From a virus (lineage: Duplodnaviria; Heunggongvirae; Uroviricota; Caudoviricetes): a stretch of 11,855 bases of DNA. Numbering within the stretch: position 1 is the first letter of the stretch; every line of letters starts with the position of its first letter. The position numbers were made by a program, and so were the translations under genes. The DNA lies in IMG/VR virus record IMGVR_UViG_2541047119_000012, positions 1 to 11,855 of that record; one strand, written 5' to 3'. Below the pieces are notes generated by a model. That model was not told the origin of the DNA. It was given only the letters and a program-made list of their open reading frames with translations, and searched no databases. Positions 1 to 11,855 of this stretch are shown here, in pieces.

Positions 1-1
1 C

Positions 2-319
2 CATCACAGTGATAAAGGTTCTCAGTATGTATCACTGGCCTATACGGAGCGACTAAAAGAAGCCGGATTACTGGCATCAACAGGGAGTACAGGCGACTCG
101 TATGACAACGCGATGGCTGAGAGCATCAATGGTCTTTACAAAGCGGAGGTAATACACCGTAAGAGCTGGAAAAACCGTGCAGAAGTGGAACTGGCCACAC
201 TAACGTGGGTGGACTGGTATAACAATCGACGATTGCTGGGAAGGCTGGGCCATACTCCTCCGGCAGAAGCAGAAAAAGCTTATTATGCTTCCATCGGAAA
301 CGATGATCTGGCAGCCTGA
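2..319 (+). mobile_element. IS3-family-like transposase (rve/DDE integrase fold), C-terminal part; 5' end lies outside the window
   Basis: Frame open from position 2 to the stop at 317-319. Translation ...HSDKGSQYVSLAYTERLKEAGLLASTGSTGDSYDNAMAESINGLYKAEVIH...LTWVDWYNNRRLLGRLGHTPPAEAEKAYY shows the DDE-transposase C-terminal signature. The right end of the IS is not resolvable by eye; a GC hairpin at about 349-371 may lie in the terminal region. Confidence 0.75.
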
Positions 320-720
320 GTTCACAGATAAAACACTCTCCAGGAAACCCGGGGCGGTTCAGCCGCCCGGATGGATTGGGTTATGAGCCCGTCGTCCGGT
401 GATGCTCTTCTCTGTTTTGTAAAAAGGACGGTACCAGCCGGAAGCAAGGGTACAAGCTGGTACCGCTAAGACTACACACAGCATAAAGTTGTGGTGCCGG
501 GTGCCTCCCGGTGCCTGGCGAAGGTTGCACACCAGGCGGGTGGGTATCCACAGAAGGTCGACTGTCAGCCTCAACCTTAACCCGCGTGCGCTGAGCCGCA
601 TTCACCACAACGCTAAGGATTCTCTCTGGTTGAAAATACTTAGCTGTTATGTGCCTGTCTTTTCACCACTTCAGGCTCGGTGGTATCCTTTTAAGCCCGT
701 ATACATAAAAGGAAAATCAA

Positions 721-966
721 ATGACTTTTGATGAAAAAGAACTTGATAATGCAATTAATAAAATCATCGTAACGTCGCTCTTTTCCTGTCTCAGCGACAC
801 TCAGCAAAAACAGTTCTACGAATCGGCTTTCAACATGATCGAGCGTTGTTGTTTCTGCGATGCCGACGAGTTACCTGAAAAAATCAGGAAACAGTTGGCT
901 GATGCTCTTCGAGTGCGACTTTCTGACCAATTTTCTGAAATGTACTCTCCGAATTTGGACAAATAG
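721..966 (+). CDS. hypothetical small protein (81 aa)
   Basis: ATG preceded by AAAAGGAAAA Shine-Dalgarno-like sequence at about 8 nt. No recognisable motif. Overlaps the 3' end of the convergent ORF 884..1180. Confidence 0.35.
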   Translation: MTFDEKELDNAINKIIVTSLFSCLSDTQQKQFYESAFNMIERCCFCDADELPEKIRKQLADALRVRLSDQFSEMYSPNLDK

Positions 967-1180
967 AAAAAGGCCATTTCCATTCAGGGTCTGATGGAAA
1001 GACTTCAGCCTGTTCTAAAGCACGGCGTAAAGAGAACACAACTCCAGCCATAATCTGATGTTTCCCATTGGTCCAGCTATCGCCGCTCTGATCTACAGGG
1101 GCGGCTATGTCGTATGACCAAACGACTTCACAGTTATTGTTTAAAATCTGGACTTTCATTTCATACACCTGCTTTAACAT
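884..1180 (-). CDS. hypothetical small protein (98 aa, or 91 aa from the second Met)
   Basis: Leftward ORF downstream of the OL-like operators, the position of the first leftward gene (N) in lambda. An AGGTG sits about 7 nt before the second in-frame ATG. Not arginine-rich and no motif recognised. Confidence 0.3.
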   Translation of the reverse strand: MLKQVYEMKVQILNNNCEVVWSYDIAAPVDQSGDSWTNGKHQIMAGVVFSLRRALEQAEVFPSDPEWKWPFSICPNSESTFQKIGQKVALEEHQPTVS

Positions 1181-1366
1181 GAGTGCCTAGTGGCACAACA
1201 TGACTCAACGAATCATCCTGGACTTCATATGCCCCAGGCGGCTACTTCGTGGGCGTCCTGCCTGTTCGTTTTTGACATTTACTGACTGCTTACGACACAT
1301 GCACCGTGTTGCAACCAGATTTTGTTGTAATCCTGTAGTTGGTCTGGAATAAAAGATAAAATTAAA

Positions 1367-1403
1367 TTGCGAGATATGCAAGTGGTATTTGCGAGATATG
1401 CAA
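1367..1403. promoter_or_regulatory. OL-like operator pair: two identical 15-bp sites TTGCGAGATATGCAA (1367-1381, 1389-1403)
   Basis: Exact direct repeat with TTGC-N7-GCAA symmetry, the same pattern as the site TTGCGTGATAAGCAA in the cI-cro intergenic region. On the minus strand a TTGCAT -35-like hexamer overlaps the sites. Confidence 0.45.
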
Positions 1404-1415
1404 ATTTATAGGTAA

Positions 1416-1437
1416 TAAAAAGCCACCTTTCGGTGGC
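1416..1437 (-). terminator. intrinsic terminator downstream of the repressor gene (minus strand)
   Basis: GCCACC-TTTC-GGTGGC hairpin (1422-1437). On the minus strand it is followed by a T-run (plus-strand AAAAA at 1417-1421), about 20 nt past the cI stop. Confidence 0.6.
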
Positions 1438-1457
1438 CGATGGATGGGATATTGAGG

Positions 1458-2150
1458 TTAATTATGTCTCTTAAGGGTTTGCGACTGACTGATTAAGACC
1501 TTTCCAAAGACCATGAATCGGTGTTCGTTTTCGCTAGTAATTCCCCATTCACGGTAAATCTGGTTATCAGAAATCACCAGCAGTTTGTCAGGAATCATTT
1601 GAAGTCTTTTAACGTATATTTTGTCATCAAAACCAAAGACATATATACCATCACCATCAAACTGATTGATGCTGACATCAACGAAGATGAGATCTCCTGG
1701 CTCAATGGTTGGACACATACTGTCCCCACGAACGTTGATAACTTTGATGTGATTGGCTGGTCGTCCGCCGAACATTGATACAGCATTATCAGTTCTGTAT
1801 TCGATGGCATGAATCACATCAATGACATCACCGCCCTGGATAAGGCCATTTCCCGCACTGGCACTGATATCCAGCATTTCAATACGGAACACATCCTTCA
1901 CCTGCGCAACATCCTCATTATTACTGTTTTTATATACAGTATTACTTTTGTGGGCAGAGGTAAAGAGATCAGCAATATCAACACCTAAGCTCTTGGCAAT
2001 ATTACTCAGTGTTTGTTCGGTAAATTGTTTTTGCTTACCCGTTTCTAAGCGCGAGATGTTCGCCGCATCTACTCCTATCGCTTCAGCGAGATCGGCGATT
2101 TTCATGTTCTTCGCTTGGCGAAGTTGTCTGACTCGGTTTCCTATGTTCAT
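1458..2150 (-). CDS. cI: CI-type prophage repressor: N-terminal XRE-family HTH, C-terminal S24 (LexA-like) self-cleaving peptidase domain
   Basis: N-terminus MNIGNRVRQLRQAKNMKIADLAEAIGVDAANISRLETG is an HTH_XRE. C-terminus has GDSMCPTIEPGDLIFVD (catalytic Ser) and a downstream VKRL Lys, the S24 Ser-Lys dyad; Ala-Gly in ...SASAGNG... is a candidate cleavage site. Divergent from the cro-like gene. No SD before the ATG, so the mRNA is probably leaderless. Confidence 0.9.
   Translation of the reverse strand: MNIGNRVRQLRQAKNMKIADLAEAIGVDAANISRLETGKQKQFTEQTLSNIAKSLGVDIADLFTSAHKSNTVYKNSNNEDVAQVKDVFRIEMLDISASAGNGLIQGGDVIDVIHAIEYRTDNAVSMFGGRPANHIKVINVRGDSMCPTIEPGDLIFVDVSINQFDGDGIYVFGFDDKIYVKRLQMIPDKLLVISDNQIYREWGITSENEHRFMVFGKVLISQSQTLKRHN
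1922..1941. promoter_or_regulatory. LexA (SOS) box-like palindrome TACTGTTTTTATATACAGTA inside the cI coding sequence
   Basis: CTGT-N8-ACAG with an all-A/T spacer and TA flanks, close to the E. coli LexA box consensus TACTGTATATATATACAGTA. My by-eye scan of CTGT occurrences found no other copy in the window. Confidence 0.45.
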
Positions 2151-2247
2151 GCGTTTATTACATTTCTTTATTGCGTGATAAGCAAATCAACTTGCGCAAA
2201 ATAATTGCGTGAAATAACATGCATAACGCGCAATATTTGGAGGGCGT
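2151..2247. promoter_or_regulatory. OR-like divergent promoter/operator region between cI and cro
   Basis: Operator-like sites TTGCGTGATAAGCAA (2171-2185), palindrome TTGCGCAA (2192-2199), TTGCGTGAAATAACA (2206-2220) and inverted ATTGCGCG (2227-2234). Rightward promoter candidate: -35 TTGCGC (2192-2197), 17-bp spacer, -10 TAACAT (2215-2220), then GGAGGG RBS before the cro ATG. Confidence 0.6.
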
Positions 2248-2508
2248 ATGCAATCACCATTACGAAATGTGCGTAAGGCGCATGGTTTCACTTTGCAGCA
2301 TGTTGCTGCGGGTGTTCAAGTCAATCCAGCGACGTTGAGTCGTATTGAGAGGCTGGAGCAGATTCCATCTATCGAGCTTGCAGAACGTTTAGCCAATTTT
2401 TTTAAGGGTGAAGTCAGCGAAATGCAGATTCTTTATCCGGCACGTTTTCAATCTAGCCAAAACCAGAATGGGTTTAAACCACAGGAACAGGAGGTGAACC
2501 GTGGGTAA
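2248..2508 (+). CDS. cro: Cro-like HTH transcriptional regulator (XRE family)
   Basis: Divergent from cI. GFTLQHVAAGVQVNPATLSRIER is an HTH. GGAGGG RBS. Its stop overlaps the GTG start of the next gene. Confidence 0.7.
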   Translation: MQSPLRNVRKAHGFTLQHVAAGVQVNPATLSRIERLEQIPSIELAERLANFFKGEVSEMQILYPARFQSSQNQNGFKPQEQEVNRG

Positions 2509-3052
2509 GCATCACTGGAAAGTAGAAAAACAGCCTGAGTGGTACGTGAAAGCTGTCAGAAAAACTATCGCAGCGTTGCCGGGGGGGTACGCTGAAGCTG
2601 CTGACTGGCTGGATGTAACAGAGAACGCATTATTTAACCGCCTTCGTGCCGATGGCGATCAGATTTTCCCGCTGGGATGGGCAATGATTTTGCAACGTGC
2701 TGGTGGAACTCACTTCATTGCTGACGCTGTGGCGCAGTCTGCAAATGGCGTCTTTGTGTCTCTTCCTGATGTCGAGGATGTGGACAACGCCGATATCAAC
2801 CAACGCCTGCTGGAGGTCATTGAACAGATCGGCAGTTATTCAAAACAGATTCGTTCAGCAATTGAAGACGGTGTAGTGGAACCGCATGAGAAGACAGCAA
2901 TTAACGACGAGCTGTACCTCTCAATTTCGAAGCTGCAGGAGCATGCAGCACTGGTCTACAAAATTTTTTGCATTTCAGAAAGTAATGACGCCCGCGAGTG
3001 TGCAGCTCCGGGCGCCGTGGCGTGTCGTGACTGTGGAGAAACTAACGCATGA
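2501..3052 (+). CDS. YdaT/CII-like prophage regulatory protein (183 aa)
   Basis: GTG start after GGAGG RBS, translationally coupled to cro. Sits in the cII position of the immunity module. Family assignment is from memory of YdaT/CP76-type proteins, not from a search. Confidence 0.5.
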
Positions 3053-3387
3053 ACAGTTTAACAACACACTACCGTCGCTCGCAACTGATTGCACTTCCTG
3101 TACCGGGTGGAAAAGCGAAGGTGGAGTATTGCTATGCAGTGAATGTACCAGGTGACAGGGAAATTGTAACCCACAGCTTTGCAGAGTGGGCTGTGGGTGA
3201 TTTCAACAGGCAAAAGGAGACAGTCCTTTGCGACAAGTTAACCGCTGGTTCAAAGATCACTACGGAGTGCCCGTCAGAGTCATTCGTTGGGAACCGGAAA
3301 CACAACGGGTTATCTACCTCCGCGAAGGCTATGAGCATGAGTGCTTCAGCCCGCTCGAACAGTTTCGTCGTAAATTCAGGGAAATAG
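3049..3387 (+). CDS. hypothetical protein; the ORF as drawn is probably chimeric (5' part plausible, 3' part doubtful)
   Basis: ATG overlaps the upstream stop (ATGA) with GGAG about 7 nt upstream, so the start is credible. The 3' half is Ser-rich and low-complexity with rarer codons, while another frame looks coding (see 3228..3407). Confidence 0.3.
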
Positions 3388-3407
3388 AGGTCGGTCATGA
3401 GCACTAA
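3228..3407 (+). CDS. candidate small protein (59 aa) with TTG start, not in the ORF track
   Basis: AAAGGAGA at 3212-3219, 8 nt before TTG at 3228. Translation [59 protein letters not shown] is protein-like. Stop overlaps the start of the replication gene. May instead be the 3' part of a frameshifted gene begun at 3049. Confidence 0.3.
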
Positions 3408-4338
3408 ATTAACCGGCTATGTATGGGATGGTTGCGCTGCGTCAGGCATGAAGTTATCCAGCGTGGCAATTATGGCCCGCCTGGCTGATTTCAGTAATGA
3501 CGAAGGTGTGTGCTGGCCATCAATTGAAACCATTGCCCGCCAGATTGGCGCGGGGATGAGCACCGTCAGAACGGCTATCGCACGGCTGGAAGCAGAAGGC
3601 TGGTTAACGCGTAAGGCGCGTCGCCAGGGTAACCGCAATGCGTCGAATGTTTATCAGCTTAACGTTGCGAAGCTTCAGGCAGCGGCATTTTCTCAACTGT
3701 CAGATTCTGACCCGTCAAAATCTGACGCATCAAAATCTGACCCGTCAAAATTTGATGCGTCGAAATCTGGCAAAAAAGCGGGTTTTCACCCGTCAGAATC
3801 TGGCGGGGATCCGTCAGTAAAATCAAAACATGATCCGTCAGATAAAAAACCTTCTCGTCCGGACGCTTCGCAACCGGACACGCAGACGGATGAACAGGAT
3901 TTTTTAACTCGCCATCCTGATGCGGTTGTATTCAGCCCTAAAAAGCGCCAGTGGGGGACGCAGGATGATTTGACCTGTGCACAGTGGCTCTGGAAAAAAA
4001 TCATCGCCCTGTACGAGCATGCCGCCGAATGTGACGGCGAGGTGGTTCGTCCCAAAGAACCGAACTGGACAGCCTGGGCAAACGAAATTCGCCTGATGTG
4101 TGTGCAGGATGGTCGTACTCATAAACAAATCTGCGAGATGTACAGCCGCGTCAGTCGCGATCCGTTCTGGTGCCGTAACGTGCTCAGCCCGTCGAAGCTG
4201 CGGGAAAAATGGGATGAGCTTTCCCTGCGCTTATCGCCGTCCGTCAGCACGTACACCGAAAAACGCGAGGACCCGTACTTCAAAGCCAGTTACGACAACG
4301 TGGACTACAGCCAGATCCCGGCAGGATTCAGGGGGTGA
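3397..4338 (+). CDS. lambda O-like replication initiator (N-terminal winged-HTH) with an internal iteron array
   Basis: N-terminus ...VAIMARLADFSNDEGVCWPSIETIARQIGAGMSTVRTAIARLEAEGWL is a wHTH. The repeat region encodes SDPSKSDASKSDPSKFDASKS. Position follows the immunity module as O does in lambda. Confidence 0.55.
   Translation: MSTKLTGYVWDGCAASGMKLSSVAIMARLADFSNDEGVCWPSIETIARQIGAGMSTVRTAIARLEAEGWLTRKARRQGNRNASNVYQLNVAKLQAAAFSQLSDSDPSKSDASKSDPSKFDASKSGKKAGFHPSESGGDPSVKSKHDPSDKKPSRPDASQPDTQTDEQDFLTRHPDAVVFSPKKRQWGTQDDLTCAQWLWKKIIALYEHAAECDGEVVRPKEPNWTAWANEIRLMCVQDGRTHKQICEMYSRVSRDPFWCRNVLSPSKLREKWDELSLRLSPSVSTYTEKREDPYFKASYDNVDYSQIPAGFRG
3706..3845. repeat. iteron array (putative replication origin): four tandem 15-bp units (3706-3765) plus degenerate copies to about 3845, followed by an A-rich stretch
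   Basis: TCTGACCCGTCAAAA / TCTGACGCATCAAAA / TCTGACCCGTCAAAA / TTTGATGCGTCGAAA at exact 15-bp phase; 3724-3734 and 3751-3761 are reverse complements. Further CCGTCAGA-like copies at 3789, 3810, 3834, then AAAATCAAAACA...GATAAAAAACC. Confidence 0.6.
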
Positions 4339-4340
4339 GC

Positions 4341-4829
4341 ATGAGTCTTTTGAATGACGTTCAGAAATTCATTGAAGCCCATCCGGGCTGTACTTCCGGA
4401 GACATTGCGGATGCTTTTGCAGGTTACTCACGGCAGCGCGTTCTGCAGTCTGCAAGCAAGTTACGTCAGAGTGGGCGTGTGGCTCACCGTTGTGAAGGGG
4501 ATACACGCAGACATTTCCCGCGCCTGACTGAGAGAGCGCAGGAGCCGGAACCACAACCAGTTCGTGAAACCAGACCTGTGCGCAATTTCTATGTCGGCAC
4601 TAACGATCCCCGGGTGATTTTGTGCCTGACCCGCCAGGCTGAAGAACTGGAGTCCAGGGGCTTATACCGTCGTGCTGCAACGGTGTGGATGGCGGCATTC
4701 CGTGAAAGCCACTCCCAGCCAGAACGAAACAATTTTCTGGCGCGTCGTGAGCGGTGCTTACGGAAAAGCAGCAAGCGCGCTGTATCGGGTGAAGAGTGGT
4801 ATCTGTCAGGGAATTACGTGGGGGCTTAA
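4341..4829 (+). CDS. PerC-family-like transcriptional regulator (about 162 aa)
   Basis: ATG at 4341 after GGGGG RBS (an in-frame GTG at 4335 is also possible). Motif ...ELESRGLYRRAATVWMAAF... resembles the PerC/Pch signature as I recall it. Stop overlaps the next start (TAATG). Confidence 0.45.
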   Translation: MSLLNDVQKFIEAHPGCTSGDIADAFAGYSRQRVLQSASKLRQSGRVAHRCEGDTRRHFPRLTERAQEPEPQPVRETRPVRNFYVGTNDPRVILCLTRQAEELESRGLYRRAATVWMAAFRESHSQPERNNFLARRERCLRKSSKRAVSGEEWYLSGNYVGA

Positions 4830-5482
4830 TGAGTAATAAATATTGCCAGGCGCTGGTGGAGCTGCGGAACAAACCAGCCCATGAACTGAAGGAAGTGGGC
4901 GATCAGTGGCGCACGCCGGACAACATTTTCTGGGGAATTAACACCCTGTTTGGCCCGTTTGTTCTGGATCTGTTCACTGACGGTGATAACGCCAAATGTG
5001 CCGCTTATTACACTGCGGAAGACAACGCGCTGGCGCATGACTGGTCAGAACGTCTTGCGGAGCTTAAAGGTGCTGCCTTTGGTAATCCCCCATACAGCCG
5101 CGCCAGTCAGCATGAGGGGCAATACATCACCGGCATGCGTTACATCATGAAGCATGCCAGTGCCATGCGTGATAAAGGCGGGCGCTATGTTTTCCTGATC
5201 AAAGCTGCCACCAGCGAAGTGTGGTGGCCGGAAGATGCAGATCATATTGCTTTTATTCGCGGGCGTATTGGTTTTGAACTGCCTGCCTGGTTTATCCCGA
5301 AGGATGAGAAGCAGGTGCCGACAGGCGCTTTCTTCGCTGGTGCTATTGCTGTTTTCGACAAGACCTGGAAGGGACCGGCAATCAGCTACATCGGGCGCTA
5401 TGAACTTGAGGCATGTGGTGAGGCCTTTCTGGCGCAGGTTCGCCAGCAGGCAGAAAAACTGGTCAGGGAGATGGCGGCATGA
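4829..5482 (+). CDS. phage Dam-type DNA N6-adenine methyltransferase
   Basis: N-terminal WRTPDNIF motif and catalytic NPPY (...AAFGNPPYSRA...). ATG overlaps the upstream stop; the GTG at 4796 in the ORF track is less likely. Confidence 0.85.
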   Translation: MSNKYCQALVELRNKPAHELKEVGDQWRTPDNIFWGINTLFGPFVLDLFTDGDNAKCAAYYTAEDNALAHDWSERLAELKGAAFGNPPYSRASQHEGQYITGMRYIMKHASAMRDKGGRYVFLIKAATSEVWWPEDADHIAFIRGRIGFELPAWFIPKDEKQVPTGAFFAGAIAVFDKTWKGPAISYIGRYELEACGEAFLAQVRQQAEKLVREMAA

Positions 5483-5805
5483 CGACGTTAACTCAATGCC
5501 AGCAGCAGGTGCTGGATATGCTGATTTCTTATCAGAAAGAACGTGGCTTCCCGCCAACCAATCAGGAGGTGGCAACCATGCTGGGATACCGTTCAGTGAA
5601 TGCAGCGGTGGAGCATCTTCGCGCACTGGAGAAAAAAGGCGTCATCACGATAAAGCGTGGCGTGGCCCGGGGGATAACGCTTCATATCGCGGTGAAGGAC
5701 GACGACAGCGAGGCGGTCGGGATTATCCGCGCACTGCTTGCCGGTGAGGAAAACGCAAGGCTGCGTGCAACCCACTGGTTACATGAGAGGGACCTGAAAG
5801 TATGA
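5479..5805 (+). CDS. LexA N-terminal DNA-binding-domain protein with no S24 peptidase domain (108 aa)
   Basis: LTQCQQQVLDMLISYQKERGFPPTNQEVATMLGYRSVNAAVEHLRALEKKGVITIKRGVARGITL aligns by eye along its length with the E. coli LexA N-terminus (…LTARQQEVFDLI…[44 protein letters not shown]…). No Ala-Gly cleavage or Ser-Lys peptidase region follows. GGGAG RBS; ATGA overlap with the methyltransferase stop. Confidence 0.8.
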   Translation: MTTLTQCQQQVLDMLISYQKERGFPPTNQEVATMLGYRSVNAAVEHLRALEKKGVITIKRGVARGITLHIAVKDDDSEAVGIIRALLAGEENARLRATHWLHERDLKV

Positions 5806-6191
5806 AGCTGATCCTGCCTTTTCCGCCCAGCGTGAACACGTACTGGCGACACCCCAACAAAGGGGCGTTTGCTGGTAAGAGCCTGATAAGCGCGGCGGGG
5901 CGAAAATTCCAGAGCGCGGCGTGCGCAGCAATAGTTGAGCAGTTACGTCGTCTGCCGAAACCAACGTCGGCACCTGCTTCAGTGGAGATCGTGTTGTTTC
6001 CTCCGGATAACCGGATCCGCGATCTGGACAACTATAACAAGGCGCTGTTTGACGCCCTGACCCACGCGGGTGTGTGGGAAGACGACAGTCAGGTGAAAAG
6101 AATGCTGGTGGAGTGGGGACCGGTTATCCCGGAAGGGAAGGTCGAGATCACTATCAGTAAGTACGAGAAAACGGCGGGTGCAGCCGCCTGA
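5802..6191 (+). CDS. rusA: RusA Holliday-junction resolvase
   Basis: PFPPSVNTYWRH...DLDNYNKALFDALTHAGVWEDDSQV matches the RusA family conserved blocks. Start overlaps the upstream stop. Confidence 0.9.
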   Translation: MKLILPFPPSVNTYWRHPNKGAFAGKSLISAAGRKFQSAACAAIVEQLRRLPKPTSAPASVEIVLFPPDNRIRDLDNYNKALFDALTHAGVWEDDSQVKRMLVEWGPVIPEGKVEITISKYEKTAGAAA

Positions 6192-6210
6192 TTAAGAGGA
6201 GAAACGAAGT

Positions 6211-7020
6211 ATGAATAATCTGATGGTCATTGATGGTATTGAAGTTCGTCGTGATGCTTATGGGCGTTACAGCCTGAACGATCTGCATCGCGCAGCAGTA
6301 GCATCTGGTGCAAATGCCAGAACCAAGGAGCCGGGAAAGTTTCTTTCCAGCCAACAAACTGTTGAGCTTGTTCATGAATTGACCAACACCCAGAATTTGG
6401 GTGTTGACCCGGTGAGTGTGATTCATGGGGGAAATGAACGGGGAACGTATGTCTGCAAGGAACTGGTGTATGCCTATGCAATGTGGATCAGCCCGTCATT
6501 CCATCTGAAGGTGATCCGTACTTTCGATATGGTAACCAGCGCACCGGAAAAATTATCCGGACAGGCTGCTGACAAGATGCAGGCTGGCGTGATCCTGCTG
6601 GACTTTATGCGCCGGGAGTTAAACCTGTCTAACTCTTCAGTGCTTGGTGCCTGTCAGAAACTCCAGGAGGCTGTTGGCTTACCGAATCTGGCACCGCGCT
6701 ATGCCATTGATGCTCCTGCTGACGCGCCTGATGGCTCAAGCCGCCCCACGCTATCATTGAGTGCACTGCTGAAGCAGTATGGTATCCGCCTGACAGCTAA
6801 TCAGGCATATCACCAGATGGCGAAGCTGGGGATCGTTGAACAACGTGAACGATACAGCCGCACTGCGATTAACAACATCAAAAAATTCTGGTCGCTGACA
6901 GCGAAAGGCTGCATGTTCGGCAAGAACATCACCAGTCCCGCAAATCCGCGCGAGACGCAGCCGCATTTCTTCGAATCCCGATTCCCTGAGCTGTTAAAGC
7001 TGCTCGATACCGTTCATTGA
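6211..7020 (+). CDS. KilA-N domain protein with a C-terminal antirepressor-like region
   Basis: N-terminus ...DGIEVRRDAYGRYSLNDLHRAAVASG...GTYVCKELVYAYAMWISPSFHLKVI is a KilA-N domain. Strong RBS AAGAGGAGAAA. Confidence 0.75.
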   Translation: MNNLMVIDGIEVRRDAYGRYSLNDLHRAAVASGANARTKEPGKFLSSQQTVELVHELTNTQNLGVDPVSVIHGGNERGTYVCKELVYAYAMWISPSFHLKVIRTFDMVTSAPEKLSGQAADKMQAGVILLDFMRRELNLSNSSVLGACQKLQEAVGLPNLAPRYAIDAPADAPDGSSRPTLSLSALLKQYGIRLTANQAYHQMAKLGIVEQRERYSRTAINNIKKFWSLTAKGCMFGKNITSPANPRETQPHFFESRFPELLKLLDTVH

Positions 7021-7021
7021 G

Positions 7022-8017
7022 GTGACCGTGAGAGCACTACTGACTCCTGAAATTGCCCCGCGTATGGGGATCGTATTGTTCAGGCCAGGTTCAGAGCTGA
7101 TGCCCCTGTTTATGCAGGGGCGTGTCCTGCTGGAGCCTGAGCCGGAACGTTATTCATCTTTCGCCAGTGGTGCCGTTCCGGCGGCATCACAACCGCTGGC
7201 GGATGATCCTGCCGTTCGGGCCGTGTTCCGCAATGAGGCAGTGATCCGTCGTGCTGGTGGCGTGGAATGTCTTGAAAGCTGGTTACTTCGTGAAAAAGGC
7301 TGCCAGTGGCCTCATTCCGACTGGCACAGCGAGAACATGACCACAATGCGACACGCTCCGGGCGCAATCCGTCTGTGCTGGCACTGCGATAACCAGCTGC
7401 GCGATCAGTTCACGGAACGGCTGGAATCAATGGCAACGGATAACTGTGCCCGCTGGGTGTTGTCTGTTGTGCGTCGGGATCTCGGTTTTGATGACAGTCA
7501 CGTTGTGACAATGCCGGAACTGTGCTGGTGGCTGATTCGTAATGACCTGGCGGATGCCTTACCGGAAAGTGCAGCCCGTAAGGCACTTAGATTACCGAAG
7601 CCTGTTGTGCCGTCTGTTACCCGGGAAAGTGACCTTGTGCCTTCGGTTCCTGCCACCAGCATCATCCAGGATAAAGCGAAAAAGGTGCTGGCGCTGAAAG
7701 TGGATCCTGAGTCGCCGGAGTCTTTTATGTTACGCCCAAAACGTCGCCGCTGGGTTAATGAAAAGTACACGCGCTGGGTTAAGACACAGCCGTGTGCATG
7801 TTGTGGAAAGCCTGCTGATGATCCCCACCACCTGATAGGTCACGGTCAGGGAGGAATGGGTACAAAAGCGCATGACCTCTTTGTGTTGCCTTTGTGCAGA
7901 AAGCATCACGACGAGCTGCATGCGGATACCGTGGCATTTGAAGAGAAGTATGGCTCCCAGCTGGAGCTGATATTTCGTTTTATCGATCGTGCGCTGGCAA
8001 TAGGCGTACTGGCGTAA
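7022..8017 (+). CDS. DUF968-like prophage protein with a C-terminal Cys/His zinc-binding (HNH-like) motif
   Basis: C-terminus ...PCACCGKPADDPHHLIGHGQGGMGTKAHDLFVLPLCRKHHDELH. Nin-region position between rusA and Q. Start is uncertain (GTG 7022 or a downstream start). Confidence 0.5.
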   Translation: MTVRALLTPEIAPRMGIVLFRPGSELMPLFMQGRVLLEPEPERYSSFASGAVPAASQPLADDPAVRAVFRNEAVIRRAGGVECLESWLLREKGCQWPHSDWHSENMTTMRHAPGAIRLCWHCDNQLRDQFTERLESMATDNCARWVLSVVRRDLGFDDSHVVTMPELCWWLIRNDLADALPESAARKALRLPKPVVPSVTRESDLVPSVPATSIIQDKAKKVLALKVDPESPESFMLRPKRRRWVNEKYTRWVKTQPCACCGKPADDPHHLIGHGQGGMGTKAHDLFVLPLCRKHHDELHADTVAFEEKYGSQLELIFRFIDRALAIGVLA

Positions 8018-8030
8018 GTGGAGAACGAGC

Positions 8031-8783
8031 ATGAACTTTGAAGCCTTACCGAAATATTACTCCCCAAAATCTCCAAAATTGAGCGATGACGCACCGGCGA
8101 CAGGCTCTGGTGGTTTAACAATTACGGATGTAATGGCTGCGCAGGGGATGGTGCAGTCGAAAGCACCGCTTGGGTTTGCCTTATTCCTGGCAAAAGTTGG
8201 TGTTCAGGATCCTCAGTTTGCGATTGAAGGTCTGCTCAATTACGCGATGGCACTGGATAACCCGACATTGAACAAATTGAGTGAAGAAACCCGGCTACAG
8301 ATCATTCCTTACCTTGTGAATTTTGCCTTTGCTGATTATTCCAGGTCTGCGGCAAGTAAGGCTCGCTGTGAGCATTGTGCTGGTACTGGATTTCATGATG
8401 TATTGCGCGAGGTGGTGAAACACTCCAGAAGCGGGGAATCTGTTATCAAGGAAGAGTGGGTGAAGGAACTGTGTCAGCATTGTCATGGTAAGGGAGAAGT
8501 CAGCACAGCGTGCAGAGGGTGTAAGGGTAAAGGTATTGTCCTGGATGAAAAAAGAACCAGGCTTCATGGCACGCCTGTTTATAAGGTTTGTGGGCGTTGC
8601 AATGGAAACCGGTTTAGCCGTTTACCAACCACACTGGCGCGGCTTCATGTCCAGAAGCTGGTACCAGACCTGACGGATTATCAGTGGTACAAAGGATATG
8701 CAGATGTCATTGATAAACTGGTTACAAAGTGCTGGCAGGAAGAAGCGTATGCTGAGACACAATTGAGGAAAGTGACGAGATGA
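8031..8783 (+). CDS. Q: late-gene antitermination protein Q (phage 82 / QuuQ type, 250 aa)
   Basis: Four CxxCxGxG-type zinc-finger repeats (CEHCAGTG, CQHCHGKG, CRGCKGKG, CGRCNGN). Sits immediately upstream of a promoter plus short-transcript terminator. GGAG RBS. Confidence 0.8.
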   Translation: MNFEALPKYYSPKSPKLSDDAPATGSGGLTITDVMAAQGMVQSKAPLGFALFLAKVGVQDPQFAIEGLLNYAMALDNPTLNKLSEETRLQIIPYLVNFAFADYSRSAASKARCEHCAGTGFHDVLREVVKHSRSGESVIKEEWVKELCQHCHGKGEVSTACRGCKGKGIVLDEKRTRLHGTPVYKVCGRCNGNRFSRLPTTLARLHVQKLVPDLTDYQWYKGYADVIDKLVTKCWQEEAYAETQLRKVTR

Positions 8784-8814
8784 ATGATTTTCGACGAAAA
8801 TGGCGACATGATGC

Positions 8815-8843
8815 TTGCATTTTTCAAAAAAAATGGATAATAT
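8815..8843 (+). promoter_or_regulatory. PR'-like late promoter (-35 TTGCAT, 17-bp spacer, -10 TAATAT); a qut site is expected to overlap
   Basis: Hexamers at 8815-8820 and 8838-8843, directly downstream of Q and about 50 nt upstream of an intrinsic terminator. Confidence 0.5.
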
Positions 8844-8890
8844 TTTCTCAATGATAGGCATTGTGTGTCCGGCTTTAATAAAAAGTAGAA

Positions 8891-8917
8891 AACCCGCTGA
8901 TGTGCGGGTTTTTTTTC
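8891..8917 (+). terminator. tR'-like intrinsic terminator
   Basis: AACCCGC-TGATGT-GCGGGTT hairpin followed by TTTTTTTT. Confidence 0.7.
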
Positions 8918-8937
8918 GGAATTTTAGATGTGTGGCA

Positions 8938-8967
8938 TTGAAATGGTATTCGGCGAGTAGGTAGAAT
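8938..8967 (+). promoter_or_regulatory. sigma70-like promoter upstream of the cargo genes (-35 TTGAAA, 18-bp spacer, -10 TAGAAT)
   Basis: Hexamers at 8938-8943 and 8962-8967, about 27 nt upstream of the 8995 ATG. Confidence 0.4.
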
Positions 8968-8994
8968 TTAAACTTTCGTCTCGTCTGGATCGAC

Positions 8995-9537
8995 ATGATG
9001 TTTCAAGCCTTCCAAACAGCAGTATTTAAAAATGTTGCAGAGTATTTAAAAGGGCGCTTCCCTCATAAGTCGTTAGGGCTCGTATATGCCGACGAGCTGG
9101 TACTAAAAGATATGGAGTTCCTCAAGGCTAACAATAAACTGCGGTGGGATCCCGGACTAAAGTCGCGAGTGTTTATGGATATGATGGAAGAACACCCGAT
9201 AAAACTAGTTGTTTATTATCGTGGGGAGCCTATTGGATTTGCATTTGGGTGTTACTGTAAGCCGAAAAATGCGGTGCATATTTGCTGGATGGAAAAACGT
9301 AATGATGCACATGAAGACCTAGACCATCAGATGCTTGGTATCGTTTTGGATTGCTTCTCTGCATATGCACGATTTCTGAACCTTCAGGGTGAATCTATTG
9401 ATTCGATAGCTTTAGTTAGTCCAGTTGATGGGGCAATAAGATACTATACTGAAAGTGGTTTTGAGTACATTGCTGATTACGAACGAGGTGGTTGCGCAAT
9501 GGTGCTTAGGAGCGTTTTACCTAACCAATCAGTGTGA
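8995..9537 (+). CDS. uncharacterised cargo protein (180 aa), possibly GNAT-fold acyltransferase-like
   Basis: Lies in the AT-rich segment. C-terminal ...SIALVSPVDGAIRYYTESGFEYIADYERGGCAMVL resembles the GNAT beta5-alpha4-beta6 region, but the canonical Q/RxxGxG/A acetyl-CoA motif is not evident. Weak SD. Confidence 0.55.
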   Translation: MMFQAFQTAVFKNVAEYLKGRFPHKSLGLVYADELVLKDMEFLKANNKLRWDPGLKSRVFMDMMEEHPIKLVVYYRGEPIGFAFGCYCKPKNAVHICWMEKRNDAHEDLDHQMLGIVLDCFSAYARFLNLQGESIDSIALVSPVDGAIRYYTESGFEYIADYERGGCAMVLRSVLPNQSV

Positions 9538-9728
9538 GTTAGATTCTTAATTTCTCCAGAATCATTACAAAAGTATTGAAAACCTCTTTTAGTTGATGCA
9601 ATCTGGATCCACACAAAGCACACACAAAATGTACTACGCTTTACTTTATACATCTTCAGGTAACAAACTTTGTTGCCTTTATGCTTCAAAGAAGCAACTA
9701 CAGCTTAGTGCTGAACAAGGGGATTTTT

Positions 9729-9914
9729 ATGAAACATCATGAGCAGATAGAGATTGAGGCAGCTAAAGTCGTCGCCGAACTCTTTGCTGGCAATGCATCT
9801 CCAATGGAAACCTTTGGTATTACATGGAGTCAAACTCAGATGTTAGAGCGTAAGAATCCTGGTGTAGTGATCAAACTAGTACCGGATGACGGTAAAAAAC
9901 TTGCGTATTGCTGA
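9729..9914 (+). CDS. uncharacterised small cargo protein (61 aa)
   Basis: ATG at 9729 with AAGGGG 6 nt upstream (the track's upstream ATG at 9681 lacks an RBS). Followed by an intrinsic terminator. No motif recognised. Confidence 0.5.
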   Translation: MKHHEQIEIEAAKVVAELFAGNASPMETFGITWSQTQMLERKNPGVVIKLVPDDGKKLAYC

Positions 9915-9973
9915 TAATTTTTAAAGATTTTTTCAGCTAGAGAATCGATTATTTTACTATAAATCGCGAAGGA

Positions 9974-9998
9974 GCCCCACATATTGTGGGGCTTTTTG
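9974..9998 (+). terminator. intrinsic terminator closing the cargo unit
   Basis: GCCCCACA-TAT-TGTGGGGC hairpin (8-bp stem) followed by TTTTTG. Confidence 0.7.
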
Positions 9999-10171
9999 TT
10001 TCATCTTAGTTAGCCGTTATTCACATTCACTACTTTGCTACTTATCCACTGTAAAAATAAATTGTGAATTATTTTGTGGCTTATTGTTAGTGTTCTATCA
10101 ATTTTGTGTGTGATATTCCATTGGCGTGGTTATTATCTGTGCATCGCACTTAAATGTATAAAGCTCACTAG

Positions 10172-10486
10172 TTGAGACAATCCTACCACCAGTTGGTGGT
10201 ATCTCATGATTCACTGAATTGCAAATCTTCTGAATTGCTGGATGAGTTTAAATCTCACCGGCGCTATTTCTCCGTATCAGTCTCCGTGCCTTATACCGAT
10301 GTCAGGACGCATAAGCCCGTTCAGTTCTACCCGGGTAAACATCCGTGCGAGAAACCGGCGGATATGCTCAGGCAAATAATCAATGCCAGTAGTCGACCTG
10401 GTGATCTGGTTGCTGATTTCTTTATGGGATTCGGTTCCACAATAAAAGCAGCAATGGCGCTGGGGCGTCGGGCGTTAGGTGTTTAA
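10172..10486 (+). pseudogene. remnant of a beta-class N6/N4 DNA methyltransferase (C-terminal motif region only)
   Basis: ...HPCEKPADMLRQIINASSRPGDLVADFFMGFGSTIKAAMALGRRALGV corresponds to the conserved ...HPTQKP...GD.VLDPF.GSGTT..AA..LGR..IGIE block with degenerate residues. No DPPY-encoding N-terminal part upstream, which is AT-rich non-coding. TTG start only. Confidence 0.55.
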
Positions 10487-10553
10487 CTTGAGTCAGAGCG
10501 GTTTAATCAGACGGTGAAAGAGGTAAGTGAACTGGTGGGGAAATAATTCTGGT

Positions 10554-10579
10554 GGCCACGTTGCGTGGCCTTTTTATTT
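10554..10579 (+). terminator. intrinsic terminator immediately upstream of the holin gene
   Basis: GGCCACG-TTG-CGTGGCC hairpin (10554-10570) followed by TTTTTATTT. Confidence 0.6.
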
Positions 10580-10622
10580 CCAACACAGCACCCGCAAATA
10601 TCGCGAGGTGAGAGATGACGAA

Positions 10623-10958
10623 ATGCCTCATAACCCAAATACCTGGCCGGACTGGCTGGAGTTGTTTCAGAGCTGGTGGCGTGGAGACACACCGCTGGGT
10701 GCAGTGATTATGTCGATCGTTATGGCTGGTTTGCGCATCGCCTATTTTGGCGGTGGTGGTGGCTGGAAGCGAAAAACGCTCGAGATTTTGCTATGTGGCG
10801 CTCTGACGCTGACCTTTGCATCCGCTCTTGAGTATGTCGGATGGCCTAAATCACTTTCTGTTGCCATTGGTGGTGGGGTGGGGCTGATCGGTGTCGATGC
10901 TATTCGTGGGGCTGCAATGCGAGTAATCGGTAACAAATTTGGTGGCTCTAAGGAGTAA
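10623..10958 (+). CDS. holin (lambda-S-like architecture, about 111 aa)
   Basis: Three hydrophobic segments (AVIMSIVMAGLRIAYFGG; TLEILLCGALTLTFASALEYV; LSVAIGGGVGLIGVDAIRGAAM) and a charged C-terminus, directly upstream of the endolysin. GAGGTGA about 11 nt before ATG 10623. The track's 10527 GTG start would place a terminator hairpin inside the coding sequence. Confidence 0.7.
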   Translation: MPHNPNTWPDWLELFQSWWRGDTPLGAVIMSIVMAGLRIAYFGGGGGWKRKTLEILLCGALTLTFASALEYVGWPKSLSVAIGGGVGLIGVDAIRGAAMRVIGNKFGGSKE

Positions 10959-10961
10959 TTT

Positions 10962-11438
10962 ATGCAGGTACTAAATTCCCAGCGTAAAGCTTTCCTTGAT
11001 ATGGTGGCTTGGTCAGAAGGAACGGATAACGGACGACAACCGACACGTAACCACGGTTATGACGTTATTGTCGGTGGTGAACTCTTCACTGATTACTCCG
11101 ATCACCCTCGCAAACTTGTCACGCTAAACCCCAAACTCAAATCAACAGCCGCCGGACGTTACCAGCTTCTTTCACGTTGGTGGGATGCTTACCGTAAACA
11201 GCTTGGTTTGAAAGACTTCTCCCCCAAAAGCCAGGACGCTGTGGCATTGCAGCAGATTAAAGAACGTGGCGCTTTACCGATGATTGATCGTGGTGATATT
11301 CGTCAGGCTATCGACCGTTGCAGCAATATCTGGGCTTCGTTGCCGGGCGCTGGTTACGGTCAGTTCGAGCATAAGGCTGACAGCCTGATTGCAAAATTCA
11401 AAGAAGCAGGCGGAACGGTCAGAGAGATTGAGGTATGA
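10962..11438 (+). CDS. R: endolysin, lambda R-type lytic transglycosylase
   Basis: ...[57 protein letters not shown]...[91 protein letters not shown]... is almost identical to phage lambda R as I recall it. AAGGAG RBS. Confidence 0.95.
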
Positions 11439-11855
11439 GCAGAGTAACCGCGATTATTTCCGCTCTGGTTATCTGCATCATCGTCTGCCTGTCATGGGCT
11501 GTTAATCATTACCGTGATAACGCCATTACCTACAAAGCCCAGCGCGACAAAAATGCCAGAGAACTGAAGCTGGCGAACTCGACAATTACTGACATGCAGA
11601 TGCGTCAGCGTGATGTTGCTGCGCTCGATGCAAAATACACGAAGGAGTTAGCTGATGCGAAAGCTGAAAATGATGCTCTGCGTGATGATGTTGCCGCTGG
11701 TCGTCGTCGGTTGCACATCAAAGCAGTCTGTCAGTCAGTGCGTGAAGCCACCACCGCCTCCGGCGTGGATAATGCAGCCTCCCCCCGACTGGCAGACACC
11801 GCTGAACGGGATTATTTCACCCTCAGAGAGAGGCTGATCACTATGCAAAAACAAC
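11435..11855 (+). CDS. Rz: Rz i-spanin (inner-membrane spanin); 3' end beyond the window
   Basis: [48 protein letters not shown]... matches lambda Rz. ATG overlaps the R stop. Confidence 0.9.
11655..11837 (+). CDS. Rz1: Rz1 o-spanin lipoprotein, embedded in the +1 frame of Rz
   Basis: [24 protein letters not shown]... has a lipobox (VVGC) and the proline-rich [17 protein letters not shown], lying wholly inside Rz in another frame as in lambda. Confidence 0.9.

Follow-up and report, generated by a model that had tools for sequence, protein, structure and literature searches.

The GC-rich stretch that begins at position 340 of the window (the whole 11,855-nucleotide stretch of viral DNA analysed) is best explained, with a probability of roughly 0.6, as the end of an IS629 element and an adjacent 42-bp deletion, followed by a prophage small-RNA locus on the minus strand that comprises an STnc100-type domain, an RprA-like seed and a terminator. 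Under this explanation the interval from 362 to ~644 is a minus-strand part of the early-left (pL) operon carried by an SfV/CPS-53-like prophage at thrW; the locus most likely gives one or more phage small RNAs made from pL, as judged from the sequence. In this minus-strand layout, a hairpin (P0) is followed, 5' to 3', by the domain (611-488), a short AU-rich linker, the seed (483-468) and the terminator (466-421); a 25-bp helix comes after the terminator in intact relatives, half of it surviving in the window.

The insertion-sequence end and the adjoining deletion

Positions 1-361 (plus strand) represent the 3' part of an IS629/IS1203 element of the IS3 family. The C-terminus of the transposase (orfB) ends at a TGA codon at 317-319, preceded by matches to integrase-core families (rve_3/rve_2) at 113-316 in a Pfam search, and the right terminal inverted repeat concludes with the letters ...CCCGGGGCGGTTCA at 361. 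Positions 340-361 are identical to the element of a related locus (L001), annotated as 'IS3-like element IS1203 family transposase', whose left end reads TGAACCGCCCCGG and which is accompanied by a 3-bp target duplication, GTT. That left end is the inverted form of the right-end sequence. The assignment as an IS629/IS1203 terminal inverted repeat of the TGAACCGCCCCGG... type, ending in CA and contiguous with the transposase gene, applies to 340-361 only. The preliminary description had proposed that the interval might be a terminal region of an insertion sequence; such an end is present, and since it stops at 361 it accounts for just the first 22 nt and by no means for the whole.

At the junction of the IS end with its flank (361/362), 42 bp (GTTAGTTTCTCCACAAAACAGAGAAGAACACCTGCGGTGGCA) that are present in relatives are missing. 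The deletion was recognized by alignment with L001, in which the IS occupies the same site and the 42 bp are kept, and with the IS-free loci L003 and L002; an earlier suspicion of a recombination junction is thereby borne out. No complete E. coli genome of the collection searched contained an unbroken match across 361/362. The flank begins with what is left of a long-hairpin module (362-418, minus strand; identified by alignment with relatives), which in IS-free loci lies after the terminator. Its 5' arm (418-396) and some of the inner hairpins are retained, and the 3' arm is deleted. The intact module (L003 5945-6075, minus strand) forms a helix of ~25 bp with a folding energy of -63.2 kcal/mol (z = -8.5).

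The first of the hairpins described earlier, spanning 350-370, consists of GGGCGG/CCGCCC at 352-357/363-368 with a 5-nt spacer, extending to 8-nt arms with one G.G mismatch. When tested alone (340-380) it folds no better than shuffled sequences (z = -1.6). It is a chance product of the junction, half IS and half flank, and lies outside the RNA; the deletion beside the IS end joined IS to flank and created the apparent hairpin by accident.

One could argue from these facts that the entire interval is an IS end or a recombination scar, the hairpins of which reflect GC richness and chance, given that the IS end and the deletion are real and that the first hairpin does not exceed shuffled controls. 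Yet positions 362-720 are found at 97-99% identity in IS-free loci, in ~1,670 of 5,426 complete E. coli genomes as well as in phages, and the folding and covariation statistics described below are well beyond chance. Such a reading is extremely improbable, and for 362-644 it is already refuted by the IS-free homologues.

A structured minus-strand RNA of the STnc100 superfamily

All four of the sequence features noted in the preliminary description are present, within 1-3 nt of the positions given there, in a region whose GC content reaches 0.58 (301-600). Besides the junction hairpin, these are the arms CGGTACCAGC/GCTGGTACCG at 429-438/456-465, fully (100%) complementary across a 17-nt spacer; GCCTGG/CCAGGC at 513-518/532-537 with a 13-nt spacer; and three copies of GGTGCC, at 493, 500 and 510. 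They had been regarded as separate stem-loops, but, the junction hairpin excepted, they turned out to be parts of a single minus-strand RNA. For 415-645, that strand folds with -93.7 kcal/mol (z = -4.1; none of 200 shuffles as good), compared with -83.9 (z = -2.3) for the plus strand, and many G-U pairs fit the minus strand only. On that strand, the first pair of arms (GGTACCAGC/GCTGGTACC) is the stem of the terminator, GCCTGG/CCAGGC is helix P5, and the GGTGCC triplet represents helix P6 together with the 3' strand of helix P1. This clustered triplet is the reverse complement of the near-invariant core of the family, GGCACC-GGGA-GGCACC-CGGCACC; across the window as a whole the hexamer is not enriched (9 found versus 6.3 expected), and no tandem repeats were found in 300-1500. 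A scan for tRNA and tmRNA gave no match, as had been reported before.

The domain proper comprises 124 nt (611-488, minus strand) and was delineated by the Rfam STnc100 model, by our own covariance model (R1), by the minimum-free-energy (MFE) fold and by pair counts. It is closed by P1, in which 611-603 pairs with 496-488, and continues with a junction J1/2 of sequence AAU (602-600), helix P2 (599-584), variable hairpins (~571-538), helix P5 (537-513) and helix P6 (511-497), the latter with the loop AGGCA. Abutting P1 is the P0 hairpin of the MFE fold (612-644; GCUAAGUAUUUUC/GAGAAUCCUUAGC, 13 nt, 85% complementary), so that the RNA extends to ~644 and not, as previously proposed, to 620. Inspection of the ST64B sequence reveals a hairpin in the corresponding position, in which a C-G pair has been replaced by A-U, a compensatory change. 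Further upstream, a conserved hairpin at 665-684 (minus strand), ACCACCGAGCCUGAAGUGGU, with GAAAAGACAGGCA after it, is also observed upstream of two homologues (L164 and L153) and thus accompanies the RNA locus in other prophages. In the SfV record this hairpin is labelled a terminator; its U-run is on the plus strand only.

The Rfam model for STnc100 (RF02076) matches the minus strand at 641-419 with 43.0 bits (E 4.8e-8 for 551 nt searched), which is below its gathering score of 47 bits, so that a default Rfam scan of the whole window at gathering thresholds reports nothing; canonical copies score 64-87 bits with the same model. The covariance search that had been recommended thus points to STnc100, although a routine scan remains silent. 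The alignment covers the model at full length (positions 1-206) and includes the closing helix, P2, P5, the P6 hairpin CCGGG-AGGCA-CCCGG and the downstream terminator. Our model R1, built from early-operon copies only, gives the window 93.8 bits over 616-484, and also recovers canonical STnc100 copies, end to end, at 37-68 bits. In addition, the window contains an exact match to a 22-nt core, CACCGGGAGGCACCCGGCACCA, none of whose positions varies among sequences that are dissimilar elsewhere.

The helices are all supported by covariation. Pairs were counted in 108 homologues on a model-fitted alignment: 91.4% of cells are paired, and both sides have changed in 27 of 31 pairs; the covariation score is 0.471, versus 0.144 for shuffles and 0.03-0.07 for slid partners. 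The domain also harbors a pseudoknot, in which AAGGUUG (578-572) pairs with CAACCUU (527-521) in the loop of P5. Its strands are not in register and are hence outside the helix pair counts; the pairing was assessed instead in P1-anchored windows and on the model alignment. Among 56 distinct sequence types, the longest Watson-Crick run averages 5.36 with a sequence's own partner versus 3.44 for cross-pairs, runs of at least 6 bp occur in 50% versus 5.6%, and none of 2000 permutations reaches the observed mean. The pseudoknot, too, is therefore supported by covariation.

With STnc100, including EcOnc27/sRNA103 of Stx2 phages and the related PasD of EPEC, the window RNA shares the closing helix UGGUG/CACCA, the junction AAU, the P2 hairpin, a covarying P5, P6 with loop AGGCA and the core CACCGGGAGGCACCCGGCACCA, as well as a linker and an intrinsic terminator after the domain and residence in temperate enterobacterial phages. 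In P2 the window carries GCGGCUCAGCGC where STnc100 has CCCCCUGUGCGGAGGGG, a compensatory change. In contrast to the window copy, canonical members have their own promoter (TTGACN-17-TAnnnT), which ends 3-5 nt before P1. They are located between Q/stx and the lysis genes, in the late region, whereas the window copy occupies the early-left operon beside the immunity region, and their linker is of the EcOnc27 type, versus an RprA-type seed in the window. EcOnc27 itself shows the canonical arrangement of promoter, domain, linker and terminator; it has been detected as an RNA of ~235/247 nt by northern blot and by Hfq CRAC (published), and the probe used on that blot reads as the reverse complement of the linker of a canonical copy (L121). 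The PasD small RNAs are Hfq-dependent (published). By sequence and predicted fold, the window RNA is a divergent, unannotated relative of these known phage small RNAs, and its domain belongs to the STnc100/EcOnc27/PasD superfamily.

Three open reading frames overlap the stretch (359-601 and 381-608 on the minus strand, 489-731 on the plus strand); the preliminary description had judged such frames not credible. No Pfam or PHROG family could be credibly assigned to any ORF overlapping 362-731; only two matches were obtained, both short and partial, one BRF2-like with 14.7 bits (cut-off 27) and the other to phrog_36251, covering 23 residues in the plus-strand frame. Still, the RefSeq pipeline (PGAP) places a frameshifted pseudo-CDS ('hypothetical protein, frameshifted', minus strand) over the stretch in three relatives, and the two minus-strand ORFs of the window run for 75-80 codons, two points in favor of a decayed protein gene. 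The open frame varies among the homologues, with no frame open through the region in all of them and with stops in all six frames in phiES15; the substitutions preserve pairing in RNA helices and do not follow a codon pattern, and the core is invariant at all of its 22 positions in dissimilar sequences. A decayed gene is thus very improbable, and once all six frames had been compared among the homologues, the reading as a protein gene was rejected.

A candidate seed-terminator module and its resemblance to RprA and DicF

Downstream of the domain, a candidate single-stranded seed, UGCUGUGUGUAGUCUU (483-468, minus strand), is identical to the 5' region of processed RprA, an exact 16-mer for which no occurrence is expected by chance (RprA sequence from PMC7311995). 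It is mostly unpaired in the MFE fold, where 483-477 are free and 476-472 engage in a weak outer helix of 5 bp. The seed is conserved across copies that have three different terminators. It is kept in ST64B, in phiES15 and in the DicF-like RNA of another locus (L153; a DicF homologue at 42.8 bits), the terminators of which differ. Within the window, no complementary site for the seed was found above chance.

The seed is followed by an intrinsic (Rho-independent) terminator at 466-421 (minus strand), which comprises a stem of 11-12 bp with an unusually long loop of 17 nt, then CC and five U residues (425-421). In the stem, 465-456 pairs with 438-429 (-23.9 kcal/mol, z = -3.1). A simple terminator scan did not call the hairpin at 429-465, owing to a loop beyond the limit of the scan and to the presence of only five U; it was accepted as a terminator on the basis of its fold energy, its U-run and its homology to terminators that occupy this place in relatives. 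Together, seed and terminator (~487-421) are candidates for a small-RNA module resembling DicF or processed RprA, according to their sequence and arrangement.

In its processed form, RprA consists of the last 47 nt (PMC9262595) and, like the window RNA, carries the seed (16/16 nt of UGCUGUGUGUAGUCUU) directly upstream of a terminator hairpin; in phiES15 the common segment amounts to 23/24 nt and includes the start of the terminator. The likeness is confined to nt 61-80 of RprA, the only part that aligns to the locus. The part of RprA that pairs with rpoS is absent from the window, the terminators differ, and the window RNA is prophage-encoded and, unlike RprA, is not under Rcs control. The Rfam model for RprA (RF00034) has no match in 250-800 at E values up to 10.

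DicF (RF00039) shares the architecture: a short single-stranded 5' seed, a terminator and then a long helix that would suit RNase III. In both the window and the Qin prophage, the small-RNA module adjoins the same pseudoknotted domain in a repressor-controlled early operon. The sequence differs, in that the DicF model scores 13.5 bits at 480-426, below the 48 bits used as a criterion, and the seed is UGCUGUGUGUAGUCUU rather than UUUCUGGUGACGUUUGG, the ftsZ-targeting seed of DicF. The order differs as well, with the domain preceding the small RNA in the window, versus small RNA, domain and dicB in Qin, and P1 measures 9 bp in the window versus 20 bp in Qin. The dicF-dicB spacer of Qin in E. coli K-12 is taken up by the domain (138.9 bits), whose 20-bp closing helix is positioned where RNase III makes the 3' end of the 72-nt DicF (published).

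Genomic context, transcription and possible action

The element occurs at the same place in SfV, SfII, SfIV, ST64B, 118970_sal3 and phiES15, and also in the ban operon of P1, SJ46 and RCS47. In all of these the operon is under repressor control and the element is on its transcribed strand. Homologues have a stereotyped position, with 32-44 nt separating them from a downstream ORF such as dicB, kilR or a terB-like gene. An ordinary late-region copy of STnc100 was also found by R1 in HK639. In the window, the element is located between the cI side and yfdP/yfdR. Inspection of 1343-1401 (minus strand) revealed a putative pL promoter (TTGCAT-17-TATCTT) accompanied by two TTGCATATCTCGCAA operator repeats, just downstream of a cI-like repressor gene (1458-2150, minus strand) and its terminator; the transcript with the RNA locus probably starts from it. 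A promoter scan detected no sigma-70 promoter just upstream of the RNA on the minus strand, so that expression would depend on this putative pL. Table S2 of Tree et al. (2014) contains no Hfq peak near the thrW prophage, with the presence of the element in Sakai unconfirmed.

A structured RNA downstream of pL and immediately upstream of a terminator recalls the put RNAs of HK022 and HK639, lambdoid phages that have no recognisable N protein. In the window, a put-like RNA would modify RNA polymerase, which would then read through the next and later early-left terminators. The order of ORF, RNA element, terminator and further genes is reminiscent of lambda cro-nutR-tR1; the 98-aa ORF beside pL matched nothing in Pfam and no PHROG other than one of unknown function, which leaves no recognisable N-like protein there; and the repressor of ST64B is annotated as similar to HK022 cI. 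However, the element bears no resemblance to the annotated putL of HK639 (L234 34187-34312; compared by eye), and R1 finds nothing there or in HK022 at 23-30 kb. There is one copy in the window and no putR-like partner downstream of pR, the Qin domain comes after the DicF terminator and not before it, and canonical copies are stand-alone, terminated small-RNA genes. A put-type antiterminator, as a class characterized by putL/putR similarity and by paired copies after pL and pR, was tried and rejected on both counts, and we consider this reading quite improbable.

The domain could also be a cis-acting leader, riboswitch-like or an attenuator responsive to a protein or an RNase, that controls downstream early genes. 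The gated genes would be yfdP onwards in the window and dicB, kilR, kil and the terB-like tciA in relatives, with the terminator as expression platform, or, in relatives, a ribosome-binding region or an RNase III helix. Its construction is aptamer-like: the junction nucleotides hardly vary, the helices covary, a pseudoknot is present, and variability is found in the peripheral hairpins. About 70 distinct sequences have the domain 16-44 nt (mostly 32-44) upstream of a start codon preceded by a Shine-Dalgarno (SD) sequence; the ORFs that follow belong to at least seven unrelated families, several of them cell-division inhibitors or other toxic genes, and lambdoid copies have an intrinsic terminator 45-70 nt downstream. 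The 5' strand of the window pseudoknot has an alternative local partner (UCGACCUU), which implies two mutually exclusive folds, and the sequences of P1 and SJ46 show a hairpin (AACCUUAUU/AAUGAGGUU) that overlaps the 3' strand of helix P1 and might sequester the SD. The invariant 22-nt core and the stereotyped position fit action in cis at least as well as in trans. On the other hand, canonical members are independent genes, each with a promoter and a terminator of its own, that encode Hfq-bound small RNAs, and loci of the Qin type apparently lose the domain by RNase III excision instead of keeping it on the mRNA. Moreover, no convincing antiterminator pairing between the domain and the window terminator was found, and the SD is not consistently sequestered in MFE folds. 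We regard a cis-acting leader as rather unlikely, albeit less so than the other alternatives above.

In the preferred explanation, that of a small-RNA locus, lifting of the cI-like repressor would allow transcription from pL through the 98-codon ORF and into the locus. Transcription would largely stop at the terminator, giving an RNA of ~200-230 nt analogous to EcOnc27, and a cut by RNase E in the linker may free an RNA of ~65 nt, consisting of seed and terminator, which in architecture and biogenesis would equal processed RprA and DicF. Together with Hfq, the short form would then act in trans on those host mRNAs that are recognised by the RprA seed. The pseudoknotted domain would be a separate, autonomous module and a candidate for binding a partner; in other phages it comes with a promoter of its own or is apparently cut out by RNase III.

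A broader proposal, which we advance tentatively and regard as rather doubtful, is that the domain is one widespread functional RNA of temperate enterobacterial phages, either a sensor or an effector, to which the seeds (DicF-type, RprA-type or EcOnc27-type) are exchangeable cargo and of which RprA is a collapsed descendant. STnc100/EcOnc27/PasD, the dicF-dicB spacer of K-12, the leader of the P1 ban operon and the SfV-type pL element would thereby be united. Such an RNA would act either as a ligand- or protein-binding fold that gates prophage cell-division inhibitors, or as an RNase III-released RNA that binds a host factor.

If the small-RNA explanation is correct, default Rfam and PGAP annotation misses an RNA locus, or mislabels it as a broken gene, in ~1,670 of 5,426 complete E. 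coli genomes and in such well-known phages as SfV, ST64B and P1. The poorly understood STnc100/PasD/EcOnc27 small RNAs of pathogenic E. coli would join a larger family with a defined pseudoknotted fold. This family would take in the untranslated dicF-dicB spacer with its RNase III site, both long known but unexplained, and would thus be open to study in K-12, a harmless laboratory strain. Finally, prophage induction would release an RNA bearing the RprA seed, thereby linking phage development to the RprA regulon, with its roles in general stress and biofilm control.

Prophage setting and the IS629 junction

The close relatives of the window are located at the thrW tRNA gene beside proA in E. 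coli, mostly O157:H7. Their gene order comprises integrase, an excisionase-like gene, yfdT, yfdR, (yfdQ, yfdP), the hairpin-dense interval (340-620), a cI-like XRE repressor, a Cro-like gene, ymfL and replication genes. Since Shigella phage SfV and Salmonella phage ST64B exhibit a matching module order, the window was classified as an SfV/CPS-53-like lambdoid prophage. The cI-like repressor gene occupies 1458-2150 on the minus strand, and a candidate early-left promoter, pL (TTGCAT-17-TATCTT), was read off the sequence just to its left, together with two TTGCATATCTCGCAA operators. From these positions, transcription of the early-left operon would proceed leftwards through the interval, on the minus strand.

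Two ORFs, 721-966 (plus) and 884-1180 (minus), overlap on opposite strands and gave full-length matches to phrog_3311 and phrog_3195, both of unknown function. The plus-strand ORF is annotated by RefSeq in O157 strains, and the minus-strand one in the SfV record. In several prophages, the RNA locus is accompanied by the conserved hairpin ACCACCGAGCCUGAAGUGGU, with GAAAAGACAGGCA following it (window 665-684; also in two prophage homologues, L164 and L153 5670-5700); the SfV record designates this hairpin a minus-strand terminator, yet only the plus strand has the U-run. Rightwards of the immunity region, ST64B and 118970_sal3 (L005 6564-6752; L130 6022-6098) gave matches to isrK-like and C4 antisense RNA above the Rfam gathering score; the window contains no such match.

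Positions 1-361 represent the 3' part of IS629/IS1203, with integrase-core domains within 113-316, and are identical to the annotated IS1203-family copy of strain NZRM3614, which starts with TGAACCGCCCCGG, ends with CCGGGGCGGTTCA and is flanked by a 3-bp target duplication, GTT. In the window, GCCGCCCGG directly follows the IS end (361), while in NZRM3614 the two are separated by 42 extra bases (GTTAGTTTCTCCACAAAACAGAGAAGAACACCTGCGGTGGCA), which the alignment also revealed in the IS-free relatives. The window thus carries a 42-bp deletion at 361/362, adjoining the right end of IS629 (versus L001, i.e., NZRM3614, 5990-6050, with the IS at the same site, and the IS-free L003 5960-6012), and the recombination junction suggested in the preliminary description is borne out. 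Among 5,426 complete E. coli genomes searched, none matched this junction in one piece. Because the 42 bases are missing, the apparent hairpin at 350-370 is half IS terminal repeat and half flank, a product of the IS-adjacent deletion, and its folding alone is at chance level (z = -1.6). The IS insertion target, GGGGCGGTT, resembles the terminal repeat of the IS itself. The proposed IS terminal region therefore holds as far as 361, and that the whole interval is IS sequence or scar has next to no probability.

Fold and family of the minus-strand RNA

The minus strand of 415-645 folds with -93.7 kcal/mol (z = -4.1 versus shuffled sequences), and the plus strand more poorly (z = -2.3). Nothing was reported by the Rfam scan at gathering thresholds. 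In a permissive scan, STnc100 (RF02076) was the sole significant match (minus strand, 641-419; E 4.8e-8), its 43.0 bits falling below the gathering score of 47 bits.

Within 616-484 (minus strand), the predicted fold comprises a 9-bp closing helix, P1 (GUUGUGGUG/CACCACAAC), the junction AAU after its 5' strand, the P2 hairpin, two variable hairpins, the P5 hairpin (GCCUGGUG/CGCCAGGC) and the P6 hairpin (CCGGG-AGGCA-CCCGG), which directly abuts the P1 3' strand. The inverted repeats and three GGTGCC copies described earlier are present where they had been placed. The GCCTGG/CCAGGC repeat is real, but constitutes P5 of this minus-strand fold, and reverse-complementing the GGTGCC triplet gives the RNA core GGCACC-GGGA-GGCACC-CGGCACC.

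A covariance model, R1, was built from 25 early-operon sequences, with P1, P2, P5 and P6 specified. It scored the window at 93.8 bits and the dicF-dicB spacer of E. coli K-12 at 138.9 bits, and found canonical STnc100 copies end to end at 37-68 bits (64-87 bits by Rfam). These scores indicate that the window element is a true, though divergent, STnc100 relative, left out by the Rfam cut-off. In the alignment of 108 R1 matches, which was fitted to R1 and is biased towards the structure, standard pairs occupied 91.4% of the cells, both sides had changed at 27 of the 31 pairs, and the covariation score was 0.471, versus 0.144 after shuffling and 0.03-0.07 with slid partners. P2 switches wholesale between two subfamilies, with G-C replaced by C-G at three pairs, and in P6 a G-C pair becomes U-A in 17 sequences. 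The early suggestion of a structured RNA is thereby upheld by Rfam score, R1 and covariation.

Six to eight bases just past P2 are complementary to the P5 loop, and the pairing sequence differs by lineage: AAGGUUG/CAACCUU in the window and ST64B, AAGGCUG/CAGCCUU in phiES15, UGGUUAU/AUAACCA in P1, CAGUUAA/UUAACUG in the dicB and kilR types, and CCAGUC/GACUGG, UAUCAGC/GCUGAUA and UCCAGCA/UGCUGGA, among others, in further types. Among 56 distinct types, the longest Watson-Crick run averaged 5.36 between a sequence's own two segments (a mean reached by none of 2000 permutations) versus 3.44 for mismatched partners, and runs of at least 6 bp occurred in 50% versus 5.6%. The usual P5 loop has 9 nt, two followed by seven paired nucleotides that lead straight into the P5 3' arm. 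H-type pseudoknots require geometry of this kind, which the P5 loop would thus appear to suit. In the window, the pseudoknot 5' strand has an alternative local partner (UCGACCUU), such that two mutually exclusive folds are available; in the ST64B sequence, the pseudoknot is intact and this local pairing is weakened.

In the RefSeq/PGAP annotation, a pseudogene ("hypothetical protein, frameshifted") covers the domain and terminator (L001 6003-6331; in the IS-free L002 5954-6264 and L003 5937-6256), as expected of a decayed protein-coding gene. Nevertheless, none of the frames stays open across the domain in every homologue, and in phiES15 each of the six is interrupted by stops. The ORFs of the interval lacked a credible protein-family match, in agreement with the preliminary description. 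Gene decay is hence highly improbable, and the RefSeq pseudogene is probably an annotation artefact, with ORFs called spuriously in GC-rich structured RNA.

Distribution of related copies

By BLAST, identity was 92-99.6% in SfV, SfII, SfIV and several E. coli phages, 88% in ST64B and 118970_sal3, 77% in Cronobacter phage phiES15 and about 70% in P1 and the P1-like phages SJ46 and RCS47. Lambdoid copies were, in every case, located on the transcribed strand between the immunity region and the recombination/kil genes. P1-like copies belong to the ban operon, which C1 controls, and immediately precede either tciA (TerB-like) or a gene for a small membrane protein. P1-like phages also yielded another match to the domain model, far weaker at 25-31 bits (L129 3680-3823, L230 6676-6813), which precedes the main copy in the ban operon by several hundred bases. 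When viral contigs were scanned for the 22-nt core and for the 5' motif, each pattern was recovered in at least 120 stretches. In a species-level genome scan, the early-operon 5' motif was restricted to Escherichia, Shigella, Citrobacter and Enterobacter, plus two MAGs, whose Veillonella (L244) and Collinsella (L247) contigs probably reflect mis-binning or contamination rather than true presence. Canonical STnc100 also occurs as three to five tandem copies repeating every ~255 nt (L022 342-1038; L030 1702-2340; L061 4374-5462); in L022, a tRNA gene comes after the array.

The RprA-type module and its proposed expression and mode of action

On the minus strand, P1 is followed by a short AU-rich linker, the presumed target-pairing seed, UGCUGUGUGUAGUCUU (483-468), and a strong hairpin with CC and U5 (466-421; -23.9 kcal/mol, z = -3.1). 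The 16-mer UGCUGUGUGUAGUCUU occurs exactly in E. coli RprA (sequence from PMC7311995; 0 expected). Processed RprA is a 47-nt form (PMC9262595), computed as the last 47 nt of RprA, and the 16-mer is situated at its 5' end. In phiES15, 23 of 24 nt are shared with RprA, and in ST64B the match reaches into the P1 3' strand. The 16-mer is kept in copies bearing three unrelated terminators, and such conservation while terminators are exchanged fits a base-pairing sRNA. A DicF homologue (42.8 bits) that precedes a kilR-type domain carries the 16-mer as well. DicF shares the window module's order of seed, terminator and long helix, although at 13.5 bits the module scores below family membership. RprA nt 30-48 (GCAUGGAAAUCCCCUGAG) resemble the start of canonical STnc100 (GCAUGGUGAAUCCCCCUGAG), and nt 52-82 (ACAACGAAUUGCUG...) the P1 3' strand and linker of the ST64B copy; speculatively, given such short matches, RprA might be a collapsed relative of the phage locus.

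The bases deleted from the window form, in IS-free relatives, the 3' arm of a ~25-bp near-perfect helix right after the terminator, with two small hairpins inside (L003 5945-6075, minus; -63 kcal/mol, z = -8.5), of which window 362-418 is the remnant. This helix resembles an RNase III substrate and has a counterpart in the 20-bp helix that follows DicF in K-12. There, the domain is a full-length member of the RNA family (MG1655 1649449-1649585; L236 1150-1286) in the untranslated dicF-dicB spacer of the Qin prophage, and its closing helix of 20 perfect pairs starts 3 nt past the DicF U-tract. The RNase III-made 72-nt DicF ends 19 nt beyond the 53-nt form (PMC5069750), which places the cut in the middle of the helix and constitutes independent, experimental support for P1 forming in cells.

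In canonical copies, P1 is preceded by a clear promoter (TTGACN, 17 nt, TAnnnT), whose end is 3-5 nt away, and is followed by a terminator at a distance of 45-60 nt. In one type, the linker is the exact reverse complement of the published northern probe for EcOnc27, an RNA detected at ~235/247 nt with an Hfq cross-link peak; the PasD sRNAs, reported STnc100 relatives, are Hfq-dependent. A promoter scan revealed no promoter of the window copy's own, and the Hfq peaks listed for strain Sakai include none at this locus, as would be expected if the RNA were made only from repressed pL.

The main rival, a cis-acting leader or attenuator, is unlikely. Its appeal lies in the aptamer-like look of the fold and in the position of the domain, 16-44 nt (mostly 32-44) upstream of start codons in ~70 distinct sequences, the downstream ORFs belonging to at least seven unrelated families, including DicB, KilR-like, Kil, TerB-like and Rha/Ash proteins. 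Yet no consistent alternative pairing with the terminator or ribosome-binding site was found, and the stand-alone and RNase III-excised forms argue that the domain acts as a separate RNA. An antiterminator resembling put, the RNA of HK022/HK639, is poorly supported and quite improbable.

This kind of RNA is already known, as STnc100, EcOnc27 and PasD. In the Rfam library and literature searched, neither the early-operon subfamily nor its pseudoknot was described, and the same applied to its identity with the dicF-dicB spacer and with the leader of the P1 ban operon, and to an RprA-type seed attached to the domain. Most likely (probability about 0.6), the locus encodes a trans-acting RprA-type sRNA joined to an autonomous domain. 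Upon derepression, transcripts from pL would stop at ~421, yielding a ~200-230-nt RNA; cleavage in the linker may free a ~65-nt seed-plus-terminator RNA, which would act in trans with Hfq via its seed, while the pseudoknotted domain would constitute an autonomous module.

Follow-up and report, generated by a model that had tools for sequence, protein, structure and literature searches.

A convergent gene pair beside a prophage repressor

When two small open reading frames (ORFs) converge beside a prophage repressor gene and overlap at their 3' ends, the question arises whether both are genes and, if so, what such a pair does for the phage or its lysogen. We addressed this question for a stretch of 11,855 nucleotides (hereafter the window; IMG/VR record IMGVR_UViG_2541047119_000012) that forms the early region of a lambdoid E. 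coli prophage resembling SfV. A sequence-only reading had described here an 81-aa ORF on the plus strand, with a strong ribosome binding site (RBS), and a 98-aa ORF on the minus strand (884-1180), overlapping by 83 bp, and had cautioned that one of them might be spurious. We confirmed the two open frames, their overlap and the RBS, and refer to the ORFs as ORF81 and ORF98. The elements of the pair are the following:

721-966, plus strand: ORF81 gene (81 aa, phrog_3311), antisense within the pL operon
709-715, plus strand: RBS of ORF81, AAGGAAA, ahead of the ATG at 721; invariant in all lineages
884-1159, minus strand: ORF98 gene, a coding sequence of 91 aa in a frame open to 1180 (98 aa); phrog_3195, orf33 of SfV
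1166-1170, minus strand: RBS of ORF98, AGGTG, with equivalents in other lineages
884-966, both strands: 3'-3' coding overlap of 83 bp

Several O157:H7 strains carry a prophage that matches the segment from 600 to 1460 with 100% identity and that in strain FRIK2455 adjoins tRNA-Thr; O157 Sakai, checked for locus tags, lacks this prophage. Around the pair, the window contains:

1-319: end of an IS3-family transposase gene, at the left edge of the window
419-641, minus strand: near-threshold STnc100-like sRNA (Rfam, 43 bits vs a gathering score of 47, E = 1e-6)
1346-1403, minus strand: OL/pL region with two exact operator repeats, TTGCGAGATATGCAA, at 1367-1381 and 1389-1403
1421-1438, minus strand: intrinsic terminator of the repressor gene
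1458-2150, minus strand: CI-like repressor, by domain matches (HTH and Peptidase_S24)
2248-2508: cro-like gene

As previously stated, ORF98 lies downstream of OL-like operators, and a third exact site of the form TTGC-N7-GCAA is present on the OR side (2171-2185). The hexamers TTGCAT (-35) and TATCTT (-10), as read from the sequence, would constitute a leftward pL promoter. ORF98 is in the sense orientation downstream of OL/pL and opens the leftward early (pL) operon; a structured leader RNA is all that separates it from pL. The description of the locus as N/rex-equivalent holds insofar as ORF98 occupies the N position, but its product is acidic, and ORF81 runs opposite to the direction of rexAB. 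The pair does sit, as had been proposed, at a repressor-adjacent position where accessory and defence genes occur, and it is uncharacterised; a literature search returned nothing on SfV orf33 or the accessions.

Several other features of the window lie further from the pair. At the left, the 3' end of an IS3-family element (IS1203/IS629-like, 1-353) stands where FRIK2455 and SfV have the early-left genes yfdP/yfdQ/yfdR, and homology to these prophages begins at about 354-360. The STnc100 model was matched over its full length at 419-641, though below threshold, with a terminator-like hairpin at the 3' end; STnc100 is reportedly related to the PasD sRNAs (bioRxiv 10.64898/2026.05.13.724894), and RefSeq labels this region a 'frameshifted hypothetical protein'. 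At 3690-3780, within the replication gene (3397-4338), tandem repeats of ~16 nt (TCTGAC..GTCAAAAT) encode the repetitive sequence DPSKSDASKS and look like origin iterons within an O-like initiator gene; they also produced a false miRNA match in Rfam. A strong hairpin with a U-run (AAAACCCGCTGATGTGCGGGTTTTTTTT; 8854-8917, plus strand), located 3' of the Q-like antiterminator gene (8031-8783), gave weak leader/AgrB-type Rfam matches and is probably the terminator that Q reads through.

Both frames are conserved protein-coding genes

Both proteins matched PHROG profiles over their full length (ORF81, phrog_3311, E = 3e-55, residues 1-81 of 81; ORF98, phrog_3195, E = 6e-70, residues 1-98 of 98), each profile carrying the label 'unknown function'. 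Protein searches yielded a diverged homologue of ORF98 (P0012, 64% identity) from a Klebsiella-type locus, L007, the opposite strand of which holds a 76-aa homologue of ORF81. Homologues of ORF81 with 56-62% identity were found in Klebsiella variicola, K. oxytoca, K. michiganensis, Salmonella enterica and Yersinia enterocolitica, and the conservation and synteny check by tblastn that had been proposed earlier placed an ORF98 homologue opposite the ORF81 homologue in every Klebsiella, Salmonella and Yersinia locus. The ATG-to-ATG spacing in the diverged loci is exactly the 439 nt of the window (721 to 1159), without a single indel, and the genes are inherited together, in the same position and orientation, across E. 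coli, Klebsiella, Salmonella and Yersinia prophages despite different repressors and flanks.

Within E. coli, the cassette was found in 425 of 5,426 complete genomes (~8%), with up to four copies per genome, and both ORFs are intact in all 156 of the ungapped E. coli-type copies, whose common polymorphisms are mostly synonymous. No relatives turned up in two scans of species-representative genomes. Most of the 'divergent' database matches were rejected as homologues, being frameshift or recombination-junction variants. One junction recurs at about window position 922, where the first ~67 codons of ORF81 are fused to unrelated sequence adjoining a tail protein gene (E. coli genomes H201-H205; proteins P0033 and P0044).

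Annotators disagree on this locus, each listing one ORF: PGAP (91 aa from 1159) and the authors of the SfV genome (orf33, 98 aa) annotated the minus-strand ORF alone, while RAST on phage vB_EcoM-720R4 and the recorded gene calls of the Klebsiella, Salmonella and Yersinia loci list the plus-strand ORF alone. This disagreement lends itself to the view that one ORF is spurious, a mere antisense shadow of its partner, a view against which the selection tests speak clearly. In Nei-Gojobori counts between the window and L007 (66.5% DNA identity), the ORF98-only part gave a pN of 0.184 and a pS of 0.849 (Fisher p = 1.4e-14) and the ORF81-only part a pN of 0.184 and a pS of 0.860 (Fisher p = 1.3e-11), i.e., a pN/pS of ~0.2 for each annotated frame outside the overlap, whereas the other five frames contained stops and gave ratios of 0.3-5.8. 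Non-overlap parts had a pN/pS of 0.17-0.57 in 10 of 10 lineage pairs, and variable columns were concentrated at third codon positions (22, 17 and 44 at positions 1, 2 and 3 of ORF81; 30, 17 and 51 in ORF98). With both frames conserved as protein over four genera at a pN/pS of 0.2-0.35, these findings indicate that both ORFs are real, conserved protein-coding genes, contrary to the earlier suspicion, and the shadow explanation is effectively refuted, retaining in our judgement a negligible probability.

Within the overlap, codon position 1 lies opposite position 1, and position 2 opposite position 3. The ORF81 frame is still constrained there (pN/pS 0.4-0.7), and the ORF98 frame (aa 65-85) is near neutral (0.5-1.4). 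The read-through tails of ORF98 in other genera, which extend it to 122 or 162 aa, show a pN/pS above 1 in most comparisons and are merely the antisense image of ORF81. As for the other end of ORF98, the frame is indeed open to 1180, giving the 98 aa described, but its true start is most likely, indeed almost certainly, at 1159 (91 aa, as in PGAP), because all diverged homologues begin with MKVQIL and an RBS precedes that ATG (ATGAAAGT) in every lineage.

Putative expression signals on the two strands

Both genes are preceded by conserved elements:

653-689, plus strand: promoter-like block, GCCTGTCTTTTCACCACTTCAGGCTCGGTGGTATCCT, marked by cross-genus conservation
662-667, plus strand: candidate -35 of the block, TTCACC
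681-689, plus strand: candidate extended -10 of the block, TGgTATCCT
1203-1272, minus strand (pL-sense): sharply bounded structured RNA element of 70 nt between pL and ORF98

The block lies 31 nt ahead of the ATG of ORF81 and, in comparisons that span E. coli, Klebsiella, Salmonella, Yersinia and Edwardsiella, shows stronger conservation than the coding DNA. Within it, two inverted repeats overlap and interleave (GCCTG/CAGGC and ACCAC/GTGGT); Yersinia shows one compensatory variant. The block might work as a promoter, as an operator or as a pseudoknot-like leader; we infer that it acts as a promoter. A search for TTGC-N7-GCAA operators found none near the block, and its presence in prophages with unrelated repressors makes immunity control unlikely. 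Given this operator-free promoter-like block of its own and its strong RBS, ORF81 is probably a moron-type gene that the lysogen expresses constitutively. The window held no convincing terminator for ORF81, only a weak candidate at 1249-1265.

The block is conserved while its cargo varies widely (see below), and the plus-strand unit always faces pL, both of which lend some weight to the idea that this unit works mainly as RNA, its convergent transcript insulating or tuning pL and the ORF81 peptide being secondary. However, the ORF81 protein is under strong purifying selection, with synonymous change saturated, and its RBS is invariant; we consider this idea improbable.

The leader RNA ahead of ORF98 was found in 49 phage records from many genera, always 120-170 bp past the 3' end of the repressor gene, and is annotated in none of them. 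Both the outer stem and the 3' hairpin predicted for it show covariation, with double compensatory changes in 11 of 14 pairs and 96.4% of cells paired; none of 500 shuffles reached these values, slid registers collapsed, and the loops are invariant. No match to positions 1203-1272 was found in Rfam. Identity with the put element of HK022 was rejected, as our covariance model (R1) found nothing above 10 bits in the HK022 genome, and within the window the same model detected this single copy. In the Yersinia loci, the element is located beyond the cassette, on its far side; in L007, it is separated from the ORF98 homologue by an additional ORF of 105 aa (3664-3981) that matched no PHROG. Judging by its position, the element may serve as a leader or in antitermination in a phage that has no N-like protein.

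Two small acidic proteins outside known families

Both proteins are acidic and soluble (ORF81, pI 4.6; ORF98, pI 5.0 and a net charge of -4), with a maximum 19-residue hydropathy below 0.9 and no hydrophobic segment. Searches of Pfam, NCBIfam and PADLOC gave no significant match for either, and a sequence search of the PDB returned nothing, in agreement with the earlier statement that neither protein is N-like or belongs to a named family. Structure prediction, which had also been proposed, was productive for one of the two: the AF2 model of ORF81 is a predicted three-helix bundle (pLDDT 80.6, confident in 2 of 5 models), for which Foldseek found no match below E = 1 in the PDB or BFVD, while the model of ORF98 cannot be relied on (pLDDT 52.7). 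Only 20 proteins were retrieved when 1.84 billion representatives were scanned exhaustively with an ORF81 profile in HMMER. We considered the CCxC motif of ORF81 as a conserved metal site and rejected it, because distant members lack these cysteines.

Membership of ORF98 in the lambda N family was dismissed, the protein being acidic rather than arginine-rich and without a Pfam or NCBIfam match, as was a Rex/SieB-type membrane abortive-infection system, there being no transmembrane segment and no PADLOC match, and ORF81 pointing toward cI. The genes of known type II toxin-antitoxin systems share one direction, and a type I toxin is a hydrophobic peptide countered by a non-coding antisense RNA. 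The present genes are convergent and their domain searches empty, which excludes them from the former type; their products are soluble and acidic, and both strands code under selection, which excludes them from the latter. With empty searches and this acidic, soluble character, the two proteins are not N, Rex, SieB or a known toxin-antitoxin pair.

A looser relationship of this kind would have ORF98 as a host-damaging early lytic protein like Kil, with the ORF81 protein, its antisense mRNA or both guarding the lysogen from pL leak. The first pL position is a frequent site of host-takeover genes, complete antisense overlap of the transcripts is expected, and the two genes are co-inherited. However, neither protein has toxin or antitoxin domains or transmembrane segments, the arrangement departs from both types described above, and a distant relative of ORF81 exists without ORF98 (see below). 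On balance, we find such a relationship unlikely.

A slot with exchangeable gene pairs

Scanning viral contigs for the block, as GCCTGYYTTTTM-ACCAC-N9-11-GTGGTATCYT, gave at least 64 matches with full left context (loci L195-L313), and on these contigs the block stands 29-34 nt ahead of the start codons of small ORFs, at least 12 of them unrelated. Among the matches listed, most of the cargos face a minus-strand ORF, with an overlap of 23-83 nt (23-59 nt for cargos other than ORF81), and those of L204, L221 and L273 have no overlapping partner. In phage SfII, the segment corresponding to 688-1088 of the window is replaced and the block retained; its cargo is a different, 63-aa acidic ORF (phrog_2605), overlapping by 39 nt with a convergent minus-strand partner (phrog_15476/phrog_2982-like), and ORF98 is left as a 23-codon stump. 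As SfII is a deposited complete phage genome, the ORF81/ORF98 pair appears dispensable. Diverged homologues of both SfII ORFs (37% and ~45% identity) are present in Edwardsiella phage EPP-1, where they are convergent, overlap by 33 nt, have the same block upstream and adjoin a LexA-type repressor. Profile-profile comparison detected no relationship between the SfII/EPP-1 pair and ORF81/ORF98.

A third pair, at L252 and L295, is conserved on both strands, as judged from translations inspected by eye. The minus-strand partners at L211 and L295 (120 and 138 aa) open with CxxC...CxxC like a ClpX-type zinc ribbon, a hint that host chaperones or proteolysis may be engaged by some of the partners on the lytic side. 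At L186, a distant relative of ORF81 occurs as a stand-alone moron with no ORF98 partner, furnished with its own promoter (TTAACC-17-TAAAAT) and a strong terminator, and lies antisense between the Q antiterminator and a DUF4760 gene on one side and the holins on the other.

The two genes might also be independent accessory neighbours, their overlap a matter of genome compaction and their co-occurrence a matter of close physical linkage only. Relatives of ORF81 found alone, cargos of the same block without an overlapping partner and the almost unconstrained ORF98 frame in the overlap are all in keeping with this explanation. Against it stand the fixed geometry of the pair over four genera and several immunity types, and the recurrence in the same slot of unrelated convergent overlapping pairs that are exchanged as pairs. 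We regard such independence as a doubtful but serious possibility.

Comparison with known prophage systems

In phage phi80, taiEcA lies antisense inside a Q-dependent operon, adjoining atiEcA, and TaiEcA protein is present in the lysogen (PMC11364771). There is hence precedent for a lysogeny-expressed immune gene placed antisense in a lytic operon, beside a lytic-cycle counter-defence gene (PMC11364771; PMC8585504), and the need for cognate self-immunity has been documented for BstA/aba (PMC8585504). Similarly to TaiEcA/AtiEcA and to Tha of S. aureus phages (PMC11364771, PMC11087260), ORF81 interrupts a lytic operon in the opposite orientation and adjoins its gene ORF98; the position of ORF81 within the pL operon, immediately after ORF98, is the architectural hallmark of a Tai/Ati-like locus. 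Likewise, the antisense gene would be expected to be on in the lysogen and its partner in the lytic cycle only, and the pair is co-inherited. The ORF81 relative at L186 sits, like taiEcA of phi80, between Q and the lysis genes. Unlike the Tai/Ati and Tha systems, to which we found no sequence or fold similarity, ORF81/ORF98 lies in the early pL operon rather than a late one, overlaps by 83 bp and encodes much smaller proteins (81 and 91 aa).

Other comparisons are more partial. ORF81 resembles the lambdoid morons, units of promoter, gene and terminator set between conserved genes, in having its own promoter-like block and RBS and in its presence/absence and replacement polymorphism (as in SfII), but in the window it has no clear terminator and is joined by the overlap to a gene on the opposite strand, and its block is a shared portable element serving many cargos. 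With BstA/aba of Salmonella phage BTP1 and lambda RexAB it shares the neighbourhood of the repressor gene and the concept of a prophage defence that requires self-immunity; yet bstA and rexAB are co-directional with cI and encode large or membrane proteins, whereas ORF81 points toward cI, and the self-immunity element of BstA is DNA, not protein. A direct link to bstA/aba was rejected: the RBS string common to both loci is coincidental, block and leader RNA are both absent from BTP1, and bstA is co-directional with cI. Lastly, as in type I toxin-antitoxin loci, pR/pL of coliphage 186 and oop/cII of lambda, convergent, 3'-overlapping transcription could repress reciprocally, but here both strands encode conserved soluble proteins, with no hydrophobic toxin and no dedicated antisense RNA.

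A model for the pair

We propose that the pair is a conserved two-gene accessory cassette of lambdoid prophages, SfV-like ones included, arranged as a noncontiguous operon, in which ORF81, expressed in the lysogen, would interfere with other phages and ORF98, expressed early in the lytic cycle, would be its antidote. This proposal ranks first among those considered, because the anatomy fits the noncontiguous-operon arrangement and the need for cognate self-immunity is documented, and we hold it tentatively, at somewhat short of an even chance. It draws on architecture, and the defence and antidote roles are speculative. The promoter activity and the timing of expression that it presupposes for both genes are likewise our reading of the sequence.

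In this proposal, ORF81 would be on in the lysogen from its own block, and ORF98 would be made solely upon induction or infection, under repressor control. Since the genes converge and overlap, their transcription may interfere reciprocally: in the lysogen, ORF81 transcription would enter ORF98 antisense and silence pL leak, while after induction, transcription from pL would cross all of ORF81 antisense and dampen it. The two small acidic proteins would be a cognate antagonistic pair, ORF81 giving the lysogen a function, most likely interference with other phages, and ORF98 serving as the prophage's own early antidote; the overlap would hold the pair linked when modules recombine. Antisense silencing is not a given, since in phi80 the level of TaiEcA protein was not lowered by induction with mitomycin C, though it was by overexpressed Q (PMC11364771). 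Also counting against the proposal are the size of ORF81, which as a soluble helical protein of 81 aa is small for a defence effector, the cargos of the block that face no overlapping partner, the lack of a convincing ORF81 terminator in the window, and the sequence and fold searches, which gave no functional clue. Still, the idea that exclusion or defence functions reside here appears to gain support from the architecture, i.e., an antisense gene in a lytic operon, a variable hotspot and swapped pairs.

A wider proposal, which we advance with considerable doubt, is that the slot between the portable rightward promoter block and pL is an undescribed hypervariable hotspot of Enterobacterales lambdoid prophages. 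It would swap cognate modules, each consisting of a lysogen effector and a convergent, 3'-overlapping antidote encoded by the first pL gene, with ORF81/ORF98 as one among many defence and self-immunity pairs whose proteins are very small; the covarying leader RNA nearby would regulate the early transcript in a new, protein-independent way, e.g., as an antiterminator.

Significance

As annotation pipelines each report one gene of a cassette carried by ~8% of complete E. coli genomes, one real protein is systematically missing from the databases. The pair is also a clean natural case of dual-strand coding, which involves 83 nt in E. coli and, in other genera, up to the whole of ORF81 inside an antisense open frame. 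If the architecture means here what it means in Tai/Ati, the slot would be a compact, searchable source of small anti-phage effectors and their cognate inhibitors, and the conserved promoter block would be the handle with which to search for such pairs.

Follow-up and report, generated by a model that had tools for sequence, protein, structure and literature searches.

An SfII-type lambdoid immunity region with probable operators on both sides of cI and a candidate leaderless repressor mRNA

In phage lambda, the repressor gene cI is expressed from a leaderless transcript. A leaderless mRNA has also been demonstrated, by 5' RACE and N-terminal sequencing, for paaR2, the regulator in the cI position of the E. 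coli O157:H7 prophage CP-933P (PMC8630535). Shigella phage SfII is inducible (PMC3772137), and no N gene has been reported for the group of SfII/SfV-type phages (PMC3851460). In the literature we searched, we found neither binding nor transcript data on the SfII immunity type, nor the 15-bp operators discussed below; the SfII genome paper and the SfIV paper contain no operator description, and the SfII record carries no operator annotation.

We analysed a stretch of 11,855 bp of viral DNA (the window), and read its immunity region as the switch between lysis and lysogeny of a lambdoid prophage of the SfII type, integrated at thrW in E. coli O157:H7, a reading to which we give a probability of roughly 0.85. 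The region follows the known lambda plan, with repressor sites flanking cI and a probably leaderless cI mRNA, and we therefore regard the switch as real but ordinary. Its DNA is about 99% (98.8%) identical to that of SfII (KC736978; SfII_37-39) and its CI protein 100% identical. The SfII record annotates cI, cro, cII and a terminator across the same region, and the assignments of cI and cro in the initial annotation were borne out by Pfam and PHROG.

The repressor gene (1458-2150, minus strand; phrog_4) encodes 230 amino acids (WP_001020634.1), and its domain content can be read directly: an N-terminal HTH_3 domain and a C-terminal Peptidase_S24 domain (Pfam E = 6e-19 and 1e-11), the HTH match beginning at residue 7 and the S24 match spanning residues 104-218. 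The residues associated with self-cleavage, Ala99-Gly100, Ser144 (in GDSM) and Lys181 (in VKRL), are invariant across the CI alignment, and from this Ala-Gly site and Ser/Lys dyad we predict RecA-dependent self-cleavage. A sequence search of the PDB returned no close solved relative for either CI or Cro. Downstream of an in-frame stop, the ATG at 2150 is the earliest possible start, and the CI N-terminus is conserved from Met1. The mEp460 annotation starts at Met16, which we rejected since it would delete helix 1 of the HTH, and the Pfam match already begins at residue 7. As the initial annotation had noted, the ATG has no Shine-Dalgarno sequence; nothing resembling AGGAGG occurs 5' of 2150.

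We compared ten immunity regions encoding CI proteins that are 100-67% identical, which gave nine distinct OR sequences for alignment. A scan of IMG/VR with CI yielded 80 loci, each about 100% identical, which made them of no use for footprinting, and scanning genome contigs gave four usable loci; the diversity in the set came from tblastn against phage records.

A search of the window for the proposed operator design, TTGC-N7-GCAA, recovered three exact copies where 0.51 are expected, and only 3 of 200 shuffled sequences held at least three. All three copies are confined to two intergenic stretches adjoining cI, so that they flank the gene as had been claimed. Copies with one mismatch show no window-wide enrichment (11 vs 9.1 expected), and the meaningful signal therefore lies in the exact, clustered copies only. 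A weight matrix built from 27 distinct sites of the ten related phages picked out four places in the window that score 18 bits or more (1367, 1389, 2171 and 2219) and none in shuffled windows. In all ten relatives, TTGCG-N6-GCAA half-sites occur at four fixed places while cores, flanks, spacers and OL spacing vary, and the CI recognition helix is conserved together with the half-sites. These comparisons suggest a 15-bp dyad, TTGCG-N6-GCAA, as the CI operator consensus.

Two of the sites are identical and lie past the cI terminator, as described in the initial annotation: OL1 (TTGCGAGATATGCAA, 1367-1381; 21.1 bits), which is distal to cI, and OL2 (the same 15-mer, 1389-1403; at least 18 bits and kept in the relatives), which is nearest to the terminator. 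They are 22 bp apart from centre to centre, compared with 22-24 bp among the relatives, and TTGC[G/A]-N6-GCAA is kept at OL1 in 10/10 relatives around a variable core. The right half of OL1 supplies a putative -35 element for the leftward promoter PL (TTGCAT, 1381-1376, minus strand), with a putative -10 element 17 bp away (TATCTT, 1353-1358, minus strand) and a predicted start at about 1346; OL1 and OL2 would then cover the -35 and the region upstream of it. The sequence AAGATA stands exactly 8 nt left of OL1 in 8/10 relatives, and ATGATA takes its place in a ninth. A consensus promoter scan missed this -10, and we infer it from conservation instead. More generally, that scan called none of PL, PRM and PR, each matching at only 7-8 of 12 positions, and the candidates for all three promoters therefore rest on their conservation.

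The claim that a terminator directly follows cI also stands. An intrinsic terminator (1412-1438, minus strand) begins 19 nt past the cI stop, and consists of a 7-bp GC stem closed by a GAAA loop (arms GGCCACC and GGTGGCU) followed by a U tract, UUUUAUUA (1438-1421, minus strand). Its folding energy is -13.2 kcal/mol (z = -3.5), and in the relatives the stem differs in sequence with its complementarity kept. There is no open reading frame between the cI stop (1458) and the OL sites, so the rexAB position is indeed empty, which we consider unremarkable.

Between cI and cro lies a gap of 97 bp. The third exact copy is found here as had been proposed, in the OR3 position proximal to cI (TTGCGTGATAAGCAA, 2171-2185; 21.2 bits), where it would cover the -35 and spacer of PRM. 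The initial annotation also described degenerate copies in this gap, and this holds in part: the site in the OR1 position (2219-2233; ATGCATAACGCGCAA, or TTGCGCGTTATGCAT on the other strand) is strong at 20.1 bits, and its ATGC-N6-CGCAA is kept in all relatives, but the remaining two candidates (2192-2206 and 2205-2219) score below 7 bits. We rejected 2205-2219 as an operator, as its TTGCG is also absent in F1055, C. amalonaticus and Eeyore. The middle of the region does contain ACTTGCGCAA (2190-2199), identical in all relatives; of the two low-scoring candidates, only the stretch TTGCGCAA (2192-2199) within it is invariant. It probably forms one half of a weak middle operator, in the register 2185-2199 (15 bits in one relative, below 7 bits here) or 2192-2206 (12-15 bits in three distant relatives). 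A tripartite OR of the lambda type, with three sites spaced by about 23-24 bp, was not found: only two sites score, 48 bp apart, and the middle candidates stay below 7 bits.

The invariant block also contains a putative -35 element for the rightward promoter PR (TTGCGC, 2192-2197, plus strand), so that TTGCGCAA may serve both as the PR -35 and as part of the weak middle site. With a putative -10 element 17 bp away (TAACAT, 2215-2220, plus strand; TAATAT in some relatives) and a start at about 2226, this is the best conserved rightward promoter candidate, and the block TAAnATGC around the -10 is conserved. The OR1-position site would lie over this start. Both scoring OR sites thus overlap the best conserved promoter candidates, with the best-matching site over PRM and not PR, so the lambda order of site occupancy cannot be assumed. 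Downstream, cro (2239-2508, plus strand; HTH_3) encodes 86 amino acids, with a Shine-Dalgarno GGAGG at 2239-2243 and its ATG at 2248. Codons 8-12 contain a possible extra operator (GTGCGTAAGGCGCAT, 2269-2283) of 13 bits here and 9.9-16.4 bits in all relatives; synonymous recodings match the observed score at P = 0.004-0.10, and we propose this site only tentatively. The next gene (2501-3052, plus strand) encodes a CII-like regulator, YmfL of the Phage_CP76 family (PF06892, E = 1.5e-13; phrog_101).

The initial annotation further suggested that the cI mRNA is leaderless, and the comparison supports this proposal. A putative PRM -10 element, TGTAAT (2157-2162, minus strand), occupies positions -12 to -7 counted from the A of the cI ATG. 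It is invariant in the nine distinct aligned OR sequences, the 6 nt that separate it from the ATG being variable, and a systematic scan ranked it as the top conserved leftward promoter candidate. A putative -35 element, TTGCTT (2185-2180, minus strand), lies 17 bp from it within the 2171-2185 operator. The invariant spacing of TGTAAT, the missing Shine-Dalgarno sequence and the lack of an upstream start together argue for a leaderless transcript, in which PRM would start at the A of the cI ATG, as in lambda. Among the other explanations, the one that survives best accepts the operators and places the 5' end elsewhere: transcription from PRM would begin further upstream, or most cI expression would come from a CII-dependent establishment promoter, and translation would begin from a leader without a Shine-Dalgarno sequence, for instance an A/U-rich, S1-dependent one. 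The PRM hexamers match at 8/12 positions and were missed by the scan, a -35 inside a strong operator would make the promoter self-repressing, and a second, weaker candidate (TTGATT-17-AGAAAT) would place the start about 5 nt upstream. However, the hexamers of this alternative show no conservation, no leftward -10-like element other than TGTAAT is invariant across the relatives, TGTAAT sits at exactly the leaderless distance, and a leaderless transcript from the cI position is already known in CP-933P (PMC8630535). We therefore think a leadered cI mRNA unlikely and favour the leaderless one. No OR2-like middle site scores in this lineage, and activation of PRM by CI is accordingly unsupported.

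It is also conceivable that the switch is a relic, its genes and sites persisting in a defective prophage through recent descent and idle in this strain. The end of an IS3-family transposase occupies positions 1-319, the left arm of the prophage is interrupted by an IS element and truncated, and this arm differs from that of an intact thrW prophage; with the left arm cut, PL may no longer serve its original operon. On the other hand, cI, cro and every operator are intact and match exactly those of strains whose prophage is fuller, the viable SfII has an identical CI, and an intact repressor would still confer immunity. These observations make an idle relic improbable.

An argument for linking the repeats to CI comes from an exchange of modules that is directly visible in the sequences. 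Heteroimmune SfV shares the same backbone with a different cI, and has another repeat family both past the terminator and in the cI-cro gap. Conversely, mEp460 and Stx2a_1447 have the same type of cI and the same operators, without the leader motif that adjoins OL here (described below). Operators and repressor have been exchanged as one module. That the repeats are instead promoter -35 elements, or sites for Cro only, the CII-like protein or a host factor, is very improbable: a TTGC half-site does coincide with the predicted -35 at all three promoters, but both half-sites are kept 15 bp apart, also at OL2 and 2219-2233 where no -35 is predicted, the repeats differ along with cI in SfV and remain linked to cI where the left neighbour is exchanged, and the dyad geometry suits an HTH dimer.

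Taken as CI operators, the sites point to a mechanism in which CI binding, promoter use, the order of site occupancy and the 5' end of the cI mRNA are all inferred. A CI dimer, combining the HTH with a LexA-like self-cleaving S24 domain, would recognise TTGCG-N6-GCAA on both sides of its gene, Cro would presumably bind the same sites, and RecA-stimulated cleavage at Ala99-Gly100 would lift repression.

The comparison also revealed an unplanned by-product, and perhaps the part that a specialist would find worth testing: a structured motif of 69 nt (1205-1273, minus strand), detected by covariation. It belongs to the module to the left of the immunity region and would span about +73 to +141 in the transcript from the putative PL. 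Its two helices are paired in 96.3% of alignment cells, compared with 66.9% in shuffles, and carry 107 double-sided changes, compared with 29.5; RNAalifold recovers the same two helices. Counts of G.U and A.C, 8 against 9, favour neither strand of the motif as the functional one. A core of about 26 nt is unpaired and almost invariant, and is kept from lambdoid phages of E. coli, Shigella and Salmonella to Pectobacterium, Aeromonas and a lytic T5-like Providencia phage. A covariance model of the motif (R1) gave one significant match per locus in 56/71 sources, without any second copy, and none in the others. Among 24 diverse loci, most have the motif 150-250 bp past the 3' end of a cI-like gene, and in every annotated context examined it falls in the early leftward leader, at the predicted 5' end wherever a promoter could be read; in Providencia phage PR1, it follows a TTGCTT-16-TATACT promoter by a few nt. 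Folded without constraints, the whole PL leader does not outperform shuffled sequences (z = -0.3), so the motif is revealed only by comparative analysis. Rfam has no match in the window at the gathering score and none for 1150-1420 at E up to 10, and the core was absent from the literature searched.

We are highly confident that this motif is real. That it is a new class of cis-acting element of nascent RNA, with a function in antitermination or otherwise directed at RNA polymerase, is a speculative reading that we hold to be doubtful. It might be a processive antiterminator of the put kind, standing in for N in SfII/SfV-type phages, and the step governed by the OL operators would then be one of RNA-based antitermination; alternatively, it might be a 5' element through which a conserved host machine is engaged. 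Like the put elements of HK022, the motif is structured and about 70 nt long, and in several phages it sits right at the 5' end of the early leftward transcript, in a phage group reported to lack N (PMC9378689; PMC3851460). However, put consists of two side-by-side stem-loops, while the motif has an enclosing stem with an inner hairpin, and put copies follow both PL and PR, while the motif occurs once per phage and never after PR. We found no similarity to putL or putR beyond 8-9-nt words by blastn-short, and the R1 model finds nothing in HK022.

For the switch itself, little is at stake: the finding adds one immunity type, with the operator consensus TTGCG-N6-GCAA, to the lambdoid catalogue, and the list of sites provides ready targets for EMSA and reporter assays. 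The immunity type is shared by the Stx2a-converting phages Stx2a_1447 and WGPS2, whose CI is 96% identical and whose operator consensus is the same. Given this common immunity type, a resident thrW prophage with this CI could cross-repress an O157:H7 toxin phage or be co-induced with it.

The closely similar SfII region differs by one base in OL2 (TTGCGATATATGCAA). The Stx phage 933W, whose repressor and operator sequences are not known to be related to those described here, also has only two OL sites. Its switch is likewise lambdoid and deviates from lambda in site number and cooperativity (PMC3317979). CP-933P, with PaaR2, YdaS and YdaT, has a lambda-like switch with a 97-bp intergenic region and both OR and OL sets, but uses other proteins and 18-bp palindromes (half-site consensus GTTTAGTAA), and has a toxin-antitoxin pair after its cI-position regulator where a terminator directly follows here (PMC8630535).

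The proposed likeness to lambda OL/OR holds in outline. Both phages have divergent cI and cro genes with dyad operators between them, and the same operator family past cI at a leftward promoter, and here the half-sites are kept in relatives and replaced together with cI in SfV. Both have a CI that joins an HTH to a self-cleaving C-terminal domain, a cI-proximal site overlapping PRM and a cro-proximal site overlapping PR, and a cI start without a Shine-Dalgarno sequence behind a -10 placed for a leaderless transcript. The likeness does not extend to the number and arrangement of sites: OL has two and not three, and OR consists of two strong sites 48 bp apart plus the invariant TTGCGCAA, rather than three evenly spaced ones. 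In addition, the 15-bp operator is unrelated to the lambda 17-mer, rexAB is missing, and the CII-like protein is one of the CP76/YmfL family. The distance between OL and OR is about 800 bp here, compared with about 2.4 kb in lambda. If measured, the layout would make a useful contrast to lambda, with its strong site over PRM, the lack of a clear OR2, an OL of two sites and perhaps one more site within cro.

The region around cI belongs to the lambdoid immunity-region kind. The cI gene (1458-2150, minus strand; 230 aa, HTH_3 and Peptidase_S24) has the residues Ala99-Gly100, Ser144 and Lys181, and cro (2248-2508, plus strand) is an HTH_3 gene; a PDB sequence search found no close solved structure of CI or Cro. 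An intrinsic terminator lies 19 nt past the cI stop (1438-1421, minus strand; -13.2 kcal/mol, z = -3.5), followed by two identical 15-bp sites. The initial annotation had proposed that nothing occupies the rexAB position and that the cI ATG lacks a Shine-Dalgarno sequence, and both points were borne out: there are zero open reading frames between the cI stop and the OL-like site pair, and GGAGG is found upstream of cro and not of cI. The ATG at 2150 is the earliest possible cI start following an upstream in-frame stop. Absence of rex is not unusual among lambdoid phages.

All three 15-mers previously reported as a single operator family were found in place, two beyond the terminator (OL1, 1367-1381; OL2, 1389-1403) and one in the cI-cro gap (2171-2185). 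Exact copies of TTGC-N7-GCAA occur three times in the window against 0.51 expected, and all three adjoin cI; if one mismatch is tolerated, the pattern shows no overall enrichment (11 observed vs 9.1 expected). Using a weight matrix built from 27 distinct sites of ten related immunity regions, we found four places in the window that reach 18 bits or more (1367, 1389, 2171 and 2219), and none in shuffles. Degenerate copies had also been suggested between cI and cro; the one at 2219 is strong, whereas that at 2205-2219 is not conserved and was rejected as an operator, and that at 2192-2206 scores below 7 bits in the window (three distant relatives alone reach 12-15 bits). The register 2185-2199 reaches 15 bits only in C. 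amalonaticus, and is likewise below 7 bits in the window. At 2190-2199, TTGCGCAA consists of two operator half-sites without the spacer.

We compared ten immunity regions with CI proteins 100-67% identical: the window, SfII, mEp460, Stx2a_1447, Salmonella phage F1055, three Citrobacter genomes, Klebsiella phage Kp4873-4 and Escherichia phage Eeyore. The cI-cro gap aligns across them without gaps, with variation everywhere outside a few invariant blocks. These are CAT at the cI start codon (2148-2150, minus strand), ATTACA at the putative PRM -10 (2157-2162; TGTAAT on the minus strand), TTGCG and GCAA of the OR site adjoining cI (2171-2175 and 2182-2185), ACTTGCGCAA at the putative PR -35 (2190-2199, kept in 10/10 regions), TAAnATGC (2215-2222), which takes in the putative PR -10 and the left half-site over the PR start, and CGCAA (2229-2233), the right half-site there. 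The block at 2190-2199 may also contribute one half-site to a weak middle operator, the other half of which drifts between lineages. At the OL pair, TTGCG-N6-GCAA is kept at both sites while the cores differ and the spacing varies between 22 and 24 bp. Also conserved is the recognition helix of CI, (A/G)AN(I/V)SR(L/V)ETGKQ.

Phage SfV, with the same backbone and an unrelated cI, served as a control. It carries a different repeat (GGGTACA-type), with two copies just past the cI terminator and again in the cI-cro gap. Conversely, mEp460 and Stx2a_1447 have the cI and operators of the window without the leader motif found next to its OL. Since SfV exchanges both elements and these two phages keep both without the motif, repressor and repeats travel together, the defining trait of an immunity module. 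The Stx2a-converting phages Stx2a_1447 and WGPS2 share the window's immunity type and operator consensus (CI identity 96%, consensus kept at 4/4 places), and cross-immunity or co-induction is therefore possible between such phages and the thrW prophage of O157:H7.

The window is 100% identical at 600-3100 to this thrW/proA-adjacent (tRNA-Thr) prophage in many E. coli O157:H7 genomes, and the immunity region of Shigella phage SfII, which is inducible (PMC3772137), is 98.8% identical to the same stretch. As an IS3-family transposase gene (IS1203/IS629-like) occupies positions 1-319 with its 3' end, the left arm of the prophage has been lost in the present copy. This end (1-319, on to about 600) stands where int, xis and the early-left genes stand in FRIK2455, and most of window 1-1400 is matched in one place by only 22 of 5,426 genomes. 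Elsewhere, a 108-aa ORF in the replication/nin region (5479-5805), apart from cI, is labelled in related records either a LexA-family protein or a LexA DNA-binding-domain protein. A 112-aa ORF (3049-3387, phrog_1170) and a 59-aa DUF4222 ORF (3228-3407) overlap in different frames; RefSeq FRIK2455 annotates only the latter, and the SfII record the former.

We infer promoter use and the 5' end of the cI mRNA from position and conservation. Scanning all -35/-10 pairings in nine distinct aligned OR sequences, the top leftward candidate (PRM) was TTGCTT(2185-2180)-17-TGTAAT(2162-2157) and the top rightward candidate (PR) TTGCGC(2192-2197)-17-TAACAT(2215-2220). TGTAAT is invariant at -12 to -7 relative to the first base of the cI ATG, with six variable bases between, which is the geometry expected of a leaderless cI transcript. 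Leaderless cI mRNA from PRM is textbook knowledge for lambda. The cI-position regulator paaR2 of CP-933P (O157:H7) is leaderless by 5' RACE and protein sequencing (PMC8630535). The putative PL would be TTGCAT(1381-1376)-17-TATCTT(1358-1353); in 8/10 relatives the hexamer placed exactly 8 nt to the left of OL1 is AAGATA, and in a ninth it is ATGATA. All three promoters match the consensus weakly (7-8/12), and a consensus promoter scan of the window called none of them.

A further candidate operator, GTGCGTAAGGCGCAT (2269-2283, 13 bits), spans cro codons 8-12 exactly and lies 50 bp to the right of the PR-proximal operator. Across all relatives the equivalent position scores 9.9-16.4 bits, only the core varying, and codon choices (TTG, TCG/GCG, CAT/CAA) keep the half-sites (synonymous recoding P = 0.004-0.10 per lineage). 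As the lineages are related, this codon signal is only suggestive of an extra site. On the plus strand, the 15-mer could also fold into a small hairpin.

Left of the operators, a 69-nt structured motif (1205-1273, minus strand) falls within the putative PL leader and is common to the window, F1055, Eeyore and the heteroimmune SfV. It occurs in 51 phage records and more than 120 IMG/VR contigs, being widespread in temperate enterobacterial phages and present in Aeromonas and T5-like Providencia phages. Other copies lie in the compared loci L001 (3106-3174), L006 (2497-2565), L093 (2313-2381), L217 (Providencia phage PR1, 1482-1552), L218 (1482-1551) and L219 (1482-1550). Its two helices, P1 (1208-1212 with 1265-1269) and P2 (1217-1221 with 1234-1238), covary strongly: over 38 distinct copies, 96.3% of cells are paired vs 66.9% in shuffles (21-48% in slid controls), with 107 double-sided changes vs 29.5 (0/500 shuffles reach 107), and RNAalifold recovered the same helices. 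The unpaired core AGGCAGGAcGCCCACGAAGUAGCC is almost invariant, including in Pectobacterium, Aeromonas and T5-like Providencia phages. No Rfam family matched at E values up to 10, and the core was absent from the literature searched.

A covariance model found one copy per phage, and none in HK022, mEp460 or Stx2a_1447. Because the latter two have this cI type without it, the motif is part of the left module and does not go with cI. Most of 24 diverse loci have it 150-250 bp downstream of a cI-like gene, and in annotated records it falls within the leader of a leftward early operon. In PR1 a TTGCTT-16-TATACT promoter precedes the start of the motif by a few nt. Six nt past the end of the motif there is CGCTCTTTAA (L217 1466-1475, minus strand), resembling boxA of Nus-dependent antitermination sites; no boxA-like word follows the motif in the window.

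As SfII, SfV and SfIV have been reported to lack N (PMC3851460), a put-like role is suggested for the motif. It is, however, unlike HK022 putL and putR in both sequence and layout, and has no second copy after PR. Gene-level annotation was already known in SfII, whose record lists cI with its downstream terminator, cro and cII; the operator consensus is absent from that annotation, the SfII/SfIV papers and the literature searched. Compared with lambda, where OL has three sites, OL here has two; the two strong OR sites are 48 bp apart, the first covering the PRM -35 with its spacer and the second the PR start.

What the first reader, a model, noticed from the sequence alone, without database searches (positions are those of the whole stretch)
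1922..1941. Near-consensus LexA box inside the repressor coding sequence
TACTGTTTTTATATACAGTA (CTGT-N8-ACAG with all-A/T spacer) lies in the linker-coding part of cI. In my by-eye scan it is the only CTGT-N8-ACAG in the window; a bare CTGT-N8-ACAG is expected about 0.2 times by chance in 11.9 kb. With a LexA-DBD protein encoded in the same prophage, this may be a real regulatory site, for example an SOS-controlled internal or antisense promoter affecting repressor expression.
Basis: seen in the sequence. Interest (0 to 1): 0.5.

Follow-up and report, generated by a model that had tools for sequence, protein, structure and literature searches.

The report
SOS-controlled promoter inside phage repressor gene
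A binding site for LexA, the bacterial DNA-damage regulator, is written into the coding sequence of a prophage's master repressor, is preserved at the DNA level across many enterobacterial genera, and overlaps a mapped internal promoter that probably makes a shortened repressor lacking its DNA-binding domain when DNA is damaged.

Summary
TACTGTTTTTATATACAGTA (1922-1941) is the only LexA-like site in the window. Read on the cI coding strand, it is identical to the E. coli umuD and sbmC SOS boxes. It lies in the linker codons (70-76) of an SfII-type HTH+S24 repressor. Of 82 distinct orthologous repressors from about 13 enterobacterial genera (54-100% identity), 80 keep a LexA box at the same nucleotide, in 34 sequence versions with CTG/CAG invariant. 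The surrounding linker is scrambled, and the box codons are the most synonymously constrained in the gene. In the orthologous Salmonella prophage ST64B, published dRNA-seq maps an internal sense-strand TSS at CDS nt 222. That makes the box's left arm (TACTGT) the -10 element, TTTACC the -35 element 17 bp upstream, and places the box at -12..+8. The window has the same hexamers in the same register. Just downstream, box-bearing orthologues, and no box-less relative, carry an in-frame SD+GTG/ATG at the start of the S24 domain. Best reading: a LexA-repressed nested promoter that yields an HTH-less repressor isoform during SOS. LexA binding at this locus, SOS dependence, translation and the effect on induction are all untested. 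The phage's LexA-DBD gene is not required.

The parts
1922..1941 (.). LexA (SOS) box. On the cI coding strand it reads TACTGTATATAAAAACAGTA and would span -12..+8 of the internal promoter.
   Evidence: Identical to the umuD and sbmC boxes. Conserved in 80 of 82 orthologues with CTG/CAG invariant. Its codons are the most synonymously constrained in the gene.
1936..1941 (-). -10 hexamer TACTGT of the internal promoter (P_int), which is the left arm of the box.
   Evidence: In ST64B the same hexamer lies at -12..-7 of the mapped internal TSS. The geometry matches the working synthetic umuDC-derived promoter TTGACA-17-TACTGT. Promoter PWM score 7.8, above the 99.9th percentile of the background.
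1959..1964 (-). -35-like hexamer TTTACC of P_int, 17 bp upstream of the -10; formed by codons F63-T64.
   Evidence: The same hexamer lies at -35..-30 of the ST64B internal TSS. Position-conserved as TTTAC(C/A/T) in most orthologues. F63 is TTT in 26 of 27. It lies in conserved codons, so DNA-level selection cannot be separated from protein-level selection here.
1929..1929 (-). Predicted transcription start (+1, an A) of P_int.
   Evidence: Transferred by register from the ST64B internal TSS at 2072465, which is CDS nt 222. Not measured in this phage.
1912..1916 (-). Shine-Dalgarno-like GAGGA, 10 nt upstream of GTG codon 84.
   Evidence: NCBI's gene caller chose this start (147-aa product) when contigs were cut upstream.
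1898..1903 (-). Second SD-like motif AGGTGA, 5 nt upstream of GTG codon 87.
   Evidence: Read from the sequence and included in the scan. Position 87 is GTG, ATG or TTG in 19 of 25 box-bearing orthologues.
1899..1901 (-). In-frame GTG (V84), candidate start of the HTH-less isoform (147 aa).
1890..1892 (-). In-frame GTG (V87), alternative candidate start (144 aa) and the commonest start position among orthologues.
   Evidence: A gene caller chose the equivalent GTG in L204 although the full-length ORF there is intact.
1458..1901 (-). Predicted nested ORF: S24-domain-only isoform of cI, containing the cleavage site A99-G100, Ser144 and Lys181.
   Evidence: Inferred from P_int plus the SD and start codon. 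Pfam Peptidase_S24 covers residues 104-218. Translation has not been shown.
1458..2150 (-). cI repressor gene (230 aa; HTH_3 plus Peptidase_S24), SfII type.
   Evidence: 100% protein identity to SfII cI. The DNA of the cI-cro-cII region is 99.5% identical to SfII.
1421..1438 (-). Terminator-like hairpin just after the cI stop codon, the likely 3' end of both the pRM and P_int transcripts.
   Evidence: Annotated as a rho-independent terminator in SfII.

Best explanation
The 20-mer is a genuine operator for host LexA, embedded in the linker-coding part of cI so that it also serves as the core of an internal sense-strand promoter, P_int (-35 TTTACC, 17 bp, -10 TACTGT, +1 about 7 nt further on, so the box covers -12..+8). 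In an undamaged lysogen, LexA sits on P_int and cI is made mainly as the full-length protein from the leaderless pRM-type start. After DNA damage, RecA-stimulated LexA cleavage frees P_int. The new transcript begins inside the box and carries an SD plus an in-frame GTG (codon 84 or 87) at the N-terminal edge of the S24 domain. It should therefore produce a 144-147-aa isoform that has the cleavage site and the oligomerisation/peptidase domain but no HTH. This isoform is expected to mix with full-length repressor subunits, or to compete with them for RecA*, and so tune the lysis-lysogeny switch under SOS. Status of each step: operator identity, DNA-level conservation and the internal TSS (in the ST64B orthologue) are shown. 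P_int in this window is inferred from identical hexamers in the same register. LexA control, translation of the isoform and the direction of its effect are inferred.
For: (1) The site is identical to the umuD and sbmC SOS boxes. A 47-bp synthetic promoter, TTGACA-17-TACTGTATATAAAAACAGTA, is a tight SOS-inducible promoter. (2) It is the only LexA-like site in the window and in the whole SfII genome. (3) 80 of 82 distinct orthologous repressors have a box of 16-30 bits at CDS nt 210. These come in 34 versions with CTG/CAG invariant, a variable spacer and scrambled flanking linker. (4) Synonymous constraint: among 57 conserved codons of 4-fold or greater degeneracy (typical entropy about 1.7 bits), T71 is 0.00 (ACT 25/25), S76 is 0.24 (AGT 25/26) and V72 is 0.75, ranking 1, 2 and 4. 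The codon before S76 always ends in C although it encodes N, H, S, T, P or D. (5) dRNA-seq of S. Typhimurium 4/74 lists an Internal TSS for the ST64B orthologue at 2072465, which is CDS nt 222. TACTGT lies at -12..-7 and TTTACC at -35..-30, and promoter usage is 173-237 against 280-640 for the primary TSS in the same three conditions (ESP, macrophage, InSPI2) (mapping checked against published promoter strings). (6) The sense-strand TTTACx-17-TACTGT match is position-conserved, at or above the 99.9th percentile. Where the -35 decays, a TATAAT in the spacer takes over with a score of about 11. (7) The in-frame SD+start at codons 84-91 occurs in 23 of 25 box-bearing orthologues and is the highest peak in the gene (next 15, median 0). 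It occurs in 57 of 57 further orthologues and in 0 of 7 box-less relatives. The full-length ATG has no SD and is leaderless in ST64B. (8) Sense cI RNA of ST64B rises from 251 to 394 TPM on peroxide shock, which induces this prophage. This last point is weak and at gene level only.
Against: There are no data for this phage itself. The internal TSS comes from one TSS catalogue. Two other SL1344 dRNA-seq tables list only 5' TSSs for this gene; they may not catalogue internal TSSs, and some of the files were cut in storage. P_int is already used without deliberate DNA damage, at about a third of pRM usage in ESP, so repression by LexA is leaky or absent in ST64B, whose box is weaker (22.6 bits). 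The -35 element is weak and lies in conserved Phe-Thr codons, so its conservation may be protein-driven. In the Klebsiella-type alleles the only SD+start is at V96, inside the conserved VEVLDVS peptide, and could be a coding by-product. Only one lineage (Dryocola) shows joint loss of box and start, so the association rests on few independent events. No free-standing version of the isoform was found. I found no held paper showing that a CI C-terminal fragment interferes with full-length CI; that step rests on my recollection of the P22 c2 and lambda cI literature.
Confidence: 0.6

Rival explanations
1. The LexA-controlled internal promoter is real, but its RNA is not translated into a functional isoform. 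The transcript acts as RNA, or has no function beyond, for example, keeping the 3' half of cI transcribed.
For: The TSS is shown but translation is not. The SD+start signals are short motifs in purine-rich linker codons, and in Klebsiella-type alleles they fall in conserved peptide codons.
Against: The in-frame SD+start peak is far above every other position in the gene, is built from different codons in different lineages, and is absent from all 7 box-less relatives. Out-of-frame controls give 12 of 25 and 1 of 25.
Confidence: 0.15
2. LexA bound inside cI acts mainly as a roadblock to pRM (and pRE-type) transcription. On this view LexA loss during SOS raises full-length cI synthesis and so sets a higher threshold for induction.
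For: The operator lies about 220 nt downstream of the leaderless cI start, on the path of every cI transcript. Sense cI RNA rises 1.6-fold on peroxide shock in ST64B. This is compatible with P_int, and the two could coexist.
Against: It does not explain the TSS at exactly +7 from TACTGT, the fixed 17-bp distance to TTTACC, or the coupled in-frame SD+start. LexA is not known to me as an efficient elongation block (own knowledge).
Confidence: 0.1
3. The box controls an antisense promoter on the + strand. Its RNA would pair with the 5' half of cI mRNA and/or read into cro, like LexA-repressed pO/oop in lambda.
For: The box is palindromic, so it could regulate either strand. Some orthologues have antisense promoter-like matches of 9-10.7. 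The lambda oop promoter being LexA-repressed is a precedent from my own knowledge.
Against: In the window the best antisense match is only 4.9, and positions are not conserved among orthologues. There is no + strand terminator between 1941 and 2247. The TSS table rows returned for the ST64B cI region show no minus-strand TSS opposite cI; the only antisense-flagged TSS there (2071952) is the one opposite cro.
Confidence: 0.05
4. The site is primarily a target for the phage's own uncleavable LexA-DBD protein (5479-5805).
For: The window and SfII encode a PF01726 protein that is 43% identical to the LexA N-terminal domain, with most recognition-helix residues retained. The E. coli LexA sequence used and the contact residues are from my own knowledge.
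Against: Klebsiella phage ST147-VIM1phi7.2 and E. coli phage Eeyore carry the box but have no homologue of that gene. The box is conserved across many genera, where host LexA is the common factor.
Confidence: 0.05
5. The box is not a DNA signal. It is a by-product of a conserved peptide (TVYxNS), of an mRNA hairpin, or of chance.
For: T71, V72 and S76 are also conserved as amino acids. The 6-bp stem folds at -5.2 kcal/mol in isolation.
Against: Codon choice is fixed (ACT, AGT; third-position C is retained through amino-acid changes), whereas other conserved Thr, Ser and Val codons in the same sequences vary freely. There are no compensatory stem changes, and the one-sided changes are of the CCAG type seen in real LexA boxes. 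The chance expectation is 0 of 200 shuffles.
Confidence: 0.03

Closest known systems
E. coli umuDC operator-promoter (SOS box TACTGTATATAAAAACAGTA)
   Same: The 20-bp operator is identical. The geometry is the same, with the left arm TACTGT serving as the -10 element 17 bp from the -35, as in the functional 47-bp umuDC-derived promoter. The predicted product is also UmuD-like in layout: an S24 domain preceded by a short arm and a cleavage site, with no DNA-binding domain.
   Different: Here the operator-promoter is written inside a coding sequence, in frame with linker codons of a phage repressor, and the product is an isoform of that repressor and not a polymerase subunit. No functional link to translesion synthesis is implied.
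LexA-controlled antirepressor modules of temperate phages (186 Tum; Gifsy GfoA/GftA; Fels-2; N15 AntC)
   Same: Host LexA directly represses a prophage promoter whose product is made only on SOS and acts on the immunity repressor (review PMC7380047; Owen 2020).
   Different: There is no separate antirepressor gene and no other LexA box in SfII. The controlled product would be the repressor's own C-terminal domain. The repressor also keeps its own Ala-Gly/Ser/Lys autocleavage machinery, which the Gifsy repressors lack according to that literature.
Lambda pO / oop RNA (LexA-repressed promoter inside the immunity region) - own knowledge
   Same: A LexA box inside a lambdoid immunity region gives SOS-dependent transcription that modulates a lysogeny regulator.
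   Different: oop is a short antisense RNA against cII with its own terminator. Here the mapped TSS is on the sense strand of cI, and antisense features were not found.
LexA co-opted as phage switch component (CTXphi RstR/LexA at PrstA; GIL01 LexA/gp7)
   Same: Host LexA operators are part of the phage lysogeny circuit (PMC4551915 abstract).
   Different: In those phages the boxes lie in intergenic promoters of lytic or replication genes, and LexA is the main or a co-repressor. Here a classical CI/Cro switch with TTGCG-type operators exists, and the LexA box lies inside the CI coding sequence.
Nested in-frame isoforms from internal starts (e.g. Tn5 Inh from the transposase gene; Meydan-type internal initiation sites) - own knowledge
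   Same: An internal promoter or start yields an N-terminally truncated protein that lacks the DNA-binding part and can poison or modulate the full-length form.
   Different: I know of no described case in which the internal promoter of a phage CI repressor is an SOS operator, and none was found in the held literature.

Membership tests
Gammaproteobacterial LexA operator (SOS box) | CTGT-N8-ACAG palindrome with an A/T-rich spacer and TA..TA flanks | tested here: met
   TACTGTTTTTATATACAGTA, 2 mismatches to the 20-mer consensus.
Gammaproteobacterial LexA operator (SOS box) | Similarity to experimentally validated sites within the range of true sites | tested here: met
   Identical to the umuD and sbmC boxes. 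PWM 28.7 bits against 20.1-28.7 for true sites. Orthologue variants not in the training set score 16-30.
Gammaproteobacterial LexA operator (SOS box) | Overlaps the core promoter or TSS of a transcription unit | tested here: met
   In the ST64B orthologue the box spans -12..+8 of a dRNA-seq TSS. The window has the same hexamers in the same register. Not measured in this phage itself.
Gammaproteobacterial LexA operator (SOS box) | LexA binds the site at this locus (footprint, EMSA or ChIP) | not testable with these tools
   There are only indirect arguments: sequence identity with a proven operator, and a conservation pattern that mirrors LexA half-site information.
Gammaproteobacterial LexA operator (SOS box) | Transcription from the controlled promoter rises on SOS induction, or in lexA(Def) | tested here: inconclusive
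   Gene-level data only: ST64B cI TPM 251 (InSPI2), 394 (peroxide shock) and 278 (NO shock). P_int is already active in ESP.
CI/LexA-type autocleaving repressor (HTH + peptidase S24) | N-terminal HTH domain and C-terminal S24 domain | tested here: met
   HTH_3 residues 7-62 (E 1e-11); Peptidase_S24 residues 104-218 (E 6e-19).
CI/LexA-type autocleaving repressor (HTH + peptidase S24) | Ala-Gly cleavage site and Ser/Lys catalytic dyad | tested here: met
   A99-G100 (SASAG), S144 (GDSM) and K181 (VKRL) are invariant in the orthologue alignment. Cleavage itself was not tested.
LexA-controlled antirepressor module (Tum/Ant type) | A separate small antirepressor gene directly downstream of a LexA-boxed intergenic promoter | tested here: not met
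   There is no second LexA-like site in the window (next best 9.2 bits) or in the whole SfII genome (next best 11.8). The KilA-N protein at 6211-7020 has no box upstream.
LexA-repressed antisense RNA (lambda pO/oop type) | An antisense-strand promoter overlapped by the box, and a defined terminator | tested here: not met
   The best antisense promoter match in the window is 4.9 and positions are not conserved. There is no + strand terminator between the box and cro. The TSS table rows returned for the ST64B cI region include no TSS on the strand opposite cI.
Nested internal-start protein isoform | In-frame start codon with a ribosome-binding site, conserved among relatives | tested here: met
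   23 of 25 and 57 of 57 box-bearing orthologues, 0 of 7 box-less relatives; the highest peak in the gene.
Nested internal-start protein isoform | The shorter protein is actually made | not testable with these tools
   No proteomic or ribosome-profiling data could be reached. The database entries of 144 and 147 aa are gene-caller choices.

The most novel reading that the evidence does not exclude
A widespread family of CI-type prophage repressors (SfII, ST64B, mEp460, some Stx2a phages; found in about one in five complete E. coli genomes) carries its own SOS-inducible antirepressor as a nested gene. LexA cleavage switches on an internal promoter written into the linker codons. The resulting HTH-less S24-domain isoform forms mixed oligomers with full-length CI and collapses cooperative operator binding. 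Prophage induction would then be gated jointly by LexA (through an operator as tight as umuDC's, so late in SOS) and by CI autocleavage, forming a feed-forward loop hidden inside a single ORF.
Probability: 0.3. Interest if true: 0.85.

Novelty: new variant of a known kind. Interest (0 to 1): 0.7.

Why it matters
CI-type repressors are the textbook example of a genetic switch, in which RecA-stimulated self-cleavage of the repressor is taken to be the whole SOS input. Here a second, LexA-dependent input appears to be encoded inside the repressor gene itself, and it has been maintained by selection across many genera.

The immunity type is common and medically relevant. It occurs in 1046 of 5426 complete E. 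coli genomes and in the Shigella serotype-converting phage SfII, some Stx2a-converting phages, and Salmonella ST64B, whose lysis genes release colicin Ib.

If the isoform modulates induction, it would affect Shiga-toxin and phage release under DNA-damaging antibiotics.

There are two practical consequences. Tools that predict the SOS dependence of prophages from LexA boxes look only at promoter regions (PSOSP) and would miss this class. Gene callers sometimes annotate the internal start as the gene start.

Tried and rejected
**E. coli K-12 e14.** PGAP names the neighbouring gene ymfL, so I hoped K-12 LexA data would apply. However, YmfK is not an orthologue (only local similarity around the S24 GDSM motif, 15/39 residues) and has no comparable box.

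**STnc1310 of ST64B.** It is induced by peroxide and NO, and I suspected it started at the box. It actually lies 326 bp beyond the cI stop, in the early-left leader.

**Strict consensus promoter scan of 1300-2600.** It gave 0 hits, so it is too strict even for pR and pRM. I replaced it with a hexamer PWM using frequencies from my own knowledge.

**Free-standing versions of the isoform.** The 147-aa and 144-aa database proteins are artefacts of contig truncation or of gene-caller start choice.

**M92 as the internal start.** It is not conserved (I, V or L in other orthologues).

**TSS tables.** Those of Kroger 2012, Hammarlof 2018 and Alonso 2005 are not held. The Canals 2019 supplements contain no TSS table. 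The Ramachandran 2012 and 2014 tables list only the 5' TSSs of this gene.

**Literature searches.** Searches for a described LexA box inside a cI gene, or for a LexA-controlled truncated repressor, found nothing relevant.

**A second IMG/VR scan for more loss events.** I was looking for further independent losses of the box, but all 57 distinct proteins found still had it.
Full report
**The observation**

The sequence TACTGTTTTTATATACAGTA is at 1922-1941.

- It is the only CTGT-N8-ACAG in the window. That alone is weak evidence: 0.17 matches are expected and 32 of 200 shuffles gave at least one.
- As a 20-mer it has only 2 mismatches to the LexA consensus, and no shuffle came within 3 mismatches.
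- Read on the minus strand it is TACTGTATATAAAAACAGTA, identical to the SOS boxes listed for E. coli umuD and sbmC (PMC3009722).
- A PWM built from the 14 boxes of that table gives 28.7 bits, against 9.2 for the next best position in the window. The score is circular for this exact sequence, because two training sites are identical to it. It is not circular for the orthologue variants discussed below.

**Context**

The window is a lambdoid prophage whose cI-cro-cII region is 99.5% identical to Shigella phage SfII. About 91-92% identical alleles occur in mEp460, Stx2a_1447/WGPS2, 1720a-02 and others. The region is present in 1046 of 5426 complete E. coli genomes.

- cI (1458-2150, minus strand, 230 aa) has an HTH_3 domain (residues 7-62) and a Peptidase_S24 domain (104-218). 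Its Ala-Gly site is at residues 99-100, with Ser144 and Lys181.
- The box occupies codons 70-76 (N-T-V-Y-K-N-S), so it is in the linker.
- The operators of the CI/Cro switch in the intergenic region are TTGCG-type repeats, unrelated to the box.
- The box is the only LexA-like site in the whole 41.5-kb SfII genome.

**Conservation**

The repressor has orthologues in many Enterobacterales. I collected them in three ways:

- tblastn against phage records;
- a scan of one genome per species;
- two scans of IMG/VR.

The orthologues come from Shigella/Escherichia, Salmonella (ST64B/Adana), Citrobacter, Klebsiella, Kluyvera, Pseudescherichia, Trabulsiella, Buttiauxella, Pantoea, Mixta, Rosenbergiella, Proteus and Serratia, at 54-100% protein identity.

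Of 82 distinct proteins, 80 have a LexA box scoring 16-30 bits at CDS nt 210 (nt 207 in Proteus). There are 34 different 20-mers, with CTG (positions 3-5) and CAG (16-18) invariant and the spacer variable. The linker residues on both sides are unalignable and contain indels.

The next repressor family, at about 40% identity (Turner, ST104-type, 3W, Fraca), together with Phaseolibacter and Dryocola KV18, has no box. Dryocola H11 keeps CTGT-N8-ACAG, but with a G+C-rich spacer and other codons.

**Is the constraint on DNA or on protein?**

The same 27 sequences provide an internal control. Among 57 conserved codons of four-fold or higher degeneracy, the typical codon entropy is about 1.7 bits. 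The codons in the box arms are far lower:

| Codon | Entropy (bits) | Codon usage | Rank (lowest first) |
|---|---|---|---|
| T71 | 0.00 | ACT 25/25 | 1 |
| S76 | 0.24 | AGT 25/26 | 2 |
| V72 | 0.75 | GTA 23/27 | 4 |

- The codon before S76 ends in C in 26 of 27 sequences although it encodes N, H, S, T, P or D.
- Third positions of codons 70-76 are identical in 23-26 of 27 sequences, except for the central codon 74. The flanks show 10-18 of 27.
- An mRNA hairpin is not supported. There is no compensatory change, and the one-sided changes (CCAG) are those tolerated in real LexA boxes.

I conclude that the DNA sequence itself is under purifying selection as a LexA site.

**What the operator controls**

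A hexamer PWM (frequencies from my own knowledge) finds a position-conserved sense-strand match, TTTACx-17-TACTGT. It scores 7.8-9.1, against a background 99.9th percentile of 6.6, lambda pRM at 10.4, and a umuDC-derived promoter at 12.5. Where the -35 is degraded (Pantoea allii, Rosenbergiella), a TATAAT in the box spacer gives about 11. Antisense matches are weak in the window (4.9 at most) and not conserved in position. The same architecture, TTGACA-17-TACTGTATATAAAAACAGTA, is a working, tight SOS-inducible promoter of 47 bp (PMC9074414).

Direct evidence comes from Salmonella. The ST64B repressor Sb38 (SL1344_1967, also called SL1967 and STMMW_20241) is an 83% orthologue with the box TACTGTATGTAAACACAGTG. 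The 4/74 TSS catalogue (Srikumar et al. 2015, S1 Table Dataset 3) lists three TSSs for it:

| Coordinate (strand) | Class | Promoter usage: ESP / macrophage / InSPI2 |
|---|---|---|
| 2072244 (+) | Primary; the A of the ATG, so a leaderless mRNA | 640 / 280 / 467 |
| 2071952 (+) | Secondary; also flagged antisense (the cro-like SL1966 lies opposite) | 14.8 / 10 / 12.4 |
| 2072465 (+) | Internal | 237 / 213 / 173 |

I checked the coordinate mapping with the promoter strings printed by Ramachandran et al., which match the ST64B sequence exactly. Position 2072465 is CDS nt 222, an A. TACTGT lies at -12..-7 and TTTACC at -35..-30, so the box covers -12..+8. The window has the same hexamers in the same register, which predicts +1 at 1929 on the minus strand.

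**What the transcript encodes**

Six to twelve codons downstream of the box, at the N-terminal edge of the S24 domain, 23 of 25 box-bearing orthologues have an in-frame GTG or ATG preceded by an SD-like motif at 4-10 nt.

- This is the highest such peak in the gene. The next is 15, at the invariant GDSM motif, and the median is 0.
- The motif is made from different codons in different lineages, for example AGGAGG-9-ATG in Pantoea gossypiicola.
- None of the 7 box-less relatives has one in codons 70-110.
- All 57 further IMG/VR variants have one.
- In the window the candidates are GAGGA-10-GTG84 and AGGTGA-5-GTG87.
- The full-length ATG has no SD. Gene callers sometimes prefer the internal start, which shows that the site looks like a good RBS but is not evidence of expression.

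The product would be 144-147 aa: the whole S24 domain with its cleavage site and no HTH, a layout like UmuD.

**Mechanism and its limits**

Shown:
- operator identity;
- DNA-level conservation;
- the internal TSS in an orthologue.

Inferred:
- that LexA represses P_int. The operator position, -12..+8, is classical for occlusion. The SfII-type box equals umuDC's, which from my own knowledge is among the tightest and latest-derepressed operators;
- that the isoform is translated;
- that it modulates the switch by forming mixed oligomers with CI or by competing for RecA*.

Even the sign of the effect, pro-induction or anti-induction, is open. P_int is used without deliberate damage in ST64B, so repression there is at best partial. 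Gene-level cI RNA rises from 251 to 394 TPM on peroxide shock, which induces ST64B. That is consistent with the model but not specific to it.

The 108-aa protein at 5479-5805 is a LexA_DNA_bind domain protein, 43% identical to the LexA N-terminal domain (the E. coli LexA sequence used is from my own knowledge). It has no homologue in Klebsiella phage ST147-VIM1phi7.2 or in Eeyore, both of which carry the box. The box is therefore not tied to it. In SfII-type phages it could still act on the box as an uncleavable LexA mimic.

**Novelty**

LexA operators in prophages are well known: Tum/Ant antirepressors, CTXphi, GIL01, and lambda pO (own knowledge). I found no description of an SOS box embedded in a cI coding sequence, or of a LexA-controlled nested repressor isoform. 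The LexA-box-based prophage classifier I examined (PSOSP) scans promoter regions only. The internal TSS is present in a published table but, as far as I could see, has not been interpreted. I rate this a new variant of a known kind, with interest 0.7.

Noticed in passing
window 5479-5805 (+): A 108-aa protein consisting only of a LexA DNA-binding domain (PF01726, E 3e-19; 43% identical to the E. coli LexA N-terminal domain) with no S24 or cleavage domain. It could act as an uncleavable LexA mimic that might re-repress SOS genes or the cI-internal box during lytic growth. It is present in SfII (SfII_44) but absent from Klebsiella phage ST147-VIM1phi7.2 and from Eeyore.
   Followed up: partly
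window 2148-2150 and upstream to about 2200 (- strand): The cI start codon has no Shine-Dalgarno sequence. In the ST64B orthologue the primary TSS is the A of the ATG, so the mRNA is leaderless as for lambda pRM. The window's upstream sequence (AATGTAATAAACGC|ATG) is nearly the same as ST64B's (AATGTAATGAACGC|ATG). Codon G4 (GGA in 25 of 27) is also unusually constrained.
   Followed up: partly
ST64B in SL1344 coordinates 2071952 (+); the equivalent in the window would lie inside cro/cII, about 290 nt right of the cI start: A secondary cI TSS 292 nt upstream of the cI start, also flagged antisense (it lies opposite the cro-like gene SL1966), is listed in three dRNA-seq tables. It looks like a pRE-type establishment promoter. 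The equivalent position in the window was not examined.
   Followed up: no
L032 (Dryocola H11) and L031 (Dryocola KV18), codons 70-76 and 87: The only orthologues without a good box have also lost the in-frame start at position 87, which is G there. H11 keeps a perfect 8-bp palindrome, CGCTGTGC-AAAA-GCACAGCG, with a G+C-rich spacer (6.1 bits), suggesting a decaying or re-purposed site.
   Followed up: partly
L204 2244-2935 (metagenome contig) and P0104; also P0001: Public gene calls for this repressor sometimes start at the internal GTG (144-aa or 147-aa 'S24-only' proteins) although the full-length ORF is intact or merely cut by a contig end. This is a recurrent mis-annotation caused by the strong internal RBS and the SD-less true start.
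   Followed up: yes
L121 (phage Eeyore) 3131, 3939 and 20325: Eeyore has three further strong LexA-like boxes (16-24 bits), near its dinI-like and umuD-like genes and at the start of a DNA methyltransferase gene. Some relatives therefore carry a larger phage-borne LexA regulon.
   Followed up: no
window 113-319 (+): A C-terminal fragment of an IS3-family transposase (rve_3/rve_2) lies about 1.1 kb left of cI. The early-left arm of this prophage (int/xis side in SfII) appears to be interrupted or replaced by IS sequence.
   Followed up: no
window 8031-8783 (+): The Q antiterminator here is 250 aa with an N-terminal extension and a DnaJ-type CXXCXGXG zinc-finger match just below Pfam's threshold (31.1 bits against a cutoff of 32.7). 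In the SfII record the annotated Q is only about 103 aa, so the late-regulation module differs from SfII's even though the immunity region is nearly identical.
   Followed up: no
window 2267-2284 (+): A hairpin with a weak T-run lies inside the first codons of cro. It was flagged by the terminator scan, and its function is unknown.
   Followed up: no
D23580 coordinates 2099207-2099280 (STnc1310), i.e. about 330 bp beyond the ST64B cI stop: The sRNA STnc1310 and the two genes after it are strongly induced by peroxide and NO shock together with the ST64B lytic genes. It looks like the leader of the early-left operon. A weak LexA-like match (10.7 bits) lies about 100 bp upstream of it.
   Followed up: partly

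Follow-up and report, generated by a model that had tools for sequence, protein, structure and literature searches.

Locus organization and annotation

The window, that is, the whole stretch of 11,855 nucleotides that was analyzed, is the immunity and replication region of an e14-like lambdoid prophage and includes the early-right operon. A stretch of 551 bases around ymfM and the DUF4222 gene was 100% identical to chromosomes of E. coli O157:H7. Related sequence was present in 2,648 of 5,426 complete E. coli genomes (about half), as well as in Shigella phages SfII and SfIV and several induced E. coli phages with 95–98% identity. Coordinates of the features are given in Table 1; genes coding for PerC-like, Dam, and other proteins are located downstream of the O-like replication gene.

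Table 1. Features of the ymfM/DUF4222 locus and its neighborhood, in positions of the window.
Feature	Position	Strand	Details and basis
CI-like S24 repressor	1458..2150	-	
Cro-like gene	2248..2508		
ymfL, CII-like regulator	2501..3052	+	Pfam Phage_CP76, 51 bits; NCBIfam YmfL, 168 bits; existing ymfL annotation
GGAG Shine-Dalgarno sequence of ymfM	3035..3038	+	10 nt before ATG; sequence
ymfL stop TGA	3050..3052	+	overlaps ymfM ATG as ATGA
ymfM ORF	3049..3387	+	112 aa; K-12 b1148 counterpart; phrog_1170
ymfM N-terminal module	3049..3225	+	about 59 aa, motif NHSFxEWAVGDF; conservation across loci
CxxC...CxxC peptide frame, not a gene	3054..3155	+	no start, no family match, not conserved
Antisense 90-aa ORF, not a gene	3132..3404	-	phrog_13771; stops in homologs
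AAGGAG Shine-Dalgarno sequence of DUF4222 gene	3214..3219	+	8 nt before TTG; sequence
DUF4222 gene	3228..3407	+	59 aa, TTG start; Pfam PF13973; PGAP WP_001250269.1
ymfM tail	3229..3387	+	52 sense codons and stop; +1 frame of DUF4222 gene
ymfM stop TAG	3385..3387	+	from DUF4222 codon 53, ATA (rare Ile), followed by GAG
O-like replication initiator	3397..4338	+	Pfam HTH_36; annotation; same frame as ymfM

Both starts that a sequence-only reading of this DNA had pointed out are present: the ATG of ymfM with its ribosome-binding site and ATGA overlap, and the TTG of a 59-aa ORF with its own ribosome-binding site and an overlap with the start of the replication gene. The GGAG(A) context of the ymfM start is kept in all homologous loci. 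The gene upstream, which had been taken for ydaT-like, is YmfL/CII-like instead; the Pfam scan returned no YdaT match and otherwise only a sub-threshold DUF7577. The DUF4222 gene reads in the −1 frame relative to ymfM, and 160 of its 180 nt (3228–3387) are within the ymfM ORF. The ATG of the replication gene lies inside the last DUF4222 codons, and the DUF4222 ORF ends 8 nt past this ATG. The TAG of ymfM is the sole stop between the ymfM frame and the O-like gene, which begins in the same frame 9 nt downstream. At the equivalent stop-forming site, other lineages have ATA, TTA, or GTA.

Existing annotations of the locus are divided. In the K-12 record, ymfM is annotated and the DUF4222 gene is absent; in the O157 PGAP record, the DUF4222 gene is annotated and ymfM is absent. 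Among phage records, ymfM is called in some, and the antisense ORF is called instead in one, that of Klebsiella phage ST101-KPC2phi6.3. The earlier proposal of two small genes, one of them missed by gene callers, was correct as to the two genes and as to K-12, where the DUF4222 gene is missed, but not as to O157, where PGAP annotates it. The first gene is more than a short gene with a spurious tail, as the 112-codon ORF appears to be kept free of stops by selection (see below).

The CxxC...CxxC frame had been described as a third frame encoding a zinc-ribbon-like peptide. In fact, it shares the frame of the TTG ORF (position modulo 3 = 0), and TGA stops at 3153 and 3198 separate the two. No start codon follows the stop of the upstream gene, and no match to Pfam, PHROG, or NCBIfam was found for this frame. 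We rejected it as a gene: the cysteines are lost in Klebsiella, and stops interrupt the frame in Pantoea, Morganella, the phiNP type, and Hafnia. The antisense ORF was also rejected, since it contains stops in Eeyore, mEp390, and the Klebsiella homologs, and substitutions cluster at the first position of its codons, equivalent to codon position 3 of the DUF4222 gene. A promoter and terminator scan of positions 2100–3600 gave nothing over the shuffle expectation inside the region, and no RNA family was detected in the window by the Rfam scan.

Structure and distribution of ymfM

The product of the 112-aa ORF shares 109 of 112 residues with YmfM of K-12 (b1148, annotated as "cell division inhibitor YmfM"), without any difference in the N-terminal module (100% identity). 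As a near-identical ORF of 112 aa between ymfL and the O-like/ymfN gene, with equal spacing on both sides, it is an ortholog of K-12 ymfM. Homologs were collected by separate tblastn searches, one for YmfM residues 1–59 and one for the DUF4222 ORF; together with loci added by a genome scan and contig look-ups, about 35 related loci were obtained in all.

Most of the ymfM homologs were 112–117 aa long. The N-terminal module also occurs alone, and the 63-aa family phrog_20047 covers YmfM residues 1–63 only. Identity to stand-alone genes of 59–65 aa in Providencia, Hafnia, and Citrobacter phiNP-type phages was 36–62%; stand-alone copies of 60–63 aa were also found in Morganella (63 aa, 41–44% identity) and Xenorhabdus (60 aa, 32–35%). 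In Providencia phage PSTRCR_117lys, the module is annotated as a gene of its own (63 aa) with O directly next to it, and in Hafnia phage yong2, it is a stand-alone gene of 59 aa. In Citrobacter phiNP-type prophages, rha comes after the 65-aa module gene, and DUF4222 lies about 700 nt beyond.

The junction of ymfM and the DUF4222 gene differs between lineages. In Morganella, the ymfM stop overlaps the DUF4222 ATG as ATGA. The junction is ATGC, GTGC, or TTGC in E. coli/Shigella, Klebsiella, Raoultella, Citrobacter portucalensis, Pantoea/Mixta, and metagenomic relatives and ATGG in mEp390; in all these loci the TGA is gone, and ymfM extends for 51–57 codons in the +1 frame of the DUF4222 gene, to a total of 108–117 aa. 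Mosaic proteins, in which the N-terminal module of one type is joined to the tail of another (P0077 and P0089), together with the stand-alone copies of either gene, indicate that the boundary is a recombination joint between modules.

The ymfM stop was close to the next gene regardless of junction. Relative to the start codon of the following long gene (O-like, rha, or DUF4222), the stop was located at −20 to +9 nt in 30 of 30 loci, and the same rule applied to short and long variants of ymfM.

Scans of Pfam and NCBIfam revealed no family for the N-terminal module, and a PDB sequence search with both proteins gave nothing meaningful. The AF2 model of YmfM had a mean pLDDT of 48 (50–66 in the N-terminal module and 30–40 in the tail), which was too low to justify a fold search. 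The tail, rich in Ser, Thr, and Ala, is predicted to be disordered. The earlier remark on a Ser-rich 3′ half is accurate (11 of 53 residues); its claim of rare codons there is not, as a strict list of rare codons gave 1 in the tail and 7 in the DUF4222 frame.

The DUF4222 gene

The product of the TTG ORF matched Pfam family PF13973 (DUF4222) with an E-value of 8.6e-19 and a score of 67.3 bits, the cutoff being 27; residues 2–53 aligned with positions 3–52 of the 53-position model. Homologs formed 139 clusters, named DUF4222 wherever the source names one. In the loci with the two-frame layout, the gene has its own ATG, GTG, or TTG start at the equivalent position throughout. In the Klebsiella, L036, and L039 homologs, GGAG is found 5–8 nt upstream of the ATG or GTG start, and in other loci, e.g., Pantoea and L042, the Shine-Dalgarno sequence is weaker or further off. 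Many phages carry DUF4222 in the absence of ymfM, upstream of replication, rha, or antirepressor genes. AF2 predicted a small beta-barrel of five strands and a helix (pLDDT 84). Both products of the locus belong to conserved families.

Selection on the two frames

Comparison of E. coli with a Klebsiella phage gave dN 0.33 and dS 1.4 for the N-terminal module in the ymfM frame. From position 3228 on, substitutions were distributed 4:1:27 over the codon positions of the DUF4222 gene, with dN 0.04 and pS 0.85 in the DUF4222 frame (synonymous sites saturated). The ymfM tail was 43–51% identical where the DUF4222 protein was 78–92% identical. The close pair O157 and K-12 behaved similarly: 4 of 4 differences in 3049–3227 were synonymous in the ATG frame, and 3 of 3 differences in 3228–3387 left the product of the TTG frame unchanged, each altering that of the ATG frame. 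Judged by these substitution patterns, purifying selection switches from the ymfM frame to the DUF4222 frame at about position 3228. It had been suggested that the TTG ORF should be dismissed if homologs conserved the frame from 3049 end to end and not the frame from 3228; the opposite was found, with the latter frame strongly conserved and the 3′ half of the former unconserved.

The ymfM frame over the shared segment was assessed by random synonymous recoding of the DUF4222 proteins with E. coli codon usage, followed by scoring of the +1 frame. The probability of an open +1 frame was 0.02–0.14 per lineage. In the actual sequences, the +1 frame was open over the shared stretch in 22 of 22 loci where the MNSLT... 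ORF (ymfM) reads into the DUF4222 gene. These loci come from at least 10 lineages, between which synonymous divergence is saturated, and include divergent DUF4222 types that share only about 45% identity with that of E. coli. The saturation of synonymous sites between the main lineages makes them largely independent trials; nevertheless, the combined probability is only indicative because lineages that exchange DUF4222 modules by recombination are not fully independent.

Openness was reflected in codon choice. Among Val, Leu, and Ile codons before A or G, stop-making codons numbered 0 of 84 in read-through loci (0 of 23 after de-duplication), 25 of 61 in control loci where ymfM stops before the DUF4222 gene, and 66 of 213 in the other genes of the window. 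In safe contexts of the same read-through loci, 34 of 80 codons ended in a purine, and CTG, GTG, GTA, and ATA were freely used. De-duplicated Fisher tests of stop avoidance gave p = 3e-4, 2e-3, and 4e-4. The +1 frame contained 2–6 stops in control loci with ymfM ending before the DUF4222 gene (phiNP type, Morganella) and 3.9 stops per 100 codons in the other genes of the window. In Yersinia YeP2 and Hafnia yong2, DUF4222 is not read into by ymfM and yet has no +1 stops; the chance of openness in these two was the highest of the set (P ~0.14–0.16).

In the shared segment, therefore, both frames bear marks of selection: the DUF4222 frame is conserved, and the ymfM frame avoids stop-making codons while amino-acid conservation is absent from it. 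Since the tail frame is open in all read-through lineages, against both chance and controls, we conclude from the sequence comparisons that translation of ymfM across the nested gene is probably kept by selection, and the sequence of the tail is free to vary.

Interpretation of the overlap

The data are best explained by two independently initiated genes of the early-right operon that overlap out of frame, ymfM and a nested DUF4222 gene; we would give this reading, which rests on sequence comparison, a probability of about 0.8. The ancestral junction would have been an ATGA stop/start overlap with a 63-aa YmfM, as still seen in Morganella prophages. Where the second codon of the DUF4222 gene came to start with C or G (NTGC or NTGG), the ymfM stop would have been lost, and ymfM would have read across the DUF4222 gene. 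With an open tail, ribosomes on ymfM could finish where the replication gene starts, and such delivery past the DUF4222 gene may preserve tight translational coupling to the next cistron. In this view, where DUF4222 separates ymfM from the replication gene and no ATGA junction is present, ymfM would bridge it. By homology to K-12, the locus would be expressed on cleavage of the S24-type CI-like repressor. The geometry of stops and starts suggests tight translational coupling of ymfM to the next cistron; a requirement for a tail of any sequence as a disordered segment, acting in stability, degradation, or spacing, fits the data equally well.

An alternative, which we regard as unlikely, is that only the short ymfM matters and the tail is a neutral read-through artifact after loss of the ATGA, its openness being due to the composition or ancestry of DUF4222. 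The unconstrained tail sequence with saturated synonymous sites of the DUF4222 gene, the predicted disorder, the existence of short stand-alone ymfM genes, and the stop-free DUF4222 of YeP2 and Hafnia are all in line with this. Against it, stops would be expected at the per-lineage probabilities given above, yet every read-through locus is open, and the stop-making codons that are common in the controls are missing from the read-through loci, although CTG, GTG, and GTA are freely used at safe positions of the same genes.

A programmed −1 frameshift near 3208–3216 (CAA AAG GAG), by which ribosomes from 3049 would make a YmfM–DUF4222 fusion, is much less probable still. The DUF4222 gene is always in the −1 frame of the adjacent ymfM, but this relation is an automatic result of the ATGA/NTGC overlap. 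O157 does have an A AAG motif and an SD-like AAGGAG; the slip motif is nevertheless unconserved (AGG CAA AAG in O157, CGG CAG AAG in K-12) and absent in Klebsiella and Pantoea, so that a conserved slippery heptamer is lacking. In programmed frameshifting, the zero frame normally ends shortly past the slip site, whereas it stays open for 52 codons in ymfM, and the DUF4222 gene has a conserved start codon, usually with a Shine-Dalgarno sequence. Rare in-frame fusions of the two do exist in databases (P0030, P0053, P0060, and P0065); they are E. coli sequences, near-identical, from which nucleotides have been deleted (1 nt in P0065, more in others), a pattern suggestive of mutation or misassembly.

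Least probable of all is a single ancestral gene broken by a frameshift, i.e., a pseudogene in a decaying prophage, as the sequence-only reading had considered for the stretch near 3200–3230. E14-like elements are often defective, and the reading frame does change in the middle of the region, but the two-frame layout is kept in E. coli, Klebsiella, Raoultella, Citrobacter, and Pantoea/Mixta, across genera at 75% nucleotide identity, and in functional, induced phages (SfII, SfIV, vB_Eco phages, Klebsiella phages). Each half is an independent gene elsewhere, and both halves are under purifying selection, each in its own frame. A natural single-frame family combining the two was not found among the homologs, only rare indel variants.

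Implications for the SfiC division inhibitor

By orthology to K-12, the locus would correspond to the sfiC determinant of e14, which specifies the SOS-inducible division inhibitor SfiC; being under a CI-like S24 repressor, a K-12-like ymfM locus should be SOS-inducible. Expression of the 339-bp ymfM ORF from pBAD24 blocked Z-ring formation independently of SulA, SlmA, and MinC, and SOS filamentation of a sulA mutant was lower when ymfM was deleted (Ansari et al., bioRxiv 10.1101/2020.11.19.390815). In that work, ymfM was treated as a simple 112-aa gene, and the internal ORF was not mentioned. If the K-12 coordinates were cloned, the pBAD24-ymfM construct would carry the Shine-Dalgarno sequence, the TTG, and codons 1–53 of the DUF4222 gene, i.e., the whole Pfam domain. 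Library clones from both published ymfM screens include all of the DUF4222 gene, and the ymfM deletion should remove most of it. For these reasons, the SfiC product is ambiguous between the two frames.

In our opinion, SfiC is probably the N-terminal module of YmfM. The DUF4222 protein is a considerably less likely candidate, and an activity that needs both the module and DUF4222 is less likely again. It is also possible, if rather doubtful, that the division block is caused by or requires DUF4222 and that, independently, the ymfM tail serves as a "ribosome bridge" to the start of the replication gene. If such a bridge were real, selection would act on the act of translation and not on its product.

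Two gene families that already have names, ymfM and DUF4222, account for most of the observation. What appears undescribed is their nesting, the selection for an open outer ORF, and the resulting ambiguity of SfiC. The relevance is mainly to annotation and to the SfiC/YmfM literature: a matching locus is present in about half of complete E. coli genomes, and the K-12 and PGAP annotations each show half of it. In addition, the locus offers a clean comparative case of an ORF extension that stays stop-free while its protein sequence drifts and may serve as a test case for methods of overlapping-gene detection.

Comparison with known systems

The closest counterpart is ymfM of K-12 e14, with the same ORF, length, and neighbors (ymfL upstream and the O-like gene 9 nt downstream) and with the nested DUF4222 gene unannotated. 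Tudor/SH3/KOW-like small beta-barrels (the C-terminal domain of UvrD/PcrA, the RNAP-interacting domain of CarD/Mfd, and the KOW domain of Spt5) are also counted among the closest counterparts.

The only characterized DUF4222 protein is RgdR (ECs1581), a pleiotropic regulator. This 99-aa prophage-encoded regulator of O157:H7 activates LEE1/T3SS and represses motility, probably acting as a co-factor (Flockhart et al. 2012, PMC3378721; review, PMC10877973). The two proteins share the Pfam domain (82 bits for RgdR, 67 bits for the protein studied here) and are 41% identical over 49 residues (E 3e-11). Each is encoded by a prophage gene that directly precedes and overlaps a replication gene (primase ECs_1582 and the O-like gene, respectively). 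RgdR differs in having N- and C-terminal extensions, whereas the 59-aa protein consists of the domain only; it lacks the 99-aa architecture with a basic C-terminal extension and has VNR at the position of the RGD motif. The rgdR gene is unnested and has 4 +1-frame stops in the domain, in contrast to the gene nested in ymfM.

Nested out-of-frame genes are already known in phages as a kind, and ymfM/DUF4222 joins them. In Rz/Rz1 of phage lambda, a small gene with its own start is embedded out of frame in a longer gene, and both frames are maintained; the two products act jointly, and the sequence of each is conserved. The ymfM overlap differs from this pair in being conserved in openness only, and its inner gene, DUF4222, is a mobile module that is found alone elsewhere.

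Annotation of the ymfM/DUF4222 locus

Annotations of the locus conflicted among sources. In Escherichia coli K-12 MG1655, ymfM was annotated and a DUF4222 ORF identical to that of the window was left without annotation; in the PGAP genomes, DUF4222 was annotated and ymfM was not. The annotation of Klebsiella phage ST101-KPC2phi6.3 gave an antisense ORF in their place. Four database proteins (P0030, P0053, P0060, and P0065, the last with 14 member sequences), all from E. coli assemblies, joined the YmfM N-terminal module to DUF4222 in frame via small deletions. These fusions probably reflect mutation or faulty assembly; if real, they represent natural fusion alleles.

Features of the window and of related loci
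Feature	Coordinates	Replicon or source
End of YmfL, Cys pair	window 3020-3052	also in homologous loci
DUF4222 ORF	window 3228-3407; L004 3502-3681	window; K-12 MG1655
PerC-like gene	window 4335-4829	window
GTG-start ORF	window 4796..5482	mechanical ORF list
rgdR (ECs_1581), characterised DUF4222 gene	L043 23304-23603	O157 Sakai prophage Sp7
DUF4222, IsrK sRNA, C4 antisense RNA, Rha/antirepressor gene, in this order	L033 1412-1600; same in L032 and L034	ST64B (L033); phage 2H10 (L032); Stx2a phage (L034)

Neighboring genes

Upstream of ymfM, the final residues of YmfL-like proteins contained a conserved pair of cysteines (CRDCGE, VCMEK, CVEK). From E. coli to Xenorhabdus, the DNA encoding this end, GTGTGGAGAAA(T/C)..CGC ATG, was conserved; the same stretch also serves as the Shine-Dalgarno region of ymfM. 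In Sp7, rgdR overlapped the start of a P4-type primase gene by 4 nt; thus, DUF4222 genes repeatedly sit directly in front of replication genes, in prophages of unrelated types. Further downstream in the window, the GTG-start ORF and the PerC-like gene shared 34 nt. PGAP placed the Dam methylase start at the position equivalent to window 4829, and the choice between 4796 and 4829 is an ordinary start-site ambiguity.

DUF4222 relatives with downstream RNA genes

In phages 2H10 and ST64B and the Stx2a phage, the DUF4222 gene was followed by IsrK (55–64 bits), C4 (80–83 bits), and the antirepressor gene. The +1 frame of DUF4222 stayed open there for approximately 130 further codons, through both RNA genes and on into the antirepressor ORF, and an open frame of this length over RNA genes is unlikely to have arisen by chance. 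In ST64B, sb41 was annotated as one 385-aa protein starting at MNSLT. The arrangement of IsrK, C4, and antirepressor in these three phages is a P1 immI-like module.

Follow-up and report, generated by a model that had tools for sequence, protein, structure and literature searches.

A repeat array in the linker-coding region of a lambdoid prophage initiator gene as the probable replication origin

Multiple repeats which adjoin an AT-rich unwinding region and are recognised by a winged-helix initiator are typical of the iteron origins of plasmids such as R6K, pSC101, P1, F and RK2. These iterons, direct repeats of 17-22 bp, are not part of the rep gene; it is usually initiator monomers that bind them, and the origins usually contain DnaA boxes. 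In lambdoid phages the origin is found in the middle of gene O and is composed of 19-bp imperfect inverted-repeat iterons and an AT-rich tract (PMC7466680). There are four iterons in lambda and six in Stx phages, two iterons plus the AT tract being the minimum (PMC7466680). Lambdoid modules that encode an initiator but no helicase loader (O-only modules) are unstudied and their replication is not understood (PMC12315714). The report on phage LLS located no origin (PMC12315714), and no published origin for SfII, SfIV, SfV or LLS was found in the literature searched, which did not cover the module review of Weigel and Seitz.

The DNA analysed here is a stretch of 11,855 nucleotides from a virus of the Caudoviricetes (IMG/VR record IMGVR_UViG_2541047119_000012), referred to as the window. 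It is likely that positions 3696-3855 of the window represent the replication origin of a lambdoid prophage, situated within that part of its own initiator gene which encodes the linker. The locus comprises the following elements:

3397-4338, plus strand: replication initiator gene (313 aa), located in the rightward early operon, where it is preceded by cro, a cII-like gene and a DUF4222 gene
3397-3690, plus strand: N-terminal winged-helix DNA-binding domain (aa 1-98; HTH_36, AlphaFold2, Foldseek), the presumed reader of the repeats
3699-3771, no strand assigned: A array, in which the 13-bp palindrome GTCARAWTCTGAC occurs five times, spaced exactly 15 bp apart (starts at 3699, 3714, 3729, 3744 and 3759)
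3772-3788, no strand assigned: A6/T4 spacer AAAAAAGCGGGTTTTCA, 35% GC, consensus of 79 homologues
3789-3807, no strand assigned: B unit, a 19-bp palindrome CCCGTCAGAATCTGGCGGG, the best-conserved candidate initiator site
3808-3855, no strand assigned: two AT-rich 24-bp C units, GATCCGTCAGTAAAATCAAAACAT and GATCCGTCAGATAAAAAACCTTCT, which contain the lowest-GC 40-mer, a candidate unwinding region
3856-3891, plus strand: GC-rich joint at which modules of N-domain plus array appear to recombine onto different C-domains, as judged from mosaic breakpoints
3892-4230, plus strand: C-terminal helical domain (aa 166-278), a homologue of the C-domains found in lambda O and phi80 gp15 (tblastn, BLASTP)

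The whole element lies within the open reading frame 3397-4338, in agreement with the original prediction that the repeats are inside the replication gene. The deduced protein matched Pfam family HTH_36 (E=4e-11, aa 23-70) and PHROG 391, 'replication initiation O-like' (E=4e-135), and the gene was 98-99% identical to the O or replication protein genes of phages SfII, SfIV and PhiR29. The AlphaFold2 model of the N-domain consisted of helices followed by a beta-hairpin wing (aa 3-98), for which Foldseek returned winged-helix dimers of the MarR/ArsR type; a PDB sequence search with the initiator gave weak MarR-type matches only. There was no Pfam match to Phage_rep_O, the matching families being HTH_36, GntR and helix-turn-helix families of the MarR type, and BLASTP revealed no similarity of the N-domain to lambda O. 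The C-domain, with helices predicted by AlphaFold2 over aa 189-278, was 39% identical to a lambda-type O (tblastn, E=9e-18) and 35% identical to the product of phi80 gene 15; BLASTP aligned it with a lambda O at E=6e-26. Between the domains, AlphaFold2 predicted a disordered linker at aa 102-163 (nt 3700-3885) with pLDDT below 50. This segment had been described as a pentapeptide-repeat linker. The DNA does encode SDPSK/SDASK repeats, but the initiator had no match to the Pfam Pentapeptide family, a right-handed beta-helix of A(D/N)LXX-type repeats, and the disorder prediction covers the segment; its five-residue period is merely the translation of the 15-bp period of the DNA. Neither a helicase nor a loader gene (P, DnaC, DnaB) was annotated near the initiator gene by Pfam or PHROG, and the genes downstream of it encode PerC-like, Dam, LexA-DNA-binding-domain, RusA, KilA-N and HNH proteins.

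Tandem Repeats Finder confirmed the expected tandem units of 15 bp, reporting 4.3 copies at 3706-3769 with 81% matches and, as a second solution, 2.1 copies of period 30 with 88%. In a repeat search the 15-bp register continued at exact spacing across 3685-3774, and a sixth copy was found at 3778-3807. The tandem unit at 3699-3771 is nevertheless better viewed as the 13-bp palindrome GTCARAWTCTGAC than as a 15-bp repeat. Matches to the palindrome GTCARAWTYTGAC start at 3699, 3714, 3729, 3744, 3759 and 3792; 1.07 matches were expected, and none of 200 shuffled sequences contained six or more. The inverted symmetry seen earlier between units (arms 3724-3741 and 3744-3761, 89% complementary) follows from the fact that every unit is palindromic. 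Exact copies of CCGTCAGA number four in the window against 0.24 expected. The further copies of this type that had been anticipated within the array are real at 3790 and 3835, together with CCGTCAGT at 3811, but the copies at 3271 and 3563 lie outside the array and were rejected as parts of the element; the copy at 3563 is not conserved in homologues, whose codons there are scrambled. The A-rich stretch said to follow the repeats is also present and exceeds a short run of A, since 3814-3853 is the 40-mer of lowest GC content in the gene (30% GC, compared with 53% for the initiator gene as a whole). Against the whole window this tract was unremarkable (nearest-neighbour stability z=+1.1), a profile which understates it, the relevant comparison being that of GC content within the gene.

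Each C unit starts with a GATC site and contains a CCGTCAG half-site. The TTTT run of the spacer 3772-3788 is nearly invariant in the 79 homologues and is part of the long form of the B unit. The copy number of the tandem A array, on the other hand, varies from about 2 to 9 among relatives and differs even among 99%-identical alleles. Because common alleles retain just two palindromic units (one such Salmonella allele, in a syntenic prophage, was found on 128 contigs), most of the tandem array is probably dispensable or merely modulatory. The best-conserved core is 3784-3850 rather than the variable tandem array, and the invariant elements are the B palindrome and the two GATC-headed C units.

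No Rfam family matched anywhere in the window, no sigma-70-like promoter was found in 3000-4900, and DnaA boxes were absent in and near the initiator gene, their total in the window not being above chance. A terminator-like hairpin on the minus strand (3792-3779) was rejected as it was not conserved in homologues. Candidates for natural mini-replicons among plasmids were also discarded; they were just prophages in megaplasmids or in misassigned chromosomes, a 16-kb prophage fragment and the excised e14 circle. In the e14 circle a piece of the N-domain is joined to a terminase fragment ahead of any array.

The conservation of the locus was assessed in 79 homologues, which range from Escherichia to Proteus. 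The choice of synonymous codons is scrambled over the N-domain but nearly fixed over the linker. Codon entropy was 1.51 bits for 57 columns of the N-domain, where the top codon had a share of 0.52, compared with 0.34 bits for 13 columns of the B and C units, where this share was 0.91 (Mann-Whitney p=6e-7). When units were defined by the peptide pattern S[DE]xS[KE] alone, the first serine was encoded by TCT in 82% of cases (background 10%), the fourth-position serine by TCA in 86% (background 17%), and lysine always by AAA (background 64%). In the C units the codons GAT, TCA and GTA were each used in 100% of cases where the consensus residue was present. The B unit was near-invariant over the 79 loci, synonymous positions included, and its palindromic symmetry was retained in 87.6% of cells, compared with 37-58% in slid controls. 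In total about 60 positions of this conserved island are nearly completely fixed across genera. The unit is also kept when the reading frame changes. In the homologue L078 TTTTCACCCGTCAGAWTCTGAC occurs twice and is read once as FHPSDSD and once as VFTRQNLT, and phiP27 shows the same frame shift; in both phages one 22-bp unit is translated in two reading frames. Finally, the core CA[GA]A[AT]T[CT]TG was found 334 times in the 79 linkers (14.6 per kb) and only 16 times in the other ~390 kb (0.04 per kb). The repeats are thus conserved as nucleotide sequence and not as peptide, under selection beyond coding, and the locus is a clean natural case in which a DNA signal constrains a coding sequence, with one unit kept in two frames. 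Covariation of protein and DNA within the family is uninformative, because there is next to no variation either in the core CAGAATCTG or in the presumed recognition helix (S55-T56-V57).

The array travels with the N-domain. It accompanies this domain across three types of C-domain, namely O-like, DnaD-like (phiNP, YeP3, LLS) and the phiP27 type, and phiNP, YeP3, LLS and phiP27 diverge from the window past the array. The genes downstream differ among phiNP, LLS, phiP27 and the window. Conversely, mEp460_4F5 has the C-domain in common with the window, its homology beginning at about window position 3839 and continuing with 96% identity, but combines it with another N-domain and with its own array (5 x 23 bp and 3 x 12 bp, AT-rich) in the same place. 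The O protein of phi24B, with a 43%-identical N-domain, has three units of 21-24 bp (GGGGTGGGGCAGGAGCTGCCC) at the array position. It had been proposed that the array defines the replicon specificity of the prophage. The co-inheritance of N-domain and array predicted by this proposal is seen, C-domain swaps included, and since both move as one recombination module they would together set replicon specificity. The repeats were also expected in homologous replication genes that are functional, and they are present in plaque-forming or inducible phages, namely in LLS, which plates on K-12, and in the functional phages SfII and SfIV. The comparative tests of position, of selection at the DNA level and of linkage to the N-domain all agree with an origin of the iteron type, and for this reason a lambda-like origin within the initiator gene is well supported by comparison.

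A different view of the A units comes from the host regulator SrsR (YgfI). According to those passages of the SrsR study which deal with yfdO, the SrsR box, LysR and footprinting, the strongest genomic SELEX peak of this protein in K-12 was the 'yfdO/yfdP spacer' (intensity 1206, compared with 150-290 for the other nine), where a 66-bp DNase I footprint comprised four boxes; yfdO mRNA was 3.7-9.5-fold lower in an srsR mutant and 10-12-fold higher on overexpression (PMC9181523). The same passages treat the site as an intergenic operator of the host regulon and mention neither a phage initiator gene nor any likeness to an origin (PMC9181523). We observed that the four 11-bp SrsR boxes published there match, in reverse complement, the units that start at 3700, 3715, 3730 and 3745 of the window. 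In other words the first four A units are the published SrsR boxes of the CPS-53 (KpLE1) remnant of E. coli K-12. At 15-bp spacing the published boxes (TCAGATTTTGC) map to positions 3071-3126 of locus L086, which correspond to window positions 3700-3755; the window differs by one base, in the first box. The CPS-53 locus is an N-terminally truncated copy of the initiator gene, which is intact in the window. This host LysR-type protein is the sole protein experimentally shown to bind the A units (PMC9181523); in E. coli these units are bound by SrsR in addition, at least in vitro.

It might be thought that the array is mainly an SrsR operator which activates downstream genes (the yfdN-type PerC gene, Dam and others) and that its location in an initiator gene is incidental. 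The top SELEX peak, the footprint with its boxes and the response of yfdO mRNA in the passages cited (PMC9181523) all speak for this explanation, as does the coincidence of the boxes with A units in a K-12 locus that is a truncated initiator gene. We nevertheless regard it as improbable. Orthologues of SrsR were found in Escherichia, Citrobacter, Kosakonia, Yersinia, Hafnia and Sodalis-like bacteria only, and none of the 56 relatives with E<=1e-30 was named from Salmonella, K. pneumoniae, Proteus, Providencia, Pantoea or Rahnella, an absence which is strong and not absolute, as the search was word-seeded and about a quarter of the proteins were named. All six of these taxa carry the array, so it is kept where no SrsR orthologue was found. 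Moreover, the most conserved units, B and C, fall outside the four boxes, the array follows the N-domain of the initiator and not the downstream genes, other N-domains have other arrays in the same place, no promoter-like site was found in the interval 3000-4900, and SELEX is biased towards sites present in multiple copies. The N-domain itself shows no similarity to SrsR.

A combination of both functions is conceivable, although we think it rather doubtful. The repeats of the origin might double as a dock for SrsR, a host regulator of the stationary phase. In E. coli and those relatives which possess SrsR, a tetramer of it would sit on the A units, block or assist the initiator there and switch on the downstream early genes. 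If this were true, origin firing in a very common prophage family would be gated by host physiology, and what ranks as the top K-12 target of the 'SrsR regulon' would be the fossil of a phage origin and not a bacterial promoter. The overlap in any case raises the possibility of host control over prophage replication, and rereading the strongest K-12 site of SrsR as the repeats of a phage origin that has decayed would affect how the regulon is understood.

The conserved sequence could alternatively work as RNA, in which case a folded part of the early mRNA would govern how well the initiator message is translated or how stable it is. As RNA, 3690-3860 folds at -53.2 kcal/mol (z=-6.0 relative to shuffled sequences), and conservation irrespective of reading frame would suit RNA equally as well as DNA. 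The z-score does not discriminate, however, because any array of palindromes folds well. It is the sequence itself that is conserved, beyond pairing: covariation in the B palindrome is weak, with three double-change pairs, which is not above the shuffled control, and 25 of 53 sequences leave its pair 13-25 unpaired. The predicted fold contains long-range pairs which could not persist while 15-bp units are gained and lost, as they are seen to be, Rfam provided no match, and an RNA element would leave unexplained why each type of N-domain has its own array. We consider such an element very unlikely.

Equally slim are the chances that the island is a recombination joint, whose boundary homology persists because it mediates or records frequent swapping of N- and C-domain modules between lambdoid phages. 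Mosaic boundaries do occur just after the array, near 3839-3891, and diverged sequence flanks the island. But the block is internally repetitive, palindromic and tied to one type of N-domain, whereas homology serving exchange should extend across N-domain types, and the arrays of mEp460_4F5 and phi24B are unrelated to it. Selection for evolvability is also weak in relation to near-complete fixation at so many positions.

The least credible explanation, hardly worth entertaining, is that the repeats merely encode a low-complexity, slippage-prone flexible linker (SDxSK) devoid of any DNA function: predicted disorder, the want of a Pfam domain over the segment and copy numbers that vary among near-identical alleles, as replication slippage would produce, fit this, but synonymous positions are nearly fixed across genera next to an N-domain in which they are scrambled, the DNA unit is kept in a second frame where it yields unrelated peptides, and the palindromic symmetry is kept as well.

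If the region is an origin, as we think probable, initiation may proceed as follows. After induction, rightward early transcription through cro, the cII-like gene, the DUF4222 gene and the rep gene would yield the initiator. Dimers of its N-terminal winged-helix domain would bind the palindromic units, namely B with its 19 bp, the five A palindromes of 13 bp and the half-sites within C, and the resulting nucleoprotein complex would strain and open the adjoining 30%-GC tract 3814-3853. The lambda-O-type C-domain might then recruit the DnaB helicase of the host, though genes for P, DnaC and DnaB are all absent. An obligatory core would be formed by the B and C units, with the A array as an expandable accessory.

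The initiator gene is widespread. It was present over at least 80% of its length in 1576 of 5426 complete E. coli genomes, and it also occurs in the Shigella serotype-converting phages SfII and SfIV and, truncated, in CPS-53 of K-12. As a predicted determinant of replicon specificity and incompatibility, the module of N-domain and array could be used in prophage typing and phage engineering. Because the putative origin is placed within about 160 bp and has a defined core (3784-3850), the question of O-only replication becomes directly testable.

Among the known systems, iteron plasmids share with this locus multiple repeats adjoining an AT-rich region and a winged-helix initiator. Their repeats are outside the rep gene and DnaA boxes are usual, whereas here the repeats are inside the gene and there is no DnaA box. 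Gene 44 of phage LLS is closer. Its N-domain is 87% identical, it has A, B and C units, and no helicase or loader gene follows it; it differs in its C-domain, which is DnaD-like and not lambda-O-like. The 'primosomal protein I' of mEp460_4F5 and the O protein of phi24B follow the same gene plan, with a palindromic array directly after the N-domain, and mEp460_4F5 also shares the C-domain and the joint (96% identity). The repeats and periods of these two are unrelated to those of the window, being 23-bp units of the CATCGGGTCAAAATGAC type in mEp460_4F5 and 21-24-bp GGGGTGGGGCAGGAGCTGCCC units in phi24B; no characterisation of either array was found in the literature searched.

From lambda the locus differs in several respects. 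The N-domain is of the HTH_36 type, the repeat sequence is another one, and the P helicase-loader gene is absent. Lambda has four units of ~19-20 bp about 20-24 bp apart, compared with 13-bp units 15 bp apart and one 19-bp unit here; at 15-bp spacing neighbouring sites lie on nearly opposite faces of the helix, unlike those of lambda at about 21-24 bp. The AT tract of lambda has 20% GC and that of the window is weaker with 30%, and there are two conserved GATC sites here. The resemblances concern the plan as a whole. In both cases dyad-symmetric repeats lie within the initiator gene, between a DNA-binding N-domain and a homologous C-domain, and the BLASTP alignment sets the array opposite the iteron-coding codons of lambda O. 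The most AT-rich tract of the gene is promoter-distal of the repeats, a layout also found in mEp460_4F5. As in lambda and the Stx phages, the number of repeats varies among relatives and the encoded peptide is a dispensable-looking linker. The lambda ori-in-O arrangement named in the original prediction, with a different iteron, is thus supported by comparison of the repeats, their position in the linker, the AT tract and the homology of the C-domain, and would appear to apply to this prophage.

The tandem 15-bp repeats that the original prediction had placed inside the initiator gene were confirmed by Tandem Repeats Finder, which set their boundaries at 3706-3769 (period 15, 4.3 copies), and by palindrome counts and shuffles. 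As DNA the A unit is a 13-bp palindrome, GTCARAWTCTGAC, located at 3699, 3714, 3729, 3744 and 3759 with a sixth copy at 3792; 1.07 occurrences would be expected by chance and none of 200 shuffles gave six. The sixth copy is contained in the B unit, a 19-bp palindrome (CCCGTCAGAATCTGGCGGG, 3789-3807). This is followed by the C units, two 24-bp repeats (3808-3855) which start with GATCCGTCAG and continue A-rich. The GC minimum among the 40-mers of the gene falls at 3814-3853 (30% vs a gene mean of 53%). Translation of the array yields SDPSK/SDASK repeats, followed by FHPSESGGDPSVKSKHDPSDKK. Between the A array and the B unit the minus strand (3779-3792) shows a terminator-like hairpin (CGGGTGAAAACCCG then CTTTTTT), but its stem is unconserved in homologues and it probably arose by chance.

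Pfam detected a winged-helix domain, HTH_36, at residues 23-70 (E=4e-11) and no domain over the repeat-encoded segment. In an AlphaFold2 model a winged helix (residues 1-98) and a helical domain (166-278) are separated by disorder (102-163), and the array occupies the codons of this linker. Foldseek relatives of the N-domain are MarR/ArsR-type dimers. The C-domain is homologous to that of lambda O (39% identity, E=9e-18; BLASTP E=6e-26) and to that of phi80 gene 15.

According to gene calls and Pfam/PHROG profile matches, the window is a lambdoid prophage's early region, with this gene order:

1458-2150, minus strand: cI-type repressor
2248-2508: cro
2501-3052: cII-like gene
between the cII-like gene and the initiator gene: small DUF4222 gene
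3397-4338: initiator gene, 942 bp
3' of the initiator gene, in this order: PerC-like gene, Dam methylase (4796-5482), LexA-DNA-binding-domain gene, RusA, KilA-N, HNH/DUF968 gene, Q antiterminator, holin

Upstream of the initiator gene the ORFs 3049-3387 and 3228-3407 overlap in different frames, each with family support. The product of 112 aa matches PHROG 1170 (E=4e-70) and is the version annotated in SfIV; that of 59 aa, which RefSeq annotates, matches Pfam DUF4222 (E=9e-19), and its ORF overlaps the initiator start by 11 bases. The yfdN-type gene at 4335-4829 is translationally coupled 3' of the initiator gene; its PerC domain is confined to the C-terminal half and the N-terminal ~100 aa are uncharacterised. 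Gene fragments at 113-319 (68 aa, C-terminal part of an rve-type transposase or integrase core) and 10172-10486 (104 aa, C-terminal part of an N6/N4 DNA methylase) suggest insertion-sequence and gene decay along the margins of the early and late regions. Further tandem repeats were seen in the cI gene region (1804-1830, 3 x 9 bp, ATGACATCA) and at the beginning of KilA-N (6221-6242, 2.3 x 10 bp, TGATGGTAT).

The initiator gene is 100% identical to a copy in E. coli strain 7784 and 98-99% identical to genes named 'O' or 'replication' in the Shigella phages SfII and SfIV and several E. coli phages. At least 80% of it is carried by 1576 of 5426 complete E. coli genomes. E. coli K-12 holds two fossils. 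An N-terminally truncated copy in the cryptic prophage CPS-53/KpLE1 (L086:3002-3709) is a pseudogene between yfdP and yfdN, known as yfdO; it lacks the first 233 nt and retains the entire array. In e14 (excised circle L092, OR902851.1) the first ~80-100 codons of the N-domain are fused to a terminase fragment, without the array.

It might be thought that the array is primarily an operator for SrsR (YgfI), a LysR-type regulator of E. coli. PMC9181523 places the strongest genomic SELEX peak of SrsR in the 'yfdO/yfdP spacer' of CPS-53, with an intensity of 1206 vs 150-290 at the other nine sites. It also reports activation of yfdONMLK transcription by SrsR and a 66-bp DNase I footprint with four 11-bp boxes (TCAaATTTTGa, TCAGATTTTGa twice and TCAGAgTcTGa); the passages considered here do not say that this 'spacer' lies within a truncated initiator gene. 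Reverse-complemented, the boxes match A units at 15-bp spacing in the K-12 copy and in the window (3700, 3715, 3730, 3745). However, SrsR orthologues were found only in Escherichia, Citrobacter, Kosakonia, Yersinia, Hafnia and Sodalis-like bacteria, while the array is also kept in Salmonella, Klebsiella pneumoniae, Proteus, Providencia, Pantoea and Rahnella. Because the array-bearing genera exceed the range of its orthologues, SrsR is probably not the conserved partner. None of the four boxes falls in a B or C unit, and sequence comparison finds no resemblance between SrsR and the N-domain. Its binding may be adventitious or may represent a real host input.

A second possibility, that the repeats are purely a flexible peptide linker, is excluded by synonymous-site, two-frame and enrichment evidence from 80 loci of one-genome-per-species contigs, together with phage records, that share the N-domain. 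In conserved-residue columns of the N-domain (n=57) the top codon was seen in 52% of sequences (entropy 1.51 bits), compared with 91% (0.34 bits; p=6e-7) in the B+C region (13 columns), where GAA, TCA (both serines), GTA and GAT (both aspartates) reached 100% and TCT 97%. A units picked by the peptide pattern S[DE]xS[KE] alone used TCT for Ser1 in 82% (background 10%), TCA for Ser4 in 86% (background 17%) and always AAA for Lys (background 64%). In a Citrobacter locus (L078) a TTTTCACCCGTCAGAWTCTGAC unit is present twice, 33 bp apart, in frames that differ by one base (FHPSDSD vs VFTRQNLT), and phiP27 likewise reads an array unit in two frames. The core CA[GA]A[AT]T[CT]TG occurs 334 times in 79 linkers vs 16 times in the other ~390 kb, an enrichment of about 350-fold. 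Synonymous fixation, codon bias, dual frames and core enrichment together show that it is the nucleotide sequence on which selection acts in the linker. If mRNA structure were the conserved object, a fold z of -6 would fit, but this value is expected from the palindromes.

GATC sites at 3808-3811 and 3832-3835 open the C units. All 79 homologues encode the Asp as GAT at both sites, and the next base is C in nearly all, recreating GATC; the second site reads GAACC in a few. A Dam methylase gene is in the initiator's operon here and in phiNP, YeP3, LLS and mEp460_4F5; SfIV is without one according to the SfIV paper. Origin control via methylation or SeqA is conceivable.

Among 99%-identical E. 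coli alleles the A array ranges from none to five units (proteins of 282, 287, 303 and 313 aa); about nine are present in a Klebsiella relative. A Salmonella allele (128 contigs, syntenic prophage) retains two palindromic units and the C units and no others. B and C were found in every locus that could be anchored, 3784-3850 being nearly invariant; Proteus has three copies of the long B-type unit, spaced 27 bp apart, and three of the C unit, 24 bp apart. Symmetry of the B palindrome held in 87.6% of cells vs 37-58% in slid controls, with weak covariation. From these comparisons we conclude that B and C probably form an obligatory core and A an expandable accessory.

The N-domain with its A/B/C units precedes a lambda-O-like C-domain in the window and in Klebsiella phages, a DnaD-like one in phiNP, YeP3, LLS and most genome loci, and in phiP27 a third type with DnaC and DnaB genes downstream. 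Flanking genes vary on both sides. The array is co-inherited with the N-domain and with nothing else. mEp460_4F5 combines the C-domain of the window (96% identity, starting near 3839) with a different N-domain, and the equivalent place (L005:2355-2513) holds five 23-bp CATCGGGTCAAAATGAC-type repeats, then three 12-bp AT-rich repeats. In phi24B O, whose N-domain is 43% identical, the array (L091:2027-2092) consists of three 21-24-bp GC-rich palindromic GGGGTGGGGCAGGAGCTGCCC units encoding a Gly/Ala linker. Both arrays directly follow their N-domains, look origin-like and are apparently undescribed. One array per domain is what an initiator with cognate sites predicts, and is the basis of the classical idea that replicon specificity is set by the N-terminal part of O together with the origin. 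The suggestion that this array determines replicon specificity gains from its following the N-domain across C-domain swaps. Neither SrsR, a peptide linker, mRNA structure nor a recombination joint at the conserved island explains this linkage together with frame-independent conservation. The 'phage P27' of PMC7466680 has a lambda-like O protein and six lambda-type iterons; phiP27 in GenBank (AJ298298, L004) has the HTH_36-type initiator described here (L17), then DnaC and helicase genes, and the two names may denote different phages.

The proposed ori-in-O arrangement is supported by comparison, and the array would belong to the known ori-in-initiator kind. The proposal needed correction in three respects: the core as distinct from the A array, the SrsR boxes and the missing loader. 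N-domain dimers would bind B, the A units and C half-sites, the resulting complex would open 3814-3853, and the C-domain would recruit DnaB. Pfam/PHROG profile matches revealed no P, DnaC, DnaB, loader or helicase gene in the replication module (3397-8017). O-only modules occur in 34 of 314 lambdoid phages, none of them studied, and their replication is not understood (PMC12315714); LLS, the example in that paper, has the same N-domain and array as the initiator described here.

The lambda origin lies mid-O, where 19-bp imperfect inverted-repeat iterons adjoin an AT-rich tract; lambda has four iterons and Stx phages six, the minimum being two plus the AT tract (PMC7466680). To the right of the AT-rich tract of a lambda relative (L087:866-890), CCGAGAATTCTGGCG resembles the B-unit core CCGTCAGAATCTGGCG, which may be coincidence. 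This relative carries four iterons (ATCCCTCAAAACGAGGGA-type, 20-24 bp apart) and a 20%-GC tract in O codons, at the same relative position as the array here, just upstream of the homologous C-domain. The two extra iterons of the Stx phages parallel the expandable A array.

Follow-up and report, generated by a model that had tools for sequence, protein, structure and literature searches.

YfdN, a PerC-like protein with a predicted winged helix, behind the initiator of a lambdoid prophage without a loader gene, and the DnaT-like tail of that initiator

Introduction

What occupies the position of the helicase loader gene in a lambdoid phage that has an O-like initiator and no loader, and how might such a phage bring in a helicase? 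The question is raised by a prophage region, called here the window (the whole stretch of DNA that was analysed, 11,855 nucleotides). A first-pass annotation had placed a PerC-motif protein with an N-terminal HTH-like region directly after an O-like initiator, in the slot that P holds in lambda, and had proposed that this prophage protein could cross-regulate virulence loci of the host. For lambdoid phages of the 'O-only' kind, which account for 34 of a panel of 314, the mode of helicase loading is a recognised problem and replication 'is not yet understood' (Genome Res 2025, PMC12315714).

Results

The gene downstream of the initiator is yfdN

The window spans the early-right and lysis region of a lambdoid prophage. 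Genes for a cI-like repressor, Cro, a CII-like protein (CP76) and a DUF4222 protein precede the initiator, and genes for Dam, a LexA DNA-binding-domain protein, RusA, KilA-N, DUF968/HNH, Q, holin and lysozyme follow the flagged gene. The features at the centre of the analysis are:

3397..4338, + strand: O-like replication initiator (phrog_391 'replication initiation O-like', 4e-135) with an HTH_36 N-domain
~3699..3810, no strand: iteron array inside the initiator gene, a candidate origin, with at least six palindromic GTCARAATCTGAC repeats spaced by 15 bp
3943..4227, + strand: lambda-O-type C-terminal domain of the initiator (residues 183-277)
4276..4335, + strand: DnaT/YdaU-type C-terminal tail of the initiator, ending ...YDNVDYSQIPAGFRG
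4341..4829, + strand: yfdN open reading frame, 162 aa from ATG 4341, encoding a basic (pI 9.9), two-domain protein
4829..5482, + strand: phage N6-adenine methyltransferase, Dam (Pfam Dam 4.2e-45; TIGR01712 253 bits)

The placement of an O-like initiator directly in front of the flagged gene was borne out. Its C-terminal domain aligns with lambda O residues 187-270 (whole-protein BLASTP E = 7e-26), and the initiator has both marks of the lambda O type, namely iterons inside the gene and the lambda-O C-domain. The N-terminal part differs, as lambda O carries Phage_rep_O (PF04492), which is absent from the window initiator and replaced by HTH_36; a sequence search of the PDB with the window initiator gave only weak MarR-type matches. 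Pfam and PHROGs scans of the window ORFs detected no DnaC-, P- or helicase-like gene, as the first-pass annotation had noted. Extending the search beyond the window, the complete genome of phage SfII was found to have no helicase, loader or primase, indicating that it is the phage type that lacks a loader gene.

The flagged gene sits in a tight block made up of the O-like initiator, yfdN, the Dam methyltransferase, the LexA-DBD protein and RusA. The stop codon of the initiator lies 2 nt before ATG 4341, and a Shine-Dalgarno sequence (AGGGGG, 7-8 nt 5' of this ATG) is located within the last codons of the initiator gene. RefSeq places the start of yfdN at GTG 4335, giving a protein of 164 aa whose gene overlaps the initiator stop codon. 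At the downstream junction the stop of yfdN and the start of dam overlap in the sequence TAATG. No promoter-like site was found near yfdN, and the gene lacks its own promoter.

The flagged gene is yfdN of the K-12 prophage CPS-53, which is already known, annotated and widespread. Of 5426 complete E. coli genomes, about half (2674) carry the 489-bp ORF at 95-100% DNA identity, and RefSeq annotates it there as 'yfdN: PerC family transcriptional regulator'. Both the annotated yfdN of NZ_CP018247 and the copy in strain 7784, where the prophage adjoins tRNA-Thr near proA, are 100% identical to the window gene. The yfdN of CPS-53 (KpLE1) is the same gene; copies with an annotated yfdM beside them share ~97% DNA identity with that of the window. 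The neighbours are alike in the window and at orthologous loci (an O-like initiator, yfdN, then dam or yfdM), and apart from an IS3-family remnant at the left edge of the window prophage and the more decayed state of CPS-53 there is no substantive difference between them. A PerC homologue in a prophage is therefore not a new observation, the gene being annotated in RefSeq and named in the literature as 'the K12 unique PerC homologue' (PMC5931665).

The initiator-yfdN-dam block occurs in 56 of 50,697 phage records (SfII, SfIV, SfV, mEp460, 2H10, ST64B and Stx2c/Stx2a phages), in one of which, from an Stx2a phage, an IS element interrupts yfdN. Hosts of (pro)phages with the gene include K-12, Salmonella, Shigella, Citrobacter and Hafnia. 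The window protein matches phrog_1324 from end to end (residues 1-161, 2.4e-78). An exhaustive profile search of 1.84 billion representative proteins yielded a small family of 148 representatives at E <= 0.001, some of them two-domain proteins (140-165 aa) and the others short proteins with the PerC part only; within the YfdN subfamily the two-domain architecture is kept down to ~24% identity. Across 58 distinct alleles dN/dS was ~0.04-0.07 in every segment of yfdN, and this strong purifying selection indicates that the protein is functional. PADLOC gave no meaningful match and hence no defence-system link for yfdN.

YfdN is predicted to join a winged helix to a PerC-like bundle

An AlphaFold2 model of YfdN (18.6 kDa), built from an 18-sequence alignment, divided the protein into four regions:

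4347..4520, + strand: winged helix-turn-helix, residues 3-60 (pLDDT 85-92)
4527..4592, + strand: disordered acidic, proline-rich linker, residues 63-84 (pLDDT < 50)
4608..4784, + strand: PerC-like basic three-helix bundle, residues 90-148, pI 11.3, holding the ELESRGLYRRAATVW motif
4785..4826, + strand: disordered C-terminal tail (pLDDT < 50) with the motif W-x-L-[AS]-G-x-[YF]-x-G

The HTH-like region recognised at the N-terminus in the first-pass annotation corresponds to a predicted winged helix, with helices at residues 3-13, 19-25 and 31-44 followed by a beta hairpin at 47-60. Foldseek placed this domain on the winged helices of ArsR/SmtB, MarR, BlaI and PerR at 2-2.5 A over ~60 residues, with E-values of only 0.02-0.1, and divergent family members give weak Pfam matches to Penicillinase_R, MarR_2 and HTH_24 at the same place. 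The three-helix bundle was modelled with a pLDDT of ~90 in the full-length protein and of 80.6 when modelled as a domain alone. Taken by itself the bundle retrieved only generic TPR/MIT-like bundles (E > 0.5), which are not evidence of function, and for neither domain do the Foldseek matches reach statistical significance. The winged helix and the bundle are both basic (pI 9.8 and 11.3, respectively). The linker varies in length and sequence across the family, and in the tail residues G157 and G161 are nearly invariant down to ~25% identity. A PDB sequence search with the YfdN profile found nothing. The possibility that the winged helix is a duplicate of that in the initiator was rejected, as there is no similarity between the two.

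YfdN shares the core of PerC and Pch proteins and lacks their C-terminal third

The ORF at 4341-4829 does encode a PerC-motif protein, with ELESRGLYRRAATVWMAAF at residues 101-120. The Pfam PerC model (PF06069), for which the gathering threshold is 22.6 bits, matches residues 98-150 with a score of 37.3 bits (E = 3.3e-9), and it is matched by all 28 of 28 diverse YfdN-type proteins (E <= 0.05). YfdN has in common with PerC (EPEC) and PchA/B/C/E (EHEC) a core hairpin and third helix with the pattern AE.LE..GLYRRAA..W ... RR..CL, and PerC, Pch and YfdN are all encoded on mobile elements. In BLASTP, residues 94-145 of YfdN are 40% identical to residues 1-52 of PchE.

While the core is thus shared, the kinship proposed with PerC/Pch proteins does not extend to their C-terminal third. 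YfdN covers only positions 5-57 of the 90-position PerC model, whereas PchE (ECs_1588, 90 aa) covers positions 1-89 (152.8 bits) and a Pch-like 103-aa protein covers positions 1-85 (102 bits). The '...T..MGI...' segment at the C-terminus of the short PerC/Pch proteins (model 58-90) is absent from YfdN, which ends instead in its own LSGNYVG tail. PerC and Pch are single-domain proteins of 90-104 aa, whereas YfdN, at 162 aa, adds the N-terminal winged helix and the linker. The genomic settings differ as well: the slot of yfdN is fixed after a replication initiator, whereas pchE lies in element Sp7 after a primase and an SSB-like gene. PchE was considered as a YfdN-type protein and rejected, being a 90-aa full PerC protein in element Sp7.

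YfdN-type genes follow initiators of several domain types

Loci with YfdN-type genes were collected from IMG/VR and GTDB genomes using several divergent queries, giving 176 loci in 5 clades at >=50% identity. The sets comprise the 80 best matches per query and come mostly from closely related enterobacterial prophages, such that the counts do not represent independent events. The single query P0131 matched no viral loci. Among these best matches (80 per query), the same-strand upstream ORF ends between -4 and +6 nt from the yfdN-like start in all 171 flanked loci, and the placement after an initiator holds across the 5 clades down to ~25% identity. The initiators concerned are of at least five N-terminal types, and their C-terminal domains are of at least three (lambda-O-like, Phg_2220_C and one more). 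Within a single YfdN clade of nearly identical members, the initiators have at least three types of N-domain and at least two of C-domain, indicating that there is no co-variation apart from the C-terminal tail of the initiators.

Several searches addressed a possible loader at these loci. Among the 80 best matches per query, phmmer found no lambda P homologue in the 176 YfdN loci. When the YfdN loci were screened for Walker A motifs, none of the YfdN ORFs was flagged, and the few ORFs that did carry such a motif were distant and not adjacent. YfdN itself gave no IstB, DnaC or AAA family match and no meaningful BLASTP alignment with lambda P. In the reverse direction, a YfdN-like ORF was found in none of 80 P-anchored loci (the 80 best matches), and all 76 of 76 loci whose initiator has a C-domain of the window type carried yfdN (best matches listed); these loci are relatives of 99-100% identity and not independent. 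YfdN and lambda P are alike in position only, each being tightly coupled to, and directly 3' of, an origin-containing initiator; they differ in that YfdN is optional in its module and that its predicted folds are DNA-binding or regulatory.

The initiators end in a tail shared with DnaT

The initiators linked to YfdN share their extreme C-terminus: the sequence IPxGFRG ends 170 of 171 of them (131 distinct sequences; 80 best matches per query). The same tail is found on DnaT. The last nine residues of the window initiator (SQIPAGFRG) and of DnaT (SQIPPGFRG) are identical at 8 of 9 positions, in both cases at the extreme C-terminus, and E. coli DnaT ends in ...NTVSEPDSQIPPGFRG. The tail is present in all 107 of 107 full-length DnaT orthologues retrieved, with a higher conservation than in the preceding 20 residues. 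An hhalign comparison of DnaT with the initiators, measured on those of the Phg_2220_C type, gave a probability of 91.6% and E = 8e-7 with only the last ~20 residues aligning; for the lambda-O-type set in the DnaT profile comparison, lambda O, which has no tail, was the reference row. Homology between the C-terminal domain of DnaT and the initiator C-domains was rejected because the tail alone aligns; what they have in common is a short linear motif, not a domain. The globular domains of DnaT and the window initiator are unrelated by sequence, and both proteins are encoded closely ahead of a further gene, which is dnaC directly downstream of dnaT in E. coli and yfdN downstream of the initiator.

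A tail conserved merely for the overlap with the Shine-Dalgarno and start of the next gene was considered and rejected, as its synonymous codons vary freely. Across 76 distinct nucleotide versions the tail uses 3 codons for Ile, 3 for Pro, 4 for Gly and 5 for Arg, the latter drawn from both codon families. This variation indicates selection at the protein level, beyond any that maintains the Shine-Dalgarno sequence embedded there. The searchable open literature contained no mention of IPxGFRG, the motif strings matching collagen papers only.

The nature of the downstream loader was compared with the initiator tail:

Gifsy-2, vB_EcoS-613R10 and Klebsiella phi18.2: DnaC-like loader 48-50% identical to E. 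coli DnaC; initiator tail IPxGFRG
Aeromonas pAEv1818: DnaC-like loader 51% identical to E. coli DnaC; initiator tail degenerate, PPGFN
phiP27, mEpX1, Hafnia yong1 and Vibrio phi2: DnaC/IstB-like loader 32-35% identical to E. coli DnaC; no IPxGFRG
76 initiators, 44 distinct (best matches listed), with lambda P downstream: tail TDWIYGV[DE]L, no IPxGFRG

In the Rac prophage, YdaU ends in ...QVNTVSLPDSAIPPGFRG and is encoded directly upstream of YdaV, which Pfam assigns to the IstB/DnaC-family ATPases. The mEpX1 and yong1 initiators share a different tail, DYGQTxxPxWA. Taken together, these sequence pairings suggest that the extreme C-terminus of lambdoid initiators specifies the loader used, with IPxGFRG pairing with DnaC proper.

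yfdN is optional in O-only modules

Phage LLS is an O-only phage that has been grown experimentally (PMC12315714). Its initiator gene is directly followed by a methyltransferase gene, no YfdN-like ORF was found in its right arm, and the phage forms plaques. Among the best matches listed, 79 IMG/VR loci related to LLS O had a downstream flank, of which 78 were classified: 74 of the 78 had no YfdN-like ORF within 4 kb, and in the other 4 such an ORF adjoined the initiator. Since this kind of initiator occurs without yfdN in LLS and in 74 of the 78 classified loci, YfdN is unlikely to replace P. All tabulated LLS-type initiator tails are IPxGFRG, and on this ground the tail was rejected as a partner motif specific to YfdN. 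YfdN is placed exclusively after tail-bearing initiators, yet it is optional in O-only modules.

In relatives that do encode a DnaC-like loader, the gene after the loader specifies a small winged-helix protein, namely YdaW (HTH_20 + DUF1627) in Rac and DUF977 proteins in Gifsy-2 and Klebsiella phage phi18.2. Like YfdN, YdaW and the DUF977 proteins are small winged-helix proteins encoded after replication genes whose initiator has an IPxGFRG tail. Unlike YfdN, they have no PerC-like domain, and the similarity falls below significance (hhalign of the YfdN winged helix with YdaW residues 85-140, weak match, E = 0.0013, probability 18%). Plausibly, then, YfdN fills this post-loader winged-helix slot in modules where the loader gene is simply absent. 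The idea that YfdN stands in for the loader is not supported by these two comparisons, with O-only relatives that lack yfdN and with the winged-helix proteins of the post-loader slot, and YfdN is probably not a substitute for a helicase loader.

Discussion

The absent loader is better explained by the DnaT-like tail of the initiator than by YfdN. Our comparisons suggest that an O-only initiator would recruit host DnaC-DnaB directly through its IPxGFRG tail. No DnaT-DnaC contact is documented, and the recruitment of DnaB-DnaC to the preprimosome is stated to be unknown (PMC5778457, PMC11087952, PMC13377028), including its recruitment by DnaT in replication restart (Nat Commun 2026, PMC13377028; J Biol Chem 2024, PMC11087952). 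The shared tail offers one concrete candidate contact for loader recruitment by both O-only phages and DnaT, and the carriers that link the two questions are DnaT, Rac YdaU, the initiators upstream of close DnaC homologues and the O-only initiators. As a discovery yfdN itself is minor, being known, widespread and annotated.

For YfdN we would give an even chance to the reading of the protein as a DNA-binding regulator or nucleoid remodeller that is made along with the initiator, and not as a helicase loader. The gene belongs to the early right operon of lambdoid (pro)phages that have an O-type initiator and no loader. The winged helix would anchor YfdN on DNA, and the PerC-like bundle would loosen H-NS-type silencing complexes in the way proposed for the core of Pch/PerC; Pch is proposed to bind DNA at many chromosomal loci and to lower H-NS occupancy there (PMC4764244). 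On the phage genome after induction, loosened silencing could in turn favour transcription and perhaps the opening of the origin, and the IPxGFRG tail of the initiator would bring in host DnaC-DnaB and allow helicase loading without a phage loader. Since YfdN is without the C-terminal third of PerC/Pch, Pch-like anti-silencing may not carry over. The regulator reading is also weakened by the distribution of the gene, as a general regulator would be expected after O-P modules too, and YfdN is found in 0 of 80 P-anchored loci (80 best matches). Together with the presence of yfdN at 76 of 76 loci with window-type initiators (best matches listed), this fits a replication-linked role.

The earlier suggestion that the prophage protein is a Pch/PerC-type virulence regulator, activating ler/LEE1 or other host loci in attaching-and-effacing strains, appears very improbable. 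It draws on the PerC match above the Pfam threshold, on the 40% identity to PchE over 52 residues, and on the fact that other workers deleted yfdN from the host of a ler-lacZ assay, which was a mere precaution (PMC5931665). However, PerC model positions 58-90 are missing from YfdN, and yfdN is fixed in a replication-gene slot, unlike pchE with its place after primase and SSB-like genes. Moreover, ler is activated by PchA/B/C, while of two other full-length family members PchD has no effect and PchE acts less than two-fold (PMC5931665), such that PerC-family membership is no predictor of LEE activation. The gene is under strong purifying selection and present in half of E. coli, including K-12, as well as in Salmonella, Shigella, Citrobacter and Hafnia; its presence in K-12, Salmonella, Hafnia and Citrobacter speaks against LEE control as the main function. 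Judged from sequence and distribution, cross-regulation of ler is unlikely to be the main role of YfdN. In a different reading, which we consider improbable, the PerC-like domain would be an anti-activator of the ANR kind that binds and titrates either H-NS or a regulator of the AraC family, and the winged helix would supply the targeting. The NCBIfam model ANR_neg_reg (NF033650) matches residues 96-142 (E = 3.5e-5), the domain is predicted to be a small helical bundle, and ANRs work through protein-protein contact (PMC4983702). Nevertheless, the match of 23.5 bits is under the curated cutoff of 32. ANRs are single-domain proteins of <10 kDa from genomes that also encode AraC-family members (PMC4983702), whereas YfdN has 18.6 kDa and scans of the window ORFs revealed no gene of the AraC family.

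The replication-linked pattern also speaks for the main rival reading, that YfdN is a replication accessory factor of O-only modules and a functional, non-homologous counterpart of lambda P. Such a factor might, for example, bind the C-terminal tail of the initiator, help to capture host DnaB-DnaC or remodel the origin. We regard it as rather unlikely, although in 171 of 171 loci and 5 clades (80 best matches per query) the gene is directly 3' of the initiator and closely abuts or overlaps it, YfdN never occurs with lambda P or an adjacent Walker-A loader in these matches, and YfdN has a conserved C-terminal motif of its own. The nearest folds to its bundle, at non-significant scores, are TPR/MIT peptide-binding modules. 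The window initiator has the lambda-O C-terminal domain, which classical genetics identified as the part of O that contacts P. On the other side, yfdN is optional, with LLS forming plaques without it and 74 of 78 classified LLS-type loci lacking it (best matches listed), and one Stx2a phage record has it broken by an IS element. One YfdN clade is combined with at least three N-domain and at least two C-domain types of initiator, with no co-variation save the tail, and YfdN is built of domains that suit a DNA-binding regulator. The 76 of 76 loci (best matches listed) in which yfdN accompanies the window-type C-domain also speak for an accessory factor, but they are 99-100% identical relatives and not independent. 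It seems unlikely to us that YfdN-type proteins are an accessory of the O-only replication module that has so far gone unrecognised, working with an initiator whose DnaT/YdaU-type tail recruits host DnaC-DnaB. In that event the winged helix, the TPR/MIT-like bundle and the conserved tail of YfdN might act either at the origin or at the contact between initiator tail and loader, and YfdN would be the non-homologous counterpart of lambda P for some initiator types. With regard to plaque formation by LLS, its host K-12 itself carries yfdN in CPS-53, and this copy may complement the phage in trans.

A DnaT-like tail on the initiator

The O-like initiator encoded directly upstream of yfdN ends in a short segment that resembles a host primosomal protein:

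4276-4335 (+), DnaT-like tail, final 20 codons of the initiator gene (3397-4338), ending ...YDNVDYSQIPAGFRG

Eight of the last nine residues are identical to the extreme C-terminus of Escherichia coli DnaT (SQIPPGFRG), and the C-terminus of Rac YdaU is similar to this tail. The segment is kept at the protein level while synonymous sites vary freely, and it is present on initiators with unrelated domains. We regard it as a candidate motif for recruitment of host DnaC-DnaB in lambdoid phages that lack a loader gene.

Among the related loci compared with the window (L427-L435, L267-L346 and L182; sets of the best 80 matches per query), the tail type of the initiator follows the type of loader encoded downstream. 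The IPxGFRG tail is paired with close DnaC homologues in Rac, Gifsy-2, 613R10 and Klebsiella phi18.2, the TDWIYGV[DE]L tail with lambda P (76 of 76), and the DYGQTxxPxWA tail of mEpX1 and Hafnia yong1 with a distant DnaC-like loader. This correspondence hints that loader specificity may follow a general "tail code".

The initiator gene also contains an array of palindromic repeats:

3699-3810, palindromic repeat array (GTCARAATCTGAC), at least six copies at 15-bp spacing

The array, which codes for the repetitive peptide DPSKSDASKS, is a candidate lambda-style origin within the initiator gene.

YfdN and its gene slot

YfdN, the 162-aa winged-helix and PerC-like protein encoded next, has a disordered C-terminal tail of its own:

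4785-4826, YfdN tail, motif W-x-L-[AS]-G-x-[YF]-x-G

Conservation of this motif reaches down to ~25% identity, and the YfdN and initiator tails are alike in placing a C-terminal aromatic residue between glycines. Where a module keeps a DnaC-like loader, the loader gene is followed by one for a small winged-helix protein of the DUF1627 or DUF977 type; YfdN occupies this same slot in modules without a loader:

L427:3253-3813, Rac ydaW
L428:2258-2605, Gifsy-2
L433:2237-2572, Klebsiella phage

Five rare database proteins of 186-234 aa (P0026, P0027, P0029, P0039 and P0104) join an initiator-type HTH_36/DnaD_N N-terminus to a PerC domain. They are probably initiator-yfdN fusions generated by in-frame deletion, and each is a singleton or belongs to a tiny cluster (1 to 13 sequences). 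In the Stx2a-converting phage Stx2a_WGPS2 (AP012537.1 / NC_049941.1) a copy of IS629 has inserted into yfdN and disrupts it; the gene would be dispensable if this phage is still inducible and replicating.

Other features of the prophage

Two gene remnants lie in the window:

113-319, C-terminal remnant of an IS3-family transposase (rve_3/rve_2), at the left edge adjoining the immunity region
10172-10486, truncated N6/N4 DNA methylase fragment, upstream of the holin

Taken together, the two remnants suggest partial decay of this prophage copy. Two open reading frames between Q and the lysis genes occupy a position typical of moron genes, and neither had a match in Pfam or PADLOC:

8995-9537, 180-aa ORF
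9681-9914, 77-aa ORF

A further gene encodes the DNA-binding part of a LexA-type repressor:

5479-5805, 108-aa protein with the LexA N-terminal DNA-binding domain only (Pfam LexA_DNA_bind, 69 bits)

The product covers positions 1-91 of the 203 in TIGR00498 and lacks an S24 protease domain; it could act as a non-cleavable LexA mimic at SOS boxes.
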